A DNA stretch of 64,000 nt, from positions 15,728-79,727 of IMG/VR virus record IMGVR_UViG_2897059268_000002; one strand, given 5' to 3'. Each line of letters opens with the position of its first letter. Within the stretch, counting starts at the first letter, position 1. Origin of the DNA: a virus. Its lineage: Duplodnaviria > Caudoviricetes. The notes beneath the pieces were generated by a model. It was not told the DNA's origin, did no database searches, and saw only the letters and a list, made by a program, of their open reading frames with translations. Position numbers and translations under genes: made by a program. This document shows positions 1 through 64,000 of the stretch, one piece after another.

Positions 1-85
1 GACTGAACCAGAAGGCATCCAGATGACCTAGTCGGCACACCCGCCCCACCTGAGACCTATCCGCACCGCCAGGAAGAAGACCGCC

Positions 86-976
86 GTGACGCTGGATGCC
101 ATGGACTGGGTTTGGAAGCACTCCCGGTCGAAGGGCAACACCCGGATCGCCCTGCTGTTTGTGGCGGACCAGGTGCGCACCTCGGCGGCCGAGGTGCGGC
201 TGGGACACCGCGCCTTGATGGCGGCTATGAACGCCACGTCGAAGGGCACCGTGGAGGCCGCTCTGAAGAAGGCCATGGACCTTGGCGAGTTGGAGGTCAA
301 GGAGGTCGCTTCTGGGCGTCGAGCGGCTGTCTACCGGCTCCCGAAGGCCGTCGGCTACGCCCGGGAAGCTTCCGGTAGTGCCCCGATTTCCGGGGCGCAA
401 GATTCTGGTAGTGCCCCGGAAACTGGGGCGCAAGACGTCAAGACGGCTTCGGATAGTGCCCCGAAAACCGGGGCACAAAGTTCAGCTTGTGCCCCGGTTT
501 TTGACGCTAGTGCCCCGAAAAACGGGGCACCTCCCCATACCCAAACTACGCAGGCTAGTGAGCCCGCCCCGGAGCCCGACGCCTTCACCCGGTGCCAGCC
601 CCTCGTACAGGCGATGACCGAAGCCGGCATCACCGTCAGCTGGAGCATGAAGCCCTCCGACTGGCTCGACATCGCGGCCATCATCCAGCGAGCCGGAGTC
701 CCGGCCATGGTCGCCTTCGCCCGCGATACGAAAGCCACCGCCCGGCAGCCGGTCCGCTACGCAACGTTCTTCCTCCGCGGCGGCTGGCGCGGCCTCCCAC
801 CCGCCTCCGCAGTACCCCCGCCGCGGCCCGCCTCCGCCGCCGGGAAGCGCCCGCACTGCGGCCACCCGGACTGTGACCCGATCACCCGGACCCGCGAGAT
901 CGAAAACGACCGCGGACTCCGCAACCTCCACCCCTGCCCCGACTGCCACCCCACTGCGAAAGGCCAAGCCGCATGA
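86..976 (+). CDS. Phage replication initiator (N-terminal wHTH, lambda O-like organisation)
   Basis: N-terminal 'AMDWVWKHSRSKGNTRIALLFVAD' wHTH-like start, internal iterons, C-terminal CxxxxC...CxxC; stop overlaps the dnaB start. Confidence 0.75.
   Translation: MTLDAMDWVWKHSRSKGNTRIALLFVADQVRTSAAEVRLGHRALMAAMNATSKGTVEAALKKAMDLGELEVKEVASGRRAAVYRLPKAVGYAREASGSAPISGAQDSGSAPETGAQDVKTASDSAPKTGAQSSACAPVFDASAPKNGAPPHTQTTQASEPAPEPDAFTRCQPLVQAMTEAGITVSWSMKPSDWLDIAAIIQRAGVPAMVAFARDTKATARQPVRYATFFLRGGWRGLPPASAVPPPRPASAAGKRPHCGHPDCDPITRTREIENDRGLRNLHPCPDCHPTAKGQAA
376..531. repeat. Iterons / replication origin inside the initiator gene
   Basis: Palindromic TAGTGCCCCG-N5-6-GGGGCRC units at 376, 409, 454 and 508, plus a half copy at 487. 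Confidence 0.8.
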
Positions 977-2340
977 CCGAGCCCTACTGGGAGCCCGACG
1001 TCGACAACCTCGACACCAGCGCCCCGCCGCACGACCGCGACGCCGAAGCCGCCGCACTCGGCTCCATGCTCCTCAGCCTCAACGTCATCGACCCCATCGC
1101 CGCGGTCCTGTCCTCCGCCGAAGACTTCTACGTCCCCCAGCACCAGATCATCTACCGGGCCATCACCGACCTCTACAGCCGCACCCGCGACCCGAAGATC
1201 GACCCCATCACCGTCGGTGCGGAACTCCTCGCCACCGGCGAACTCGGAAAGATCGGCGGCGCCCCCTACCTCCACACCCTCGTTGCTGCCGTCCCCACCG
1301 CGGCAAACGCCACCTACTACGCCGAGATCATCCGCGAACGCGCACAGCTCCGAACCGTCCTCGAAGCAACCCGCCGCGCCACCCAGCGCGCCCTCACCGC
1401 CGCCCTCACCGCCCGAGAAATCCTCGACGCCGCCATGGCCGACCTCCAGGCCGCCGCCACCGGCACCGCCACCACCAACGTGCGGCTCGCCGTCGCCGAC
1501 CGGTGGATGGGCTTCGTCGACGAACTCGAAGCCGGCACCGACCCGCGTGCCCTCGACACCCCCTGGACAGACCTCAACGACGTCATCGAGCTCAAGCCCG
1601 GCCAGCTCATCACCGTCGGCGCCGCCACCGGAGGCGGCAAGTCACTCCTCGGCATGAACCTCGCCGCACACGTCGCCCTCACCCGCAGCAAGCCCGCCCT
1701 CGTCGCCTCCATGGAAATGGGCGGCAGTGAACTCATGGCCCGCCTCACAGCCGCCGAAGCCGGAGTCGTCCTCGACCGGCTCGTCCGCCGCCAGCTCGAA
1801 CCCGGCGACTGGGACCGCGTATTCAAAGCCGCGCCCCGGCTCCAGAACGCCCACAACTTCATCCTCGACGACTCTCCGAACCTCACTGTCGGGAAGATCC
1901 GGGCCCGCATGCGGTGGATGGCCTCCACCGGGAACCCGCCCGCGATCGTCGTCGCCGACTACCTCCAGCTAATGACGCCCGAAAACAGCAAGCCCAACGC
2001 CAACCGGGCCAACGAAGTCGCCGAACTCTCCCGCGGCTTGAAGCTCCTCGCCATGGAGTTCGAGATCCCCGTCGTCGCCCTCGCCCAGTTCAACCGCGGC
2101 GCCGTCGGCCGCACCCCCCAGGTGTCCGACTTCAAAGACTCCTCCGCGATCGAGCAGGACTCCAACGTCATCGTCCTCATGCACCGCCCCCTCAACGACG
2201 ACGGCACCCCCGACGACGACCGGGCCGGCGAAATCGACCTCATCGTCGCGAAGAACCGCAACGGCGCCTCCGGGCGCATCGTCCCCCTCGTCTTCCAAGG
2301 CCACTACGCCCGACTCCGGTCCATGGGTCGCGGCATCTAA
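973..2340 (+). CDS. dnaB: Replicative DNA helicase, DnaB family
   Basis: PPHDRDAEAAALGSMLL N-terminus, Walker A GAATGGGKS, VVADYLQLM, AQFNR, DFKDSSAIEQDSN, AKNRNG. Confidence 0.97.
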   Translation: MTEPYWEPDVDNLDTSAPPHDRDAEAAALGSMLLSLNVIDPIAAVLSSAEDFYVPQHQIIYRAITDLYSRTRDPKIDPITVGAELLATGELGKIGGAPYLHTLVAAVPTAANATYYAEIIRERAQLRTVLEATRRATQRALTAALTAREILDAAMADLQAAATGTATTNVRLAVADRWMGFVDELEAGTDPRALDTPWTDLNDVIELKPGQLITVGAATGGGKSLLGMNLAAHVALTRSKPALVASMEMGGSELMARLTAAEAGVVLDRLVRRQLEPGDWDRVFKAAPRLQNAHNFILDDSPNLTVGKIRARMRWMASTGNPPAIVVADYLQLMTPENSKPNANRANEVAELSRGLKLLAMEFEIPVVALAQFNRGAVGRTPQVSDFKDSSAIEQDSNVIVLMHRPLNDDGTPDDDRAGEIDLIVAKNRNGASGRIVPLVFQGHYARLRSMGRGI

Positions 2341-2349
2341 GGAGCTGAC

Positions 2350-3096
2350 ATGCAGATTCAGGACGACTGGCGCAGCCACCCCATCGGCGAAGAGATCGTC
2401 ACCGCCACCCACCAGCAGATCACCCGGGCCGGCCACATCCCCGGCCAGCCCGGCGCGCTCGACGGCGACATGACCATCGAGGCACTCCCCACCTGGTACG
2501 GCGGCACCACGTTCAGGTCCGCCCTCGAAGCGTCCTGGGCCGCGACCCTCGACACTCTTCGCATCGCCTGGGAGTACGAGCCCGAGACCATCACCCTCCC
2601 GTCCGGCGCCACCTACATCCCCGACTTCAAGCTCCCCGAGATCGGGGTCTGGCTGGAGGTCAAGGGCACCGGCGTACCCCGAGTCGAAAAGCCCGTCGAG
2701 TTCGGCAAGTCGCTCTCCTGCGACTGCGGCATCTACGACTGCACCTGCCAGTGGCCCGGCGGCGAACTCGTCATCATCGGCCACCCGCCCCGGCCCTACG
2801 ACCCCTGGGCCGACCCGCAGTTCGCCGACCTGGAGAACCTCAACTACCGGGCCATGGCGAATACCCGCCGGCGTCACGGCGGGCACCCCAACTGGACATC
2901 CACCCGCGGCCGGACCGCCTGGCTCACCCGGTGCGCCGACTGCAACCGCGGCACCTGGTTCGACTCCGCCCAGTGCCGTGCCTGCCGCGGCTCTCTCGCC
3001 GAGTGCCACGGCTACCAGGCCGGCGACCCGGGCATCGAGTTCCGGCGGATCACCGGGCCGAAGCCCGCAGGTGACGATGAACCGGAGGTGGCGTGA
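2350..3096 (+). CDS. PD-(D/E)XK nuclease-like protein with Cys-rich C-terminus
   Basis: FRSALEASWA...WEYEPE...YIPDF...WLEVKG motif. Confidence 0.75.
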   Translation: MQIQDDWRSHPIGEEIVTATHQQITRAGHIPGQPGALDGDMTIEALPTWYGGTTFRSALEASWAATLDTLRIAWEYEPETITLPSGATYIPDFKLPEIGVWLEVKGTGVPRVEKPVEFGKSLSCDCGIYDCTCQWPGGELVIIGHPPRPYDPWADPQFADLENLNYRAMANTRRRHGGHPNWTSTRGRTAWLTRCADCNRGTWFDSAQCRACRGSLAECHGYQAGDPGIEFRRITGPKPAGDDEPEVA

Positions 3097-3333
3097 TGCG
3101 CACGTTGAACCCCGACAGGGGGACCGGTCTTGGGGTGGGGTGCGGGCGCGAGGCCCCTTCGCGGGGCAGAGCGGGGCCTCTCGCGGCCGAACAGGCGTCC
3201 AGCGCCCCGGAGCCCCGCCGGGGCGGAGAACGCCAGCGAGGCGCCCAGTGGGCCGCCCGACCGTAAAGAAGCCCAGAAAGCCGACCAAACCGCTCAAATC
3301 TCATCACCCATCGACCCGAAAGGAGTGACCCCG

Positions 3334-4425
3334 ATGAGTTCCCGTAACCGCCGGACCGCCAACGCCGAGGACATGTTCCCCGGAATGCCGGACCTGCTCC
3401 CGAAGGCCCCGCCAAAGGCTGAGGAGGGCGAGCACGTGGCTCGGACCCTTGATGAGGCGATCGCCCGCTCGCACGAGATCCTCACCGAGGCGCTCGCCAC
3501 CCACCCCATCGTCGGCACGTACTGGCTCTCGTCCGGGGGGAACGATTCGGCGATCGTCGGGCACCTGCTGCGTGACCGGTACGACGCGGTGCTGCACGTG
3601 AACACGGGCACCGGCATCCCCGCAACCACCCAGTACGTGACAGATGTTGCTGCCGCTTGGGGCGACACCCTGCACGAGCTGCACCCGAAGAACCGGTACG
3701 AGGATCTCGTCCTCGGGAAGGTCATCGCCGGTTCGGGGCCGAACGCCGGGTGGCGCCCGATCTGGAAGGGGTTCCCCGGGCCGGCTGGCCACAAGGTGAT
3801 GTACCGGCAGTTGAAGAACGAGCCGCTGATGCGGTTCCGCCGGGAAACCCTGGGTGACCAGACGCGGCTGCCGCGCGCCGACCGGAAGAAGATCGTCTAC
3901 CTGGGCGGAATGCGGTGGGGTGAGTCGGAGAAGCGGTTCCGGAACGCCGAGGCGATCGACCCGGACGGCAGCATTGTGTGGGTGTCGCCGCTGGTCCACT
4001 GGACCGACGCTCACATGCGGGAGTACCGGGCCAGGCATCGCTGCCAGCAGGATCACGAGCACGCCGAGCACCGCCTGTGCTTCGACGGGGCGTTGCCGCT
4101 GAACGAGGTCACCGAGCACATCCACATGTCCGGTGAGTGCCTGTGCGGGGCTTACGCGAAGCCGGGTGAGCTCGACGAGATCGAGTTCTTCTACCCGGAG
4201 GTCGCCGCCCGCTTGAAGGCGCTGGAGGCTGAGGCGGATCAGGCTGGGGTGAAGTACTGCCGGTGGGGCCAGAAGAACGGCGGCCCTGATGCCGCGGCGC
4301 CCGCTGGTCGCCTCTGCTCCTCGTGCGTGGAGATCCCGGGGCAGGACGATCTGATCGACCAGTGGCGTGACACCGGGCTGATCACCCCGGAGCAGCATGC
4401 CGCGTTCACCAGGCCCGCCGCGTGA
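3334..4425 (+). CDS. PAPS reductase family (adenine nucleotide alpha hydrolase) protein
   Basis: PP-loop SGGNDS, HVNTG, GMRWGESEKR, SPLVHWT, GECLCG; RBS AAGGAG before ATG 3334. Confidence 0.85.
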   Translation: MSSRNRRTANAEDMFPGMPDLLPKAPPKAEEGEHVARTLDEAIARSHEILTEALATHPIVGTYWLSSGGNDSAIVGHLLRDRYDAVLHVNTGTGIPATTQYVTDVAAAWGDTLHELHPKNRYEDLVLGKVIAGSGPNAGWRPIWKGFPGPAGHKVMYRQLKNEPLMRFRRETLGDQTRLPRADRKKIVYLGGMRWGESEKRFRNAEAIDPDGSIVWVSPLVHWTDAHMREYRARHRCQQDHEHAEHRLCFDGALPLNEVTEHIHMSGECLCGAYAKPGELDEIEFFYPEVAARLKALEAEADQAGVKYCRWGQKNGGPDAAAPAGRLCSSCVEIPGQDDLIDQWRDTGLITPEQHAAFTRPAA

Positions 4426-4615
4426 CCGCCGACGACCGGCCTCCGCGGATCCCGCCGGACGCCCTGGCTGATCTCGATGACCTGCTCCCGCGCCGGCTTC
4501 CGCCGGACGTCCTCACGGATCTCGACGACCTGTGACCCACGCAGTACCGGCTGCCCCCGTTCGACCCGGGGGCAGCCGGCCCGCCCACCGTACCTGCACT
4601 CACCTGGAGCCGTTG

Positions 4616-4768
4616 ATGCCCACCTCACCCACCCCCGCCCCGGTCGCCCCTTCCGAGCTGGACATGTCGCGGGCCGTCATCGAGCACGCCCTGACCGTCT
4701 ACGGCTACAGCACCGACACCGCCCGCGGCCTCGTCGACCGGCTGATCGCCGAAGCGAGGGCCGAGTGA
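4616..4768 (+). CDS. Small hypothetical phage protein
   Basis: RBS GGAG, coupled to the next gene by TGATG. Confidence 0.5.
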   Translation: MPTSPTPAPVAPSELDMSRAVIEHALTVYGYSTDTARGLVDRLIAEARAE

Positions 4769-5220
4769 TGCCGATCTACCTCCCGGCTCCGGCGCACCGC
4801 AACGGCGCCTCCGACGGGCAGGGGTGGAACCGGTTGTCCGTTGCGTCCATGGGTGGCCTGGCGGGTGACGAGTGCGCGCTGCGGCCCCGGGACTACAGCC
4901 ACCTGCGGGAGTCGCAGGACACCCGACGTGCCCGCTACGGCGGCTACGGGCCGTGCGTCACCGCCGGGAACTGCGAGGTCTGCCCGATCTTCCGGGCGAC
5001 CCCTCGCACCCTGCCCTCCCTCGACGACCGAGTCCTCGTCCGCGTGCATCCCGTAGACCGCCGCCCGTACCTGATGAACCGCCCGGACGACGGGTGGGCG
5101 TCGCTGGCGCTCCGGTGGACGTGGCAGGACCTGGCCCGCCTGGACGGGTGGGAGATCGGCCGCCGCCATGTCGACGAGCACGGCGACGGGTTCTGGCTCA
5201 ACCGCTGCACCACCCCGTGA
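4768..5220 (+). CDS. Hypothetical phage protein
   Basis: High GC3 frame, overlapping start/stop. Confidence 0.65.
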   Translation: MPIYLPAPAHRNGASDGQGWNRLSVASMGGLAGDECALRPRDYSHLRESQDTRRARYGGYGPCVTAGNCEVCPIFRATPRTLPSLDDRVLVRVHPVDRRPYLMNRPDDGWASLALRWTWQDLARLDGWEIGRRHVDEHGDGFWLNRCTTP

Positions 5221-5297
5221 CCAGCAAGACGCCCGCCCCGGGAGATAGCCGGGGCGGGCGCCCACCGCACACCGTACCGACCACCAAGGAGCACCCG

Positions 5298-6278
5298 ATG
5301 CCCGACACCACCCCTGACCGCCCCGCCGACCAGCTGCGCGCCGCCGCCGGCCACGCCCCGAGCCCCGAACTCGCCCGCCTGCTGGAGACGCTGGCCGACG
5401 CGTCCGACCACCACACCACCGGGGAGGGCGGTTTCGTGGCGACCGTGGTGCACCCGGCCCTGGCGGTGGCCCGGCAGCTCCTCGGCACCACGACCGAGCC
5501 CGAGTCCGGGTGCGCGCACTGCGGCAGTCCCGACCACTCGTGGGACGACTGCGCGGCCTACACGGCGCTGGTCCGCGACGATGCCGCCGCCGCCCCGCCC
5601 GCGCCTGCCGACCGGGCCGCGACCCGGGACCGGATCCGCCGGGCGATCTGCGAAGCGTCCGGGTTCGACTGGCTCCCCGACGAGCTGATGGAGCCCGACG
5701 AGTACGGGGAGCACGCCGACGCGGTCCTCGCCGTGCTGGGCGCGCCTGCCGACCGGGCCGCCGTGCTCCGCGAGGCCGCCACCGCCCTGGAGAAGCGCGC
5801 CGCCGAACTCGCCGATCACGCCGACGAGCAGGCCTCTGACGCGCTGGAGGACCGCGCGCAGGAGTGGGTGTGGGCCGCCGACCACCTCCGTCGTCTGGCT
5901 GGTGAGGCTGCCGCCGGGGCACACCAGACCGAGCAGGCCTTGCGGGTCCGGATCCGTGAACTCGCCGGGAGTTGGCGCCTCGGAGCCGACGAGGGAGATC
6001 TCGGCCCCGGGTGGGCATCTGCGGCAGCCGCACTTTTCGCTGTCGTCGACAACCCGTACATCACCCACACGGAGGTCGGGCTCGACCACCCCGCCACGAC
6101 GGGGCGTGTCCCCGCTGTCCCTGCCGCGCCCGAGGAGACCACCCCCGCCCCGCAGTGCAGCGCGGGCCTCCTCCCTCCGACGGACGAGGCCGTCGACCGC
6201 TGCGTCCGGCACGGAGCCCACGACACCCACGTCACCGCCGCCGGAGTCCGCTGGCCCAACGAGGACCCGGAGCTGTGA
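5298..6278 (+). CDS. Mosaic hypothetical phage protein with repeated APADRAA junctions and a CxxC...HxxxxC zinc knuckle
   Basis: RBS AAGGAG; 21-bp direct repeat at 5600 and 5741. Confidence 0.7.
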   Translation: MPDTTPDRPADQLRAAAGHAPSPELARLLETLADASDHHTTGEGGFVATVVHPALAVARQLLGTTTEPESGCAHCGSPDHSWDDCAAYTALVRDDAAAAPPAPADRAATRDRIRRAICEASGFDWLPDELMEPDEYGEHADAVLAVLGAPADRAAVLREAATALEKRAAELADHADEQASDALEDRAQEWVWAADHLRRLAGEAAAGAHQTEQALRVRIRELAGSWRLGADEGDLGPGWASAAAALFAVVDNPYITHTEVGLDHPATTGRVPAVPAAPEETTPAPQCSAGLLPPTDEAVDRCVRHGAHDTHVTAAGVRWPNEDPEL

Positions 6279-6568
6279 CCGCCCTCGCAGCCGTGCTGGC
6301 CGCGCTCACCGCCGGGTACGGGCTCGGCCGCTACCAGCCCCTCCACCGCGTCTCCGACTGGGCGAACTGGCACCGGTACGGGAACCGCCCCACCGGGCCC
6401 CGCCGCTGGGCCGTGTACACCGTCCTGTCCGCCGAGAACATCGGCTGGCTGATCGCCCACCCGGTGCAGGGCTGGGACGCGTGGAAGCACCGCCACGACC
6501 CGCCCCCGGCACGCGGCCCCGCCCTCACGTTCACCACCCGCACCCGAGCGCCCGAGGAGACCCGGTGA
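6275..6568 (+). CDS. Small membrane-anchored hypothetical protein
   Basis: GTGA overlap, hydrophobic N-terminus. Confidence 0.6.
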   Translation: MTALAAVLAALTAGYGLGRYQPLHRVSDWANWHRYGNRPTGPRRWAVYTVLSAENIGWLIAHPVQGWDAWKHRHDPPPARGPALTFTTRTRAPEETR

Positions 6569-7065
6569 CCACGCCTCTGCCCGACGGACTCGTTGACTAC
6601 CTCATCGCGCGGGACGCCGAACGAGCCGACGCCGTCACCCAGTTCCTCGGCCGCCTCACCGACCGCGAGCACACCCTCATGCGCGAAGCCGCCGTCATGG
6701 GCTACGTCCAAGGCCGCCGCCACCCGCAGGACGAGGACCAGCCGAAGGACACCGTCACCCTCCGCCTCGTCATCGACGCCGCCCTCGACCTCCCCGACCT
6801 CTACCCGGCCGTCGCCGCCGTCGAGGAGCAGGTGACGACCACGACCTTGGAGCACTTCGTCGTGGTCCGGCAGCCCGACGGAACGTGGGAGCAGGCCAGC
6901 AGCTCCAGCACGGACACCGCGTACATCCAGCGGCAGCTCGCCCGGATGCAGGCCACCCACCCCGACTGGGAGTGCCGCATCAACTGGCTGGCCACCACCC
7001 GCACCACCGGGCCGATCCCGAGGATCGTCCCGGCCGCCACCACCCCCGCCCCTGCTGCCGGGTGA
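6565..7065 (+). CDS. Hypothetical phage protein
   Basis: RBS GAGGAG, GTGA overlap, GC3 bias. Confidence 0.65.
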   Translation: MTTPLPDGLVDYLIARDAERADAVTQFLGRLTDREHTLMREAAVMGYVQGRRHPQDEDQPKDTVTLRLVIDAALDLPDLYPAVAAVEEQVTTTTLEHFVVVRQPDGTWEQASSSSTDTAYIQRQLARMQATHPDWECRINWLATTRTTGPIPRIVPAATTPAPAAG

Positions 7066-7090
7066 TCCCGGCCCAACCACGGAGACGACC

Positions 7091-7783
7091 ATGACCGACC
7101 GCGACGCGATGGTTCGGTACGACCAACTCGCCTCCCGTGTCTACGAGGAGCGGCGCATGCCATCCGGGACTCGGGACCTCCTCCTTGCCCTCGGCTGGGT
7201 CACACTCCGGGATCCTCGCCGCCACGACCCCGCCCTCACCATCTGGGCCCGCACCCGAGACGTGCTGAACGCCGACAACAAGCGCATGTGGCAGCTCATC
7301 ACCGAGGACGTCCCCCGCTACGACTCCGACCTCCACGACGACTCACCCGGCGGCTGCCAGGCCCCGATGATCCGGGCGCAGCGCCTGTGCGGTCGGTCGA
7401 CCATGCATGGGTTCTCCGAGTGCGACCCGGCCACGGGCTGGTCCCGGTACTGGGGGTTCTGCAACCGGCCGCGCTGCCGCGAGTACATGGCCCCGATCTG
7501 GGAGCGGTCGCGCGGCAGCCACAAGCGGGCACCCGAGCCCATCCCGAATGCCGGGGGCCTCCTGCCGCTGTTCTTCTCCTGGAACTGGGAGTCGAAGTAC
7601 CGCAAGGCCATGGAGCTGATCAAGTACCACTCCTCCTGGGAGCCCCCGGGCTACGGCCTCTCCGCCGACGAATGGCCCACCGTCCCCGGCTCCGAGCCCG
7701 TCAAGGCGTTCCCCAAGCTTCGGCTCGTCGCCTCAGGCGGCGAGATCGTCACCCCGCCCGCGCCCCGACTCACCCCCGCCTGA
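7091..7783 (+). CDS. Hypothetical Cys-containing phage protein
   Basis: RBS GGAG, 230-aa ORF with strong GC3 bias. Confidence 0.7.
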   Translation: MTDRDAMVRYDQLASRVYEERRMPSGTRDLLLALGWVTLRDPRRHDPALTIWARTRDVLNADNKRMWQLITEDVPRYDSDLHDDSPGGCQAPMIRAQRLCGRSTMHGFSECDPATGWSRYWGFCNRPRCREYMAPIWERSRGSHKRAPEPIPNAGGLLPLFFSWNWESKYRKAMELIKYHSSWEPPGYGLSADEWPTVPGSEPVKAFPKLRLVASGGEIVTPPAPRLTPA

Positions 7784-7851
7784 CCACCCCTGCTGTGTGG
7801 CCGCCCCACCACAGGCGGCCACCCTGACCCCGAACCCCGGAAGGACCACCT

Positions 7852-8073
7852 GTGATCGCCTCCCTCACCTGGCAGCCCGATGACACCGACCAGCCCGAGA
7901 CCGTCACCATCGACATGCCCGCCCACCTGGTCGCCGACCTCCAGCACCTCATCGACGCCCGGCATGACTTCGGGGACGCCGTGGCCTGGATCCCCACCCG
8001 CGACGACGCCGGGGCATACATTCCGCGCCTCTTCCGCCTGGCCCGCATCACCGCCACCGAGGGGGCCCGGTGA
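7852..8073 (+). CDS. Small hypothetical protein
   Basis: RBS GAAGGA, GC3 bias. Confidence 0.6.
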   Translation: MIASLTWQPDDTDQPETVTIDMPAHLVADLQHLIDARHDFGDAVAWIPTRDDAGAYIPRLFRLARITATEGAR

Positions 8074-8200
8074 CCACCCAGCCCGCGCCTATCTGCCAGT
8101 GGTGCCAGCAGCCCGCCCAACCACCCGTCACCTTGTGGGACGGGCGCCCCCAGTGCGACGACCCGCACGCCTGCGCCAAGCGCATCCCGAAGGAGGAGCA

Positions 8201-8737
8201 GTGACCACCCAGCCCGAGGCCGAGAACCTGGCCGCAGTCCGCGAGGCAGTCACCGACAGCATCAGCTTCTCCGAGGCCGCGAACCTGTCCGAGACCCCCA
8301 ACACCCTCACCGACGCCCTCCACGCGCAGGCCCTCCTCCAAGCCGCCCGCATCGTCACCGCCACAGCTACACCGGGCAGCTCGCTGACCGAAGCCGTCGA
8401 AGGGGTCGTGCGCGCGCTTCACCGGGAGGCTGCCCGCCTGATCGCACCTGAGGCCACTGGCACCGCAGAACCGAACCTCGCCGCCATAGACAAGGCGTCC
8501 CGGGAACTGTCCCCGGCGCTCCGGCAGTCACGCGCGCAGCTGGCCGACGAGGCCGAACGGTGCCCAGAGTGCACCACCAGCCTGGCCATCTACCCCGACG
8601 ACGAGCTCGTCTACTGGCGCCAGGACCCGCGCCCGTTCTGCTCCGGCGAATGCGCCATCGAGTTCGATGCCCGCCGCAACGCCGCCGACGTTTACCGCCG
8701 AGCCTGGGACGCCGTCCGCAAGGGAGACCGCCCATGA
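8201..8737 (+). CDS. Hypothetical protein with C-terminal CxxC...CSxxC zinc motif
   Basis: RBS AGGAGG; CPEC...FCSGEC. Confidence 0.65.
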   Translation: MTTQPEAENLAAVREAVTDSISFSEAANLSETPNTLTDALHAQALLQAARIVTATATPGSSLTEAVEGVVRALHREAARLIAPEATGTAEPNLAAIDKASRELSPALRQSRAQLADEAERCPECTTSLAIYPDDELVYWRQDPRPFCSGECAIEFDARRNAADVYRRAWDAVRKGDRP

Positions 8738-9141
8738 CCACCAGGCGAATCCCCCTCGACGATCACACCAGCGACACCCTCGACGCCCTCTACGACGAAC
8801 GCGACGAGGCCAGGCTCAAGGCCGCCAACCTTGAACGGGACCTGCGCACCGAACGCTGGTACGCCGAAGACCGAAAGCGCGGGCTGCGCCTGCAACGGCA
8901 GCGTGCTGAGAAAGCCGAGGCCCGTGTCCGCGGGCTGGAGGGCATCGTCGCCCGCGTCAACCGGGCCGTCGACACCGGGCCGGTCGGTGCCTGCTGTGCC
9001 CACATCATCCGCGCCGCCCTCACCCCGCCCGCCGGCCTGTGCGGGTGCGGGCGCCCCGACCCCGGGCCCTGCACCCCCTGCCCCCACCGGAGCACCAGCC
9101 TCCACTGCGCCTGCGTCTGCACACCCCAGGCCGCCCCGTGA
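8734..9141 (+). CDS. Hypothetical coiled-coil / Cys-rich protein
   Basis: ATGA overlap; TSDTLDALYDERD motif typical of actinophage early proteins. Confidence 0.6.
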   Translation: MTTRRIPLDDHTSDTLDALYDERDEARLKAANLERDLRTERWYAEDRKRGLRLQRQRAEKAEARVRGLEGIVARVNRAVDTGPVGACCAHIIRAALTPPAGLCGCGRPDPGPCTPCPHRSTSLHCACVCTPQAAP

Positions 9142-9230
9142 CCGGGCCACCCCCGTGCGCCTACGGGTACCCCTGCCACTACGACGACGAGGCAGGGGCC
9201 TGCCCCTGCGACACCCCGCCCCCGCCCCCG

Positions 9231-9672
9231 CATCTCGGCGTCAGAACCGCCTCGCCAGGCAACACCGCTCACGCATGGGTCATGCTCCGCACCTCACGCA
9301 TAGCGGATGGCTGTGCCATAGCCCTGGCAAACCGTCCGGGTCTCGATCCTCTCGCCCGACATGAAGCCCACCCTCGTGCTCGTGTCCGACACAGTGACAA
9401 AACGCACCCCAATGACCGCGTCAGCCCTATGACTCGCGGCCGTCGACTCCAGACTGGAGTGCGCCTCGCTCAAATTCGGGGCCTCCGCCCCCCAGATCAA
9501 CCAACTCTGGCCAATGGCAAGCCCCGTCAACGGCGAATCGGTAGTAGTCATCGGTATTTGCTGTCCCTGTTTCCCCATCACGTCAGTGTGGCGGATCTGG
9601 CGTGCCACGTCACCGGACGGGGCCTAGCCTCGTCTCGCCGTCAGAACCGCATCGCCGGGTGGCACCGCTGAC
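9231..9672 (+). repeat. Imperfect 42-bp direct repeats (9231-9272 and 9631-9672) flanking an inverted gene
   Basis: CATCTCGGCGTCAGAACCGCCTCGCCAGGCAACACCGCTCAC versus CGTCTCGCCGTCAGAACCGCATCGCCGGGTGGCACCGCTGAC, 34/42 identical by hand count. Confidence 0.8.
9294..9578 (-). CDS. YbjQ/UPF0145-like (putative heavy-metal-binding) protein
   Basis: ADAVIGVRF and terminal YGTAI motifs. Confidence 0.65.
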   Translation of the reverse strand: MGKQGQQIPMTTTDSPLTGLAIGQSWLIWGAEAPNLSEAHSSLESTAASHRADAVIGVRFVTVSDTSTRVGFMSGERIETRTVCQGYGTAIRYA

Positions 9673-9780
9673 ACAGCGTCGTCGTCGGCAGCCCGTCACG
9701 GCCGGTCGTATCCCGCCGACCTGGACGCCTCCACCGGATCCGGTGGACGCCTCGCTCCGCGCCCGGCATCGTCTTGACCC

Positions 9781-10665
9781 ATGCCGACCAGCAACCAGCC
9801 CCACCTCGCCAGCGAGTCTCCACGCCAAGACAAGAGGCTTACCGGACTCCACATCCTGGCCATCGTGGTGCTCCCTCCCGTCCTCTTCGCACAGATCGTT
9901 CTCGCTGTTGAATTTGGCGATGACCTAGCTAACGCTATCCGGGACGGCAGTCCCATCGCGCAGGCCCTTGTGTTCGGCGGCGGGCTATCAGTCATGTGGC
10001 TAGCAAGCTTGCTAGCCGACAGCACTGACCCCGAAGAAGGCGAGAGCAGGCAACGTCTCACTCAAGCAGAGTCCGCTCTCACTGACGCTCTCCGCGGGAG
10101 CTTGGCCCACCAGCCGCACGACTCCCTCCCTGACCTGCAACGGTCAGAGGGCAGCGAAGCCTCAGATGGCAACCGACCCCTCAGGCAAAGGCTCCTCGGG
10201 CTAGCAGAGTTATGGGAAGCTACCCACGCCCGCCTCGACCTTTACCACCACATCGCAACCGGCCAGGCCAAGACGTCTTTCCGGAACGCCCAGGTCGCCA
10301 TGGCCGCCGGCTTCTTCCTCCTGGTCGTCTTCGCTGGCATCGCCGTCTGGGCCAGCACCACCGCAGTCGCCATCGTGGCCGGCGGGCTCGGCGCCGTATC
10401 CGCGGCCCTCGCCGGCTACGTCGCCAGAACGTTCATCCGCTCCCAGGAGTCCGCCGCCACCCACCTCCGGTCCTACTTCGACCAACCGCTCGAACTCTCC
10501 CGCTACCTTGCCGCGGAACGGTTGGTTGCCGACGGAGACCTCACCCAAGAACAGCGTGGGGAAATCCTCTCCGCCCTCGTCCAAGCCATGGTCGCCGGAC
10601 CACAACCGCCAGCCCCAGCCCAGCCCGTCGTCCTCGCCTCCGTCCCAGGGCAACCAGGGGCGTGA
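9781..10665 (+). CDS. Membrane protein resembling the TRADD-N-associated TM domain
   Basis: Four hydrophobic segments; LDLYH...QAKTSFRNAQVAMAAGF...AALAGYVARTFIRSQE pattern. Confidence 0.6.
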   Translation: MPTSNQPHLASESPRQDKRLTGLHILAIVVLPPVLFAQIVLAVEFGDDLANAIRDGSPIAQALVFGGGLSVMWLASLLADSTDPEEGESRQRLTQAESALTDALRGSLAHQPHDSLPDLQRSEGSEASDGNRPLRQRLLGLAELWEATHARLDLYHHIATGQAKTSFRNAQVAMAAGFFLLVVFAGIAVWASTTAVAIVAGGLGAVSAALAGYVARTFIRSQESAATHLRSYFDQPLELSRYLAAERLVADGDLTQEQRGEILSALVQAMVAGPQPPAPAQPVVLASVPGQPGA

Positions 10666-10788
10666 GCGCCGAAGCAGGAGACCTGAGCACATCCCCCAGC
10701 CCAGCGAAGAGAACCCCTGCGAGTGACGCTCGGAGACACGCCGCCTGGCGTTCGCGGCGCTCCTGCCGAGAGCCACTAAGAAGCCAGC

Positions 10789-11178
10789 ATGAGCGAACCC
10801 TACGACTTCGACTTCGAGCTCCACGTTGCACTGCGTGAAGGCCTTGGGCGGCGATCCGAACGTAGCCACGGCGCCGTGGTCTTCGGTCAACTGGCCAAAG
10901 TCATCTACCAGCAGTTGGGGAGAGAGGACTCGCTCAGGTTCTTCCGGTGCGCCATCGCGGAAACTACAGCACCCGGAGAGCACGGCCGGTATCTGCTGCT
11001 CAGTGACCGGCTTTCCAGGGCGCTCTGGACCGAGTTCGGCGATGGCGAAGACGAGCGCGTAAACGCAGCTTGGCACATCTTCATCACCGCCCACAGAGTC
11101 GCAGGGGACCAGGAGGCTATCCGCGTGTCCCGATGCATCCTCGAAGCGCTGAGCGCCGAACACGTACACGCCGCGTGA
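10789..11178 (+). CDS. Hypothetical protein
   Basis: 129-aa ORF with ATG start, no motif recognised. Confidence 0.55.
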   Translation: MSEPYDFDFELHVALREGLGRRSERSHGAVVFGQLAKVIYQQLGREDSLRFFRCAIAETTAPGEHGRYLLLSDRLSRALWTEFGDGEDERVNAAWHIFITAHRVAGDQEAIRVSRCILEALSAEHVHAA

Positions 11179-11312
11179 TGCAGAAGCCCTGCGGGTGGCC
11201 AGCAGAAAGGGCCGGCGGGGAACCACCTCGCCGACGCCTCCTGGACGGGTAGTGGGCAGGACCGGATACGGCCGGGCAGCACCAGCTGCCCGGCCGTAAG
11301 AATCCGCAGAGG

Positions 11313-11792
11313 TCAGGCGCCCGCCGAGGACTGAACCCCCGCAAGGGCCTCCTCGATCACACCCAAGAACTCGCCCGCCGCATCCTGCCGCCACGCCGTC
11401 GCATGCAGAAACGCCTCCGCCAGCTCGGCGAACCCGTTCCGCTCACCCGCCGCCCGTTCCAACGCCCTCGCCACAGCAAACACTCGCCGCGACACCCGCT
11501 GCCGCTCCACCACCAGCTCCGCGAACGCCAACACCTCGGTCAGGGCGTGATCCGGCGACGCCTCCAGCACCAGACCACCACGCTTGTCCCGGAAGAACGA
11601 CAACGTCGACTCCCCGCCCGAGGAACTGTTCAGGCGCAGACTGATGCTGTGCTCCGCGGCGAACGCCCACAGCCTCGCGCCGACGTCCGCAGGCGAGGCC
11701 TGGGCCGGCGGCGGAGGGGGAACCGGGGCCGACAAGACCGAGGCGGAGGCGGGGGAGGACAGCACCGACGACTTGTTTCTTGTTACGCTCAC
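11313..11792 (-). CDS. Hypothetical protein
   Basis: 159-aa ORF with purine-rich RBS (GGAAGAAGG) upstream. Confidence 0.55.
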   Translation of the reverse strand: MSVTRNKSSVLSSPASASVLSAPVPPPPPAQASPADVGARLWAFAAEHSISLRLNSSSGGESTLSFFRDKRGGLVLEASPDHALTEVLAFAELVVERQRVSRRVFAVARALERAAGERNGFAELAEAFLHATAWRQDAAGEFLGVIEEALAGVQSSAGA

Positions 11793-11853
11793 GGATAGAC
11801 CTTCTTCCTGAGACGGAGCGGGTTGAAGACCAGCTGGTGATGCGGCTGGTCCC

Positions 11854-11882
11854 GGCCCAGGCGCCTGATACGCGCCTGGGCC
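11854..11882. other. Perfect 11-bp stem-loop
   Basis: GGCCCAGGCGC-ctgatac-GCGCCTGGGCC. Confidence 0.6.
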
Positions 11883-12042
11883 TCTTGCATGACCGGGGTG
11901 ATAGCCCGGGGTACTGCGAGCGCCAGGTGATGAGCCCGACGTGGGATGAGACTAGATCGCGCCAAGAGACACCTAGCGCACGATGATCCGAAAATAGCTA
12001 CCTCTCTCCTTGCAACTTTGACGGTTCCGACATGTTGGAAAC

Positions 12043-12671
12043 CGCAGGTCAGAGATCAGATTGACCCTTTCAGGAAGTCGCTGACCTCCTAGCTTTTCAC
12101 TTTGCTGGTGCCCGGATGATTGCCTAACTGGATTTCGGCAAGTACCTTCATCAGCCCGCAAAGCTGACCGAAACCCGACCACGGCCACCGGCCAGCATGC
12201 GCACGGTCCCCGACTCGCGATGCCACGTGGAAGGAACTTAGTTCAGGACAGCCAGTGCGAGACGCTGGACCGGCCATCTCTCTCTGTAGTTTCCTGCATG
12301 TCTTAATAGACAGAACGCGCAGGTCAGAGGACTCATTATCCCCCTCGGTGGACCGCTGACCTCCGACTTCCTTCACCTTCCGTTGCGTATTCGCGTTTCG
12401 GTGTGGTCCCTTTTAGTGCAGTTTTGGCGTAAATCTGGAACCTGGAAGATGTGTCCGGAAAATGGTCCTGCTCCCAGTCGCGCGCCACCCAAACGGAGCG
12501 CCTTGAAGTTCGGTACGAGGGAGAGGCTAGACCCGGCCACCCCAACTCCCTTCTGAACCAAAGGTGAAGTAGACACCCCGACCTCCACCCAACCCGCTCA
12601 TCCGAGCGCGAGTCGAAGGATGCTTCGCAGGTCAGGGCATGATCCCTCCGGACCGGCGCGCCCCTGACCTC
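12043..12671. repeat. Three spaced inverted-repeat units CGCAGGTCAG-N28-CTGACCTC
   Basis: Units at 12043-12088, 12318-12363 and 12626-12671; the spacer is exactly 28 nt in each. Confidence 0.85.
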
Positions 12672-12897
12672 GCACAACCCCTCAACACGAGGCTCATTTG
12701 TCGCCAGAAACGTTGCTTGCGCCTCCGCAAAACACCACAACCCAGGCGCGACCGGGTTGGCCGTAAACCCTCACTACAACCCCCATCCGTTCCGAGTGAG
12801 CCGACCATCAGGCAGCCGCAACCCCGTGCGGAGGAGGTGTGTATGAGGCGGCCACACCCAGACCAACGTGTCGGGCAGGTGCCGGGTTATGGACGAG

Positions 12898-13386
12898 TCA
12901 GGCAGCGGGGCGGAGGTCGGAGTTGTGGACGATGTTGTGCAGCGGGCGCTCTGACTTGATCGCGAGAGCTTCCGCAGCGAACGCCTCCGGCCGACTCCCG
13001 AACCACTCAATCGAGAAGTTCGCCACGTCCTGCCACCATGACTTGTCCTTCGCGTGCTCCGGCCAGCGGCGCAGCGGGTCGTCACTGATGCCGACGTAGA
13101 GGAGTTGCTGCGTGGTATCGCGAAGGCGGTAGACGGCCGTGGGAGCCGAGGGGAGGATCTTTCGTCGCCTGACCGTGAGCACGTAGTTCAACGGGGAGTC
13201 GTAGTCCTCTGCAGGCTCATAGAAGATGCCGGGCCCTGCTGACTTGCAATGCTCCCTACCGGTGCCCAGGTACTGCCAGTAGCGGAGGTACTCGGGGTAG
13301 AGCTCACGGAGGAACGGGTGAACACCTCCGGGGCGGATGGTGTCGTACAGGTCGTCGAGCGTGATGGGCTCGGATAGTTCGGTCAC
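12898..13386 (-). CDS. GIY-YIG nuclease family protein
   Basis: AVYRL...LLYVGISDDPLRRWPEH...AE..AI...P.HN. Confidence 0.85.
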   Translation of the reverse strand: MTELSEPITLDDLYDTIRPGGVHPFLRELYPEYLRYWQYLGTGREHCKSAGPGIFYEPAEDYDSPLNYVLTVRRRKILPSAPTAVYRLRDTTQQLLYVGISDDPLRRWPEHAKDKSWWQDVANFSIEWFGSRPEAFAAEALAIKSERPLHNIVHNSDLRPAA

Positions 13387-13458
13387 ACGAAGCTCCTTTC
13401 GGGCGCGGCAAAGGGTGGCGCCGAATGCGGACGGTGCCGCTTCGACTACTAGGAAGCG

Positions 13459-13484
13459 TAGCTCTATAGAGCAATTGAAAGCTA
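13459..13484. promoter_or_regulatory. Candidate GntR/KorSA-type operator, copy 1
   Basis: Palindrome GCTCTATAGAGC followed by AATTGAAAGCTA, between the divergent GIY-YIG and gntR genes. Confidence 0.6.
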
Positions 13485-13554
13485 GTGGTTCTCGCGAGAT
13501 CGGCTAGCCCGGTCGTTGACCAGGGGTGATGCGTAGCGGGTAGCGTTGCTCTAG

Positions 13555-14343
13555 ATGAATCCACCTATAGGAGCGCCCGTGGAACGCAAGGCCGGCGAAC
13601 GCAAGTACAGAGAGGTCGCCGATGACCTGCGTCGGCGCATCGCTGAGGGGGAGTTCAGCGAGGGGCGCCGCAAGCTTCCCTCGGAGCGCGACCTCGTTGA
13701 GCAGTACAAGGCGATCACCACTTCGGCGATGACCATCCGCCAGGCCTTGTCTGTTCTGCGGGATGAAGGTCTTGTCGAGTCGCGCGTGGGCTCGGGGTGG
13801 TACGTCGCGGAGTGGAAGCCCATCGTCAGGAACGCCCTGGACCGGCTCTTTCCGGATCGGTGGGGCGAGGCGGAGTCCATGTGGGACGTCGACATCGAAG
13901 GTCGCCGGCTCGACGTAGAAGACCTGCGCGTTCAGTTCGCTCCGGCTCCACCTGAAGCCGCCCGCGTCCTCGGCGTTGGATCCAAGGTCAAGGTGTGGCA
14001 CCGGGATCGCCGATACGTGGTGGACGGCGTGCCGGTCATGAGGGCCGCCTCCTACATCCCTGACGAGTTCGCTCGCGGCACCCAGATCACCGAGAGCGAC
14101 ACGGGGAAGGGTGGCGTCTACGCGAGGCTCCGCGAAGCAGGGCACGGACCTGTCAGCTTCCGTGAGCAGATGCGGGGCAGGCCTGCTACCGCAGCCGAGG
14201 TCGACGATCTCCGCCTGGCTAAGGGTGCGACCGTGATCGAGCAGCACAGGATCGCGAGACGTGAAGACGGCCGTGTCGTGGAGTGCAGCCGAATGATTCT
14301 GGACGCTTCTCGATACCTTCTTGTCTACGACTTCGAGGCCTGA
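13555..14343 (+). CDS. GntR family regulator with UTRA domain (KorSA/TraR-like transfer repressor)
   Basis: KYREVADDLRRRI...KLPSERDL...TIRQALSVLRDEGLVESRVGSGWYV wHTH plus UTRA; heads the transfer region. Confidence 0.9.
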   Translation: MNPPIGAPVERKAGERKYREVADDLRRRIAEGEFSEGRRKLPSERDLVEQYKAITTSAMTIRQALSVLRDEGLVESRVGSGWYVAEWKPIVRNALDRLFPDRWGEAESMWDVDIEGRRLDVEDLRVQFAPAPPEAARVLGVGSKVKVWHRDRRYVVDGVPVMRAASYIPDEFARGTQITESDTGKGGVYARLREAGHGPVSFREQMRGRPATAAEVDDLRLAKGATVIEQHRIARREDGRVVECSRMILDASRYLLVYDFEA

Positions 14344-14350
14344 CCTGCGC

Positions 14351-14387
14351 TTTTGGGCCCTCACCCTGCCGGGTGGGGGCCCTTTCT
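14351..14387 (+). terminator. Intrinsic terminator
   Basis: GGGCCCTCACCC/GGGTGGGGGCCC stem followed by TTT, just after the gntR stop. Confidence 0.65.
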
Positions 14388-14409
14388 GCTGCCTCCGATG
14401 ACTCATTCT

Positions 14410-14440
14410 CTCTATAGAGGCATTGATTGCTACATAGCAG
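14410..14440. promoter_or_regulatory. Candidate GntR/KorSA-type operator, copy 2, at the transfer-operon promoter
   Basis: CTCTATAGAG-GCATTGATTGCTA matches the 13462 site. Confidence 0.6.
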
Positions 14441-14488
14441 TGTGGTTACCTATGGGTGTCACCCCAGCCGAGCAAATGGGAGCACTCA

Positions 14489-14722
14489 ATGACGCCCACC
14501 CCTGCCGCTCCCATGAGCGGCTACCTGACCACCGGCCAGGCGGCAGCCCGGATCGGATCCACCCCCCAGTACGTCCGCGAGCTCATCCATGCCGGGCACT
14601 TCGACGCCATCGACATCGGCACCGGCGAGCGCGCCCGGTTCCGGGTCACCGCTGAGTCCGTCGAGAAGTTCCTCACCGCCCGCGCCGTCCGCCCCGCCTC
14701 CCCGTCGGAGGTGGCGGCATGA
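14489..14722 (+). CDS. Excisionase-like HTH_17 DNA-binding protein
   Basis: YLTTGQAAARIGSTPQYVRELI...FRVTAESVEKFL. Confidence 0.8.
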   Translation: MTPTPAAPMSGYLTTGQAAARIGSTPQYVRELIHAGHFDAIDIGTGERARFRVTAESVEKFLTARAVRPASPSEVAA

Positions 14723-14886
14723 CCCCGCCGATCACCCCGCCGTCCGCCCCGCTCTCTCCGACGGACATCGCCGCCCACGAGGCTGGCTCGTATGTCCGCC
14801 GCACGGTGACCCCGACCCGCGAGTCGGTCACCCTCCCCGCCGAGTCTCCGGCCCGCCGCCGGCTGATTTCCCTGCGACGTCTCTGA
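14719..14886 (+). CDS. Small hypothetical protein (55 aa)
   Basis: ATGA and TGATG coupling on both sides. Confidence 0.45.
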   Translation: MTPPITPPSAPLSPTDIAAHEAGSYVRRTVTPTRESVTLPAESPARRRLISLRRL

Positions 14887-15020
14887 TGGCCGCGGCCGAG
14901 CAGCCCCGCGAGAACACGATCGTCGCGGAGCCCGCCACCCCCGACGCCTGCAAGCGCGACTACCAGGCGGCTGCTGATGTTCGGGCGCAGTTGGCCCGGC
15001 AGGAAGCCCGCCGCCGGTAG
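14886..15020 (+). CDS. Small hypothetical protein
   Basis: Coupled start; EPATPDACKRDYQAAADVRAQL. Confidence 0.5.
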   Translation: MAAAEQPRENTIVAEPATPDACKRDYQAAADVRAQLARQEARRR

Positions 15021-15107
15021 CACCCCCAGTCCGCCGCTCCTGCCCGGTGTCCGACCCCCGTCCCGGGCGGGAGCGGTACTCCACCCCCACCCTTTGGAAG
15101 GACAGTC

Positions 15108-15350
15108 ATGCCCGCGAATCTCGACATTCCTGATGTGCACGTGCTGTTGGCCGCCGAGGGCACCCTGCACCTCGACAGCCCGCAGAGCGAGGCCGACGTG
15201 GCCGCCGCGGTCACCCAGGCGGTTGTGGCCGCCACCCAGGCGTACCGGGTCGCTTACGCCCACGCCGGTGGTGACGACGAGAACGAGACCGTTGACGGCC
15301 TCGACATGGCGTTCCATCTGCTCCGCGGCATCGCCAACGACCTGAAGTAA
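15108..15350 (+). CDS. Hypothetical protein
   Basis: RBS GAAGGA, GC3 bias. Confidence 0.65.
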   Translation: MPANLDIPDVHVLLAAEGTLHLDSPQSEADVAAAVTQAVVAATQAYRVAYAHAGGDDENETVDGLDMAFHLLRGIANDLK

Positions 15351-15393
15351 CCCCCACCCCAAACACTCCATCACCCAACCGAAGGGCACCCCC

Positions 15394-15678
15394 ATGTCTC
15401 TGGAACTGATCCACTCTGCTTTCGACGCCCACGAGGCCGAGAAGGCCACTGAGCTGGCCGCCGAATTGGCCAGCCAGGTAGACGCCTACGAGGCGGAGGA
15501 GGCGACCCGCCTGGACCTCGCCGCCCGATACGAGATCGCCCTCGGGAACGGCGACCTGCTCGGCATCCGGCGGATTGAGGCGCTCGCTGCCAGCTTCGAG
15601 CTCCTCCACCCTGGGGCACCTCGGGTCCTTGCGGACTGGCACGACGGCATCCGCTACGACGCCCCGGTCGCAGCCTGA
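15394..15678 (+). CDS. Hypothetical protein
   Basis: RBS GAAGGG, GC3 bias. Confidence 0.65.
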   Translation: MSLELIHSAFDAHEAEKATELAAELASQVDAYEAEEATRLDLAARYEIALGNGDLLGIRRIEALAASFELLHPGAPRVLADWHDGIRYDAPVAA

Positions 15679-15860
15679 TGGCCGCCTACAGCGCAGGCGA
15701 CCAGGTCGACATGCACGACCTGCCCGAGCACTGCGGTGCACCGATGGAGCTCTACCGGGCTTACGCCACCGACTACGAGGTGGTCTGCCGGGGCCGGGAC
15801 TACGGATTCGGAGTCGACCACGACGGCGTCATCCGCACCTCGCCCACCAACACCCCCTGA
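15678..15860 (+). CDS. Small Cys-containing hypothetical protein
   Basis: TGATG coupling; HCGAPM...VVC. Confidence 0.55.
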   Translation: MAAYSAGDQVDMHDLPEHCGAPMELYRAYATDYEVVCRGRDYGFGVDHDGVIRTSPTNTP

Positions 15861-15952
15861 CCCCCCGGGCTGCCCTGTCGTCCCCAGCCCCACGGCTGGT
15901 GGCGGCGGAGTGGTCCGGGACCACCCGGACCCAACACCCAAGGAGAGCCCCC

Positions 15953-16165
15953 ATGGCCAGCGCCCGTCACTTCTTCAAGAGCCAGTCCGCCGAGCAGACC
16001 CGCGCCGACATCACCGCCGACATCAAGAACAGCCGCAAGGCGCAGCGTGAGGCTGCCGCGAACGGCCAGCACCGTGTCGCCGAGATGATGCGGCAGGGCG
16101 CCGACGAGGCCCTCGACGAGCTGAACCGGCTGAACGACGGCACGTGGAAGCCCAACCACGCATGA
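15953..16165 (+). CDS. Hypothetical protein of the transfer region
   Basis: RBS AAGGAG. Confidence 0.7.
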   Translation: MASARHFFKSQSAEQTRADITADIKNSRKAQREAAANGQHRVAEMMRQGADEALDELNRLNDGTWKPNHA

Positions 16166-16542
16166 GCATCGTCGGCATCATCTCGTTCGGCTTCCTGCAC
16201 GGTGAGCCCCCGGCCGCGCATCTGACGCTCGACCTGCGGCAGCACTTCCGGGACCCGCACGTGTCTCCGGAGCTGCGGTACATGACCGCGGCCGACGAAC
16301 CGGTGCAGCGGGCGGTCCTCGGAACCCCGGGCATCACCGGCCTGGTTGGGGCTGTGGCGGACGCGGTCTCCGCGTTCGCCGCGGGCCCCAGCGCCGGGCC
16401 CGTGACCGTTGCCGACGGGTGCGCGGGCGGCCGGCACCGGGCCCCCGTCTTCGCCCAGGCCCTCGCCGACCGGCTGACCGCCGACGGGCACACCGTCACC
16501 GTCCAGCACCGCGACCTGCACCGCCCCGTCGTCAACCGCTGA
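16162..16542 (+). CDS. RapZ C-terminal-domain-like protein
   Basis: SFGFLHG...DLRQHFRDP...GCAGGRHRA...VQHRDL matches the RapZ/YvcJ C-domain pattern. Confidence 0.8.
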   Translation: MSIVGIISFGFLHGEPPAAHLTLDLRQHFRDPHVSPELRYMTAADEPVQRAVLGTPGITGLVGAVADAVSAFAAGPSAGPVTVADGCAGGRHRAPVFAQALADRLTADGHTVTVQHRDLHRPVVNR

Positions 16543-16553
16543 AGGAGCACCCC

Positions 16554-16799
16554 ATGACCGCCATGACCGCCATGACCGAGACCCGTTCGCAGGAGATCGC
16601 CGCCGAGGCCCTGGCCAAGGCCGTGGAGTACGCCGACAGGGCTGGCCGGCTCGCCGCCCACGACACCGCGTGCAGCCTCCGGGACAACGGCCCGGCGATC
16701 ACCGCCTACAGCGGCCTCGCCACCGTCTACGCCGAGATCGCCAAGGCCGCCGCCGTCGTCGCCGCCGAGACCGGCCGCGCCATCTCTAAGCCCGCCTGA
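16554..16799 (+). CDS. Hypothetical protein of the transfer region
   Basis: RBS AAGGAG. Confidence 0.65.
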   Translation: MTAMTAMTETRSQEIAAEALAKAVEYADRAGRLAAHDTACSLRDNGPAITAYSGLATVYAEIAKAAAVVAAETGRAISKPA

Positions 16800-16834
16800 A
16801 TCGCTCCGCCCCACCAGGAAGGAACTGAACCGCC

Positions 16835-18226
16835 GTGACGACCAGCCCGCCTCAGGTGAACGGCCACCCCCGCACCCTGCCCGTCCTGGGGGAATGGCAG
16901 GCCATCACCAAAGCCATAGAGCAGCCCGTGGCCGCCGAAACGGCGAACGGGCCCACCGAACCCAAGCTCGACCTGATCGCCGAAGCTGAAGCCGAAGCGA
17001 TCCGGGCCCGCGCCGCCGCCGAGTCCGAAGCGCGCCGCAAAGCCGCCGAAGCCGAAGCCGAAGCCGTTCGTATCAAGGCCGAAGCCGAAGCCGAGAAGCA
17101 GCGCCTCGCGAATGAGCGAGCCGCCATGAAGCTGGAAGCCGACAAAGCAACCCACGCCAAGCGTCTCGCCGAGCTCGACGCACAGAAGGCTGCCGCCGAA
17201 GCCGCCGCGCTCAAGGCCCGCAAGGTATCCGAGGTCGAGGCTGGCCGGGCCGCCGCACGTGAAGCGGAGCAGAAGCGCACCGAGCACATTTGGAAGTGGG
17301 GTGCCCGCGCCATCTACGCAGTGGGACTGATCATCGCTTCCCCCATCCAGTTCCTCGCGTTCTGGGACAAGGAGCGCCCCTTCCTCGTCGCGGCTCCGGC
17401 TCTCCTAGAGGGGCTCGCCCTCGTTCTCGCCTTCGGTGCGGCGTGGGCTGTTGCTCACCGCCGAGACGTTCTGCCCTACCGCGTCGGCATCATGGTCGGT
17501 GCCTTGATCGCAGCAGGCATCAATTTGTGGCACGGACTCGACGACCCCGAGATCGGCCTCAACGCCGGAATCATCGGAGCCATCGCCTCCGTCGGCGGCC
17601 CGATTGTCCTCATGGCCTACGAGCACGGCATTGCGCAGAAGGCCGACGGGGTCCCGTCATGGCGCGAGCAGCGAGCCGCCGACAAGGCCCGCGAAGCAGA
17701 AGAAGCAGTCAAGTCGCAGGCGAAAGCCGAGAAGGAAGCAGCCGAAGGGAAGGCCGCCGCCGACAAGGCTGAGCAGCAGGCCCGGCTCGAAGCCGAACAG
17801 CAGCGCAAGGACGCCGACAGGCGGGACCAGCACAAGGACGTCTGGGACGTCGCCGAAGCCTTCCGTTCCGCCCGTGGCGCGCAGGTGGTGACCGAGCAGA
17901 TCTGGGCTGATGCCTGGTATCGGGTGACGGGCACCAAGCTCATCGGGATCCGGCCCGAGATCGAGGCTCAGAGCAGGCTCGCTGCGGCCCGCATGAAGGA
18001 CGCCTCGGAGTGCCCGGTTGGCGACGCTGCGTCGCAGGTCGAATCCCAAATGCCCCCCAGGCAGAAGAAGGACCAGGACGCCCCCGACGGGCGCCGCCAC
18101 AACGGCGGCATCCCGCCCATCCGGCAGCCCGGCGACACGACCCCCTACCACCGTGCTGCCGCCGTGTCGGCAGCCGACACCGCACGCCGTTCCGTGACCG
18201 CCCGAATCACAGCTGAGGAGAACTGA
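16835..18226 (+). CDS. Spd-like spreading membrane protein (coiled coil, 4 TM, coiled coil)
   Basis: Four central TM segments between Ala/Glu/Lys coiled coils; lies upstream of traA/traB. Confidence 0.65.
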   Translation: MTTSPPQVNGHPRTLPVLGEWQAITKAIEQPVAAETANGPTEPKLDLIAEAEAEAIRARAAAESEARRKAAEAEAEAVRIKAEAEAEKQRLANERAAMKLEADKATHAKRLAELDAQKAAAEAAALKARKVSEVEAGRAAAREAEQKRTEHIWKWGARAIYAVGLIIASPIQFLAFWDKERPFLVAAPALLEGLALVLAFGAAWAVAHRRDVLPYRVGIMVGALIAAGINLWHGLDDPEIGLNAGIIGAIASVGGPIVLMAYEHGIAQKADGVPSWREQRAADKAREAEEAVKSQAKAEKEAAEGKAAADKAEQQARLEAEQQRKDADRRDQHKDVWDVAEAFRSARGAQVVTEQIWADAWYRVTGTKLIGIRPEIEAQSRLAAARMKDASECPVGDAASQVESQMPPRQKKDQDAPDGRRHNGGIPPIRQPGDTTPYHRAAAVSAADTARRSVTARITAEEN

Positions 18227-18227
18227 T

Positions 18228-18806
18228 ATGAGCACTGCCGCCGACCAGGGATGGCCCTGGGCAGGGCCCCAGCCTTCCGTCCCGCCCCGCCCGCGTACTG
18301 AACCCACCAATGGCACCCGGCCGACCAGCGTGGACAACTCGAAGACGCGCACCGGCGGCGGGTTCAACCCGTCGATCGGGCTCGCCGTGAACAAGACCGT
18401 CGTGAACGGCAAGGGTGCCCCCGCGGCCCCCGGTGCCGGCGCCGCAGGCGGTACCGGGGGGAAGGTTCCCGGCTCCGACTTCATGTCCAACGAGGACATC
18501 CGCGCGTTCTGCGAGTACCTCCGCAAGGAGTCCCGGAACCGGGCCACCGAGCGGGCCATGGACGCCGACCACCTCGAAGCGGTCCTCCGCACCATCCCCG
18601 ACGGGGGAGGCAGCCTCCACGGAGCCCGCGCCCGGGCCCGCCGGGTGTCCCGGTGGCTGCGGAAGGTCGCCGCCGCGGAGAAGAACATCCAGAAGTACAG
18701 CGCCATGATCTACGGCACGTTCGAGCGGGAGTACGAGTCCGACCTGCGGAAGGTCGGCAAGGGCCGCACCCAGCCGCCCCGCCCCACCAAGTTCGGCTGG
18801 CGCTAA
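18228..18806 (+). CDS. TraA-like plasmid transfer protein
   Basis: Immediately upstream of traB; ARARARRVSRWL...FEREYE pattern. Confidence 0.6.
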   Translation: MSTAADQGWPWAGPQPSVPPRPRTEPTNGTRPTSVDNSKTRTGGGFNPSIGLAVNKTVVNGKGAPAAPGAGAAGGTGGKVPGSDFMSNEDIRAFCEYLRKESRNRATERAMDADHLEAVLRTIPDGGGSLHGARARARRVSRWLRKVAAAEKNIQKYSAMIYGTFEREYESDLRKVGKGRTQPPRPTKFGWR

Positions 18807-18841
18807 CCACCCCCGACCACCACCTGATCAGGAGTACACCC

Positions 18842-20839
18842 GTGGCTGACAGCCAGAAGGCCGACCTGTGGAAGGCCATCAAGCACCCCCGCATGAGGCC
18901 CTGGCTGACCGTTGCCGCCGAGGTCCCCGCCACCTTCGCCTCCCACCACTACTGGGGGAACTCCGTACCCGCCGCGATCGGCCTCACCGTCGCCGCAGGG
19001 GTACTCACCGCTGCCACCTGGTGGGCAGGCGAAGGAACCCGGCCCGGGCGGCGTATCCACGCCACCCTGTCCACCGGCCTCGGCACCTCCTACCTCGTCG
19101 TCGGTACCGCCGTCGGCCCGTTCGACCCGGCGCTCGCCTCCACCCTCGTCATCGGCGGTGCCGTCGCCGCCGGGTCGTGGAACATCCGCCAGGCCCTCCG
19201 CGTCAACGTCGACCCGCAGAAGGCTGGCGGCAACGCCGAGACCGGGGTCCTCGTCAAGGCCATCGGCGAAGCCAAGGTCGCCCTCCGCGGCAAGCCGAAG
19301 ATCGAACCCAACAAGGTCACCGCACCCCTCCAGCTGTCCGCCGGGCAGGTCACCTCCGACGACCTCGGGAACCGCATCAAGCACATCGCCGGTGAACTCG
19401 GCGTCTCCCCGACCAGCATCCGCGTCATCCCCGACCCCGACGACGCCGCCCGCGCCACCCTCGTTGTCGTACCCAAGGACGAACTGAAGCAGCCCACTCC
19501 CTGGCCCGGCCCATCCGCTCCGGGCGGCAGCATCACCGACCCCATCGTCATCGGCATCTACGAAGACGGCGAGGAAACCCGACTGTGGTTCCCCGCCGGC
19601 CCGGGGCGGAACGCCACCCACTTCCTCACTGCGGGCATGAACGGCTCCGGGAAGTCCGCTGGCCAGTCCGTTGCAATCGCCGAGGCCCTGACCCGCCGCG
19701 ATGTCATCGTCTGGGCCGTTGACCCGTCCAAGGGCATGCAGACGTTCGCCCCGTTCCTGCCCCACCTCGACTGGGTCGAGATGACCGAGGCCGGCGGCAA
19801 CGAGATGATCGACGCCCTCACTCAGGTCATCACCGCCCGCGCCAACACCCTCGGGCAGCACGGCTACAAGAACTGGACCCCGCAGGCCCACGACCAGCTC
19901 GGCATGCCCTACCTGATCGTGTGGATCGAGGAGGCGGCCAAGTTCTTCCGCAACGGCACAGAGATGGAAGGCCTCGTCATGGAGGCCCGGTCCGCCGGGA
20001 TCAGCGTCATCATCAGCCTCCAGCGGCCCTCCGCCACCAGCATGCCCACCGACGTCCGCGAGCAGCTCGGCGGTGCCATCTGCTTCGGCGTCAAGGGCTC
20101 CACCACCGCCGACATGGCGCTCCCCGACGACGTTCGCGACGCCGGCGCCCGCCCCGAAGCGTGGGAGAACCGCAAGCCCGGCTACGCCTACCTCGTCGCC
20201 CCCGGCGTCGACGAAGACCGGTACGCCACCCCGCTGCGTACCTACCTCATCGACGACGACCAGATCACCGGGGCGCTCTCGATCCTGCCCCGCACCCCCA
20301 TCGACCCTGTTACCGCTGCCGCAGCCGGTGACGCCTACACCAACCGCACCCGATACGACGCTGACACCCCCCTGGCCAGCAACGACACTGACAGGCAGGA
20401 GAACGTCCTCATGAGCAAGGACGACAACGAGCAGGCCGAGAAGGCGCTGCTGGAGAAGCAGGTCGACCGGGAGATCGACGCCATGGTCGGCGACGACCCC
20501 GACGACGACGGGTTCGTTCCCGACGTTGACGCCGAGCAGGAGATCGCCCCGGTGAGCGAGGTGTGGTCGTTCGGGCAGGCCAAGGCCCCCGTCGAGGAGA
20601 AGACGCCGGAGGCCGGCATGGAGGCCCTGATGGCGATGCTGGCCGAGTTCCGGGCGGAGGAGCGGGAGTTCATCGGCCCGAAGGACTTCGGCCCGTTCGG
20701 GAAGGGGCAGCGCATCGGGAGGGCCCGTTCCTGGGTGTCAGGAACCCTCGGAGACCTGTCAGACGCCGGGATTCACCTGTCAGAAACGGACAAGCCGGGG
20801 GTGTACAGGCTGCTGTACCCGGAGCTGGCGGAGGTCTGA
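18842..20839 (+). CDS. traB: TraB, FtsK/SpoIIIE-like conjugative dsDNA translocase
   Basis: N-terminal TM segments, Walker A AGMNGSGKS, Walker B LIVWIEEAA, EARSAGISVIISLQRP, C-terminal wHTH. Confidence 0.9.
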   Translation: MADSQKADLWKAIKHPRMRPWLTVAAEVPATFASHHYWGNSVPAAIGLTVAAGVLTAATWWAGEGTRPGRRIHATLSTGLGTSYLVVGTAVGPFDPALASTLVIGGAVAAGSWNIRQALRVNVDPQKAGGNAETGVLVKAIGEAKVALRGKPKIEPNKVTAPLQLSAGQVTSDDLGNRIKHIAGELGVSPTSIRVIPDPDDAARATLVVVPKDELKQPTPWPGPSAPGGSITDPIVIGIYEDGEETRLWFPAGPGRNATHFLTAGMNGSGKSAGQSVAIAEALTRRDVIVWAVDPSKGMQTFAPFLPHLDWVEMTEAGGNEMIDALTQVITARANTLGQHGYKNWTPQAHDQLGMPYLIVWIEEAAKFFRNGTEMEGLVMEARSAGISVIISLQRPSATSMPTDVREQLGGAICFGVKGSTTADMALPDDVRDAGARPEAWENRKPGYAYLVAPGVDEDRYATPLRTYLIDDDQITGALSILPRTPIDPVTAAAAGDAYTNRTRYDADTPLASNDTDRQENVLMSKDDNEQAEKALLEKQVDREIDAMVGDDPDDDGFVPDVDAEQEIAPVSEVWSFGQAKAPVEEKTPEAGMEALMAMLAEFRAEEREFIGPKDFGPFGKGQRIGRARSWVSGTLGDLSDAGIHLSETDKPGVYRLLYPELAEV

Positions 20840-21017
20840 CACCTCGGGGTGTCAGCGCTGACACCCCCTCTGACCTGCGGTGACACCGTTCTGACACGGT
20901 TCTGACACTCCGAAGGTGTCAGAACCGGTGTCAGAAGCCCTCCGGAGGGCTGATTCCTATAGGTCATGCGCGTGCGCGCGCGTGGCCGCCCCCGCGATGA
21001 CACCCCAACCTGACACA
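20836..21017. repeat. clt-like locus (cis-acting locus of transfer) with TGACAC repeats
   Basis: (C)TGACAC at 20836, 20858, 20880, 20891, 20902, 20997, 21010 and inverted GGTGTCAG at 20848, 20915, 20927, directly after the traB stop. Confidence 0.8.
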
Positions 21018-21029
21018 GGAGACAAAACC

Positions 21030-21461
21030 GTGAAAAGCCCCGAAACGGACGGAGGTTGGGCCAAGGTACTCGCCGCCGCACTCCGCACCTGGACCACCGT
21101 CGACAACGACCCCGAACCCCCCGTCGCACGCCTCGAAATCCGCTACCCGCCCCACTGGGCGTTCACCTCCACCAACAACATCACCGCCCGCCAGCAAGCC
21201 CGGCTCCTCGCGTTCCTCCGCGACGACCTCGCCGAAAACCGGCCCGGACACTCCACCCCCGAACGCGCCGCCGCAGTCATCCACGGCCTCATCACCGAAC
21301 ACGCCGCCGCCGGCCACACCCGCATCACCACCGCAGACCTCGCCGAAGCCGCACCCCGCATCGGCCGGTCCCGAACCTGGATCGCCGCCCACATCACCGA
21401 CCTCATCGACGACGGCGTCCTCCACGAAACCAGGCGCCCCGACACCTTCCGCATCAACTAG
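21030..21461 (+). CDS. wHTH protein paralogous to the TraB C-terminal DNA-recognition domain
   Basis: RIGRSRTWIAAHITDLIDDGVLHETRRPDTFRI versus TraB RIGRARSWVSGTLGDLSDAGIHLSETDKPGVYRL. Confidence 0.75.
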   Translation: MKSPETDGGWAKVLAAALRTWTTVDNDPEPPVARLEIRYPPHWAFTSTNNITARQQARLLAFLRDDLAENRPGHSTPERAAAVIHGLITEHAAAGHTRITTADLAEAAPRIGRSRTWIAAHITDLIDDGVLHETRRPDTFRIN

Positions 21462-21469
21462 GAGGCCCC

Positions 21470-21664
21470 GTGTTCACCGGAACCCCCGCCGAACTCCGGC
21501 GCCGCGAACAGCAGGCAGCCGAGTACGCCGCACAGGTCGCCGACCTCCTCAACGCCATCCACCAGCTGGGCATCGGCGTCGTCATATCCACCTCGAACCG
21601 GGTCGCTGGACCCGGCTTCGCCATCCGCCCCGTAAACGGCCGCTGGGCCGTCGACCATCACTAG
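21470..21664 (+). CDS. Small hypothetical protein
   Basis: RBS AGGAGG. Confidence 0.6.
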   Translation: MFTGTPAELRRREQQAAEYAAQVADLLNAIHQLGIGVVISTSNRVAGPGFAIRPVNGRWAVDHH

Positions 21665-21673
21665 GAGCCCACC

Positions 21674-22153
21674 GTGCAGCTGCCCGAGCAGCCCGTCGCC
21701 GGGCAGCCCGACACCACCATCCGCCGCAACGCCGACCAGCTCATGGCCGCCATCAACAAGATCCAGGTCGAGACGCCAACCTCGTACCGCGACAACACCC
21801 CGCTCCCCGCGGTCGGCCTCACCCCGCCCGTCCAGCAGCCCGGCCCGCCCCCGATGTCGCAGTGGGCGATCGACGCGAGCGGGGTCCTGAAGGCCGTGTC
21901 CGTGGCGTCCCTGCCGATCGGCGGCGCCCTGTGGATCGTCGGCCAGATCGAACCGTGGGCCCTCGGCATCATCCTCGGCTCGCCAGCCGTCGCAGCCCTC
22001 GCCGTCGCCCGGCTGGTCGCGAAGGTCAAGGACGCCAACCAGGCCGCCCCGCAGCCGGTTGTGCAGCACTTCCACGGCACCGTCCACCACGACGAGCGCA
22101 CCGTCACCAGCACCACCCGCGGCGTCATCGCAAAGACCCAGAACCGGCACTGA
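21674..22153 (+). CDS. 2-TM membrane protein (possibly SpdD-like)
   Basis: Pro-rich N-terminus, two TM segments, QHFHGTVHHDERTV tail; transfer-region context. Confidence 0.55.
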   Translation: MQLPEQPVAGQPDTTIRRNADQLMAAINKIQVETPTSYRDNTPLPAVGLTPPVQQPGPPPMSQWAIDASGVLKAVSVASLPIGGALWIVGQIEPWALGIILGSPAVAALAVARLVAKVKDANQAAPQPVVQHFHGTVHHDERTVTSTTRGVIAKTQNRH

Positions 22154-22231
22154 CCCAATCTGATCACTTCCCCCGCAACGGGGCCCACCCGCCGATAACC
22201 TCCGATCTCACACACAATCCCTGGGGGGACC

Positions 22232-22750
22232 ATGAGTACCGAAACGCCGCCACCAGTCGAACCACCCGACGCCCCCGCAGCGCCGCCCATGCCCACCGAA
22301 CCCCCGGCCGTGGCACCGAAGAAGCAGCCCTCCCCGCTCCTTGCCGGGCTCCTCGGCCTGGCCATCGGGGCCGGCGCCGTCGGCGGAGTCTGGGCGTACA
22401 CCGCACGCGACACCGCGCCGCCCAAGCCCGACACCTTCACGCTCAAGGGCACCTTCACTCTCATGGAAAACGCCACTGAAGACGAGGAGACCGGCTGCTA
22501 CGGCACTGGCGGATACGACGACATCAAGGAAGGTGCGTCCGTCACCGTTTACGACGGCGCCGGGGGCATTGCCGCCACTGGCTCTCTCGGCCACTCCGAG
22601 TACATCGCAGGGCTCTGCATGTACGACATAGCCGTCAAGGACGTGCCGGCGGACCAGAAGTTCTACCAAGTCGAGGTGTCCCACCGGGGGAAGGTCCACC
22701 TCACCGTGAAGCAGGCCAAGGCTGGCGAGCTCACCGCGTCCCTCGGCTGA
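22232..22750 (+). CDS. Single-TM exported protein
   Basis: Pro-rich N-terminus, one TM, C-terminal CYGTGGYDDI...GASVTVYDG...FYQVEVSHRG domain. Confidence 0.75.
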   Translation: MSTETPPPVEPPDAPAAPPMPTEPPAVAPKKQPSPLLAGLLGLAIGAGAVGGVWAYTARDTAPPKPDTFTLKGTFTLMENATEDEETGCYGTGGYDDIKEGASVTVYDGAGGIAATGSLGHSEYIAGLCMYDIAVKDVPADQKFYQVEVSHRGKVHLTVKQAKAGELTASLG

Positions 22751-22758
22751 CTAGATCA

Positions 22759-22806
22759 ACGCACAACGAGGCCCCCGGACCAGACCGGCCCGGGGCCTCG
22801 TTGCGT
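22759..22806. terminator. Stem-loop terminator, probably bidirectional
   Basis: CAACGAGGCCCC...GGGGCCTCGTTG. Confidence 0.7.
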
Positions 22807-23275
22807 GGCAGAGCCGCCGCACGGTTGCCACATCAACCGCTTGGCATATGACGTAGGCATAGTTACAGCGTGTGGGGCCGTGACTAGACCCACAACGCCA
22901 CATCCTCCAAACGGGTGACGCCGTCACAGATTCAAGAACCGGAATTCGCTATGGACGTTGACTTAGCGTGTACAAGTGAAACGCCCCAGCACGCCAGCGA
23001 ACAACTGGCGAGCCGGGGCGCAGCAACGGGAGGAGGTCAGGAACGGATGAACCGAAGCACCTTGTCCCGCAACAACCCGACACCAGCCGGGGCGTACACC
23101 GCGAACTTCAAGCACGCAACCAGCGTCACAGCCGGCCCGATTGCCAACCAGGGGTCCACCCCCTCCACGGCGACCAACTCGGTGAACGACACGCCGCCCA
23201 CCAACACCAACACCGAGTCGGTGGCCGGATGAGAACTGCGACCAGGCGCCGCCAGGTCGCGGCCAGAGGCATTAA

Positions 23276-24161
23276 CTGATCGTTTCAGAATGAGTTGAGC
23301 CGTGGGTCTTGCGCTCGACGATCTTGGTCGGCAGGGTGTCCGGCGTGCGTGCTGATCTTGTTCCGGATGACCTGTGGGAGCGGGTGGCCCCGCTGCTGCC
23401 GCCCGCCCCCGAACGGCGCCATCGCCACCCGGGGCGGCTGCGTGTTCCCGATCGAGTGGCGCTCGCCGGCGTCTTGTATGTGCTGCGGACCGGTGTCGCG
23501 TGGCGTGACGTCCCCGCGGAGGCGGTGGGCTGTTCCGGAGTGACGGCCTGGCGCCGACTGCGGGACTGGACCGAGGCTGGTGTCTGGCCGCGCCTGCACG
23601 CGGCCCTGTTGACCGAGCTTCGCCGCGCCGGCCTGCTGGACCTGGACGACTGCTCCGTGGACGGATCGCACGTCCGGGCGCTCAAAGGGGGGACCACGTC
23701 GGACCCTCGCCCGTCGATCGGGCCCGCTCCGGCTCGAAGCACCACCTGATCGTCGACCGTCACGGAACCCCGCTCGCCGTCACGCTCACCGGCGGTAACC
23801 GGCACGACGTCACCCAGCTCCTTCCTCTGCTCGACGCCGTTCCGTCGATCCGGGGTCTGCGGGGGCGTCCCCGTCGCAAGCCCCGGCGTCTGTATGCCGA
23901 CCGGGGCTACGACTTCGACAAGTACCGCCGCCTGCTGTGGAAGCGGGGCATCAAGCCGATGATCGCCCGGCGCGGCGTCGCCCACGGCTCCGGACTGGGC
24001 AAGGTGCGCTGGGTGGTCGAGCGCGCCTTCGCCTGGCTGCACCAGTTCAAACGACTCCGCACCCGCTACGAACGACGCGCCGATCTCCACCAGGGCCTGC
24101 TCGAACTGGCCTGCAGCCTCATATGCCTGCGCCGCCTCCGAACTTCATTCTGAAAGATCAG
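23276..24161 (+). mobile_element. IS5 family insertion sequence (886 bp)
   Basis: IRL CTGATCGTTTCAGAATGAG (23276-23294), IRR CTTCATTCTGAAAGATCAG (24143-24161), TAA on both sides. Confidence 0.92.
23345..24153 (+). CDS. IS5 family transposase in two frames joined by a programmed -1 frameshift
   Basis: DDLWERVAPLLP, YVLRTGVAW, DGSHVRA; AAAGGGGGG at 23684-23692; RWVVERAFAWL...RLRTRYER. Confidence 0.9.
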
Positions 24162-24234
24162 TAATCAGTAAGGGGCGATGCTCCGAAGTTGGTGCAGGGT
24201 AGCGAAGTCGGGTTCCTGCCCTTGCGAGCTGAAC

Positions 24235-24561
24235 TCAGGTGAGGTCGAAGGTGACGCTCACGGAGCCGTCCCAGTCCGGTGCCTCCACGAGCGTGAGGGC
24301 CCCATCCTCGGCCTCGACGACTCGCACCGTGATCTCGCCGCAGTCCTCACCTGGAAACGCAATGGAAAAGTGGGGATCCATCTCCATGAGGAAGTCCCAG
24401 CCCTCGCGTTGGGTCGCGTCAAGGGCGTTGGCATGCTGACCGGTAGCCCGCCACTTGCCGTCCGCGTCGACAGTGGCAGTGATGTTGATGTCGTACGTCT
24501 CTAGGCAAATCGACTGATTAGCCCACCATTCGAGGCGGCCCTGACCCACGAATCGATCCAT
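24235..24561 (-). CDS. Hypothetical acidic cargo protein carried between the inner and outer IRs
   Basis: 108-aa ORF MDRFVGQGRLEWWANQSICL... Confidence 0.6.
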   Translation of the reverse strand: MDRFVGQGRLEWWANQSICLETYDINITATVDADGKWRATGQHANALDATQREGWDFLMEMDPHFSIAFPGEDCGEITVRVVEAEDGALTLVEAPDWDGSVSVTFDLT

Positions 24562-24712
24562 GAGCACACTATGCAGCCGTGCATGCCGACCGGGCGAGCC
24601 TGCACGACTGCCGGCCGTCGTGGGACAGGTCGCGACACAGAATTGCATGGGCAGACCGGACGGGCCCTCGCCTCATCCGGCGGTACCCCATACGCCTCCG
24701 CCGCCTCGCGAC

Positions 24713-24734
24713 CTCATTCTGAAACCATCAGTAA
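24713..24734 (-). repeat. Third (outer) IS5-type terminal inverted repeat plus TAA
   Basis: CTCATTCTGAAACCATCAG-TAA; its reverse complement differs from IRL at 1 of 19 positions. Confidence 0.85.
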
Positions 24735-24965
24735 GCCCCTGGCCCGCAGGGGATTGATCCATAGCTAATTCCTCTGTGAGGCGTCACCCCTCGCCTGCTC
24801 TGCTTTGCCGGCTACGAGGGTGAGGGGTGACGCGGTCCGTAGGCGCAATAGCGCTTCAGATGACACAACGACACCCGTAAGCGTTTGAGGACCCATATCC
24901 AGGTCGACCACCCCATGGTGTGAACGCCCGAAACCTCGCGCTACCCGCGGGCGTTTACCTACGGC

Positions 24966-25148
24966 TCACCGAACGGCTAGGCCCCGGACCTCTTGGTCCG
25001 GGGCCTTGCGTGTGGCACGGGCGATCCATGCCCCGCCGAGCCGGTCCGTGGGCGGCAGGGTCACCTCGACGTGCAGCAGCCGGCGCAGGTCATCCAACGC
25101 CTGCTGGCACTCCGCCTGGGTGCGACCGTGGACCGTGTACCTCGCCAT
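24966..25148 (-). CDS. Small hypothetical protein
   Basis: MARYTVHGRTQAECQQALDDL...GGAWIARA. Confidence 0.5.
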   Translation of the reverse strand: MARYTVHGRTQAECQQALDDLRRLLHVEVTLPPTDRLGGAWIARATRKAPDQEVRGLAVR

Positions 25149-25246
25149 GGGGGCATTCTGCCGGGGGAGCGGGGGCGGTGAGGTCGGAACCAGATATGAC
25201 GCCCCATCCACAGATACCCTGACCCCGTCGACACCAAGGGGGGCAC

Positions 25247-25699
25247 GTGGACTACAGGGTGCGCTGCTACGTCCCAGGGAAGCCGCCCCGCGAGTGGCAC
25301 TACCCGACACGCCGCCAAGCCGACAAGCAGTGCGACGGCATCCTCCGAACCGCCCGGCAAGAAGGCGCCCCCGTCACCGTCATTCTCCGCCCCCCAAGCG
25401 GCAAATCGGAGCGCACCGTCCTCGAAGCCGGCCAACCCAAGCTTCAACTCTCACCCTCGATCGTCGCTAGACGCGAAGCAGGGGCAGTCGCGCGGCGGCA
25501 GCAGCAACGGGAGGCCGAAGCCGCTGCCGCTGCGGTGCCGCCACCCGAGCCGACCATCCCCGGGTGGCAGATCGCGTTGTTCTTCCTTATGGCGTTGATC
25601 GGGGCGCTGCCGCGACGAAGCCACCGCGGCACCGCGCGCATCTTCACCGGGAACACGTGGGGGAGTGGCGGAGGCGGCGACTTCGGCGGCGACCTGTAG
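25247..25699 (+). CDS. Hypothetical protein with a C-terminal hydrophobic segment
   Basis: RBS AAGGGGG, 150-aa ORF. Confidence 0.6.
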   Translation: MDYRVRCYVPGKPPREWHYPTRRQADKQCDGILRTARQEGAPVTVILRPPSGKSERTVLEAGQPKLQLSPSIVARREAGAVARRQQQREAEAAAAAVPPPEPTIPGWQIALFFLMALIGALPRRSHRGTARIFTGNTWGSGGGGDFGGDL

Positions 25700-25738
25700 C
25701 CGAGGTCGCCGCACCGGCATGGACGCGGTGGCCGCCGG

Positions 25739-26032
25739 CTAGTCGTGCGGGTAGTCGTTGTGTTCGACGTAGGGGGCGGCGAGGAGCCGCAGCTGGTACT
25801 CGGCGGTCTGGCCGGCCTCCCCGCCCGCACCCAGGTACGGGATCACGGTGTCCTCCAGCAGCGTGAGATGCACCTCCGCCGCGGCAACGGAGAACCTGGC
25901 GTGCCGGGCGGCGTCCTCGGGGGCGACACCGAACCGCTCGGGATCCTGGGTGACCGTGCTGCTCGCGAACCGGGCCTTCTCCAGCTCCTCGGCGAACCGG
26001 GCCGTGAGGAAGGCCGCCAAGGCGTCGGTCAT
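25739..26032 (-). CDS. Hypothetical protein (DUF6221-like)
   Basis: MTDALAAFLTARFAEE...LRLLAAPYVEHNDY. Confidence 0.6.
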   Translation of the reverse strand: MTDALAAFLTARFAEELEKARFASSTVTQDPERFGVAPEDAARHARFSVAAAEVHLTLLEDTVIPYLGAGGEAGQTAEYQLRLLAAPYVEHNDYPHD

Positions 26033-26301
26033 GAGGGCTCTCCTTCGGGCTTGAGCTTGCCGACGGTCGGCGGGCGGAGGCGCTCGACTCCCTCGGCGCG
26101 GGCGATGCGCCGGAAGTATTCCGGGGTGAGTCCGGTGAGCTTCGCCAGCTGGCTGACCGTTGCCCCAGCTTTGAGGTCGGCTGCCGCTTGCTCCCGGACT
26201 GGGTCTTTGAGCTCTGCTTCGGCTTCGCGGGCGCGCTTGTAGCGGGCGTAGAGCCGGGTGGCTTCTTCGTCGGGGGCGTAGTCGGTGGCCATAGGGGTCA
26301 T
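26029..26301 (-). CDS. Small HTH repressor-like protein
   Basis: GATVSQLAKLTGLTPEYFRRIAR HTH; divergent from an operon across operator-like repeats. Confidence 0.75.
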   Translation of the reverse strand: MTPMATDYAPDEEATRLYARYKRAREAEAELKDPVREQAAADLKAGATVSQLAKLTGLTPEYFRRIARAEGVERLRPPTVGKLKPEGEPS

Positions 26302-26304
26302 GGT

Positions 26305-26410
26305 CCCACATTTGTTGGCCACCGATAAGGCCACCGGGTTGCCCTAGCTAAAGAATCATGATGGCCAATGCGTTGGCCTCTTGCGTGGGCAACGCGTTGG
26401 CCTATATGTT
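26305..26410. promoter_or_regulatory. Divergent promoter region with four 16-bp operator-like palindromes
   Basis: GGCCAA-N4-TTGGCC variants at 26305, 26329, 26363, 26387; TTGCGT-18-TATGTT promoter. Confidence 0.7.
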
Positions 26411-26452
26411 GGAGTCATCGCCAAGCCGCACAGCACCACCCGAGGGGGACCC

Positions 26453-26854
26453 GTGATCGCCAGCAACCGCACCCGCCGGACACTCCGCACCATCGCCGCC
26501 ACCCACCGCGCCGCCCGCCACACGGCGAAGGCCCTCAAGTACCGGTGCCTCTCCGGCCTCATCGCCATCGCCGTCGACGCAGGCACTCTCATCAAGACCG
26601 GCGACATGCTCGACCGGCTCGGCGCCGACGACCTCAAAGACGGCTTCAAGTCCTGGTACGGCCGACACGTCAAGAAGGCGTACATCGCCGCCAACGGGCA
26701 GCCCCCGGTCATGGTGTGGGCGCAGCACCGCACCACCGGGAAGTGGATTCACGTCGCCGCCTACCAGCCCCTCGACCGGGCCCTGATCATCGGCCTCGCC
26801 ACGTACAAGCAGACCCGGCACCTGGTCGCCGACAACTTCGCGGAGTGCGCCTAG
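26453..26854 (+). CDS. Hypothetical phage protein
   Basis: RBS GAGGGGG, strong GC3 bias. Confidence 0.7.
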   Translation: MIASNRTRRTLRTIAATHRAARHTAKALKYRCLSGLIAIAVDAGTLIKTGDMLDRLGADDLKDGFKSWYGRHVKKAYIAANGQPPVMVWAQHRTTGKWIHVAAYQPLDRALIIGLATYKQTRHLVADNFAECA

Positions 26855-26911
26855 ACCAACTTCGCGGCGCACCAGACGATCACCACCGGAAACCCGATCA
26901 GGGAGCACCCG

Positions 26912-27409
26912 ATGATCGACACCCTCGGCTTCCACACCGACGACGACCTCCACGCCGAGCTCGCCAACCTCGACCGGCGCATCAGCGACCTCGCCACCCA
27001 GATCGACCACGGCCGCTTCCACAGCCTCGAAGCCGACCGGAACATTCGCGCCTACCACGCGTCCCTCCTGGGCGCACGCCCCAAGCTCGCCGCCCAGGTC
27101 GCCGAGGCCGACGCCGACACCGACCGGCTCCTCGACGCGGTCAACGCCGTCGGCGACGCCGTCCTCGGGTTCATCGCCTACGTCGTGTACGGGCCGGTCG
27201 TGCTGCCCGTCCCGCCGCTCCACGAGGTCCGCGTTGTCGAGCGCGACGGCGGCTACACCGTCCCCGGAACCGTCCGCCGTCGTGTGCCGGCCGACCAGGT
27301 CGCCGCCGTGGAGCGGGAACTGCGGACCGCGGTGGCGGCCCCGGGCGGGCACGCCTGGATCTGGGGCCGGACGATCCGCGCCTACCGCACCCAGGTCACC
27401 GCGTACTGA
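26912..27409 (+). CDS. Hypothetical phage protein
   Basis: RBS AGGGAG, GC3 bias. Confidence 0.7.
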   Translation: MIDTLGFHTDDDLHAELANLDRRISDLATQIDHGRFHSLEADRNIRAYHASLLGARPKLAAQVAEADADTDRLLDAVNAVGDAVLGFIAYVVYGPVVLPVPPLHEVRVVERDGGYTVPGTVRRRVPADQVAAVERELRTAVAAPGGHAWIWGRTIRAYRTQVTAY

Positions 27410-27466
27410 CCACCACTGCCCATCCTGCGGCGGACTTCCCCCCGCCCTGCCTCCGGAAGGACCCCG

Positions 27467-27643
27467 ATGACCGACAAGAGCAGCGAGGAGCTCCGCTTCG
27501 TCGTGGAGCAGCACGGTCGGCGCAGCTTCTACGTCTTCGACCGGACCACCGGCCTGAGCCGCCACCCGAGCTTCACCCGCCGGGGTGCGCAGAAGATCGC
27601 TGACCACAAGAACGCCGAGCACGCCGCTGGAGGCACCCGATGA
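27467..27643 (+). CDS. Small hypothetical protein (58 aa)
   Basis: RBS GAAGGA, ATGA overlap with the next gene. Confidence 0.6.
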   Translation: MTDKSSEELRFVVEQHGRRSFYVFDRTTGLSRHPSFTRRGAQKIADHKNAEHAAGGTR

Positions 27644-28128
27644 CCGACACCCCGATGACCCCGGACGTGGCCCTGACCCGTCTCCGCCAGTACGGCGAGC
27701 GCACCTCGACCTGGTCGACCGCCACGTACAACGACGGCACGGAGAAGGCCCTGCACCAGATCGCGGTGAGCCTCGCCAGCGAGGTTGAGCGGCTGCGCCT
27801 CCGGCCGGTCGAGGCGCACGTCCTGCGCAACGCGGCATCCGCCCTGGAGGACGACCACCCCGGCGCCGCCGCTGTGGTGCTGGAGATGGCGAACAAGGCC
27901 GAGCGCGCTGCGGCTGCCCGCCCGTGGGCCAGCTCAGCCCAGCAGCCGAGCAAGAGCCGCGTCGTGCTGAGCGACCACGACCTGTCGCGGGTGGAGTTCG
28001 CCCGCACGAAGCACGCCGAGCTGAACGGTCACTCCGGTGACTACGCGGAACGTCTCGGCTCCATGTCCGCCCTCGCGGAGATCCTGCTTGAGGTCATCGA
28101 CCGCGCAGAGGTCGGCGGCACCCCGTGA
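27640..28128 (+). CDS. Hypothetical phage protein
   Basis: RBS GGAGG, GC3 bias. Confidence 0.7.
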   Translation: MTDTPMTPDVALTRLRQYGERTSTWSTATYNDGTEKALHQIAVSLASEVERLRLRPVEAHVLRNAASALEDDHPGAAAVVLEMANKAERAAAARPWASSAQQPSKSRVVLSDHDLSRVEFARTKHAELNGHSGDYAERLGSMSALAEILLEVIDRAEVGGTP

Positions 28129-28472
28129 CCCCGCCGCCGGCCCCGGCCCCGTTGCCACCGTGGGAAGAAACCCTGGCCGAGACCATCGCCTGGGACCGAT
28201 CGTGGGACCGATACGACCAAGACGACGAGGACTAGACCGATGAATGCCAAGATCAGCGCACGGGGGAAGTGCCGCGTCTGCGGCAGGGAGTACAAGCTCA
28301 CCCGGGCTGGATTCCTGCCCCGGCACTGGGCGCGAGACGAAGGTGGGCAGGCCGCCATCGGTCTCCCGAACTGTCGCGGCGCTGGGATGACCCCGACCTC
28401 GTCACCCACCACCTGACCGCCCCTGGTCTGCTGTGTACGGCACGGCAGCCCCCAACCCGAAGGAGCACCGAG

Positions 28473-28766
28473 ATGTCCGTTTCCCCCTTGCAAGCCGCGG
28501 TTGCGTACTTCGAAGGCCAGTACGTGACCCAGTTCTACGGCCATCAGGTCGCCGCCCGGCTGCGCGCCCTCGCCGCTGAGGCACCCGCTCCTGCCGACCG
28601 GGCCATGCTGACCGAGATCGAGCGGCAGCTCCTCGGCTTCGCGCTGGAACTGGCCGAAGAGGAGATCCACGCCCGGGGCCTGGAGATCCCCGACAAGGAC
28701 CGGGCCGCGCTCACCTCGCTCCGCCGCCTCGCAGACGACACCACCACCCAGGAGCCCCCGCGATGA
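28473..28766 (+). CDS. Hypothetical phage protein
   Basis: RBS AAGGAG. Confidence 0.65.
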   Translation: MSVSPLQAAVAYFEGQYVTQFYGHQVAARLRALAAEAPAPADRAMLTEIERQLLGFALELAEEEIHARGLEIPDKDRAALTSLRRLADDTTTQEPPR

Positions 28767-29027
28767 TCCAGCCCGGACAGACCCGCGACTGGGCGCACTG
28801 GCGCACCGGATACGTCCTGGAGGAAGTGGGAGAGCTTGCGGCCAAGCCCGACCATTCACCCGCGGAGCCCCAATAGGGCAGATTAAGACGGCATGAATGG
28901 CATGATCTCAACGCCCTAAATCCTGCTAGACGAACCAAGCGCGGCCTGCGTAGCCTCACCTACTCGGGACAGCTGATCATGAACGCTGCGCCCGTCTCGT
29001 AATTTCCAATTCGAGGAAGAGTGAACT

Positions 29028-29516
29028 ATGCGCACTTCGATCCGCCTTGCAGCCCTGGCCGTCAGCGCCACCGCCGCCATCACTCTCAACGCTGGCACTG
29101 CCGCCGCCGCCACCGTGAACTGGAAGGAAGTGGACACGAACTCCAACTGGCACTGTAGCGCTTGGGAGCAGCACTGGGCCGCCTCCGGCCCCGATGAAGG
29201 CAACTACAACTTCAAGCCCTGCATAGTCGTCAACTCCAGCGGCGGTGCACAGGGTGTCCTGGTGATACAGAACGCATCGATCTACCAAAAGATGCTCGTC
29301 AAGGGGGCAGTCAGATTCCCGAGTAGCGACGCCGCCGGTCAGACGCTTTGCGCCGAGAGCGTGATCAATAACCCATTCACTCGCGGATGCTTCGCCCCCA
29401 CGAAGAACGTCGGCTGCGGAAATACTCCCGGCATCGAGGTGCTTGTCTACGTGAAGGTTGACGGCGAATGGAAAGAAGACACGTACTCTATAGCTGGCGT
29501 GTCAATGCCCTGCTAG
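29028..29516 (+). CDS. Secreted Cys-rich protein (moron-like)
   Basis: Signal peptide MRTSIRLAALAVSATAAITLNAGTAAAA, six Cys, lower GC, own terminator. Confidence 0.8.
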   Translation: MRTSIRLAALAVSATAAITLNAGTAAAATVNWKEVDTNSNWHCSAWEQHWAASGPDEGNYNFKPCIVVNSSGGAQGVLVIQNASIYQKMLVKGAVRFPSSDAAGQTLCAESVINNPFTRGCFAPTKNVGCGNTPGIEVLVYVKVDGEWKEDTYSIAGVSMPC

Positions 29517-29579
29517 GCCAGGGCGTGGCTTCTGCCTACTGTAGGAGCTGAAGCTCGCTCATCCGGAAGCATCTCGTCA

Positions 29580-29616
29580 CCTCGGGCCCGTCCTGAACCA
29601 TCAGGCGGGCCCGAGG
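29580..29616. terminator. Stem-loop terminator
   Basis: CCTCGGGCCCG...CGGGCCCGAGG. Confidence 0.65.
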
Positions 29617-29712
29617 CGCGCCGAGAGCATCATCAGCCCAGGGTTGTCATCACGTCAGCGCACAATTGGCCTACAAGCCACTTGCTTCCCGCACCCACCA
29701 CGAGGAGCCGCT

Positions 29713-30420
29713 GTGCACGACAACCCCGCCCAGGACGACTACCAGTGGCCCGTGTGCGTAACCCCCCGATGCAACCGGCAGCTCTGGGTCGCCGAAGCCG
29801 GCCGGTACGCGTGCAGGCCCTGCGAAGAACAGACCGCCAAGCAGCTCACCGAACTCGGGCAGCTGTTCCGCAGGCTTAACGAAACCTCCACGCTCATGCG
29901 CGGCGCCCGCCGGGCCGGCGGTGCCACCTCAGGCAGCCGCACCCCGCCGATACCCCCGCGCCTCGAAGTGCTCGCCCTCACCGCCGCTGGGGGAGTGGCG
30001 ACCAGGTTGCGTGACATCGAGGACTCGTGGCGGAAGGCTCTCGGCTGGACCGTCGCACCGTGGCGCGGCAGCCCCACCCAAGCCGTGCCGGAGCACCTCA
30101 AGTTCCTGACCAACAACCTGCCGTGGGCCGTGTCGAGCTACGAGTCGGTCGGGCAAGACATCGACGACCTCCGCAAGCTCCACGCCGAATGCGTCGCCGT
30201 CGCCGCCAACGAACACCGGCCCGGACGGGTCAACATCGGCCGCTGCCCCACCCGAGGAGACGACGGCAGCCTGTGCCGGGCTGATCTCACCGCCACTGCC
30301 ACCAGCCACCGCGTCCACTGCGGGGCCTGCGGGGCCAGGTGGGAAACGCTCGGGGAGTGGAAGCATCTGCGGGAACAGCAAGACGCAGTGCTGCGGGAAG
30401 ACGCGGGGTTGGCGGCATGA
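29713..30420 (+). CDS. Zinc-finger phage protein, possible late-gene regulator
   Basis: CxxxxC...CxxC at the N-terminus, IGRCP...C...CGACGARW at the C-terminus; just upstream of the late promoter. Confidence 0.6.
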   Translation: MHDNPAQDDYQWPVCVTPRCNRQLWVAEAGRYACRPCEEQTAKQLTELGQLFRRLNETSTLMRGARRAGGATSGSRTPPIPPRLEVLALTAAGGVATRLRDIEDSWRKALGWTVAPWRGSPTQAVPEHLKFLTNNLPWAVSSYESVGQDIDDLRKLHAECVAVAANEHRPGRVNIGRCPTRGDDGSLCRADLTATATSHRVHCGACGARWETLGEWKHLREQQDAVLREDAGLAA

Positions 30421-30659
30421 ACGAAACGGTGATGGTCATCAGCGCTGGCCTTGGCGGAATCGGCCTTGGGATAGCTGTGCTCCTGTTCGTGTTCAGGGAC
30501 GCCCCCTTCGGTCTGCGCGATGATGGGCCCCCTTGCGACCGGTGCCAGAGGGTGACCCGCCGCCCGCACCTACGTTGGACACTCGGCATCCACTGGCACT
30601 GTGCGGACTGCGAAAAGGAAGTCGACGCCCTGATCTTCAGGGCGCGGCCGACGCTCTGA
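30417..30659 (+). CDS. Small TM plus zinc-ribbon protein
   Basis: N-terminal TM, CDRC...CADC. Confidence 0.55.
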   Translation: MNETVMVISAGLGGIGLGIAVLLFVFRDAPFGLRDDGPPCDRCQRVTRRPHLRWTLGIHWHCADCEKEVDALIFRARPTL

Positions 30660-30663
30660 ACTA

Positions 30664-30751
30664 GTCAACTATTTGACAACCCCCAAAACCGAAGGCAAGA
30701 TCTGCTCAGATATCAGAACTTCGCGCTGAGGCCACCCGACCGGGTGGCCTC
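30664..30751 (+). promoter_or_regulatory. Candidate late promoter with downstream hairpin
   Basis: TTGACA(30673)-17-CAAGAT(30696); palindrome GTCAA-ctat-TTGAC over the -35; hairpin GAGGCCACCCG/CGGGTGGCCTC at 30728-30751. Confidence 0.6.
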
Positions 30752-30772
30752 TCGTCGTTCCAGGAGGTGAAC

Positions 30773-31012
30773 ATGCCCTCCATCGCCCTCGGCACCGCCG
30801 CCGACATGGCCTACTGGACCGGCCGCCCCATCGGCACCATCTGGCGCTGGGCATCCGAAGGACGTCTCACCGTCTACGGAACTGGTAGGCAGGCCCGTTA
30901 CGACCTCATGGAAGTCGAGCCCGCCGAACGAGACCCAGACACTCGCGAACTTCTGACCCCCACGCCCGCGCCCGCCCTCAAAAGGCCCGCGCCGGTCGCA
31001 GCAGCCGCCTGA
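30773..31012 (+). CDS. Small MerR/excisionase-like HTH protein
   Basis: TAADMAYWTGRPIGTIWRWASEGRL...ARYDL; RBS AGGAGG. Confidence 0.75.
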   Translation: MPSIALGTAADMAYWTGRPIGTIWRWASEGRLTVYGTGRQARYDLMEVEPAERDPDTRELLTPTPAPALKRPAPVAAAA

Positions 31013-31198
31013 CCCCTGATCCCCTGCGCTGGTGGGCGCAGGCCGGGCCTCGACGCGCCACTGCGCTCGGCCCACTCTGTCCGCCCGGTCGAGGGTCCGG
31101 GCGGACACAGACCCGGGACCCCCAGTCCCGACGTGACCCCGCCGTCGACACCTCCCCCGTTCGACGGCGGGGCCACACCCCAGACGAGGGAGGCCGCC

Positions 31199-32407
31199 AT
31201 GGCACTGCCCGACGACCTCCCCACCGTCACCATCACCGGCCAGCGAACCCACGCCGACGGAACCCCCATCCGCGGCAGCATCCGAGCCGTCCCCACCGCC
31301 GGCCGATTCGTCCACGCAGAATCCGGGCTCGACGTCCAAGGCGCCGCAGAGAAGCCATACGACAAGGACACCGGCAACTACAGCATCACCCTCGTCGCCT
31401 CCGATGCCGACGGCATCAACCCGCACAACGGCACCTACGAGATCACCCTCACCGCGTTCGACGCACCCACCGTGACCCGCACCGTTCTGCTGCCCAAAGC
31501 CAACCCCGTGGTCAAGTTCGCAGCCATCACCCCCGTCGACCCCGAAGAAGGCGACTACGTCATCGTCGCCGGTCCCGAAGGACCCCAAGGCGAACCAGGA
31601 CCCGCGGGACCCATTGGCGCGACGGGGCCACAGGGCGCAACCGGGCCCGCAGGCGCGCAGGGGCCTGCAGGACCCAAAGGCGACACTGGTTCCCAAGGGC
31701 CTCAAGGCCCGGCCGGTGCAACCGGAGCCCAAGGCCCCAAGGGCGACACCGGGGAAACCGGACCAACGGGAGCCGCAGGGCCTGCAGGCGCGACAGGAGC
31801 AACCGGGCCCAAAGGCGACCAGGGTGAACAAGGGCCAGCCGGACCGACGGGAGCCACCGGTGCAACCGGGCCGAAGGGTGACACCGGAAGTCAGGGACCC
31901 AAGGGCGACACCGGTGCCACTGGCCCCCAAGGGCCCGCAGGAACACCCCCAACCGGTGACCAGGTCGGCGTGACCCGCACCGTCGACAAGCCCACCGACG
32001 AGGCAGTCACCTCATCGACGGCCCTCCAAGCCGACGACCACCTCAGCCTCTCGGTCACCGCAGGTGGCCGGTACGCCCTCGACGCGTGCTTCATCGTTAC
32101 CGGCGACCCAGCCGGCGACCTCCTGCTCACCCTGGCAGCCCCGGGCGGATCCACCGGGCACTGGACGCCCGGAGCCATCACCCTGGGCGTGTCCGACGGC
32201 ACCGGCAGCATCCGCCTCACCCGCTACGACCTCGGCACATCAGTCGGCGTCGGCGTGATCGCAGCCGGGCTGATCGTCGCCCCTCTCGGCACGTTCACCG
32301 CAGGAACCGACGGGGCGCTGACGCTTCAGTGGGCGCAGGCGGCCAGCTCGGCTACCCCCACCGTCCTGAAGGCCGGGTCTTGGCTGCGGCTGACCCGCAT
32401 CGCCTGA
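31199..32407 (+). CDS. Collagen-like (Gly-X-Y) virion fibre protein
   Basis: About 40 uninterrupted GXY triplets ([10 protein letters not shown]...), with N-terminal and C-terminal beta-rich domains. Confidence 0.85.
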
Positions 32408-32442
32408 ACCGGAAACCACCCAGCTGTAGAAGGGCCCGCGCC

Positions 32443-32874
32443 ATGGATCTCCACACCTGGATCACCCAGCAAGTCGACGAGACCGAGCGGCTCATCGAGG
32501 AGAGCGAGTTCCCGCCCAGCCAGGACGACGGTGTCCGACGCCGCTGCGAGGCGGACCGCCGAATCCTCGCCCGGCACCGGCTCGCCGCTGAGTGGACGTG
32601 GCAGCGTGATCCCGCCTGCCACGGCTGCGGCACCGAAGGCCACTGCGACGACCCGGTCACCGACAACCTCAACGACTGCCCGGAGCTGCTCGACCTCGCG
32701 CACGCCCACGGCATCACACCCGACATCCTCGCCGGACTCGACCAACCCCAGCTGCCCCAACCGGCCCCGCGCAGCGAACGCCGCCTCGGCCTCGGCGACA
32801 TCCTCACCGCCACCAACCCCATCACCACCAGCGACGTGCCCGAAGCGCTACGCGGACCCCGCTGGAAGCCCTGA
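32443..32874 (+). CDS. DUF6221-like phage protein
   Basis: MDLHTWITQQVD...RRCEADRRILARH...CHGC...CPELLDLAHA. Confidence 0.65.
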   Translation: MDLHTWITQQVDETERLIEESEFPPSQDDGVRRRCEADRRILARHRLAAEWTWQRDPACHGCGTEGHCDDPVTDNLNDCPELLDLAHAHGITPDILAGLDQPQLPQPAPRSERRLGLGDILTATNPITTSDVPEALRGPRWKP

Positions 32875-32899
32875 CCCACCACACCCTGGAGCCCGCGCC

Positions 32900-33272
32900 A
32901 TGGACGTTCCCGGTCTGCCCGACAACGAACCGATGGCTGCCGACAGCCTCTGCGAGCACGCGTGGCAGTACAACAAGCCCGCCCACGCATCCGCCTCCGT
33001 CCGCATCTGCTCCCTCTGCCACACCATCGACGGCGAAGACCTCATGCGCACCCTCAAACGAGTACGCCGCCGCCTTCAAGCAGAAGCCAACCACGCTCGT
33101 CTACGCGTGGTCCGACGGGCAAACGCTCAGCGTCGTCGACCAGTCCGGTGGCATCCCAGACAACCGCCGCGAACGCTCCATCCTCCGAGGGCTCCTCACC
33201 CACACCCTCGCCACCCTCGACGAACACGAGATCGCTGGCCCACTAGGCATCGCCACCATGGAGCCGTCATGA
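32900..33272 (+). pseudogene. Hypothetical zinc-ribbon gene with an apparent +1 frameshift
   Basis: CEHAW...ICSLC; the GC3-biased frame switches at AAA 33056-33058 and ends at a TGA overlapping the next ATG. Confidence 0.5.
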
Positions 33273-33508
33273 GCACGACCGCCGACAGTACCCGGCACAT
33301 CAAGACCATCTGGCGCGGCGAGAAGCCATGGCACTGGAAGGCCCTCAAGGTCGGACACGCCCAACCGCGCGGCTACCGCACCTACTGGCGCAGCCGTTGG
33401 CTCTGGCAGCTCCACCTCACGCCGATCCACATCGCCCGCGACAACAGCCAGTGGGAGATCGGCCTCTGCTTCGGCAAGCGAACCGTCTTCCTGCTCACCC
33501 ACCGCTGA
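33269..33508 (+). CDS. Small Trp-rich hypothetical protein
   Basis: RBS GGAG, ATGA coupling. Confidence 0.6.
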   Translation: MSTTADSTRHIKTIWRGEKPWHWKALKVGHAQPRGYRTYWRSRWLWQLHLTPIHIARDNSQWEIGLCFGKRTVFLLTHR

Positions 33509-33526
33509 CCTGTCGGGGGCATACGC

Positions 33527-33778
33527 ATGGACCAGCAGGAGATCGGGACTGGGCCTGAAGGGACAGTGCAGACGGACCTCAGCCTCTGCGGCTGGGAGAA
33601 CTGCACGGAAACGGCCAGCACAGCGCTCCGCTTCCGCGCACAACCAGGCCATGTCCACAACTGCGATGCGCACGCGGCGATCAACCGCGAGTGGTCTGAC
33701 GTGATCGAGTCAGCGCCCATGCCGAACTGCCCCTTCATGCACGGCGGGATGTGGATAGACATGCCCCGCGACCTCTAG
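33527..33778 (+). CDS. Small Cys-containing hypothetical protein
   Basis: CGWENC...HNCDAH. Confidence 0.55.
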   Translation: MDQQEIGTGPEGTVQTDLSLCGWENCTETASTALRFRAQPGHVHNCDAHAAINREWSDVIESAPMPNCPFMHGGMWIDMPRDL

Positions 33779-33800
33779 CCGACTTACAGGAGCCCGCGCC

Positions 33801-33980
33801 ATGGCCCGATACGAGATCAACTACCTCGACGGCAGCTTCGACGTCGTCACCAACGCCCCCGGCCACGAATGGACCGACAACCTCTTCATCGTCCTGGACG
33901 CCAACAAGCGGACGACCTACCTCGCCCCCACCGCGAACATCCGCAGCATCCTCATCCACGACGAGACGGTGACCGACTGA
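33801..33980 (+). CDS. Small hypothetical protein
   Basis: RBS AGGAG; MARYEINYLDG... Confidence 0.65.
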   Translation: MARYEINYLDGSFDVVTNAPGHEWTDNLFIVLDANKRTTYLAPTANIRSILIHDETVTD

Positions 33981-34261
33981 TGGCCGCCGTCGAGCTCCAC
34001 ATCGCCAACGAGATGCTCGACCACTTCGAGACCATCCGCCCCCACCTTGACGGCCGCGAAACCGGACGCCGACCCAGCACCACAGCCATGGGCGTCACCA
34101 TCCTCGACATGCAGATGGAACGTGCGCCCGAACAGGCAACGACGATGGAAGTCGTGCTGCATCTCATCGACGGCCAGCCCAAGATCAACGCCATCCACTA
34201 CTGGGACAAGCACGGCATCTTCCTCGCGCCCGTCGTCCCCTTCCCTCGGAAGGTGAACTGA
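33980..34261 (+). CDS. Hypothetical protein
   Basis: TGATG coupling on both sides. Confidence 0.65.
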   Translation: MAAVELHIANEMLDHFETIRPHLDGRETGRRPSTTAMGVTILDMQMERAPEQATTMEVVLHLIDGQPKINAIHYWDKHGIFLAPVVPFPRKVN

Positions 34262-34629
34262 TGGCCCGCTTGCAGATCCTCGAACTCCCCGAAGGTGCAG
34301 GCGACAACCGGCCGCCATTCATCCTCGTCATCGACCAAGCCGACGAGGCCACGACCGCCTCCCTCGGGCCCATCCCGCCCCACGACGCCCTCTCCCCGCT
34401 CGAAGGGGCGCAGCGGGCCCTCGGCGTCTCCCTTGCCGAGCAGATCGGCGCCCGCGCCGTCCTCGTCTTCGAAGAGACCATCGACATCCCCGCCAACGAC
34501 ACCAGTGCCTACGCGCAACCGCTGACCACCGCGCTCCACCTCGGCGAGCGCGAAGCATGGGGCGACCTTTCCGCAGCCGCCAAGAACCAAGCCGAAGCGC
34601 TCGACGACCTTCGAGGAGAGCGGCGATGA
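34261..34629 (+). CDS. Hypothetical phage protein
   Basis: MARLQILELPE...IGARAVLVFEETIDIPAND. Confidence 0.7.
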   Translation: MARLQILELPEGAGDNRPPFILVIDQADEATTASLGPIPPHDALSPLEGAQRALGVSLAEQIGARAVLVFEETIDIPANDTSAYAQPLTTALHLGEREAWGDLSAAAKNQAEALDDLRGERR

Positions 34630-34943
34630 GCGGAGGAAGCTACAACTACCTCTACGCCGCCGCGGACCTCGAAGACCTCCAAGCCCGACGCTTCGACCTC
34701 GAAGAGATGGCTCAGCGGCTCGCAGGACTCGGCTACGCCCAAGACGCCGCACGCGAAACCGAAGAACTCCTCGTGCTCTACCGGCAGTGGGAAACCCGCG
34801 CCACCGTCCGCATGCGCCGCCTCACAGGCATCTGGCACGCCGTCGAATGGTGGGACTCCAACGACAGCAGCGAAACCGCCGTCCACGAAGCACTCGCCAA
34901 ATACCGAGGCGATCACGACGACGCCGGGACGCCCCATGGCTGA
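34626..34943 (+). CDS. Hypothetical phage protein
   Basis: MSGGSYNYLY...WHAVEWWDS. Confidence 0.7.
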   Translation: MSGGSYNYLYAAADLEDLQARRFDLEEMAQRLAGLGYAQDAARETEELLVLYRQWETRATVRMRRLTGIWHAVEWWDSNDSSETAVHEALAKYRGDHDDAGTPHG

Positions 34944-35175
34944 CCAGCAGATCGGGCAACTCCTCGACACCCTCGGCGTCACCGCCGACCTCGACGATGG
35001 AGACCTCGTCACCGACGCCCACATCGTCCTCAAAGTCGTCAAAGCCGACGGCGGCACCACCCTCATCAAAGCCACCAGCGAAGCGCTCGACTGGGTCACC
35101 AGCATCGGCATGCTCACCGCCGTCCTCGCCATCGAAAACGGGCGCTACGTGAACATCGCCGAAGACGACGACTAG
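34936..35175 (+). CDS. Hypothetical phage protein
   Basis: LDTLGVTADLDDGDLVTDA...DWVTSIGML. Confidence 0.7.
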   Translation: MADQQIGQLLDTLGVTADLDDGDLVTDAHIVLKVVKADGGTTLIKATSEALDWVTSIGMLTAVLAIENGRYVNIAEDDD

Positions 35176-35184
35176 GAGGCAGGC

Positions 35185-35478
35185 GTGAGCGGAGGGTGGG
35201 CAAACTCGGACCGCAAGAGCCGTCTGCCCAGCGGGTGGGCCAAGAAGCGGGCGCGGATTCTCGAACGGGACAGGATCTGCGTCTTGTGTGGAGTCAGGCC
35301 CAGCCGGTTCTGCGACCACATCGTGGCCAAGGCCGACCTCCATGGAGATTCGGACCTCCAGGGCGTGTGTGGACCATGCCATGACCAGAAGAGTGCGCGC
35401 GAAGGAGCAGCCGCCGCCAAAGCCAAAGGCCGCCCCAGCCGCACCAGGCCGCCGGAACAACACCCCGGCCTCCTCTGA
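35185..35478 (+). CDS. HNH endonuclease (terminase-associated)
   Basis: RILERDRICVLC...CDHIV...LQGVCGPCHDQKS. Confidence 0.9.
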   Translation: MSGGWANSDRKSRLPSGWAKKRARILERDRICVLCGVRPSRFCDHIVAKADLHGDSDLQGVCGPCHDQKSAREGAAAAKAKGRPSRTRPPEQHPGLL

Positions 35479-35490
35479 CAGGCGGTGACC

Positions 35491-35703
35491 ATGCCCGCCT
35501 ACCTCATCCGCCACCCCGGCAAGGCCAACGAAGACATCCTCATTGAGGACGACCCGCTCACCCTCACCTTCCACGGGAACTGGGCCGTCTTCACCGACAC
35601 CAACGGCTCCTGCCTCGCCATCCCAGCCGAAGCCGGCGCCCACATCGAACGCGTCGACCAACCCCAACCCCAAGACCACGAGCCCGCGCCGCAGAAGGAG
35701 TGA
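35491..35703 (+). CDS. Small hypothetical protein
   Basis: GC3-biased ORF in the late operon. Confidence 0.6.
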   Translation: MPAYLIRHPGKANEDILIEDDPLTLTFHGNWAVFTDTNGSCLAIPAEAGAHIERVDQPQPQDHEPAPQKE

Positions 35704-35708
35704 GACCT

Positions 35709-35948
35709 GTGGCAACCAAGGGACGAAGCCGACGAGGCAACGCCGAAACCCTCCGCCGCTACTGGACCACCGGACCAGGCGCGGCCAAGATCCGATGGGG
35801 AACACCCGGCGACTGGACCAGGTGCAACAAGCAGCTGTCCCGCTACATGGGCGCCAGAGCCAAGGGCTACTGCCAGCTCATGCACCGACGGGCAACCGGG
35901 GTCTACACCGGATCTCGCGCTAACACAGGGCGGCGACGCCGTGGCTGA
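35709..35948 (+). CDS. Small basic phage protein
   Basis: LRRYWTTGPGAAKIRWGTPGDWTRC...KGYCQLMH. Confidence 0.7.
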   Translation: MATKGRSRRGNAETLRRYWTTGPGAAKIRWGTPGDWTRCNKQLSRYMGARAKGYCQLMHRRATGVYTGSRANTGRRRRG

Positions 35949-36243
35949 CTACACCATCCAGCCCGGCGAATGGGGGATCCACGGCGTCACCCTTACAGCC
36001 GCCACAGTTACCACCATCCGCTTCCCCGACGACGTCGACGAAATCGAAGTCCTCAGCCACGACGGAGCAGCGGCCATCTACTTCACCGTCGACGGATCGA
36101 CCCCCGCAGTCGAAGGCCGCGGCAGCCGCGTCATCCCCGCCGCCATCAGCAGCGCCCAAGTTGAGCCGCCCACCGCCGGCCCGACCATCGTCAAGCTCAT
36201 CTCCGCAGGAACACCGCGGATCTCCGTGATGAGGACGTCATGA
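35941..36243 (+). CDS. Small beta-rich putative virion protein
   Basis: IYFTVDGSTP motif; overlaps both neighbours. Confidence 0.6.
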   Translation: MADYTIQPGEWGIHGVTLTAATVTTIRFPDDVDEIEVLSHDGAAAIYFTVDGSTPAVEGRGSRVIPAAISSAQVEPPTAGPTIVKLISAGTPRISVMRTS

Positions 36244-37274
36244 GGCGACACGTCTACACCCCCAAAGTCCCCGACGCCGAGACCGACGCCATGGTCAAAA
36301 CCCTGGCATCGTCCGCCCTCGCAGGGAACGAAGAAGTGGCCGCCGCGCTCGCCGCCCAGAAGGTGCAGCAGGACGCACGGGACGCCGAGATGGCCACCCG
36401 CATCGCCACACTCGCCGACATCGCCAGCCAGCTCGCGCCGCTCCAGCAGAGCGCCAGCGTCGAGCACGCCCGGCTCCAGGGACTCATCGACGACGGAGTA
36501 GCGGAACTCCAGTCCCTCCGGTCCCTCATCGCCGACGCGCAAGCCGACGCCGACAGTGCCGGAGTCCAAGCCCAGGCCGCCCTCAACAAAGCCAGCACAG
36601 CCCTCGGCGCCGCCCAGGACGCGGGCAGCATGGCCGTCGAAGCCGGCGCCAACGCCACAGCCGCCAAGAACGAGGCCGCCGGCGCGAAGACTGCGGCCCT
36701 CTCCGCGCAGGCCGAAGCCACCGCGGCACAAACCGCGGCCGGACTTGCAACAGCAGACGCCGCCACAGCCAAGACCGCAGCGGCCACCGCACAGACCGCG
36801 GCGCAAGACGCCGCCAGCAAAGCCACCACAGCCACAACCACCGCGGCCAGCGCCAAGACCACCGCCGACACCGCAGCAGCCACCGCGACCGCGGCACAAG
36901 CGGCAGCCACCACAGCCGGCACCAAGGCCGACCAAGCACAGGCAGCGACCACAGCAGCAGCGACCAGGACGACAACCCTGGAAGCCGGCGTCGCAGCCCT
37001 CCAAGGCAAGACGCTTACCCTGCGGCGAGCCGTCCCCACACTGCCCCTCATCGCCCTCGGAGCCACCTACGACCAGACCATCACCTGGTCCACCCCCATG
37101 CCATCCACCACCTACGACGTCGACATCGCCCAATCAGCAGGACTCATCGGCAAGGCCACAGCGAAGATCAAAGCAGGAACCCAGACCGCAGCCGGCCTCA
37201 CCATCACCGTCACCGCGAGCCTCCTCGTCGCGGCAGGGCAGACCCTCGACGTCACCGCCTACCGGTACGGGTAG
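36240..37274 (+). CDS. Ala/Thr-rich coiled-coil fibre-like protein
   Basis: Long heptad A/T/Q/K stalk (ATTAASAKTTADTA...) and C-terminal beta domain. Confidence 0.7.
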   Translation: MRRHVYTPKVPDAETDAMVKTLASSALAGNEEVAAALAAQKVQQDARDAEMATRIATLADIASQLAPLQQSASVEHARLQGLIDDGVAELQSLRSLIADAQADADSAGVQAQAALNKASTALGAAQDAGSMAVEAGANATAAKNEAAGAKTAALSAQAEATAAQTAAGLATADAATAKTAAATAQTAAQDAASKATTATTTAASAKTTADTAAATATAAQAAATTAGTKADQAQAATTAAATRTTTLEAGVAALQGKTLTLRRAVPTLPLIALGATYDQTITWSTPMPSTTYDVDIAQSAGLIGKATAKIKAGTQTAAGLTITVTASLLVAAGQTLDVTAYRYG

Positions 37275-37483
37275 GGCGCTGGCCGGCCAGGCAGGCAGCA
37301 GGGCGAGGTCGCAGTGGTCACGTGCGAGGTGATCATGCGATTGGTGATCAAGGTTCGACGAAGAAGATCGAATCTGAATCGAAGATCAAGAAGCGAAGAT
37401 CAAACACAAGCCGACCGAGACAACGCCCTCGCCCGCATCGGCCGACCCCAGGGCAAACCTCAAGACCCCAAGGCAGCCAGCCG

Positions 37484-37560
37484 GCCCCGGGGGGTGACCC
37501 CCTCCCGGCGATCTTCAGGGATCGGGGCCGTATAGCACCTGACCCTGCCTACGGGTTTCC
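37484..37560 (+). other. Candidate cos (packaging) site; possible 3' overhang CGGGGCCGTA at 37523-37532
   Basis: GGGGGGTGACCCCCTCCC...CGGGGCCGTA-TAGC...TACGGGTTTCC just upstream of terS; strand composition flips here. Confidence 0.6.
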
Positions 37561-37676
37561 TAGGCCCCACCTGCCCTTTCTCCGAGCCTCCCTCGGCTGC
37601 CCTGGTGGCGGCTGCTGGCTGGCTCATGTCATCTGCCCGCGCGTCCTGGTGGCGCCGCTAGACCCTGGAGGTCGTC

Positions 37677-38114
37677 ATGGGCACTCGTGGACCCATTCCC
37701 AAGAGGAGCGAGGAGCGCCGGCGCGCCAACAAGGACGACGGTCCCGCTCTGATTCAGGCCCCTTCTGGCGGGCCGGCCGATGTGCCGGATCTTCCTGAGC
37801 CGGATGCACTGTGGCATCCGATTGCAGCGGACTGGTACCTGTCTCTGCGTGAGTCGGGGCAGGCGGCGTTCTATGAGCCGTCGGACTGGGCGGTTGCCCG
37901 GTATGCGGCGCACGTGATGTCGCAGGTGCTGCTGTCGGAGCGCGGGCCGAACGGTCAGCTGGTCGCGGCGCTCAACTCGGTGATGTCGTCGCTGCTGACG
38001 ACCGAGGGGGACCGGCGGCGGGCCCGGATGGAGCTGGAGCGCAAGAAGCCTGACGGCCCCATGTTGGCGTCGGTGAGCCCGCTGGATTCGTACCGTGACA
38101 TCGCGGGGGGCTGA
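37677..38114 (+). CDS. Terminase small subunit
   Basis: GPIPKRSEERRRAN...WHPIAADWYLSLRESGQAAFYEPSDW...LLTTEGDRRRARMEL. Confidence 0.9.
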   Translation: MGTRGPIPKRSEERRRANKDDGPALIQAPSGGPADVPDLPEPDALWHPIAADWYLSLRESGQAAFYEPSDWAVARYAAHVMSQVLLSERGPNGQLVAALNSVMSSLLTTEGDRRRARMELERKKPDGPMLASVSPLDSYRDIAGG

Positions 38115-38115
38115 C

Positions 38116-38367
38116 GTGGTCAAGTACGTGGTCTGTGCGGGGAGCCAAGGTGAGGCGCAGGCGTGGGCCCGGGTTCACGGCATCCCGCAGCAGCAGTGCC
38201 TGTATGCCAGTTCGCTGCGAACGATCGAGGGACTCCGAGACTTTGCCGTGGTCCGGTTGCGCGGCTTCTTTGACCGGAAGGACCGTGACGACATCGAGGC
38301 GTGCCTGCTCCGTAATGAGCTGAAGCGCCGATCGCCGCTGCGCGACAGTTGCGGCGATGGAGACTGA
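38116..38367 (+). CDS. Small hypothetical protein between the terminase subunits
   Basis: 83-aa ORF filling the gap and overlapping the terL start. Confidence 0.5.
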   Translation: MVKYVVCAGSQGEAQAWARVHGIPQQQCLYASSLRTIEGLRDFAVVRLRGFFDRKDRDDIEACLLRNELKRRSPLRDSCGDGD

Positions 38368-40102
38368 GGAGCAGGTCCCCGACGTTGTCGAACCCTTCAT
38401 TCTCGGCCCGACGTGGAAGCGCGGCCCGGATGGCAGGTTCGTGCTGCCGGAGTACACGCTGGGCTGGCATGCGCTGGCATGGACGCGGACGTATCTGCAG
38501 CACTATGTCGGCAGGCCGTGGCAGTACACCCCGGAGCAGGCGCGTTTGACCTTGTGGTGGTACGCGATGGACCCGGTGACGAACCGGTTCCTGTGGCGTG
38601 ACGGGGTGCTCCAGAGGTTGAAGGGCTGGGGCAAGGACCCGGTCAAGGCGACGTGGGCCGGTTTCGAGTTCGTTGGGCCGTGCCGGTTCGACAGGGTGGC
38701 GGATGAGGGCAATGAGTGGGGTGTCCCGCCGGGGCAGCCGCTTGGCGTGCAGCATCCGGCGGCGTGGGTTCAGATCGCGGCGGTGTCGCAGGATCAGACC
38801 CGGAACACGATGACCTTGTTCCCATCGATCTTCACGAAGCGGGCGATCGAGGAGTACCGGATCGACCTCGGCAAGGAGATCATCTACGCCGACAAGGGCC
38901 GGGCCCGCATGGAGGCCGTGACCAGTTCCCCGCGAGCCCTGGAGGGCGGCCGGCCGACGTTCACGTCTATGGGGGAGACGCACCACTGGCTGGAGTCGAA
39001 CTCCGGCCACGAGATGGCCGCGGTCATCGAGCGCAACGCGACGAAGTCGGCGGACGGGCAGTCCCGGACGCTGGCGGACACGAACGCTTTCGAGCCCGGC
39101 GAGGACTCGGTGGCCGAGCGGACCCGGGACGCCTACGAGGCCGTCGAGGCGGGCCGGGCGGCAGACACTGGCCTGTTCTACGACTCGCTGGAGGCTCCGC
39201 CTGAGGCGAAGTTGACGGAGGCGTGGATCGAGCCGACACTGCGGGCTGTCCGCGGCGACTCGACGTGGCTGGACATCGCGCGGTTGAAGTCGTCAATCCT
39301 CGACACTCGTAACCCGCCGAGCCGCAGCCGGCGCTTCTGGTACAACCAGATCGCCGCGGCTGAGGACGCGTGGATGGCCCGCTACGAGTGGGATGCCTGC
39401 AAGCGTGAGGATCTGGGACTGTCGGATGGCGACGAGGTCGTCATGTTCTTCGACGGGTCCAAGAGCGACGACGCGACCGGGCTGTGCGCTTGCCGCATGT
39501 CGGATGGTCTGGTGTCGACGCTGGGTGTGTGGCAGAGGCCGCCGAACTGGCCCTCGCCGGAGACGCCCGGCTACGTGCCGTGGCAGGTGCCGCGTGAGGG
39601 CGTCGACGGTGCTGTGCAGAACGCTTTCAATCGGTTCAAGGTGTTGGCGTTCTTCGCTGACCCGGGGTCGGGGCAGGACGAGGACGGCGAGATGTACTGG
39701 GATGCCTTCCTAGACCGCTGGGGGCAGTCCTACGGCAAGAAGCTGCTCCTGCGGGCGGTGGTGTCGGGTCCAAAGGCCCACGCGGTCCGCTGGGACATGC
39801 GTGACCGCCGGAATCAGGAGACGTTCACCGACGCGGTGAAGCGAACCCGCGAGGACATCTTGCAGCGACAGCTGTTCCATGACGGCCACAAGGTGATGCG
39901 CACCCACGTGATCAACGCCCGTCGGCGGACGAATGCGTGGGGGGTCACCATCGGTAAGGAGCACCGCGAGTCGGCCCGGAAGATCGACCTTGCGATCTGC
40001 ATGATCGGGGCCCGGATGCTGCGACGCACTGTCCTGAACAGCCCGAAGAACCAGAAGCGCACCACTGCGCGCGGCAAGGGACGGGTGGTGGTGCTGCGAT
40101 GA
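38357..40102 (+). CDS. Terminase large subunit
   Basis: RLKGWGKDP Walker A, IAAVSQDQT, GETHHW, FDGSKSDDATG, KIDLA. Confidence 0.96.
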   Translation: METEEQVPDVVEPFILGPTWKRGPDGRFVLPEYTLGWHALAWTRTYLQHYVGRPWQYTPEQARLTLWWYAMDPVTNRFLWRDGVLQRLKGWGKDPVKATWAGFEFVGPCRFDRVADEGNEWGVPPGQPLGVQHPAAWVQIAAVSQDQTRNTMTLFPSIFTKRAIEEYRIDLGKEIIYADKGRARMEAVTSSPRALEGGRPTFTSMGETHHWLESNSGHEMAAVIERNATKSADGQSRTLADTNAFEPGEDSVAERTRDAYEAVEAGRAADTGLFYDSLEAPPEAKLTEAWIEPTLRAVRGDSTWLDIARLKSSILDTRNPPSRSRRFWYNQIAAAEDAWMARYEWDACKREDLGLSDGDEVVMFFDGSKSDDATGLCACRMSDGLVSTLGVWQRPPNWPSPETPGYVPWQVPREGVDGAVQNAFNRFKVLAFFADPGSGQDEDGEMYWDAFLDRWGQSYGKKLLLRAVVSGPKAHAVRWDMRDRRNQETFTDAVKRTREDILQRQLFHDGHKVMRTHVINARRRTNAWGVTIGKEHRESARKIDLAICMIGARMLRRTVLNSPKNQKRTTARGKGRVVVLR

Positions 40103-41541
40103 CCGTTTCCATCCCCGAGCTGCCGCTACTGCATCTGTCGGATGACGAGATGGCCCTGATCCAGGTGCTGCGCGCGGACATGATGCGTGACCGGTGGGCG
40201 TTGCAGTTGCGGGACGCCTACTTCAACGGCGAGCAACTCGTGCGCGACCTGGGCATCAGCATCCCGCCGCAGCTCAAGGGCCTGCACACGGTCATCGGCT
40301 GGCCGCGGGTGGGTGTGGAGTCGCTGGAGGAGCGCCTGGACCTGGAGGCGTTTCGGTGGGCGGACGGCAGGGATTCGTCGGAGCTGTCGGAGATCGCCGA
40401 GGCGAACGACCTGTTCGACGAGTCGTCGCTGGCCCACCTGGATGCGCTGGTGTACGGCCGGGAGTACCTCGCGGTCGGTTCGGGCACAGATGACTACCCG
40501 CCGCTGATCACTGCCGAGTCTCCGTTGGACATGACGCTGATGTGGGATGCCCGTCTCCGGATGGGCACGGCTGCTCTGCGCGAGTGCGCGGCCGACGCCT
40601 TCGTCGAGTCGGGCCCCGAGGAGCGGATGCTGGTCTTGTACCTGCCGGATCAGACGGTGATGTGCCTGCCGTCGCAGTCGGGCGGGTGGGAGGTCATCAA
40701 CCGGGACCGTCACAGGCTGGGTGTGGTGCCGGTTGTACGGATGGCGAACCGCCAGCGCACCGCGGACCGGGTCGGCAAGAGCGAGATCACCCCTGAGGTC
40801 ATGTCGATCACGGATGCGGCTTGCCGCCGGCTGATGGGTATGGAAGTGGCTGCCGAGTTCTTCGGGGCTCCGCAGCGCTACATCCTTGGCGCGTCCGAGT
40901 CGGCGTTCCAGGACGCCGAGGGCAACCCCCTGGACGCGTGGGCGACCTACATCGGCCGTGTGCTGGGTCTGGAACGGGACGAGGACGGCAACGTCCCGAC
41001 GGTCGGACAGTTCGCCGCCCACGACCCGACGGGCATGACCCGGATCATCGACTTGTACGCCCGGATCATGTCGTCGCAGTTCGGCCTGCCACCGCACATG
41101 CTCGGCTACACCACGGACAACCCGGCGTCGGCGGACGCGATCCGGTCGACTGAGGCGAAGCTCGTGAAGCGGTCCGAGCGCCGCATTCGGCGGTTCGGCC
41201 GGGCGTGGCAGGACGCAATGCGGCTGGCCCTGTGGGTTCGGGACGGAGAGCCCCCGGAGGCGTCACGCCGTATCGAGACGGTGTGGCGGAACCCGGCGAC
41301 GCCGACGGTTGCCGCGCAGGCGGACGCCACGGTCAAACTCGTCTCAGCGGGAATCCTGCCGGCGGACTCGGACGTCACACTGGAGATGGCTGGCCTGTCC
41401 GAGGGGCAGCGGCAGAGGGTCCGCGCGGACCGCCTGCGGGCTCGTGGCGCGGCGGTTATGGACCGTCTGGCCGCCCTGGGCCAGGCTGAGGACGGGGCGC
41501 AGTCTCCGGAGGTCGTCGATGGCGACGTCAGTCTCGGATGA
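40099..41541 (+). CDS. Portal protein (SPP1 gp6-like)
   Basis: Follows terL; ALVYGREY, GKSEI, EFFGAPQRYILG, NPASADAI, WRNPATPT. Confidence 0.93.
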   Translation: MTVSIPELPLLHLSDDEMALIQVLRADMMRDRWALQLRDAYFNGEQLVRDLGISIPPQLKGLHTVIGWPRVGVESLEERLDLEAFRWADGRDSSELSEIAEANDLFDESSLAHLDALVYGREYLAVGSGTDDYPPLITAESPLDMTLMWDARLRMGTAALRECAADAFVESGPEERMLVLYLPDQTVMCLPSQSGGWEVINRDRHRLGVVPVVRMANRQRTADRVGKSEITPEVMSITDAACRRLMGMEVAAEFFGAPQRYILGASESAFQDAEGNPLDAWATYIGRVLGLERDEDGNVPTVGQFAAHDPTGMTRIIDLYARIMSSQFGLPPHMLGYTTDNPASADAIRSTEAKLVKRSERRIRRFGRAWQDAMRLALWVRDGEPPEASRRIETVWRNPATPTVAAQADATVKLVSAGILPADSDVTLEMAGLSEGQRQRVRADRLRARGAAVMDRLAALGQAEDGAQSPEVVDGDVSLG

Positions 41542-42274
41542 CAATGCGGGCGCCCGGCGGCAGCGGCAGGTGCAGCGCGGGCTGTCGCGCCTGCTGGTGC
41601 GGGATGTGCGCAAGCTCCGGCGCCTGATCATTCCGTCGAAGTTGCAGGAGACGGTTCCGGACTGGATCGAGGCTGTGCGCACCGTGGTTGGCGAGTACGG
41701 GAACGCCTCGGCTGCGGCTGCCGCTGACTTCTACGAGGCGGAGCGGGTCGCTGCCGAGGTGACGGGCCGGTTCACGGTTCCGCTGCTCGACCCGCCGCCG
41801 GATGAGCAGGTCAACAACAGCCTCCGATGGGCCACGAAGGACCTGTGGCCGCGTGACCCGAACGACCCCAAGACCACCGTCGCCCAACGCGCCCCGCTGG
41901 AGGCCCGGCTGGATGCGGCGGAGAAGAAGGCCGAGGGGGTTGCACAGAAGCTGGTCACGGACCAGGGGAGGGGCACCGTGCAGGCCGCGGTCCGGCAGGA
42001 CCGTATGGCCGTCGGCTACGCCCGCGCCGCGGCCCTGGGCGCTTGCGCGTTCTGCAAGCTCCTCGCAGCCCGCGGCATGGTCTTCAAGCGGGACACCGCC
42101 GACTTCCGGGCTCACGACGGCTGCAACTGCGGCGTGATCCCGGTGTTTCGCGGGCAGCGGTTCGAGCTGTCCGCCCATGCGCAGGAGTGGGACCGGTTGT
42201 ACCGCGAGTACGCCGCCCCGTTTCCGGGTGATCAGTTGCGCCGGTTTCGGCGTGCGATTGCCGAGCACGGCTGA
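41519..42274 (+). CDS. Head morphogenesis (MuF-like / capsid maturation) protein
   Basis: ACAFCKLLAARG...AHDGCNCGVIPV; position after portal. Confidence 0.8.
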   Translation: MATSVSDDNAGARRQRQVQRGLSRLLVRDVRKLRRLIIPSKLQETVPDWIEAVRTVVGEYGNASAAAAADFYEAERVAAEVTGRFTVPLLDPPPDEQVNNSLRWATKDLWPRDPNDPKTTVAQRAPLEARLDAAEKKAEGVAQKLVTDQGRGTVQAAVRQDRMAVGYARAAALGACAFCKLLAARGMVFKRDTADFRAHDGCNCGVIPVFRGQRFELSAHAQEWDRLYREYAAPFPGDQLRRFRRAIAEHG

Positions 42275-42353
42275 GGCCGCTGCTCACTGATTGACGTGGT
42301 CGCCCTGGTGGCGGCCTTTCTCATTTCGACAGCCCCTGGAGGGCCGATTCGTC

Positions 42354-43007
42354 ATGCCTGAAGAGACCGTAAGCACCGAGCAGCAGCAGGCCGAGACCGG
42401 CACCGAGGAGACCGTCGAGGATACGGCGCCCGAGGAGAGCGGTGCGGAGTCCACGGAGGACGCCCAGGAGGCGACAGCCGAGGACGAGAAGCCGTTCGAC
42501 CGGAAGGTGGCCGAGGCGAAGATCCGGAAGGCGAACTCGGAGGCAAAGAACCTTCGCGAGCGCCTGAAGAAGCTGGAGCCGGCCGCAGCCGAGCTGCAGC
42601 GGATCAAGGACGCCGAGAAGACAGAGTCCGAGCGCCTCAACGACCAGCTGGCCCGTGCCAACGAGCAGATCACCAAGACGCGCGAGCGGCTGGCGAAGGC
42701 TCGCGTGCAGGCCTTGGCCGGTGTCGCGGCCGATGAGCGGCCAGCATTCACGGATCCCGAGGACGCGGTCGGTGCGCTCGACCTCAACTCGTACATCGAC
42801 AGCGATGGCGACATCGACGAAGCGGCCATCGAGGCCGACCTCCAGGCGCTGCTACAGCGCAAGCCGCACTGGGCGCGAGTCCAGCCCCAGGAGGGCCCGC
42901 GGCGCCCCGCGCCGGACCGCACACAGGCGTCCGGCGCCAACAAGACCAGGCCCCCCGCCCCTGGCGACGAGTTCGCCGGGTGGCTCACACCGCAGCTCAA
43001 GCAGTAG
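42354..43007 (+). CDS. Capsid scaffolding protein
   Basis: Acidic N-terminus, coiled coil KIRKANSEAKNLRER, located before the capsid gene. Confidence 0.85.
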   Translation: MPEETVSTEQQQAETGTEETVEDTAPEESGAESTEDAQEATAEDEKPFDRKVAEAKIRKANSEAKNLRERLKKLEPAAAELQRIKDAEKTESERLNDQLARANEQITKTRERLAKARVQALAGVAADERPAFTDPEDAVGALDLNSYIDSDGDIDEAAIEADLQALLQRKPHWARVQPQEGPRRPAPDRTQASGANKTRPPAPGDEFAGWLTPQLKQ

Positions 43008-43028
43008 CTGCGGAGAAGGTAGGACCCC

Positions 43029-43982
43029 ATGGCTACGGCCCCGATCAAGCTCTCTGACGTTCACGCGTCACTCCTCCCGCGAACGCTGGCGGGACCCATC
43101 TTCGAGAAGTCGGTCGAGCAGTCGGCGGTGATGGCGCTGGCACGCCCGGCCCCGCTGGCCATCGACGCAACCACGTCTGTTCCGATCCCGATGGACGTCC
43201 CGACGGCCGACTGGGTCGGGCAGGCGCAGCGCAAGCCGCTGTCGTCCGGCAGCGTCGGCATCAAGGAGATGACCCCGAAGAAGATCGCCGTTCTCATCCC
43301 GGTCGCCGAAGAGGTCGCCATGACCAACGCGGGCGGCCTGTGGACGCAGCTCCAGCGCGACCTGCCGACCGCGTTCGCGAGGGCGTTCGACCACGCAGCG
43401 ATCCACGGCAAGACGATGCGCGGCGCGACCGGCCCGTTCGCTGAGTACCTGGCGATGACGTCGCAGAGCGTCGCACTGGGAACTACGTCGCAGGGCCAGG
43501 GCGGAATCTGGGGTGACCTGGTCAAGGGCATGGAGCATGTCATTGACGAGGACTGGGACTACACCGGCACCGTCGCCGACCACCGCCTCAAGCCCAAGCT
43601 GCTGCTGGCGACGGACACGACGGGCCGGCCGATCCTGGTCGACACGCAGACCCCGGGCAACGACCAGGCTGCGGCGGGAACGCTGATCGGGGAGCCGCTC
43701 GCGTACTCCCGCAGCGTGTCGGGCAAGCAGCGCCGCCAGTCGGCATCGAGTGACTCGGGCCTGCGGGCGATCGGCGGCGACTGGTCCCAGGCTGCCTACG
43801 GGGTCGGCATGGACATCACCGTGCGGATCTCGAAGGAAGCGACCTACGTCGACGAGGACGACAACGTCGTGTCGGCGTTCCAGAACAACCTGGTGCTCCT
43901 GCTCGCCGAGGCGTACTACGGCTACGTGCAGGGCGACGCGGACGCGTTCGTCAAGTTCACCGGCACCCCGAGCGGTTCCTGA
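43029..43982 (+). CDS. Major capsid protein (HK97 fold)
   Basis: SAVMALA, ADWVGQ, KKIAVLIPV, AFDHAAIHG, GDWSQ, FQNNLVLLLAE. Confidence 0.93.
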   Translation: MATAPIKLSDVHASLLPRTLAGPIFEKSVEQSAVMALARPAPLAIDATTSVPIPMDVPTADWVGQAQRKPLSSGSVGIKEMTPKKIAVLIPVAEEVAMTNAGGLWTQLQRDLPTAFARAFDHAAIHGKTMRGATGPFAEYLAMTSQSVALGTTSQGQGGIWGDLVKGMEHVIDEDWDYTGTVADHRLKPKLLLATDTTGRPILVDTQTPGNDQAAAGTLIGEPLAYSRSVSGKQRRQSASSDSGLRAIGGDWSQAAYGVGMDITVRISKEATYVDEDDNVVSAFQNNLVLLLAEAYYGYVQGDADAFVKFTGTPSGS

Positions 43983-45013
43983 TGGCCGCGGTCCCGGCCT
44001 CCGCGCCGGGCGGGACCGCCAAGCCGCTGTCGATCGTGGCCCGCGTCCATGCGATGCCCCCGGAGCACAATGCGGGCGCCGAGCACATGCTTGTGTCGAT
44101 GCTCCGGCCGCTGGTCGAGCGTGGGCATGACGTGCAGGTGTGGCTGTCTCGCTATGGCGGGGCCCACAAGGAGTACGAGTACCGCGGTATTCGGGTCATC
44201 CCGCTGGAGTCCCGCCTGGACTTCCCGACCGCGGTCCGCCGGGCGGACGCCTTGGTGGCGCATCTGGAGACGGTGCCTTCGACGGCGTCGTTGGCCCGCG
44301 GGTATGGGGTGCCGTTGGTAGTGGTGTGCCACAACACGCACCGGCCGACGTTCCGGGACATGGCCGCGGGGGGCACTGCTCTGGCGGTGTACAACTCGCG
44401 GTGGATGGAGCGGGAGGCGGAGGTCTTCTTCGCCGAGTTCCCGAAATCCGTGCGCCCTGAGAGCAGCCTGATCGTGCGTCCGCCGGTGTTCGCCGAGGAC
44501 TACGCGACGAAGCCCGGTAAGGCGATCACGCTGGTCAACTGCAACCCGGAGAAGGGCGGCAAGGTTCTGAAGGCCCTCGCCGAGAAGATGCCGGATCAGC
44601 AGTTCCTGGCCGTGAAGGGCGCCTACGGGGAGCAGATCCTCCCGGACCTGCCGAACGTGGAGATCGTCGATCATGTTCGCGGGGAGGACATGCGGGAGCG
44701 GGTCTACGCCCGCACCCGCGTCCTGCTGATGCCGTCCTCCTACGAGTCGTGGGGCCGGGCCGGCGTCGAGGCGTTGGCAAGCGGTATCCCAGTGGTGGCT
44801 CACCCCACGCCGGGGCTCACGGAGTCACTCGGCGAGGCCGGAATTTTCGTGGACCGCGAGGATCTCGACGGATACGAGGCGGTTCTCCGCAAGCTCCTCA
44901 CCGCACCGGAGTACCGGCTGGCCAGCAAGCGGGCGAAGGCCCGGTCTGTGGAGCTGGATCCGGCCGCCGAGTTGGCGGAGTGGTGCACTGCGATCGAGGG
45001 CCTGGCCCGCTAG
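43982..45013 (+). CDS. Glycosyltransferase family 4 (GT-B)
   Basis: AGAEHM N-terminal motif, KGG, ESWGRAGVEALASGIPVV (EX7E). Confidence 0.9.
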   Translation: MAAVPASAPGGTAKPLSIVARVHAMPPEHNAGAEHMLVSMLRPLVERGHDVQVWLSRYGGAHKEYEYRGIRVIPLESRLDFPTAVRRADALVAHLETVPSTASLARGYGVPLVVVCHNTHRPTFRDMAAGGTALAVYNSRWMEREAEVFFAEFPKSVRPESSLIVRPPVFAEDYATKPGKAITLVNCNPEKGGKVLKALAEKMPDQQFLAVKGAYGEQILPDLPNVEIVDHVRGEDMRERVYARTRVLLMPSSYESWGRAGVEALASGIPVVAHPTPGLTESLGEAGIFVDREDLDGYEAVLRKLLTAPEYRLASKRAKARSVELDPAAELAEWCTAIEGLAR

Positions 45014-45022
45014 GAGGTCATC

Positions 45023-45430
45023 GTGGCGTTCGTGTCCCCGACCGCTGAGCAGCTGGGCATGTACCTGGGCATGGGGGAGATCGACGGCGACCGGGCTGAT
45101 CTGCTGATCCAGCAGGCGGTGGCCCTGGCCCAGTCGGTGGTCAGGCCGCTCCCGGATGACGCGTCGGCTGTCGTCCTGTCGGTGGCTGGCCGGGCCTATG
45201 TGAATCCGCAGCAGGTGTCTTACGAGACGATCGGACCGATGTCGGTGCAGCGGCCGACTGGGTCGGGCGGTCTGTACCTGACGAAGGCCGACAAGGCGGC
45301 GCTGAAGAGTCTCGCGGGCCGTGGCGGTGCGTTCACTGTGGATCCGACGCCGGCTTCGGCTGATCCGTCTCCGACGTGGCCGCTTGACGAGGCCGTCTTC
45401 GGTGACGGGTTTGAGCCGGGGTGGTCGTGA
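45023..45430 (+). CDS. Head-to-tail adaptor
   Basis: VVLSVAGRAYVNP...ETIGPMS...GGLYLT; synteny. Confidence 0.8.
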   Translation: MAFVSPTAEQLGMYLGMGEIDGDRADLLIQQAVALAQSVVRPLPDDASAVVLSVAGRAYVNPQQVSYETIGPMSVQRPTGSGGLYLTKADKAALKSLAGRGGAFTVDPTPASADPSPTWPLDEAVFGDGFEPGWS

Positions 45431-45792
45431 TGCCTGCCCCATATCCGTATGGGGAGACGGTGCGGATCCTGCGCACTGGGACGTCTCCCGGTCGGGATCC
45501 CCGCGGCCAGCCGCTGCCGGGCCCGGACGAGTCGTTCGATCTCGTGGGCTGTGTGGTGGCTCCTCGGGCGGAGACTCCGCAGGTGGGCGGGGACCAGCAG
45601 CAGGCGCGGGACACGGTGATCGTGGGGTACACCGTGTACGCCCCGCCGGGCAGCGTGGTCCGCACGACGGATCGGGTTCGGATCCGTGGCGAGACGTGCG
45701 AGATCACCGGGTTCCCGGGCGACTGGGGTCGCAGTCCGTTCACCGGGACGGCCGGCCCTGTGCAGTTCGCTGCGGACCGGGTGACCGGGTGA
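45430..45792 (+). CDS. Head-to-tail stopper
   Basis: DPRGQP...TVYAP...TDRVRIRGETCEITG...W; synteny. Confidence 0.8.
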   Translation: MPAPYPYGETVRILRTGTSPGRDPRGQPLPGPDESFDLVGCVVAPRAETPQVGGDQQQARDTVIVGYTVYAPPGSVVRTTDRVRIRGETCEITGFPGDWGRSPFTGTAGPVQFAADRVTG

Positions 45793-45796
45793 CCGG

Positions 45797-46117
45797 TTAG
45801 CTGCGGGCCTGCTCGACGGCTGCCATCAGCATCGCCGCACCGTCGTTGGCGCTGTACCGGATGGAAAGGCTGTGCGGGTCGGATTGGGGTGGTCGCCCAC
45901 CTGCCATGAGGCCCCTATCCTCGGTGGCGGGTGCGCTGCCGGGGAGCACGAACTGCATGTAGCCGTGGAACAGCCTGGTGGCCGGCTTGAGCCGGGTGCC
46001 GGTGACGTCGGCTGCGCGGATACGGAACTGGCGCTCCTGCTGGCCGACTTCCTTCTTGGTGATGGTGATCCATTCGCCGTCGAAGGTGACGCTGCCCATG
46101 ACGCCTTTGACGTCCAT
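45797..46117 (-). CDS. DUF4429-like protein inserted antisense in the head-tail operon
   Basis: KGVMGSVTFDG...I...VTG...KPA...GYMQF...DPHSL. Confidence 0.7.
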   Translation of the reverse strand: MDVKGVMGSVTFDGEWITITKKEVGQQERQFRIRAADVTGTRLKPATRLFHGYMQFVLPGSAPATEDRGLMAGGRPPQSDPHSLSIRYSANDGAAMLMAAVEQARS

Positions 46118-46145
46118 GCTGCCCCCTGCGTGAGTCGAGGTGGTC

Positions 46146-46478
46146 ATGATGCCCGCGAAGTTCAAGATGTCCAAGAAGGGCGTCGGGCAGCTCCTCCGGT
46201 CTCGGATGATCCAGGCGGACATGCTGGGCCGTGCCGAGGCGATCGAAGATGCGGCCATCGCGATTGCCCCTGTCGGTGGCCCGTCGGATCCACACCCTGG
46301 CCGGTACAAGGCTGCCTTCAAGGTGACGACCACGACTCGTGGTGGCCGCCGCAAGGACCGCGCGACGGCGACGGTGACGAACTCGGCGTACTACGCCCGG
46401 TGGGTGGAGTACGGCACCGAGAAGGTCACAGCGCACCACGTGCTGCTGCGGGCTGCTCAGGCTGGCGGTGGTCGCTGA
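46146..46478 (+). CDS. HK97 gp10-like tail completion protein
   Basis: APV...GRYKAAF...YARWVEYGT...LLRAA. Confidence 0.85.
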   Translation: MMPAKFKMSKKGVGQLLRSRMIQADMLGRAEAIEDAAIAIAPVGGPSDPHPGRYKAAFKVTTTTRGGRRKDRATATVTNSAYYARWVEYGTEKVTAHHVLLRAAQAGGGR

Positions 46479-46879
46479 TGGCCGGCGTTGGATCCGTCGA
46501 CATTGAGCTCGACCTCATCGAGTGGCTCCAGGCGAAGGCCGGGCCGAACGTGGTCGTTCGCGACGAGGTCGACAACAACCTCTTGACGGAGCTGCCGACT
46601 ATCCAGGTGCAGCGCCTTCCTGCTGGAAGCGACGACGGGTTCCGGGTAGATCGGGCGCTCGTCGATATCGACGTCTACGCAGCCACCAGGGGCGACGCGA
46701 TTGCCCTGGCCCTGCTTGTGCGTGGCTGGCTACTGACCCAACTGCGCGGGGCGTCCACTTCGCGTGCCGTATACGGGCGGGTCAGCTCGTCGCCACCGCC
46801 TGCAATTCGCCCCTACGAGAACACAGGGCTCCGGCGCGCCGGGGCCACCTACGAGATCTACTCGCACCCGGTCTCCTGA
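46478..46879 (+). CDS. Tail terminator protein
   Basis: LPTIQVQRL...DRALVDIDVYA; synteny. Confidence 0.8.
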   Translation: MAGVGSVDIELDLIEWLQAKAGPNVVVRDEVDNNLLTELPTIQVQRLPAGSDDGFRVDRALVDIDVYAATRGDAIALALLVRGWLLTQLRGASTSRAVYGRVSSSPPPAIRPYENTGLRRAGATYEIYSHPVS

Positions 46880-46952
46880 CCGTCCTTTGGGGCCCGCGCC
46901 GCGCCCTTCTGTCCCGCCCATGCGCGGGCTCGTCCATGTCTGGAGACTCATC

Positions 46953-47540
46953 ATGGTCAACATCACCCGCGCCGCTGACCTGGCGCTCGTCGGAGCGAAC
47001 GGCGGCGGGTGGGTGTCGCCGGTCGGTACGGCGGCCCCCGCGTCTCCGCTCGCCCAGCCCGCCGCCCCGTGGGAGCCGCTGGGGGCGATCTCGGATGACG
47101 GTCTGACCTACGGGTTCGACGAGGACTCCCAGACGTTCACCCCGTGGGGTCTGACGTCGCCGTTCCGCACGCAGATCACCCAGTCCATCAGGACGTTCGG
47201 GCTGACGGTGTGGGAGACGAACCGGGTCATCGTTCAGTCCCTCCAGTACCGGCTGGACCCGACGGAGCTGGAGCCGGACGGCGAGGGGCTGACGAAGTAC
47301 GCGGAGACCGCCAGCCCTGTCCCGGACCGGCGGGCGTTCTGGTTCCTCGTGATCGACGGCGACGCCTTCAAGGGCTTCTACGTCCCCCAGGGGGAGATCA
47401 ACGACCGGTCCGATGTGACGTTCAAGCAGGACGAGATGTCCGGCTACGAGTGGACGATCACCACGTACCCCGACGAGGCCGGCAACACGGTCTACCACGT
47501 CGACAAGCTGCCCGTGACACCTGAGTACACGGGCTCCTGA
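46953..47540 (+). CDS. Major tail (tube) protein
   Basis: LGAISDDG...TPWG...WET...YEWTITTYPD. Confidence 0.88.
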   Translation: MVNITRAADLALVGANGGGWVSPVGTAAPASPLAQPAAPWEPLGAISDDGLTYGFDEDSQTFTPWGLTSPFRTQITQSIRTFGLTVWETNRVIVQSLQYRLDPTELEPDGEGLTKYAETASPVPDRRAFWFLVIDGDAFKGFYVPQGEINDRSDVTFKQDEMSGYEWTITTYPDEAGNTVYHVDKLPVTPEYTGS

Positions 47541-47632
47541 GCTGGGTGGGCGGGTCACTTCTGCTGGCGCGGGCCCGGCCCGCCCACCCTTCATTCTTCT
47601 GCCCGCGCCACCATTTGAGGAGGCCCGCGCCC

Positions 47633-48468
47633 ATGGCCGCGAACAGCCGCACCACCCGAAAGACCGCAGCAGCACGGCCCACACGAACTCCCCGCGAGCT
47701 CGCCCCTGACGTCCGCGAACAGGACGACGACGTCACCGCCGCAGAGGCCCAGGAGCTGGAGGCCACCGGCCGTCACATCACCGTCGACCTGTGCGGCGAA
47801 CCGGTCCGGGTCGTCCCTGCCGGCGCCTGGCCGGTGTCGGCGCAACGGAAGCTGCGTGAGGGGGACATTGACGGGTTCATGGCGGCCGTGCTGCACGAGG
47901 ACGACTATGACCTCTACGTGGAGCTGGATCCTGTCCTCGACGAGTTCAACCAGTTCGTCACGGACGCGCAGGAGCTGTCCGGGGAACCGCAGGGAAAATC
48001 GCGTGGACCCGGCGGGTCGTCGAGGCGCACGCGGAGGCGCTAGAAGGCGATCTCGCCTGGTACTGCAACCCCGAGGATCAGATCGATGCTTACTGGCGGG
48101 GAGAGATGTCACCCCGCCGGCTGCGCGTTCTGATTCAGCGTTTGCCACCGGAGTCGGCCACGATGACCGCCCTGCGGAATGCCCTGACTCCGGAGGAGTA
48201 CGAGGAGCAGGCCCGCAACGGGAAGCCCGAAGAGGGGCGCTGGTCCGTACTGGAGCATCTCGTCGCCGGTCTGACGGACGCGGTGCGGGAGCTGCAGTAC
48301 ATCACCGTGGTTGCGAACTCGGACGGCAAGGGCCGTAAGCCGCAGCGCCCGGAGCCGATGCGCCGGCCGGGGGTTGGTGCGGGTGTCCCGAAGAAGCGCC
48401 CGGAGCTGACGGATCAGCACGCGGATTTCCTGTTCAAGATGCTCAACCCGGACGGCGGCGCGGCTTGA
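47633..48468 (+). CDS. Tail assembly chaperones (short form 47633-48043; long form by -1 frameshift to 48468)
   Basis: Slippery G GGA AAA at 47992-47998; the -1 frame is open through ALEGDL...SPRRLRVLIQRLPPESAT. Confidence 0.88.
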
Positions 48469-48487
48469 CGCGCGGGAGGAGGCTCCC

Positions 48488-51400
48488 GTGGCGATCAGCG
48501 TGGGCTCGGTCGAAGTCGACGTCATACCCAACACGCAGGGTATCTACCAGAGGCTCAAGACCGCCCTGGTTCCTGCCGCAACGCGTGCTGGCGAGGACGC
48601 CGGGTCGGCGGCTGGCCGGTCCTTTGGTCCCGCAATGCAGGGGCAGGTCGGAAACGTCGGCCTGTCGATTGGTCAGCAGATCGGCCAGCAGATCGCGCTC
48701 AGTTTGAAGAACGCGATCAAGGGGGCCGTCAAGGACGGCGTCCAAGCGGGCGGCAAGCAGGCCGTCACTTCTGGCGCTAAGGCAGGTTCGGAGACGGGCG
48801 GGGCGTTTGCCCGTGCTGCCCGTGCTCGTATCCAGGCGGCGTTCCGGAGCCTGCCGGACATCACGGTGGGCGCGGACACCTCTGAGGCTGATGCGGACTT
48901 GCAGGCCCTGCGTGTCCGTATGGAGGCGCTGGCCGGCAAGCGTATCGGTGTCGACATCGATGCGGCGGCGGCGCGCGTCGAGATCACGGAGATCGAGGAG
49001 CAGCTGCGTCGTCTCGGGGCTTCGCACCCTGATGTGACGGTGCGGGCCGACACGGCTCGTGCCCGCGCTGAGCTTGCGGCGGTGCGGGAGGAGATCGACC
49101 GGATCTCCGCCACTCCGGGGCGCATCCGTCTGGAGACGGACGGGTCTTTCGGGCAGCGCCTCCGCGCCCAGGTGCAGGCCGCCGAGGCGTCCTTGCCGAA
49201 CATCAATATCGACGCAGACACCTCACCTGCCCAAGCGGAGATCGCATCCCTGCGTGGGCTGCTCACCGCCCTGGGGGATCAGCGGGTCGGCATCGATATC
49301 GACGCGGCCACCGCCCTGGCGAGGGTTTCCGAGATCCAGGCCCGCCTTCAGCGACTGTCTGCCTCCGACGCGGATGTTGCGGTGCGGGTCGACGCGGCCA
49401 GTGCCATGGCCCAGTTGGCTGTGGTGCAGGCGATGGTGACGCGTCTCGACGGCCAGACAGCCCGGGTCAACGTCAACACGACCGGGGCTGTGGGAGCGGT
49501 CCTTCACCTTGCCGTGGCGATCGGTGGCCTGGCCCTGATCCCAGCGATCCCCGTGCTCGCCGCGGGTATCGGTGCGATTGGCTCGGCCGCGGTAGCTGCC
49601 GCTGTCGGTGTCGGTGCCCTGGCTGCGGTGGCTGTCCCGGCGATCATCAGCATTGCGGGGGTTCTCCAGGCGCAGAAAGCCGCCCAGGACGCCGCATCGG
49701 CAGCCACGATCAAGGGTGCTCAGGCGTCCGGTCAGGGCGCTTCGAAGGCCCTGCAGATGGCGGGTGCGCAGCAGGCTCTGGCGTCCGCGCACCGTAACGC
49801 TGCCCGGCAGATCCAGCAGGCCCAGCAGGGTGTTGAGGACGCGGTCCGGTCGGCTTCGGAGGCGAACCGGCGGGCCGCCCAGCAGGTGAAGCAGGCCCAG
49901 CAGTCGCTGGCGGATGCGGTGCAGCAGGCTGCGGACCGGCAGCAGGACTCGGCTGAGTCGGTGGCGCGTGCCGAGGAGGCCCTGGCGGATGCCCAGCGCG
50001 CGTCCCGGCAGGCGCAGCAGGATCTGACGCAGGCCCGCCGGGATGCGGCCGAGCAGCTGGCGGAGCTCGCGGACCGGGTGGCGAATGCCCAGTTGTCGGA
50101 GCGGGACGCGGTCCTCGATGTACAGGAGGCCCGCGCCCGGCTTCAGGCTGTGTCCGCTGTCGGGTCCAAGGCGACGCTGCTGGAGCAGCAGCGCGCCCAG
50201 CTGGCCTACGACCAGGCGACGCAGCGGCTGAAGGAGCAGAAGGCCGAAACGAAGGCCCTGTCCGACGAGAAGAAGAAGGCCGACAAGGCCGGCGTCGAGG
50301 GCTCGGACACGGTCAAGGAAGCCCAGGAACGTATCGCCGCGGCGGAGAAGGCTGTCGCCGACCAGGACAAGGCGCTGGCGAAGGCCCGCGAGGATGCGGC
50401 CCGCCAGAGCATCCGCTCCCAGCAGGACATTGCGGAGGCCCAGGAGAAGGTTGCTGAGTCGCAGCGCACCGTCGCCTCCACGCAGGCGGACGGTGCGCGG
50501 TCGGTCCAGCGCGCCCAGGAGTCGCTGGGCGCCGCACAGCAGTCCGCTGCCGAATCGGTGGCATCGGCACAGCGCCAGGTTGCCTCCGCCGCGCAGTCCG
50601 CGGCCGGGGGTGTGGATCAGGCTGCCCTTGCCCAGGCCAAGTATCAGGAGGAACTGGCGAAGCTGTCGCCGGCTGCCCGGGACACATTCGACGCGTTCAC
50701 ATCGCTGCGAACTGCATTTACGTCGTGGTCGACATCATTGCAGCCGCAGGTCATGCCCCTGTTCACTGATGCACTCAACGGCCTCAAGAACAGCCTGCCG
50801 GGGCTGACCCCGTTCGTGCTCGCCGCGGCGAATGCGATCGGCGGGTTGCAGGACCGAGTCTCGGCCGGGTTCAAGTCCCCGTGGTGGAAGGGCTTCAAGA
50901 AGGATCTGGCGGGCTCGGTCGAGCCCGCGATCACGGGGCTCGGTGTGGCGTTCGGCCGCCTGTTCAGGGGGATGGGCGGGATCGTCCAGGCGTTCTTGCC
51001 GCACATGGGGTCGATCTCGGAGACCTTGCAGGGGATCACCGGCCGGTTCGCGAACTGGGCGACGAATCTGAAGGGGTCACCTGGGTTCGAGCGTTTCCTG
51101 GCGTACTCGGCTGAGATGGCGCCGATCATGGCGTCCGCTTTGCGGGACTTGCTGGGTGCGGCGCTGCAGGTCGCGAAAGCGCTGGCGCCCGCTGCCACGC
51201 TCGTCTACTTGGCGCTTGGTGCGGTGGCCCGTGTGGTCGGGGTGATCGCCGAGCAACTGCCGTGGCTGATCCAGCTGATCTACGCGGTGTGGGTCGCGAC
51301 GAAGCTGTGGACCCTGGCGATGATCGCGTTCAACCTGGTCATGGCCGCCAACCCGATCACGCTGATCATCATCGCGATCGTGGCGCTCGTCGCAGCCGTG

Positions 51401-53287
51401 GTCTATGCGTACAACAACTTCGAGACGTTCCGGAACATCGTCAACGCGGTCTGGGCTGCGATCCAGGTCGCCGCACAGTGGGCGTGGGACAACGTCCTGA
51501 AGCCGGTGTTCACCGCGATCTGGTCGGCGTTGCAGACGGTGGGCCGCTGGGCGTCCTGGCTGTGGACTGAGGTCCTCAGTCCCGTTTTCGGATTCATCGC
51601 GACTGCCGCACAGGTGCTCCTCACTGCCGTCGTTGTGCTGGTGCTGCTTCCGATCATCGCGGCCATCAAGGTGCTTGGTGCCATTGGGAAGTGGCTGTGG
51701 GAGAAGGCGCTGGGCCCGGCTTTCGAGAAGATAGGGCAGGACGCGACCTGGTTGTGGGAAACCGTTCTGTCGCCGGTTTTCAAGTGGATCGGCGAAGCCG
51801 CGAAGTGGCTGTGGACCAGCATGGTCAAGCCTGCCTTCAAGAGCTTCCGGGATGGATTCGCCAGTGTCGGCAGTGACGCGAAGACAGTGTGGGAGGACGT
51901 CCTGTCGCCCGTCTTCGGGTGGATCGGACAGAAGGGCAAGTGGCTGTGGGATGAGGCCCTCAAGCCGCAGTTCGACCTGATCAAGAAGGGCGTCAAGGCG
52001 GTCGGTGACGCGTTCGGCGACGCGAAGGACGCCATCAAGGAGCAGTGGTCCAAGCTCTCCGAGATCGCGAAGAAGCCGGTCACTTTCATCATCGACCAGG
52101 TCTACAACGAGGGCATCCGTGGCGTCTGGAACAAGGTCGCTTCGGCGTTCGGCGCCCCGAAGCTGGAGAAGTTCACCGGCTTCGCCCGAGGCGGCATTTT
52201 GCCGGGCCAGTCGTCCTACAGGCAGGGCGACAGCCATTTGGTACCGATGCGCCTGGGTGAGGGTGTCGCGGTGTCCGAGGCGATGCGCGACCCCTACGAG
52301 CGGGCCCGGCTGCTTGCGGTGAACAAGGCCGCCATGCGCGGCCAGTCGCTGCAACCGTTCCAGCAGGAGGGGTTCGCGAAGGGCGGCATCTTCGACTGGG
52401 TCGGTAAGGCGGCGGGGAAGACCGTCGACCTGGCGAAGGCTGGGGTGTCATGGCTGAAGGACGGGGTCAAGGCGTCCGCACAGGCCGGGCTGGACAAAGT
52501 GGTCAAGCCGCTGCTCAACAGGATCGCCGGGTCGAAGTCTCTGTACCGGGACATGATTTCCGGCATCCCGAAGAGGATGATCAGCTCCATTCTCGACTTC
52601 GGGGGCAAGGCCGACGGCAAACTGGAGGCTGCCGGGATCGGCGGTGGCGGTTTCAAGGCCGGGCTGAAGTGGGCCCGCACCCAGCACGGCAAACCGTACC
52701 AATGGGGCGGCAACGGCAACCCCAGCTGGGACTGCTCCGGCCTGGTGTCAGCGATCGAGTCCGTCATCCGCGGGCAGAAGCCGCACCGCAGGTGGGCCAC
52801 GGGGGCGTTCTCCGGGAAGACCGCCCCTTCCGGGTGGCAGCTCGGCGGCAAGAGCCCCTACATGATCGGCATCACGAACGCGGGCGTCGGCCACACCGCA
52901 GGCACCATCAACGGCGTCAACGTGGAGAGCAGGGGCGGCGACGGCGTCGTCATCGGCTCCCGGGCCCGCTCCTACAAGGACAACCTGTTCACCCACCAGT
53001 ACGCCTACAAGGGCACCTACGACCAAGGAGGCTACCTGCAACCCGGCCTCAACCTCGCCTACAACGGGACCGGCCGGCCCGAGCCCGTCTTCACCACAGC
53101 CCAGGCCAATGCGCTCGGCGCTGCTGCAACACAGCCGGCGGGCGGGTTCGCTCCCGGACAGCCGGTGACTCTGGTGGTGCAGGACGGGCCGACCCTGCAC
53201 GCCTACGTGTCGGACCTTGCCAAGCATGAGGTCGGGGCGAACAACGCCCAGGTACTGACCGCGCTCCGAGCGCGCCCAGGAAGGTGA
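48488..53287 (+). CDS. Tape measure protein with C-terminal NlpC/P60-like domain
   Basis: 1599 aa, Ala/Gln coiled coil, Trp-periodic repeats, YQWGG...WDCSG...GHTAG. Confidence 0.95.
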   Translation: MAISVGSVEVDVIPNTQGIYQRLKTALVPAATRAGEDAGSAAGRSFGPAMQGQVGNVGLSIGQQIGQQIALSLKNAIKGAVKDGVQAGGKQAVTSGAKAGSETGGAFARAARARIQAAFRSLPDITVGADTSEADADLQALRVRMEALAGKRIGVDIDAAAARVEITEIEEQLRRLGASHPDVTVRADTARARAELAAVREEIDRISATPGRIRLETDGSFGQRLRAQVQAAEASLPNINIDADTSPAQAEIASLRGLLTALGDQRVGIDIDAATALARVSEIQARLQRLSASDADVAVRVDAASAMAQLAVVQAMVTRLDGQTARVNVNTTGAVGAVLHLAVAIGGLALIPAIPVLAAGIGAIGSAAVAAAVGVGALAAVAVPAIISIAGVLQAQKAAQDAASAATIKGAQASGQGASKALQMAGAQQALASAHRNAARQIQQAQQGVEDAVRSASEANRRAAQQVKQAQQSLADAVQQAADRQQDSAESVARAEEALADAQRASRQAQQDLTQARRDAAEQLAELADRVANAQLSERDAVLDVQEARARLQAVSAVGSKATLLEQQRAQLAYDQATQRLKEQKAETKALSDEKKKADKAGVEGSDTVKEAQERIAAAEKAVADQDKALAKAREDAARQSIRSQQDIAEAQEKVAESQRTVASTQADGARSVQRAQESLGAAQQSAAESVASAQRQVASAAQSAAGGVDQAALAQAKYQEELAKLSPAARDTFDAFTSLRTAFTSWSTSLQPQVMPLFTDALNGLKNSLPGLTPFVLAAANAIGGLQDRVSAGFKSPWWKGFKKDLAGSVEPAITGLGVAFGRLFRGMGGIVQAFLPHMGSISETLQGITGRFANWATNLKGSPGFERFLAYSAEMAPIMASALRDLLGAALQVAKALAPAATLVYLALGAVARVVGVIAEQLPWLIQLIYAVWVATKLWTLAMIAFNLVMAANPITLIIIAIVALVAAVVYAYNNFETFRNIVNAVWAAIQVAAQWAWDNVLKPVFTAIWSALQTVGRWASWLWTEVLSPVFGFIATAAQVLLTAVVVLVLLPIIAAIKVLGAIGKWLWEKALGPAFEKIGQDATWLWETVLSPVFKWIGEAAKWLWTSMVKPAFKSFRDGFASVGSDAKTVWEDVLSPVFGWIGQKGKWLWDEALKPQFDLIKKGVKAVGDAFGDAKDAIKEQWSKLSEIAKKPVTFIIDQVYNEGIRGVWNKVASAFGAPKLEKFTGFARGGILPGQSSYRQGDSHLVPMRLGEGVAVSEAMRDPYERARLLAVNKAAMRGQSLQPFQQEGFAKGGIFDWVGKAAGKTVDLAKAGVSWLKDGVKASAQAGLDKVVKPLLNRIAGSKSLYRDMISGIPKRMISSILDFGGKADGKLEAAGIGGGGFKAGLKWARTQHGKPYQWGGNGNPSWDCSGLVSAIESVIRGQKPHRRWATGAFSGKTAPSGWQLGGKSPYMIGITNAGVGHTAGTINGVNVESRGGDGVVIGSRARSYKDNLFTHQYAYKGTYDQGGYLQPGLNLAYNGTGRPEPVFTTAQANALGAAATQPAGGFAPGQPVTLVVQDGPTLHAYVSDLAKHEVGANNAQVLTALRARPGR

Positions 53288-53290
53288 CGC

Positions 53291-55534
53291 ATGATTCCCG
53301 GGAACTTCCTGTCCGCGACCACGGAGGCCGTTGACCCGAACACCTCCGGGTGGGCTGCCAAACTGAACTGCACGATCAGCTTGGGAACCGGCGGCCGGAA
53401 CGGCGACGGCACCCTGAAGCTCACCTCGACGGCGTCGGGGGAGATGCAGGCCCGCACGGCGTCGTCCTACGACGTTGTCGTCGGGGTCACCTACGCGGCG
53501 TTCTGTGACGCCTCCGGTACGACGGTGCCGGAGCGGATCGGGATCCGGTGGCTGACCAGCACCGGAACTGAGGTGTCCGTCACGTGGGGGCTGACCACCG
53601 CTACCGCGTCTGCCACATGGCACCGGATCAGTGTGGGCGGGGTAGCCCCGATGGGGGCTGCCCGCGCCCAGGTTCTCGTCTCGGCAAGCCCCGCGGCGGG
53701 AGCGGTGGTCAGCAACTTCGAGAACGTCTACTTCGGCTGGCCACTTCGCTTCGCCGGGAACCTGTTCAGCTTCAACACGGAGCAGGCGGAGATCGACGCC
53801 ACCGGGTGGGCTGTCGAATCCAACGGCACTCTGTCCCGGACTGTGCCGATGTTCTCCTGGCCGGTGGACTGGTACTACTCCGGCGGCCAGGTCACCACTC
53901 TCACGGTCACGGCGAACGGCAACGCATCTGCCCTGTCGGTGGAACGCCCGCCGGTCACCCCGGGCATGGAGTACGTCGGCTACGCCTACCTGAACCCGCC
54001 GACGTCGGGGTCGGCATGCTGGGTGGAGCTGCGGTTCTACGATGCGGGCGGATCCCAGATTCAGGCAACCAGATCGACTCTCGCGGCGCCGAGCACGGGG
54101 ACCTACCGGCAGATCGCATCCGCCGTTGCCCCGGCTGCTGCAGCGACGGCATCCCTGGCATTCGGTATCACCGGGGCGACAGCAGCGCAGATACTGCGAT
54201 CCGAGGGCGCGGTCATCAAGGCCCGCACCGCCACCATTACCAGCGCGGCCCCGAACAGCAACGTCGTCACGTTCGCGGACAGCGAGTTCGAGCAGGGCGT
54301 CGGGCAGTGGACCGTGGCGTCCGGTGTCGCCACCGTCGCCCGGTCGACACCGTGGGCCGCCCAGTCGATCTCCAACGGGTACAGCCTGACGGTGACGTCG
54401 TCGACACCAACAGCGAGTACGGTGCGATCCGGGAAGTACCCGGTGACAGAGCTCCTGCCGTGGCGGCCTTCGGTGGCCCTGAAGCGCGTGGCCGGATCGT
54501 GGACCCTCACGTCCATATCGGTCCGCTGGTTCGACGCAACGGACTCGCTGATCACCACCACGACCAGCTCGGCAGTCGCGATCCCGTCGGACGGGGCCTG
54601 GTGGTCCTACAGCGCAGACACAACTGCCCCGGCCGCGGCAGCGACTGCGCAGATCGACGTGGTCCTCGCCGCTGGGGCAACGTCGTCGACACTGCAAGTG
54701 GATCTGGTGCGGCTCACCCAGGTACTGCCTGCGATCGAGGTGGAATCCGACGACTCCACGGCGAGCATCAGTCTCATCGCGCGGGAGCTCGTCACCTCCC
54801 GGACCATGACCGTGTACCGCATCGGGCCGGACGGTAGCCGCACCGTGGTCCGAGGCAGAGCCGGCCTGCTGGAGAACGTCCCGATAACCGATGAGACGCT
54901 GAGCGTCGAGGACTACGAAGCCCCCCTCGGGGTGCCGGTGTCGTACCGCCTGGAGTTTCTCAACGGCACGACCGGAAAGTACGCGGGGGCCTACACCTCA
55001 CTCCGCGCCACCATCGCAGTGGGCGACCGGAACTACTCGTGGCTGAAGGACCCGGCCCGTCCACAGCTCAACCTGCGCGTTCTGGTGAAACAGGCCCCGG
55101 ACTGGACGCAGCCGATCGAGCAGAACGCCATGCGTATCCGCGGCCGGCAGAACGCTCTGGTGCTGTCTGGGCAGCGGGGAGGCCGCGAAGGCTCGCTGGT
55201 GGTGTGGACGCAAACCGACAGCGAGCGTGAGGCTCTGCGGCGGCTCCTCGCGTCAGGTGCGACGCTGCTGTGGCAGTCGGCGCCGGACGTGGGAGAGCCG
55301 GACGTGTACGTGTCTGTCGGCAGCACAGCGGCACCGCGGGTGAGCTCGTTCGCACCGGAGTCGTGGCGGGAGTGGACGCTCCCGCTGACCGAGCAGGACC
55401 GGCCGACTACCGGTCTGGCCGGTTCGGCGACGTGGACGGTGCAGGACGTCCTGGTGGAAAACGAATCGGTGCTGTCGCTGATCTCCCGGTACGCCACTGT
55501 GCTCGACCTCGCACTGGACCAGCGCAGCAGTTAG
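53291..55534 (+). CDS. Minor tail / distal tail protein with three carbohydrate-binding-like repeats
   Basis: Repeated NL...E....GW...(W/F)xD.....A.AP..AA.A modules; DYEAPLGVPVSY, WLKDP. Confidence 0.8.
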   Translation: MIPGNFLSATTEAVDPNTSGWAAKLNCTISLGTGGRNGDGTLKLTSTASGEMQARTASSYDVVVGVTYAAFCDASGTTVPERIGIRWLTSTGTEVSVTWGLTTATASATWHRISVGGVAPMGAARAQVLVSASPAAGAVVSNFENVYFGWPLRFAGNLFSFNTEQAEIDATGWAVESNGTLSRTVPMFSWPVDWYYSGGQVTTLTVTANGNASALSVERPPVTPGMEYVGYAYLNPPTSGSACWVELRFYDAGGSQIQATRSTLAAPSTGTYRQIASAVAPAAAATASLAFGITGATAAQILRSEGAVIKARTATITSAAPNSNVVTFADSEFEQGVGQWTVASGVATVARSTPWAAQSISNGYSLTVTSSTPTASTVRSGKYPVTELLPWRPSVALKRVAGSWTLTSISVRWFDATDSLITTTTSSAVAIPSDGAWWSYSADTTAPAAAATAQIDVVLAAGATSSTLQVDLVRLTQVLPAIEVESDDSTASISLIARELVTSRTMTVYRIGPDGSRTVVRGRAGLLENVPITDETLSVEDYEAPLGVPVSYRLEFLNGTTGKYAGAYTSLRATIAVGDRNYSWLKDPARPQLNLRVLVKQAPDWTQPIEQNAMRIRGRQNALVLSGQRGGREGSLVVWTQTDSEREALRRLLASGATLLWQSAPDVGEPDVYVSVGSTAAPRVSSFAPESWREWTLPLTEQDRPTTGLAGSATWTVQDVLVENESVLSLISRYATVLDLALDQRSS

Positions 55535-55543
55535 GGGACACCC

Positions 55544-56641
55544 GTGTACGCCGCCCCATCTGCCCGGTTCCTGCCGGCCCTGGCGTTGCCACACACCCCG
55601 TACACGGAGGTGCAGCTCCATGCCGGGGACGGCACTGTGCGACTCCTCGACCATGTGGGGGGCAGCGTCACAGCGAATCGCGGTGCGGCTGTCCGCCGGA
55701 CCTGCCAGGTCACCGTCCCGGATACATCCCTGATCCCGATCCGCCCCGAGGGGCAGATGGTGATCTACGGGGCCCGGCTGCGGATCCTGCGCGGCATCAC
55801 ATTCCCTGACGGCATCACCGAGAAGGTTCCCCTGGGCGAGTTCCGGGTCGACAGCGTGGAGGGCGACCCGGACTACGGGCCGGTCACGATCAACGGGTCG
55901 GGGCTGGAGGCCATCGTGGCCGCCGACGCGTTCCTGTCCCCGCACACCACCCGCGGCGGCACCTCTGCGGTCTCTGCGATCACGAACCTGATCCGGGCCG
56001 CCATCCCGGACGCGGTGATCGTGAACAGTGCGGCCGACGCCACCCTGGGCACCACCACCTGGAACGCGCAAGGTGACCGATGGACGGCAATCAAGGCCTG
56101 CGCCACCGCGATCGGCGCCGAGGTGTACGCGGACGCGGACGGCCAATTCATCATTTCCGAGCTTCCCGACCTGGCCACAGCCCCCATCGCCTGGACAGTC
56201 GATGCAGGCGAGGGCGGCGTGCTGATCGGAGCGAACCGCGGCTACTCCCGCGACGGCATGTACAACCTCGTCGTTGCGTCGGGGGAGAACACCGAGGACA
56301 ACATCCCGCCCGTCTCAGCGACGGCCCTGGACGACGACCCGACGAGCCCCACCTACGTGTACGGGCCTTTCGGGAGAGTGCCCCGCTTCTACTCCAGCAG
56401 CCTCCTCACCAACCCGGGCCAGTGCGCCACCGCCGCTGCGAAGATCCTCCGGGACGCGGTGAAGCCGGCGGCGACGGTAACGATCGAAGCGGCACCGAAT
56501 CCGTGCCTCGAACCCGGCGACGTCCTGCGTGTCACCTATCAGAGCGGGGAGCGGGAACTCCACCAGATCCAGTCCCTCACCATCGATCTCGGGCTCGGGT
56601 CGACAACGTTCGAGACCATCGGCGGCAGGGAGGACTCCTGA
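55544..56641 (+). CDS. Minor tail protein (DUF5047-like tail hub)
   Basis: GGSVT...VRRTC...YNLVVASGE...FGRVPRFYSS...PNPCLEPGDV. Confidence 0.82.
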   Translation: MYAAPSARFLPALALPHTPYTEVQLHAGDGTVRLLDHVGGSVTANRGAAVRRTCQVTVPDTSLIPIRPEGQMVIYGARLRILRGITFPDGITEKVPLGEFRVDSVEGDPDYGPVTINGSGLEAIVAADAFLSPHTTRGGTSAVSAITNLIRAAIPDAVIVNSAADATLGTTTWNAQGDRWTAIKACATAIGAEVYADADGQFIISELPDLATAPIAWTVDAGEGGVLIGANRGYSRDGMYNLVVASGENTEDNIPPVSATALDDDPTSPTYVYGPFGRVPRFYSSSLLTNPGQCATAAAKILRDAVKPAATVTIEAAPNPCLEPGDVLRVTYQSGERELHQIQSLTIDLGLGSTTFETIGGREDS

Positions 56642-57315
56642 TGCCCAACGGCGTGAACGCCACAGCCCTCGATATGGCGGCCGGCCTGGCCGCCTCGGTC
56701 AGCACGGTGGGCGCCGAGGACCCGCATCTTCAGGGCGCGGACTGGCAGACCGCCGTCGTCACCAGCGTGCAGACGGACGGCCTAGTGGGTGTCGGGGCCA
56801 TCCGCGCACGGCGCCTGGACAGCTACCTGAACCCTGCGGTCGGCGATCTCATCGCAATCAGCCAGAACGGGGCCGGTAACTGGATCGCCCTGGGCCGGCT
56901 GGCCCCGACCGTCGACAACGAATGGACGGCGTACACACCGGTCATCACCGGCGGCGGGTCCGCGACGTGGGCCATCCGGGACGGCTGGTACAAGCAGGTG
57001 GGCACCGACGTCCACGTCGAGGCGTACATCACGGCGTCCGCTATCGGGTCGGGAGGCACCGGGATCTCCATCAGCCTTCCGGTCGCCCCGTACCGGGGGG
57101 CGGCATCGGTCCGCCAGTTCTTCGGCGTGTACGCCGGCGGAATCGCCGCAGGCACCAACAGCGCGATCGGCGGGCACTGCGTCGGCCTGATACAGCCGAC
57201 CGAGATCGGCGCCCAACTCGACCAGGTGCGCGGGCCTACCGACATTCAGATCCGAGGCAACAACATCTCGGGGACCAGCACATTCACTATCAACGGCTGG
57301 TATCGCGCCGTATGA
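56641..57315 (+). CDS. Minor tail protein
   Basis: RRLDSYLNPAVGD...WIALGRL; WTAYTP C-terminal domain. Confidence 0.75.
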   Translation: MPNGVNATALDMAAGLAASVSTVGAEDPHLQGADWQTAVVTSVQTDGLVGVGAIRARRLDSYLNPAVGDLIAISQNGAGNWIALGRLAPTVDNEWTAYTPVITGGGSATWAIRDGWYKQVGTDVHVEAYITASAIGSGGTGISISLPVAPYRGAASVRQFFGVYAGGIAAGTNSAIGGHCVGLIQPTEIGAQLDQVRGPTDIQIRGNNISGTSTFTINGWYRAV

Positions 57316-57332
57316 CCGGCTAGGAGGCGCAC

Positions 57333-57935
57333 GTGCCCATCGAAGACAGCTACGCCCAGGGCTTCACGTCGCTGGACTACGGGGAAACCCCGGATCTGAA
57401 GGTGATGGGCGAAGGCCTCCTGAAGATCGTTCGGCAGACGAACCTGACCTACGCGTCCGCTACCGCAAGGAACGCGGCGATCCCTGCCCCGGTGGAGGGG
57501 ATGCGGGCCTGGCTGCGGGACGCCGACGTGGAGACCGTGTACGACGGCTCGTCGTGGACGGTGAAGTCGAAGCTGCTGATGCCGTGGACGTCGCTGTCGA
57601 GCCTCGGGTCCTACGCGTCCGGGTTCTCCGCTGCCTCGCCCACTCCACGGATGCGAAAGGTTCAGGAGTTCGGTTCGGACGTATGGGAGCTGGAGGGGCG
57701 CATCGTCTGCACCCCGGCTCTCACCCCGGCAACCACGACCCTCGGCTTTACGTTCAGCGGCGGCCACAGGGTCGCGAACGGCCGGGGGTACAGCACCTAC
57801 AACTCCTCGCACTACGGCACCCGCACGACGATCGCTGCGGACGGCAAGTTGTCGTTCTCGGTGCCCACTGAGGCGGGGGCTGTGGTGACGAACATCTGGC
57901 TGGACGGGATCCGCATCACGAACCCGGCCGCCTGA
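57333..57935 (+). CDS. Minor tail / receptor-binding-like protein
   Basis: YASATARNAAIPAPVEGM...YDGSSW; ends with WLDGI. Confidence 0.75.
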   Translation: MPIEDSYAQGFTSLDYGETPDLKVMGEGLLKIVRQTNLTYASATARNAAIPAPVEGMRAWLRDADVETVYDGSSWTVKSKLLMPWTSLSSLGSYASGFSAASPTPRMRKVQEFGSDVWELEGRIVCTPALTPATTTLGFTFSGGHRVANGRGYSTYNSSHYGTRTTIAADGKLSFSVPTEAGAVVTNIWLDGIRITNPAA

Positions 57936-57992
57936 CCCCAACTACTTGCCCCGCGCCGACTGGCCCGGGGCACTGTCATGTCTGGAGGCCTG

Positions 57993-58916
57993 ATGGCCGC
58001 ACCACTTTCCGCCGACCGGCAGCTCACGGCACTGCGCGAGGAAGGCGCCAAGGTCTCTGAGCGCAGCGGGTGGCGAACCAACAACCGGAACCACAAGGGG
58101 CCCTGGGGCCCGGTCCACGGCGTGATGATCCACCACACCGTGAGCTCCGGCGACGACTCCTCCGTGGCCCTCTGCTACAACGGCCACTCAGCCTTGCCCG
58201 GGCCCCTCTGCCACGGCGTCGGGCGCAACGACGGCACGATCGCGCTCGTCTCGTCGGCGCGCGCGAACCACGCCGGGTCCGGTGACGGGGACGTGCTGCG
58301 CGCCGTGATCAACGAGACCGCCCTACCCACGCCGAACGCGGCGAACACCGACGGCAACCGGCACTTCTACGGGCTGGAGATCGTCAACCTCGGCGACAAC
58401 CGCGACACGTACACCCGCGCCCAGTACCGGGCCGCGGTCCTGTGGGCAGCTGCACTGTGCCGGGCGCACGGCTGGTCCGAGCGCTCCGTGGTCGGCCACC
58501 TGGAGTGGCAGCCCGGGAAGATCGACCCCCGCGGCCCGATCGAGGGCGGCGGGTCTTTCTCGATGACGCAGTTCCGGGCAGACGTCCGCGACCAGCTGGC
58601 CCGCCAGCCGGGCAGCCCCGCACCGTCGAAACCCGCCCCTATCACCCCGCCGAAGGAAACCGAGGACACGATGACCTCTGCCCAGGAAGCCCTGCTCAAG
58701 AAGATCGCAGGCGACGTCGAAACCCTGAAGGCCGCCGCGAAGGTCGACGGGTGGGGCTACCGCAACGCCGCCCTCGTCGCCGAGGCCAAGGCCACCGGCG
58801 CCCCGCCCCCGCCCGACATGCACGGCCGGATCGAGGAACTCCAGGCCAACAACACGAAGATCCTCGCCATCCTCGACGAGCTCACCGCAGCCGTCGCCGC
58901 CCTGAAGAAGTCCTGA
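57993..58916 (+). CDS. Endolysin, N-acetylmuramoyl-L-alanine amidase (Amidase_2)
   Basis: GVMIHHT, ANHAG, YGLEIVN, VGHLEW..KIDP. Confidence 0.92.
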   Translation: MAAPLSADRQLTALREEGAKVSERSGWRTNNRNHKGPWGPVHGVMIHHTVSSGDDSSVALCYNGHSALPGPLCHGVGRNDGTIALVSSARANHAGSGDGDVLRAVINETALPTPNAANTDGNRHFYGLEIVNLGDNRDTYTRAQYRAAVLWAAALCRAHGWSERSVVGHLEWQPGKIDPRGPIEGGGSFSMTQFRADVRDQLARQPGSPAPSKPAPITPPKETEDTMTSAQEALLKKIAGDVETLKAAAKVDGWGYRNAALVAEAKATGAPPPPDMHGRIEELQANNTKILAILDELTAAVAALKKS

Positions 58917-58918
58917 CC

Positions 58919-59299
58919 ATGCGGATCTTCGGACGCGAGCCCGTCACCATCCTCGCCGCTGTTGCTGTGCTTCTGAAGCTCCTCGCCGGCTACGGCATCC
59001 AGGTGTCCGAGACACAGCAGACCCTCATCAACACGTTCCTCGCCTGCGCTGTCGCCGTCGCCTCCGCCGTCGTCCTCAAGAACGGCGCCCTCTACGCCGC
59101 GCTCCTCCAGCTCTCTTCCGCCGGACTCGCCCTCTTCGTCGGCTTCGGCCTCGACATGACCACCGAGCAGCAGGCCGGGTGGATGGCGCTGGTCTCCGCA
59201 GTCCTCGCGGTGGTGGAACGCGGGGAGGTAACCGCGCCCGTTCCTTCAACCCGACTGGAGGAGACCAGCCCGGTCAAGCCGGTCGCACTGGGCGGGTAG
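58919..59299 (+). CDS. Holin-like membrane protein
   Basis: MRIFGREPV..., four hydrophobic segments, directly after the endolysin. Confidence 0.75.
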   Translation: MRIFGREPVTILAAVAVLLKLLAGYGIQVSETQQTLINTFLACAVAVASAVVLKNGALYAALLQLSSAGLALFVGFGLDMTTEQQAGWMALVSAVLAVVERGEVTAPVPSTRLEETSPVKPVALGG

Positions 59300-59746
59300 G
59301 TGCCCTGCCGTGCAGGCCGCTGGCTGCATCGGAGACTAGGCCGCCGCGGCATCTTCCTGCTGATCGCGGGCGTCGGTAAGACCTGCTGGGGCGTGTCGTT
59401 CCTCGTCGACCCACCCCGCGCCGAAGGCCTGCAGCTCCTGACACAGTGGTGCTCGATACGTCACTGGTCCTGGTTATGGATCATCGCAGGGATCGTCACC
59501 TTCGGGTCCGCGTGGCTCCGTATCGGCCGCGACGGGTGGGGCTTCATCGCCGCACTCATTCCCCCCGCAGTGTGGGCCACCGCCTACACCTCTGCCGCGC
59601 TGAGCGGCGAGTACTCCCGCGGCGGGTTCGTCGCAATCTGGTACCTCACCTCGCACGTCGGGGTCATCTTGTGGGCGGCCACGGTGCCCGAGCATTCGGT
59701 CCCCCCAGCTCCGCGGCGCGCCAGGAAAGGTAAGGCGCCGTCGTGA
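59300..59746 (+). CDS. Lysis-cassette membrane protein (about 4 TM)
   Basis: LGRRGIFLL..., Trp-rich TM segments. Confidence 0.7.
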   Translation: MPCRAGRWLHRRLGRRGIFLLIAGVGKTCWGVSFLVDPPRAEGLQLLTQWCSIRHWSWLWIIAGIVTFGSAWLRIGRDGWGFIAALIPPAVWATAYTSAALSGEYSRGGFVAIWYLTSHVGVILWAATVPEHSVPPAPRRARKGKAPS

Positions 59747-60093
59747 ACTTCTGGGTAGCCGTGCTCGGCATGGCAGGGACGGTCCTAGCTGCCGCTTTCG
59801 CGGCGAGGGCGACTCGTGCGGCATCGAGGGCGACATCTGATGCAACACGGGCCGCCGCCCTCGCCCAGGCCGAGCCCAACCAAAGGGCCGCCGACCTGGC
59901 CGCGTTCCAGGCAATTCGGGAAGACATGCAGGGCGAGATCACCGAGATGCGTGACGAGACCAGGTCCCTGAAGTCCCTGGTCCGGTCGTTTGCCTGGTAC
60001 GTATCCGAGCTGACAGCGCAGATGCGCAGCCACGGCATTGAGCCACCAGCCCCGCCGGACCGTGTAACTGAGTACAACCGAACTGGAGTCTGA
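59743..60093 (+). CDS. Lysis-cassette TM plus coiled-coil protein
   Basis: N-terminal TM, coiled coil, GIEPPAPP. Confidence 0.7.
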   Translation: MNFWVAVLGMAGTVLAAAFAARATRAASRATSDATRAAALAQAEPNQRAADLAAFQAIREDMQGEITEMRDETRSLKSLVRSFAWYVSELTAQMRSHGIEPPAPPDRVTEYNRTGV

Positions 60094-60095
60094 TC

Positions 60096-60257
60096 ATGCC
60101 GGGTATGACCCCGCAGCCGGCGTACCGTCAGGTCGACGGGAGCGCCGCCGACCTTGGCACGCTCATCGACCTCGGGCTCGCTGGAGAACAGCCTCAGCCG
60201 CCCTACGAGGATCTCTTCCTCGAACCCGACCTACCACCCGTCGACGAACCCGAGTGA
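60096..60257 (+). CDS. Small acidic Pro-rich protein (53 aa)
   Basis: RBS GGAG; ends just before the terminator. Confidence 0.5.
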   Translation: MPGMTPQPAYRQVDGSAADLGTLIDLGLAGEQPQPPYEDLFLEPDLPPVDEPE

Positions 60258-60260
60258 CGC

Positions 60261-60335
60261 GCCCCCTCCTCCGGGAGGGGGCACTTCTTTGTGCCCACGC
60301 AGAAGTGCCCCGCGCCATGCAAGGCCGCGGGGCAC
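60261..60335. terminator. Paired terminators ending the late operon and the convergent gene
   Basis: GCCCCCTCC/GGAGGGGGC followed by TTCTTT; GTGCCCCGCG/CGCGGGGCAC. Confidence 0.7.
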
Positions 60336-60350
60336 TGAGGTAGACGAAGG

Positions 60351-60962
60351 TCAGCTCACGTCGCCGCGGACGCTGTCGCCGATGAGCCCGTCGGTGTACG
60401 TGACGTACCCGGCGTCGAACTTGCCCTTGCCGGTGACGGTCCCGGTGACATTCTCCCCGGGGGCGAGCTTGACCGTGTCGAGCTGGTCTTCGTCGACGCC
60501 GAGTTCGGCGGTGTGCTTGCTGCCGTCGGTGTCGGTGATCGTCACGTACAGCGGGTTGATGTCGATGTCGCTCTTGCTGTTGTTCGTGATGGTGACCTGG
60601 ACGCTCGTGTAGTCGTCGCCCTGGGCGAGGATCGACTTCTTGAAGTCGACCTGCTTGGCGGTGACGGCGACCGGGGCCTTCTTCTCCGGCTGCTCCTTGG
60701 GGGCGTCAGGCTCGGCGTCGTTGTCTTTGCCGGGCTTGGCGTCGCCGGCTGCGGTGGGCTGCTTGCTGGTGCCGGTGTCGGATCCGTCGTCGCCGCCCAT
60801 GGCGACTGCGCCGATGATGCCGATGAGGACGAGCAGGCCAATGATGCCGAGACACCCGAAGCCGATGATCTTCCCGGCGTTGCTTTTCTTCGGCGCCGGG
60901 GGCGGCTGCTGGCCCCATCCGGGCTGCTGCGGGTGGCCGGGCTGAGGCTGCTGGTACGACAT
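60351..60962 (-). CDS. DUF4352-like membrane-anchored exported protein
   Basis: Gln/Pro N-terminus, TM, Ig-like VQVTITNNS...INPLY...LAPGE..TGTV. Confidence 0.75.
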   Translation of the reverse strand: MSYQQPQPGHPQQPGWGQQPPPAPKKSNAGKIIGFGCLGIIGLLVLIGIIGAVAMGGDDGSDTGTSKQPTAAGDAKPGKDNDAEPDAPKEQPEKKAPVAVTAKQVDFKKSILAQGDDYTSVQVTITNNSKSDIDINPLYVTITDTDGSKHTAELGVDEDQLDTVKLAPGENVTGTVTGKGKFDAGYVTYTDGLIGDSVRGDVS

Positions 60963-61069
60963 GTGTCCCCCTACGTGCGGTGCGTGAAGGCCTGACCGTA
61001 GCGAGCCGTTCACGCGTCAGGGAGCAGGATGTTCCGGTGGTGATGCAGTTGTGACCAAATAGCGGGGGA

Positions 61070-61666
61070 CTAGCGGGGAGGGTTCTCGAGCTCCCGCGCT
61101 AGAACCCAGGTTTCGTCGCCACGCCTGCACGTGACGCGAACGCGGATCGGCAGGTGCGTGTACCGGTCCTGCCATCCGTCAGCCACCGGCCCTTCCATCC
61201 AGTGACCAGGGCGGGTGCGCTCGATGGCGAACGGGCGGCCTCTGCCCATCTCGATGGGCAACGCTCCAGTCCTCCGGCCATTCTCGTCTGCTCCGTCAAC
61301 GCCGGGAGCGAAGCGGAAGGGCCCCCAGACGTGAGCGTCCGAATCCTCCTGGGTGACATCGGATGTCGGGTTGAGGACCCGGTGATCCATGTCGTCATTG
61401 ACCATCTCCAGCTGCACCGAAGTCAGGTCGCCGAGACTGTCCGGACCGGCCAGGTGAACCAAGATGTTGCCGCGATCGCCGAACTGCCCTGTAATGGCCA
61501 ACCGGATCTGCGGAGTGAGGTCTTCGCGTCGACGGTCGCGCTCGATGCCAGCCAGAGTTTCCGCTGTTGCCGCCGACCGGCGGGCGGCCCACCAGGCCCC
61601 GCCGGCGGCAAAAGCGCTGAGTGCAGCAGCGGCTGCGCTGATCGTGTCGGTCCACTCGATGCTCAT
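61070..61666 (-). CDS. Hypothetical protein with an N-terminal membrane anchor
   Basis: WTDTISAAAAALSAFAAGGAWWAARRS. Confidence 0.7.
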   Translation of the reverse strand: MSIEWTDTISAAAAALSAFAAGGAWWAARRSAATAETLAGIERDRRREDLTPQIRLAITGQFGDRGNILVHLAGPDSLGDLTSVQLEMVNDDMDHRVLNPTSDVTQEDSDAHVWGPFRFAPGVDGADENGRRTGALPIEMGRGRPFAIERTRPGHWMEGPVADGWQDRYTHLPIRVRVTCRRGDETWVLARELENPPR

Positions 61667-61707
61667 GCGCCGGGACTCTAGCGGCGGCCACTGACAGCGA
61701 GTCTGGG

Positions 61708-62712
61708 CTAGTTTTCCCATGACGGCGGTCGGCGGTGGGCGATCGCCTGAGAGATACGCAAAGCGGCAGCGATCAGGAACCTTTGGCAGTATGCGTATTC
61801 CTCGGCGTTCGGCGAGTAACCGGGAGGGGCGCTGATCCTGGCCTCGCTGTGCTGGTTGGGCCGGTAGACACTGGGGGTGAGCGAGTTGAACCGCCAGTAC
61901 TCGGAGTAGTCGATGCCGAGCGCAGTCAGCCGCGCTCCCCGCTGGAGAGCGACAACGGACTCCCTGAGTGTTACGTATTCCTCTGCGAGGGTGCTGGCCC
62001 CACGAACTGGCATGTGCTGATCGCGTTCTCGCGGCTGACGCAAGATCCTGGCAACATCACGCCGCGGGAGAGGAAACCTGATGTTCGTACCGAAGCTGAA
62101 GGGTGTACCGCTGAAGCTCGTGGGTTCACTCGCGCTCGCGAGGAGTTCATCGAACGCTTCTACAAGCCAGGCCATCGCTTTGACACGGTTCCCTGCCGCC
62201 TCCTGACCTGCGGCCTGCCGAACCTTGTCCCGGGTGTTCGGCTGTGGCACGAGGTCGATCATGTTGATTCCAGTGAAGGCAGTTCCGAAGACGCGAGGGG
62301 TGTTGTCCTCGAAGAACTGGGATGTGTCTGCGCGAGCCTGCCTGACCGTCTCAGCGGAGGGCATGGCTGCGGTGTGCTTGAAGGCGTTGCGTTGGTCCGT
62401 AAGCCGCTTGACGCCGATACGCCCAGCCAGGTCGACTCCGACAGGACCCGCCTTGTCGGGGTGCAGGTTGTCGTAGTAGCGGGCTACGAACTGACCACGG
62501 TCCGGTACGGAGATCCCGAGGTGCTCGCTGGTGAGGATGAGAAAGAACTCAACCGCGTCGTGGAAGGTGAGGATGCTCCCGGCTGACAGCGGGTCCGGGA
62601 GTTGAGACTGGTCCACGCCCTGCTGGACAAGCAGCCTGATGAAGGCGAGGCGCTGCATCGTCTCTGGCGTGATGGGCCGCTGGTTGATGGTGTCCTCCTG
62701 CTGGAACGACAA
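61708..62712 (-). CDS. HEPN-motif protein, candidate defence/abortive-infection RNase
   Basis: ILTFHDAVEFFL...RLTDQRNAFKH (RX4H); lower GC than flanks. Confidence 0.6.
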   Translation of the reverse strand: MSFQQEDTINQRPITPETMQRLAFIRLLVQQGVDQSQLPDPLSAGSILTFHDAVEFFLILTSEHLGISVPDRGQFVARYYDNLHPDKAGPVGVDLAGRIGVKRLTDQRNAFKHTAAMPSAETVRQARADTSQFFEDNTPRVFGTAFTGINMIDLVPQPNTRDKVRQAAGQEAAGNRVKAMAWLVEAFDELLASASEPTSFSGTPFSFGTNIRFPLPRRDVARILRQPRERDQHMPVRGASTLAEEYVTLRESVVALQRGARLTALGIDYSEYWRFNSLTPSVYRPNQHSEARISAPPGYSPNAEEYAYCQRFLIAAALRISQAIAHRRPPSWEN

Positions 62713-62759
62713 GGTGTAGCGGGATGCTAGCCCCCACCTCTGACAGCGAAGGGAGGCGG

Positions 62760-62900
62760 CCAGGCCTGTTCATCAATCGGTCGAGACGTGAATCTGAAGC
62801 CGATCGAGATGCGGAGCGCGTTTCCCGAGAAGCTATCGTTCAGAAACCTGTTCATCTACCCCTTCCGTTCAGATACTCTGAGAACCCGTTAGCTGAAACA
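62760..62900. promoter_or_regulatory. Candidate res site for the serine resolvase
   Basis: AT-richer block with CCTGTTCATC (62765, 62847) and CGTTCAGA (62837, 62866) repeats upstream of the resolvase. Confidence 0.55.
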
Positions 62901-62912
62901 AGGAGGCGGTCT

Positions 62913-63521
62913 ATGGCCCTAGTTGGGCTCGTTCGAGTCAGCACCGACAAGCAGAACACCGAGCGGCAGCACGACGCCCTCGACCCGATCTGCATCAAGG
63001 TCTTCGAGGAGAAGGTCAGCGGCAAGCTCCTAGCCGAGGAACGGCCAGCGCTGATGGAAGCCATCGACTACATGCGCGACGGCGACATGCTCTGCGTACA
63101 GGAGGTGGACCGCTTCGGCAGGAACCTCCTCGAAGGGCTCATCGTCCTCAACGACCTCTTCGAGCGCAGCATCCCCGTCAAGGTGCTGGACGGCATCGCA
63201 GCCGGGGAACACACCGAGCGCTCCCTCATCCTCGACATCGCCCTGGCGCTGGCCGAGGACCGCCGGCGCGACATCGTCAGGAAGACGAAGGACGGACTCG
63301 CCGCGGCCCGTAAGCGTGGGCGAGTCGGAGGTCGGCGCCCCGTCATGACCGAGCCCCTCGTCGTCCAGGCCGTCGCCCTGCGGGACAAGGGCTACAGCCT
63401 CAAGCAGATCCAGCCCCACCTCCGCATCGGCGAGGGCAAGAACAAGGGGAAGAACCCCAGCATCGGGGCCATCTCGCAAGCCCTCCGTGATCACGACGCA
63501 GCGAAGGGTGCCTCTCGGTGA
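62913..63521 (+). CDS. Small serine recombinase (resolvase/invertase family)
   Basis: LVRVSTDKQNTERQ, FEEKVSG, EVDRFGRN, GLAAARKRGRVGGRRP, C-terminal HTH. Confidence 0.95.
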   Translation: MALVGLVRVSTDKQNTERQHDALDPICIKVFEEKVSGKLLAEERPALMEAIDYMRDGDMLCVQEVDRFGRNLLEGLIVLNDLFERSIPVKVLDGIAAGEHTERSLILDIALALAEDRRRDIVRKTKDGLAAARKRGRVGGRRPVMTEPLVVQAVALRDKGYSLKQIQPHLRIGEGKNKGKNPSIGAISQALRDHDAAKGASR

Positions 63522-64000
63522 CCGCCAACCCAGTCTGCTGGTACTGGCCGGTCGGACTTCCCGACGCTTCTATCGTCCAACAGGCCTTCCTCGAGCAGTG
63601 CGAGCGCTCGGGGTGCGATTCTGGGCAGGCGGCAGTCCTCTGGAAACTCGAGTGCGCGGCAGAGGCGCTTGTTGGCGGGGAGTTCGAAGATCTGGCCCGG
63701 TGGCAGGATGGGCGCTGCGCCGTGTGCGGAAAGGTCAGCGACCTTGTCTGTGATCACGACCACGGCACCGGTCTCGTTCGCGGTTGGCTCTGTCGCTCCT
63801 GTAACACTCTGGAGGGCACGAACCTCGAGCCAGACACGATCTTCGCCCGCTATCGGGAGCGTCATCCGGCAGAGATCCTCGGTCTCTCCGTCCGCTATCT
63901 TGACCCAGTCACGGGGGAGTACGCGCAACCTCGAGACGAGTCCCTGGTCGACTGGGCCGGCAAGTGGGCCGATGCCGCATCGGAGGGCATCGGTCTGTGA
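63518..64000 (+). CDS. Recombination endonuclease VII domain protein
   Basis: QDGRCAVC...DHDHGTGLVRGWLCRSCNTLEG. Confidence 0.9.
   Translation: MTANPVCWYWPVGLPDASIVQQAFLEQCERSGCDSGQAAVLWKLECAAEALVGGEFEDLARWQDGRCAVCGKVSDLVCDHDHGTGLVRGWLCRSCNTLEGTNLEPDTIFARYRERHPAEILGLSVRYLDPVTGEYAQPRDESLVDWAGKWADAASEGIGL

Follow-up and report, generated by a model that had tools for sequence, protein, structure and literature searches.

The window analysed here is a 64-kb stretch of a 79.7-kb record, a Streptomyces-type provirus in which phage structural genes are accompanied by a plasmid-type GntR/TraA/TraB/clt module. Within it, a gene-free block lies between a leftward gene for a 159-aa protein, termed p159, and a gene for a GIY-YIG nuclease. 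The block contains three exact copies of the unit CGCAGGTCAG-N28-CTGACCTC, read directly from the sequence on the plus strand and starting at 12043, 12318 and 12626. A first-pass annotation of this DNA had these coordinates right, together with the letters of all three spacers and the start-to-start distances of 275 and 308 bp. It had also described the block as lower in GC, and positions 12001-13000 have a GC fraction of 0.602 compared with about 0.68 around them. The features of the region are as follows.

11313..11792, minus strand: p159 gene (159 aa), left of the block
11854..11882: perfect hairpin (11-bp stem, 7-nt loop) lying 189 nt to the left of unit 1
11952..12533: two tandem modules of ~290 bp with one central unit each (from alignments; boundary words located by eye)
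12043..12088, plus strand: unit 1, CGCAGGTCAG, 28 nt, CTGACCTC; its counterpart is the first unit of relative G002
12120..12148, plus strand: promoter-like element (TTGCCT and TACCTT with 17 nt between them), 31 nt to the right of unit 1 (our reading of the alignment)
12318..12363, plus strand: unit 2, arms as in unit 1, N=28
12626..12671, plus strand: unit 3, arms as in unit 1, N=28
12738..12759, minus strand: terminator-like hairpin and T-run downstream of the GIY-YIG gene, conserved in G002
12830..12959, plus strand: GGAGGAGG and, behind it, a small ORF with its ATG at 12843 (read by eye)
12898..13386, minus strand: GIY-YIG nuclease gene (162 aa), nuclease domain at residues 84-147
13555..14343, plus strand: GntR/UTRA (HutC-type) regulator gene (profile match)
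20831..20879, minus strand: unit-like element at the end of traB, CGCAGGTCAG, 31 nt, CAGACCTC

The looser pattern AGGTCAG-N20-40-CTGACCT matches three times in the window versus 0.00 times in 100 dinucleotide shuffles, and the whole 79.7-kb record holds no further units. At the base of the unit stem is a conserved mismatch, with C opposite C. The modules that carry the units are edged by CTAGATC-like words at 11952, 12237 and 12527, with the third continuing to ~12850, and their borders fall ~90-150 nt from the unit hairpins rather than at them. Units 1 and 2 had been taken for an old duplication, yet a simple duplication does not fit the alignments: module 1 corresponds to that of G002, and module 2 to the single module of G003 and G004, whose lone units match unit 2 in loop (core ATTATCCCCCTCG) and flanks.

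No match to p159 was found in Pfam, PHROG or NCBIfam, in keeping with its description as an orphan; its N-terminus (..VLSAPVPPPPPAP..) is common to the leftward gene of all five phage records, and the C-terminal parts differ. The GIY-YIG call is supported by Pfam (2e-6, 28.4 bits versus a cut-off of 22.6), and no family was assigned to the N-terminal 80 aa of that protein. GntR and UTRA domains were both found in the product of the regulator gene beside it, and a palindrome of this gene's own, CTCTATAGAG, brackets it at 13462-13471 and 14410-14419. Farther away lie a lambda-O-like initiator and DnaB (86-2340), TraA, and traB at 18653-20839, whose product matches NCBIfam NF041214 with 834.7 bits versus a cut-off of 800. 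The only tyrosine integrase is of phage type and is located at the far left end of the record. PADLOC defence-system models gave merely faint GIY-YIG and excisionase-type matches, and a scan for tRNA and tmRNA found none.

Signals for transcription in the block are few. Both promoter-like hexamers at 12120..12148 are kept in all six first-unit modules of the alignment. A consensus promoter scan of the block returned no promoter-like sites, this element included, and inspection by eye of both strands inside and upstream of the units revealed no consistent promoter. The sole match in an intrinsic-terminator scan of 11200-13700 is the hairpin at 12759-12738; none coincides with the units, whose loops are 28 nt long. 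The small ORF that starts at 12843 overlaps the nuclease gene, encoded on the opposite strand, at the 3′ end of the latter. Its start region is kept in G002 and G004, where the ORFs of 45-46 codons are alike, and the small ORFs in modules 1 and 2 show no conservation in relatives.

Conservation of the units in related loci

Searches yielded seven related loci with ten full units, of which seven have N=28, two have N=29 and one, in G005, has N=38. At least seven unrelated loop sequences are found over this kept spacing, and the arms stay identical even beside unrelated loops and flanks that retain only ~66-70% identity. Only a small family is involved, and several of its units arose by recent copying from one another. 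The linkage that had been proposed with the nuclease and GntR genes holds: a GIY-YIG gene adjoins the block in 7/7 loci and a GntR gene in 6/6 checked. Indeed, the GIY-YIG core is the sole protein domain next to the block in all seven loci. The DNA-binding part of the nuclease is swapped between phages, with a GntR-type winged helix fused to it in G002, G004 and G005, a weaker form of this fusion in G406 and L371 (some scores below Pfam cut-offs), and none in the window or G003. Proteins are highly mosaic over the five records, and none that has a DNA-binding domain shows good conservation throughout the set.

The motif had been described as common in Streptomyces mobile DNA. This is not supported: none of 31 pattern matches in 401 genomes resembles the element, and the 5 of 120 matches with N=28 in the genome-contig scan, among at least 120 loci, amount only to background. 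The element is specific to its lineage. Scans of viral contigs with conserved flank words added one relative, G406, among the matches listed, and a search for the locus by p159 alone recovered G002 and G003 only. The block gave no match when its DNA was compared with 63 genomes of one Streptomyces genus-level group. It likewise found no blastn match at 1e-3 in plasmid and phage collections, with chance matches only at E≤10. Full-text literature searches for either 10-mer listed no match on Streptomyces, phages or plasmids, and the papers found for pCQ3 do not deal with this region.

The perfect hairpin at 11854-11882, already reported in the first-pass annotation, is present in all seven loci at 189-194 nt from a unit and covaries, and was therefore used as an internal control for the arms. 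It is 100% paired, and four of its 11 pairs have changed on both sides; thus, these genomes have diverged enough to reveal covariation where structure matters. The unit stems behave differently from this control. In nine aligned units from six loci (the alignment left out the G005 unit with N=38, whose arms are identical), six of the seven stem pairs never vary and the seventh departs by one unpaired cell, such that 62 of 63 cells are paired and 0 of 7 pairs have changed on both sides. The units also fold no better than shuffles, with z-scores over 20 folds that range from -2.67 to +0.54 and are near zero for G406 and MG371. Rfam models gave nothing at gathering score over the whole window, and matches on the block at E≤10 are noise only; a structured RNA is therefore indicated neither by a model match nor by covariation of the arms. 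Two compensatory changes inside the unit 1 loop between the window and G002, by our own reading, hint that this loop may fold, and an RNA would be compatible with the pyrimidine-rich loops seen in several units. Both points count against sites on double-stranded DNA.

The spacer had been described as free in sequence. This is true across the family, where loops are unrelated, but not among close relatives, whose orthologous units are nearly identical. The unit 3 loops of the window and G002 differ at 2 of 28 positions beside nucleases that are 43% identical; those of G003 and G004 differ by one insertion and one substitution beside nucleases of different architecture that are 41% identical over 80 residues. 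The loops thus do not covary with the nuclease. A search for loop targets in the element's own genome found nothing beyond chance 10-12-mers, and BLAST of the spacers against phages and plasmids gave a single 25-nt match at chance level (E=8). The proposal that RNA stems present the loops as guides for, or antitoxins of, the nuclease is not supported by these results, and RNA guides are unlikely.

The 10-mer outside the units

Lone exact 10-mers reported at 14340 and 20870 were confirmed, and another is present at 62203; all three are on the minus strand. The copy at 20870 belongs to the unit-like element at the end of traB, which sits inside a clt-like cluster of the word TGACACC. Six of the 16 copies of this word in the window are packed in 97 bp right after traB (20837-20933).

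Over the five records there are 18 exact 10-mers versus 3 for a reversed-word control, and the block and the clt-like regions together account for 14 of the 18. Four relatives likewise have the 10-mer in their clt-like regions; in this setting it follows three different, unrelated TraB/FtsK-type genes with differing 8-mer repeats and is reversed in orientation in the window and G406. It can also occur without a nearby partner, as at U4 of G003, or as a tight palindrome, as in G005 (CAGGTCAGTGACCTG) and G406 (CAGGTCGCTGACCTG).

A host regulon built on the tight palindrome was considered and set aside, because the signal is weak: 21 sites were found in 19 of 61 Streptomycetaceae genomes versus 11 control sites in 10 genomes. 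Six CAGGTCA(C/G)TGACCTG sites that were inspected have mixed contexts. The palindrome is not a frequent host motif, which gives no support to a host regulator that controls a large regulon. An argument from helical phasing of paired words was dropped as well, since the pair in the G004 clt-like region has N=74 and only the comparison of 28 with 38 (+10) is left, which is one case.

Possible functions of the units

We tentatively favor the view that the units could be cis-acting sites on double-stranded DNA whose recognition depends on sequence rather than shape, the spacer being limited only in its length. As judged from sequence comparison, they would most likely be putative docking sites for a DNA-binding factor in a lineage of Streptomyces prophages with plasmid-transfer genes. 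The first-pass annotation had offered bipartite protein-binding sites of an unrecognised origin, partition or recombination locus. Bipartite protein binding is favored by the invariant arms that lack covariation, by the weak folding and by the use of the 10-mer alone, but the roles named for it are not: the lambda-O-like initiator and DnaB lie elsewhere, no Par protein was found among the ORFs scanned, and the module borders do not fall at the hairpins.

In the arrangement that we propose, the primary recognition word would be the asymmetric 10-mer (C)CGCAGGTCAG. Within the non-coding block it would be partnered by the inverted 8-mer CTGACCTC at a fixed distance, the sequence of the 28-bp spacer being free. 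One to three such sites, each central to a module of ~290 bp, would occupy the control region that separates the leftward p159 operon from the nuclease gene, and this word would also mark the clt-like DNA-transfer site. One factor common to all these mosaic elements would bind both arms of a unit and, because no element-encoded DNA-binding protein is conserved across the elements, this factor would most likely be host-encoded or the GIY-YIG core. Several units together might build a nucleoprotein complex that either silences or insulates promoters of the block or marks the block, as clt-like regions may be marked, as a place of DNA handling. A centre-to-centre distance of 35 bp, as between these half-sites, is uncommon for a simple dimer, and the mosaic proteins offer no well-conserved DNA-binding candidate across the five records; both observations run against recognition as double-stranded DNA.

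The half-site GGTCA..TGACC presumably resembles a GntR-family operator. The standalone GntR regulator is excluded as the binder of the arms: each standalone GntR has its own phage-specific palindromes, whereas the arms are invariant. In G002, for example, the GntR gene is flanked by a repeated CACTTGCATAGCCAAGT word.

It is possible, if rather unlikely, that the units act instead as RNA hairpins, either in a regulatory leader or small RNA whose plus-strand pyrimidine-rich loops pair with ribosome-binding sites, or within a sense/antisense pair governing either the nuclease or the leftward p159 operon, the two forms being taken together. Recognition of the arms by an RNA-binding protein or RNase would then explain their constancy. 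A 7-bp stem does form in every unit, several loops carry CCCUUUC, CCCCCUC, CCCUCC or CUCUUU tracts, and the inner 4-bp stem of unit 1 has the two compensatory pairs described above. The promoter-like element and the small ORF with its Shine-Dalgarno sequence and ATG suggest that the plus strand of the block is transcribed, and mycobacteriophage prophages use non-coding transcribed regions as replication origins (PMC7157519). However, the arms lack covariation where the neighbouring hairpin covaries, fold z-scores are weak, the loops of G406 and MG371 have no pyrimidine tract, and no Rfam family matches. Moreover, the 10-mer is found without a pairing partner and in both orientations, and the promoter-like element lies on the downstream side of the first unit, facing away from that unit. 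DNA hairpins or cruciforms that the adjacent GIY-YIG nuclease recognises or cuts, as homing or exclusion targets or as nick sites that initiate recombination, the loop being the allele-specific part, are an unlikely explanation. The constant presence of the nuclease gene beside the block, the swapping of its DNA-binding part, the mosaic gain and loss of modules, and the conserved mismatch at the stem base would all be consistent with such targets. Nevertheless, loops do not covary with the nuclease, the 10-mer is also found in clt-like regions at a distance of 8-9 kb, extrusion of a 28-nt loop on a stem of 7 bp is inefficient, and module borders are not at hairpins. A related scheme, which we regard as speculative and very improbable, is that the units serve as address tags for the adjoining, fast-diversifying nucleases, with the free 28-nt loop read as self or non-self. 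If so, the constant arms and conserved mismatch would let DNA or a transcript present the loop, each phage nuclease would read it through its swapped DNA-binding part, and, when related phage-plasmids came together in the same mycelium, each would cut or exclude the alleles of the other. The window, with two tandem alleles, would be doubly immune, and a tag at clt would tie in conjugative spread.

A plasmid-type replication origin or copy-control region, in which the units are iteron-like initiator sites, appears distinctly improbable. The lower GC of the block would suit an origin. The plasmid-phages pCQ3 and pCQ4 have a 453-aa initiator-like ORF with internal repeats at the syntenic place, left of the endonuclease gene, GntR gene and traA/traB, and the leftward operon of G002 encodes a 261-aa protein that matches replication-initiator PHROGs (3e-11). 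In pWTY27, a 300-bp non-coding stretch is the theta origin, where RepA binds a long inverted repeat (PMC3583192). Against this, no initiator gene is found beside the block of the window, which has its lambda-O-like initiator and DnaB at 86-2340, the arms do not change between elements that have other candidate initiators or none, three repeats spaced 275-308 bp apart do not form an iteron array, and the records are integrated proviruses with an integrase. There is also very little likelihood, in our estimate, that the units are functionless and that recent exchange and gene conversion among mosaic phages have preserved the arms as short words of identical sequence. Other intergenic stretches are indeed 95-99% identical in all five records, and recent copying accounts for several units. 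Yet the arms stay identical beside diverged flanks and unrelated loops, the spacing is kept, and the word recurs in three unrelated clt contexts.

To our knowledge, Streptomyces phage-plasmid hybrids of the pZL12 and pCQ3/pCQ4 replicon types have barely been studied. The units provide a clearly delimited conserved cis element that links the nuclease/GntR control region of such hybrids to their DNA-transfer site. If a common factor binds, that factor would give common access to how the whole group of mosaic elements is regulated, maintained or transferred, and the 46-bp site would serve Streptomyces genetics as a compact, orthogonal binding module. The finding has a modest reach, with seven loci found and a function deduced from sequence.

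Comparison with known elements

The clt loci of the Streptomyces conjugative plasmids pWTY27, pSVH1, pJV1 and pIJ101, in which recognition repeats for TraB/TraA are combined with inverted repeats, are similar to the units in that they comprise cis-acting short words, both direct and inverted, that are read as double-stranded DNA. In pWTY27 the clt word DC1 is TGACACC (PMC3583192). The units at 12043-12671, however, are ~8 kb from traB, the clt-like region contains just the lone 10-mer at 20870, and the arms CTGACCTC and CTGACCTG differ from the local TraB word TGACACC. The arms are also unchanged in relatives with other translocases and other 8-mer repeats (CCCTGCCC, CTGCTCAA), and the clt regions of pWTY27 and pCQ3 are without the 10-mer.

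The operators of GntR/HutC-type Kor and TraR regulators offer a second comparison, as the block adjoins a GntR/UTRA gene. Nevertheless, the palindromes of these operators change with the regulator (CTCTATAGAG in the window, CTCCTTCGAAGGAG in G003 and G005), whereas the arms are the same in all. Integron attC sites also have conserved inverted core words around a variable centre, and module number varies between the relatives studied here. There is no integron integrase, though, the borders are not at hairpins and the modules have no cassette genes; the unit words, as we understand the attC core consensus, do not fit it. A CRISPR-like array of guides or spacers finds no support in a test for loop targets or for covariation with an effector.

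The origins of extrachromosomal mycobacteriophage prophages are non-coding, RNA-based and next to parABS in elements that do not integrate, and were defined by transcription and deletion phenotypes (Wetzel et al. 2020; PMC7157519). The block resembles them as a gene-free stretch of several hundred bp in an actinophage beside maintenance genes. The present records differ in being integrated, and the available portion of that report describes no such repeat geometry (PMC7157519).

Another comparison is provided by sps, a 12-bp palindrome that is conserved on otherwise dissimilar Streptomyces plasmids and bound by the small, variable protein SpdA (PMC4170104). The sps sites are compact and mostly inside spdA, whereas the arms of a unit are 28 bp apart and no SpdA-like binder was found. 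With one to three copies and a mild role in stability (PMC4170104), sps is a precedent for a constant short palindromic word across very divergent Streptomyces mobile elements.

An array of units beside a GIY-YIG gene

The first-pass annotation described three non-coding units in the window, U1 to U3, which start at 12043, 12318 and 12626 and consist of an invariant 10-mer, a 28-nt variable loop and an invariant 8-mer with complementary arms. All three are present exactly as described, and their pattern gave 0.00 matches in 100 shuffles; lone 10-mers at 14340 and 62203 fall within the number expected by chance. The block that holds the units (11793 to ~12897) has no match in Rfam, nor do the tested ORFs inside it have a match in Pfam.

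A search of IMG/VR for the exact pattern at N=15–45 returned 49 matches in 48 loci, of which five (four loci) lie in four phage records whose flanks are held in common with the window, as judged by blastn. Further relatives are record G406, found among the matches listed in a flank-word scan, and contig L371, from a metagenome scan. The total is at least seven loci with 10 full units, with N=28 in seven, N=29 in two and N=38 in one; the 3′ arm of the G406 unit is CTGACCAC. All seven loci have the same layout of a leftward gene (p159 in the window), an 11-bp hairpin, one to three units and a GIY-YIG gene on the minus strand. A GntR/UTRA gene comes next in all six loci checked (all but G406), and the proposed linkage to GIY-YIG and GntR genes is thereby borne out.

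The first-pass annotation also described the motif as common in Streptomyces mobile DNA and proposed looking for a peak at N=28. Among 401 Streptomycetaceae genomes there are 31 pattern matches versus 15 for a reversed control, none of which resembles the units; six have N=28, and four of those six are one sequence common to four genomes. N=28 occurs in five of the 120 matches listed for genome contigs, and a related locus accounts for one of the 104 metagenome loci with N=28–29. Neither expectation held, as no peak and nothing similar appears beyond the lineage in these three collections. The units are far from chance, and these results confirm a real, conserved, lineage-specific element.

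Each unit lies centrally within a ~290-bp module that starts at a CTAGATC-like word. Module 1 of the window resembles the first module of phage record G002 (83% identity over 912 bp, p159 included), module 2 resembles the single module of records G003 and G004, and module 3 resembles the second G002 module (89% identity). The window thus has, in tandem, two versions of a module that is found singly in its relatives. An extra type, U4, has the 10-mer without the distal arm in G003, G005 and G406, and forms a tight palindrome in the latter two.

The records are extremely mosaic. The left 18 kb of the window's own record matches G002, and in part G004, at 95–100% identity. At E<1e-5 the other four records lack counterparts of the window's structural genes and TraB, except for one weak match and for partial ones to TraB and to the tape-measure-sized ORF; the partial TraB match is to G003, at 34%. 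An intergenic segment at 4533–4620 with a 13-bp GC hairpin is 95–99% identical across five phage records, in the same relative place with different flanking genes.

Sequence and structure of the arms

Two general readings of the units had been offered, namely bipartite protein-binding sites, or RNA stems whose variable loops act as guides for, or antitoxins of, the nuclease. In nine aligned units, six of the seven arm pairs never vary and none changes on both sides. The neighbouring hairpin (11 bp with a 7-nt loop, at 11854–11882 in the window) is always paired in the same loci, and both sides differ in four of its 11 pairs. It occupies the same place in six related loci, 189–194 nt from the first unit. 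The stem has two versions, which differ at these four compensatory pairs, with short T-runs 3′ of it on the plus strand. This hairpin is a genuine structural element, and it would act either as a leader hairpin or as a terminator that faces the leftward gene. Single-strand folding of the units on both strands is little or no better than that of shuffles (z −2.67 to +0.54).

The 10-mer also occurs outside the paired arrangement. In U4 it stands alone or with an adjacent partner, and five records hold 18 exact copies versus three for a reversed-word control, 14 of the 18 being in the block or in regions resembling clt, the DNA-transfer site of Streptomyces plasmids. These regions are repeat-rich and lie 3′ of three different TraB/FtsK-type genes. 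The window and G406 have the reversed 10-mer as CGCAGGTCAG-N31-CAGACCTC among TGACACC repeats, G002 and G005 have the 10-mer among CCCTGCCC repeats, and in G004 it lies among CTGCTCAA repeats, 74 nt from an inverted partner. Directly 3′ of the window's traB stop codon, six of the window's 16 TGACACC words lie within 97 bp. The same word occurs in the pWTY27 clt, where it is bound by the pWTY27 translocase (PMC3583192).

Invariant arms beside a covarying hairpin, weak folding, and a 10-mer found alone and in clt-like regions together carry the signature of a word that would be read by sequence on double-stranded DNA. This favors bipartite protein-binding sites in general form only. Guide or antitoxin RNAs are unlikely, since the loops vary independently of the nuclease and match nothing beyond chance in their own phage genome, and a BLAST search against phage and plasmid collections, as had been proposed, likewise gave no match above chance level.

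Candidate readers of the arms

The neighboring GntR protein was considered as reader of the arms and rejected, as each GntR gene is flanked by a palindrome of its own that changes with the regulator. In the window, CTCTATAGAG occurs exactly twice, at 13462–13471 and 14410–14419, on either side of the gene; the same places hold the palindrome CTCCTTCGAAGGAG in G003 and G005, and in G002 they hold repeats of the word CACTTGCATAGCCAAGT. Such sites are the likely operators of the Kor/TraR-like regulator.

The GIY-YIG core is the sole protein domain beside the block in all seven loci. Because none of the proteins that carry a DNA-binding domain is well conserved across all five of these mosaic records, the comparison points to either a host factor or the GIY-YIG core as reader of the arms. 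In five of the seven loci the core is fused to a GntR-type winged helix:

GIY-YIG/GntR-type winged-helix fusions
L212, 6757–7779, minus strand: fusion
L214, 5605–6159, plus strand: fusion
L215, 6497–7225, minus strand: fusion
L292, 1421–2056, minus strand: same fusion, weaker
L371, 780–1367, plus strand: same fusion, weaker

The window's protein has an 80-aa N-terminal part without assigned domain and no winged helix, and that of G003 has neither. The nuclease slot appears to be a place where DNA-binding parts are swapped.

For a host factor, the tight palindrome has 21 sites in 61 genomes versus 11 for a control, and the six sites inspected have varied contexts; two are located just 3′ of apparent tRNA 3′ ends. 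A host regulon for the palindrome is not evident. In two Streptomycetaceae genomes (L581:1459–1473 and L583:1481–1495), CAGGTCA(G/C)TGACCTG is extended to a 9-bp stem directly 3′ of an apparent tRNA 3′ end (..GGTTCGATTC..CTCCA), with GTCTAGACC next. The palindrome could represent an attachment region or a conserved tRNA terminator.

The block and the element that carries it

By synteny, the block takes the place of an initiator gene with internal repeats in plasmids pCQ3 and pCQ4. G002 has an initiator-like gene in its leftward operon; the window's O-like initiator and DnaB lie in another region, and its block adjoins no initiator gene. A promoter-like element directed to the nuclease gene is kept in all six first-unit modules and is not called by a consensus promoter scan. 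At the right end of the block (12830–12959, plus strand), the strong ribosome-binding word GGAGGAGG lies 5 nt 5′ of the ATG of a 38-codon ORF that overlaps the nuclease gene's 3′ end in antisense orientation; comparable ORFs of 45–46 codons starting MRRP are present in G002 and G004. The ORF could be a small gene, or it could indicate transcription that converges on that of the nuclease. Given the conserved promoter-like element and the small ORF with its Shine-Dalgarno–ATG start, we infer that the block is a control region. Its units might anchor a nucleoprotein complex, and the presence of the same word in clt would suggest a link to DNA handling during transfer.

The window covers bases 15728–79727 of a 79.7-kb IMG/VR record (GC ~68%) that is classified as a provirus and estimated to be complete. 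The genes of this record are arranged as follows:

Gene groups of the record
Left end: integrase, cI-like and cro-like HTH genes, antirepressor, WhiB, C5 methylase
After the left-end genes: lambda-O-like initiator and DnaB
Between initiator/DnaB and late genes: plasmid-type module with GntR/UTRA (13555–14343), excisionase-type HTH gene, TraA and TraB
Right half: terminase, portal, tape-measure-sized 1599-aa ORF, lysin

TraA scores 100.6 against NCBIfam NF041213 (cut-off 80) and TraB 834.7 against NF041214 (cut-off 800). TraB shares 71–73% identity with the TraB proteins of pCQ4 and pCQ3, circular Streptomyces plasmids that both bear terminase, portal and capsid genes. The element is therefore a temperate phage whose genome includes a Streptomyces conjugation module, similar to the plasmid-phages. 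PMC3583192 and PMC7157519 name pZL12 as a plasmid-phage.

At 18228–20940 the prophage has a complete transfer set of Streptomyces plasmid type. A 13-bp perfect hairpin at 11270–11300 (ACGGCCGGGCAGC .. GCTGCCCGGCCGT), between the convergent 294-aa ORF (9781–10665) and p159, looks like a two-way terminator. A stand-alone 132-aa protein (16144–16542, plus strand) consists of the C-terminal domain of RapZ, an RNase adaptor (Pfam 6.7e-25), and was not found in the four relatives. In the interval between transfer module and late genes, 23309–24153 holds IS4/IS5-type transposase fragments, DUF4096 followed by a DDE C-terminus in another ORF.
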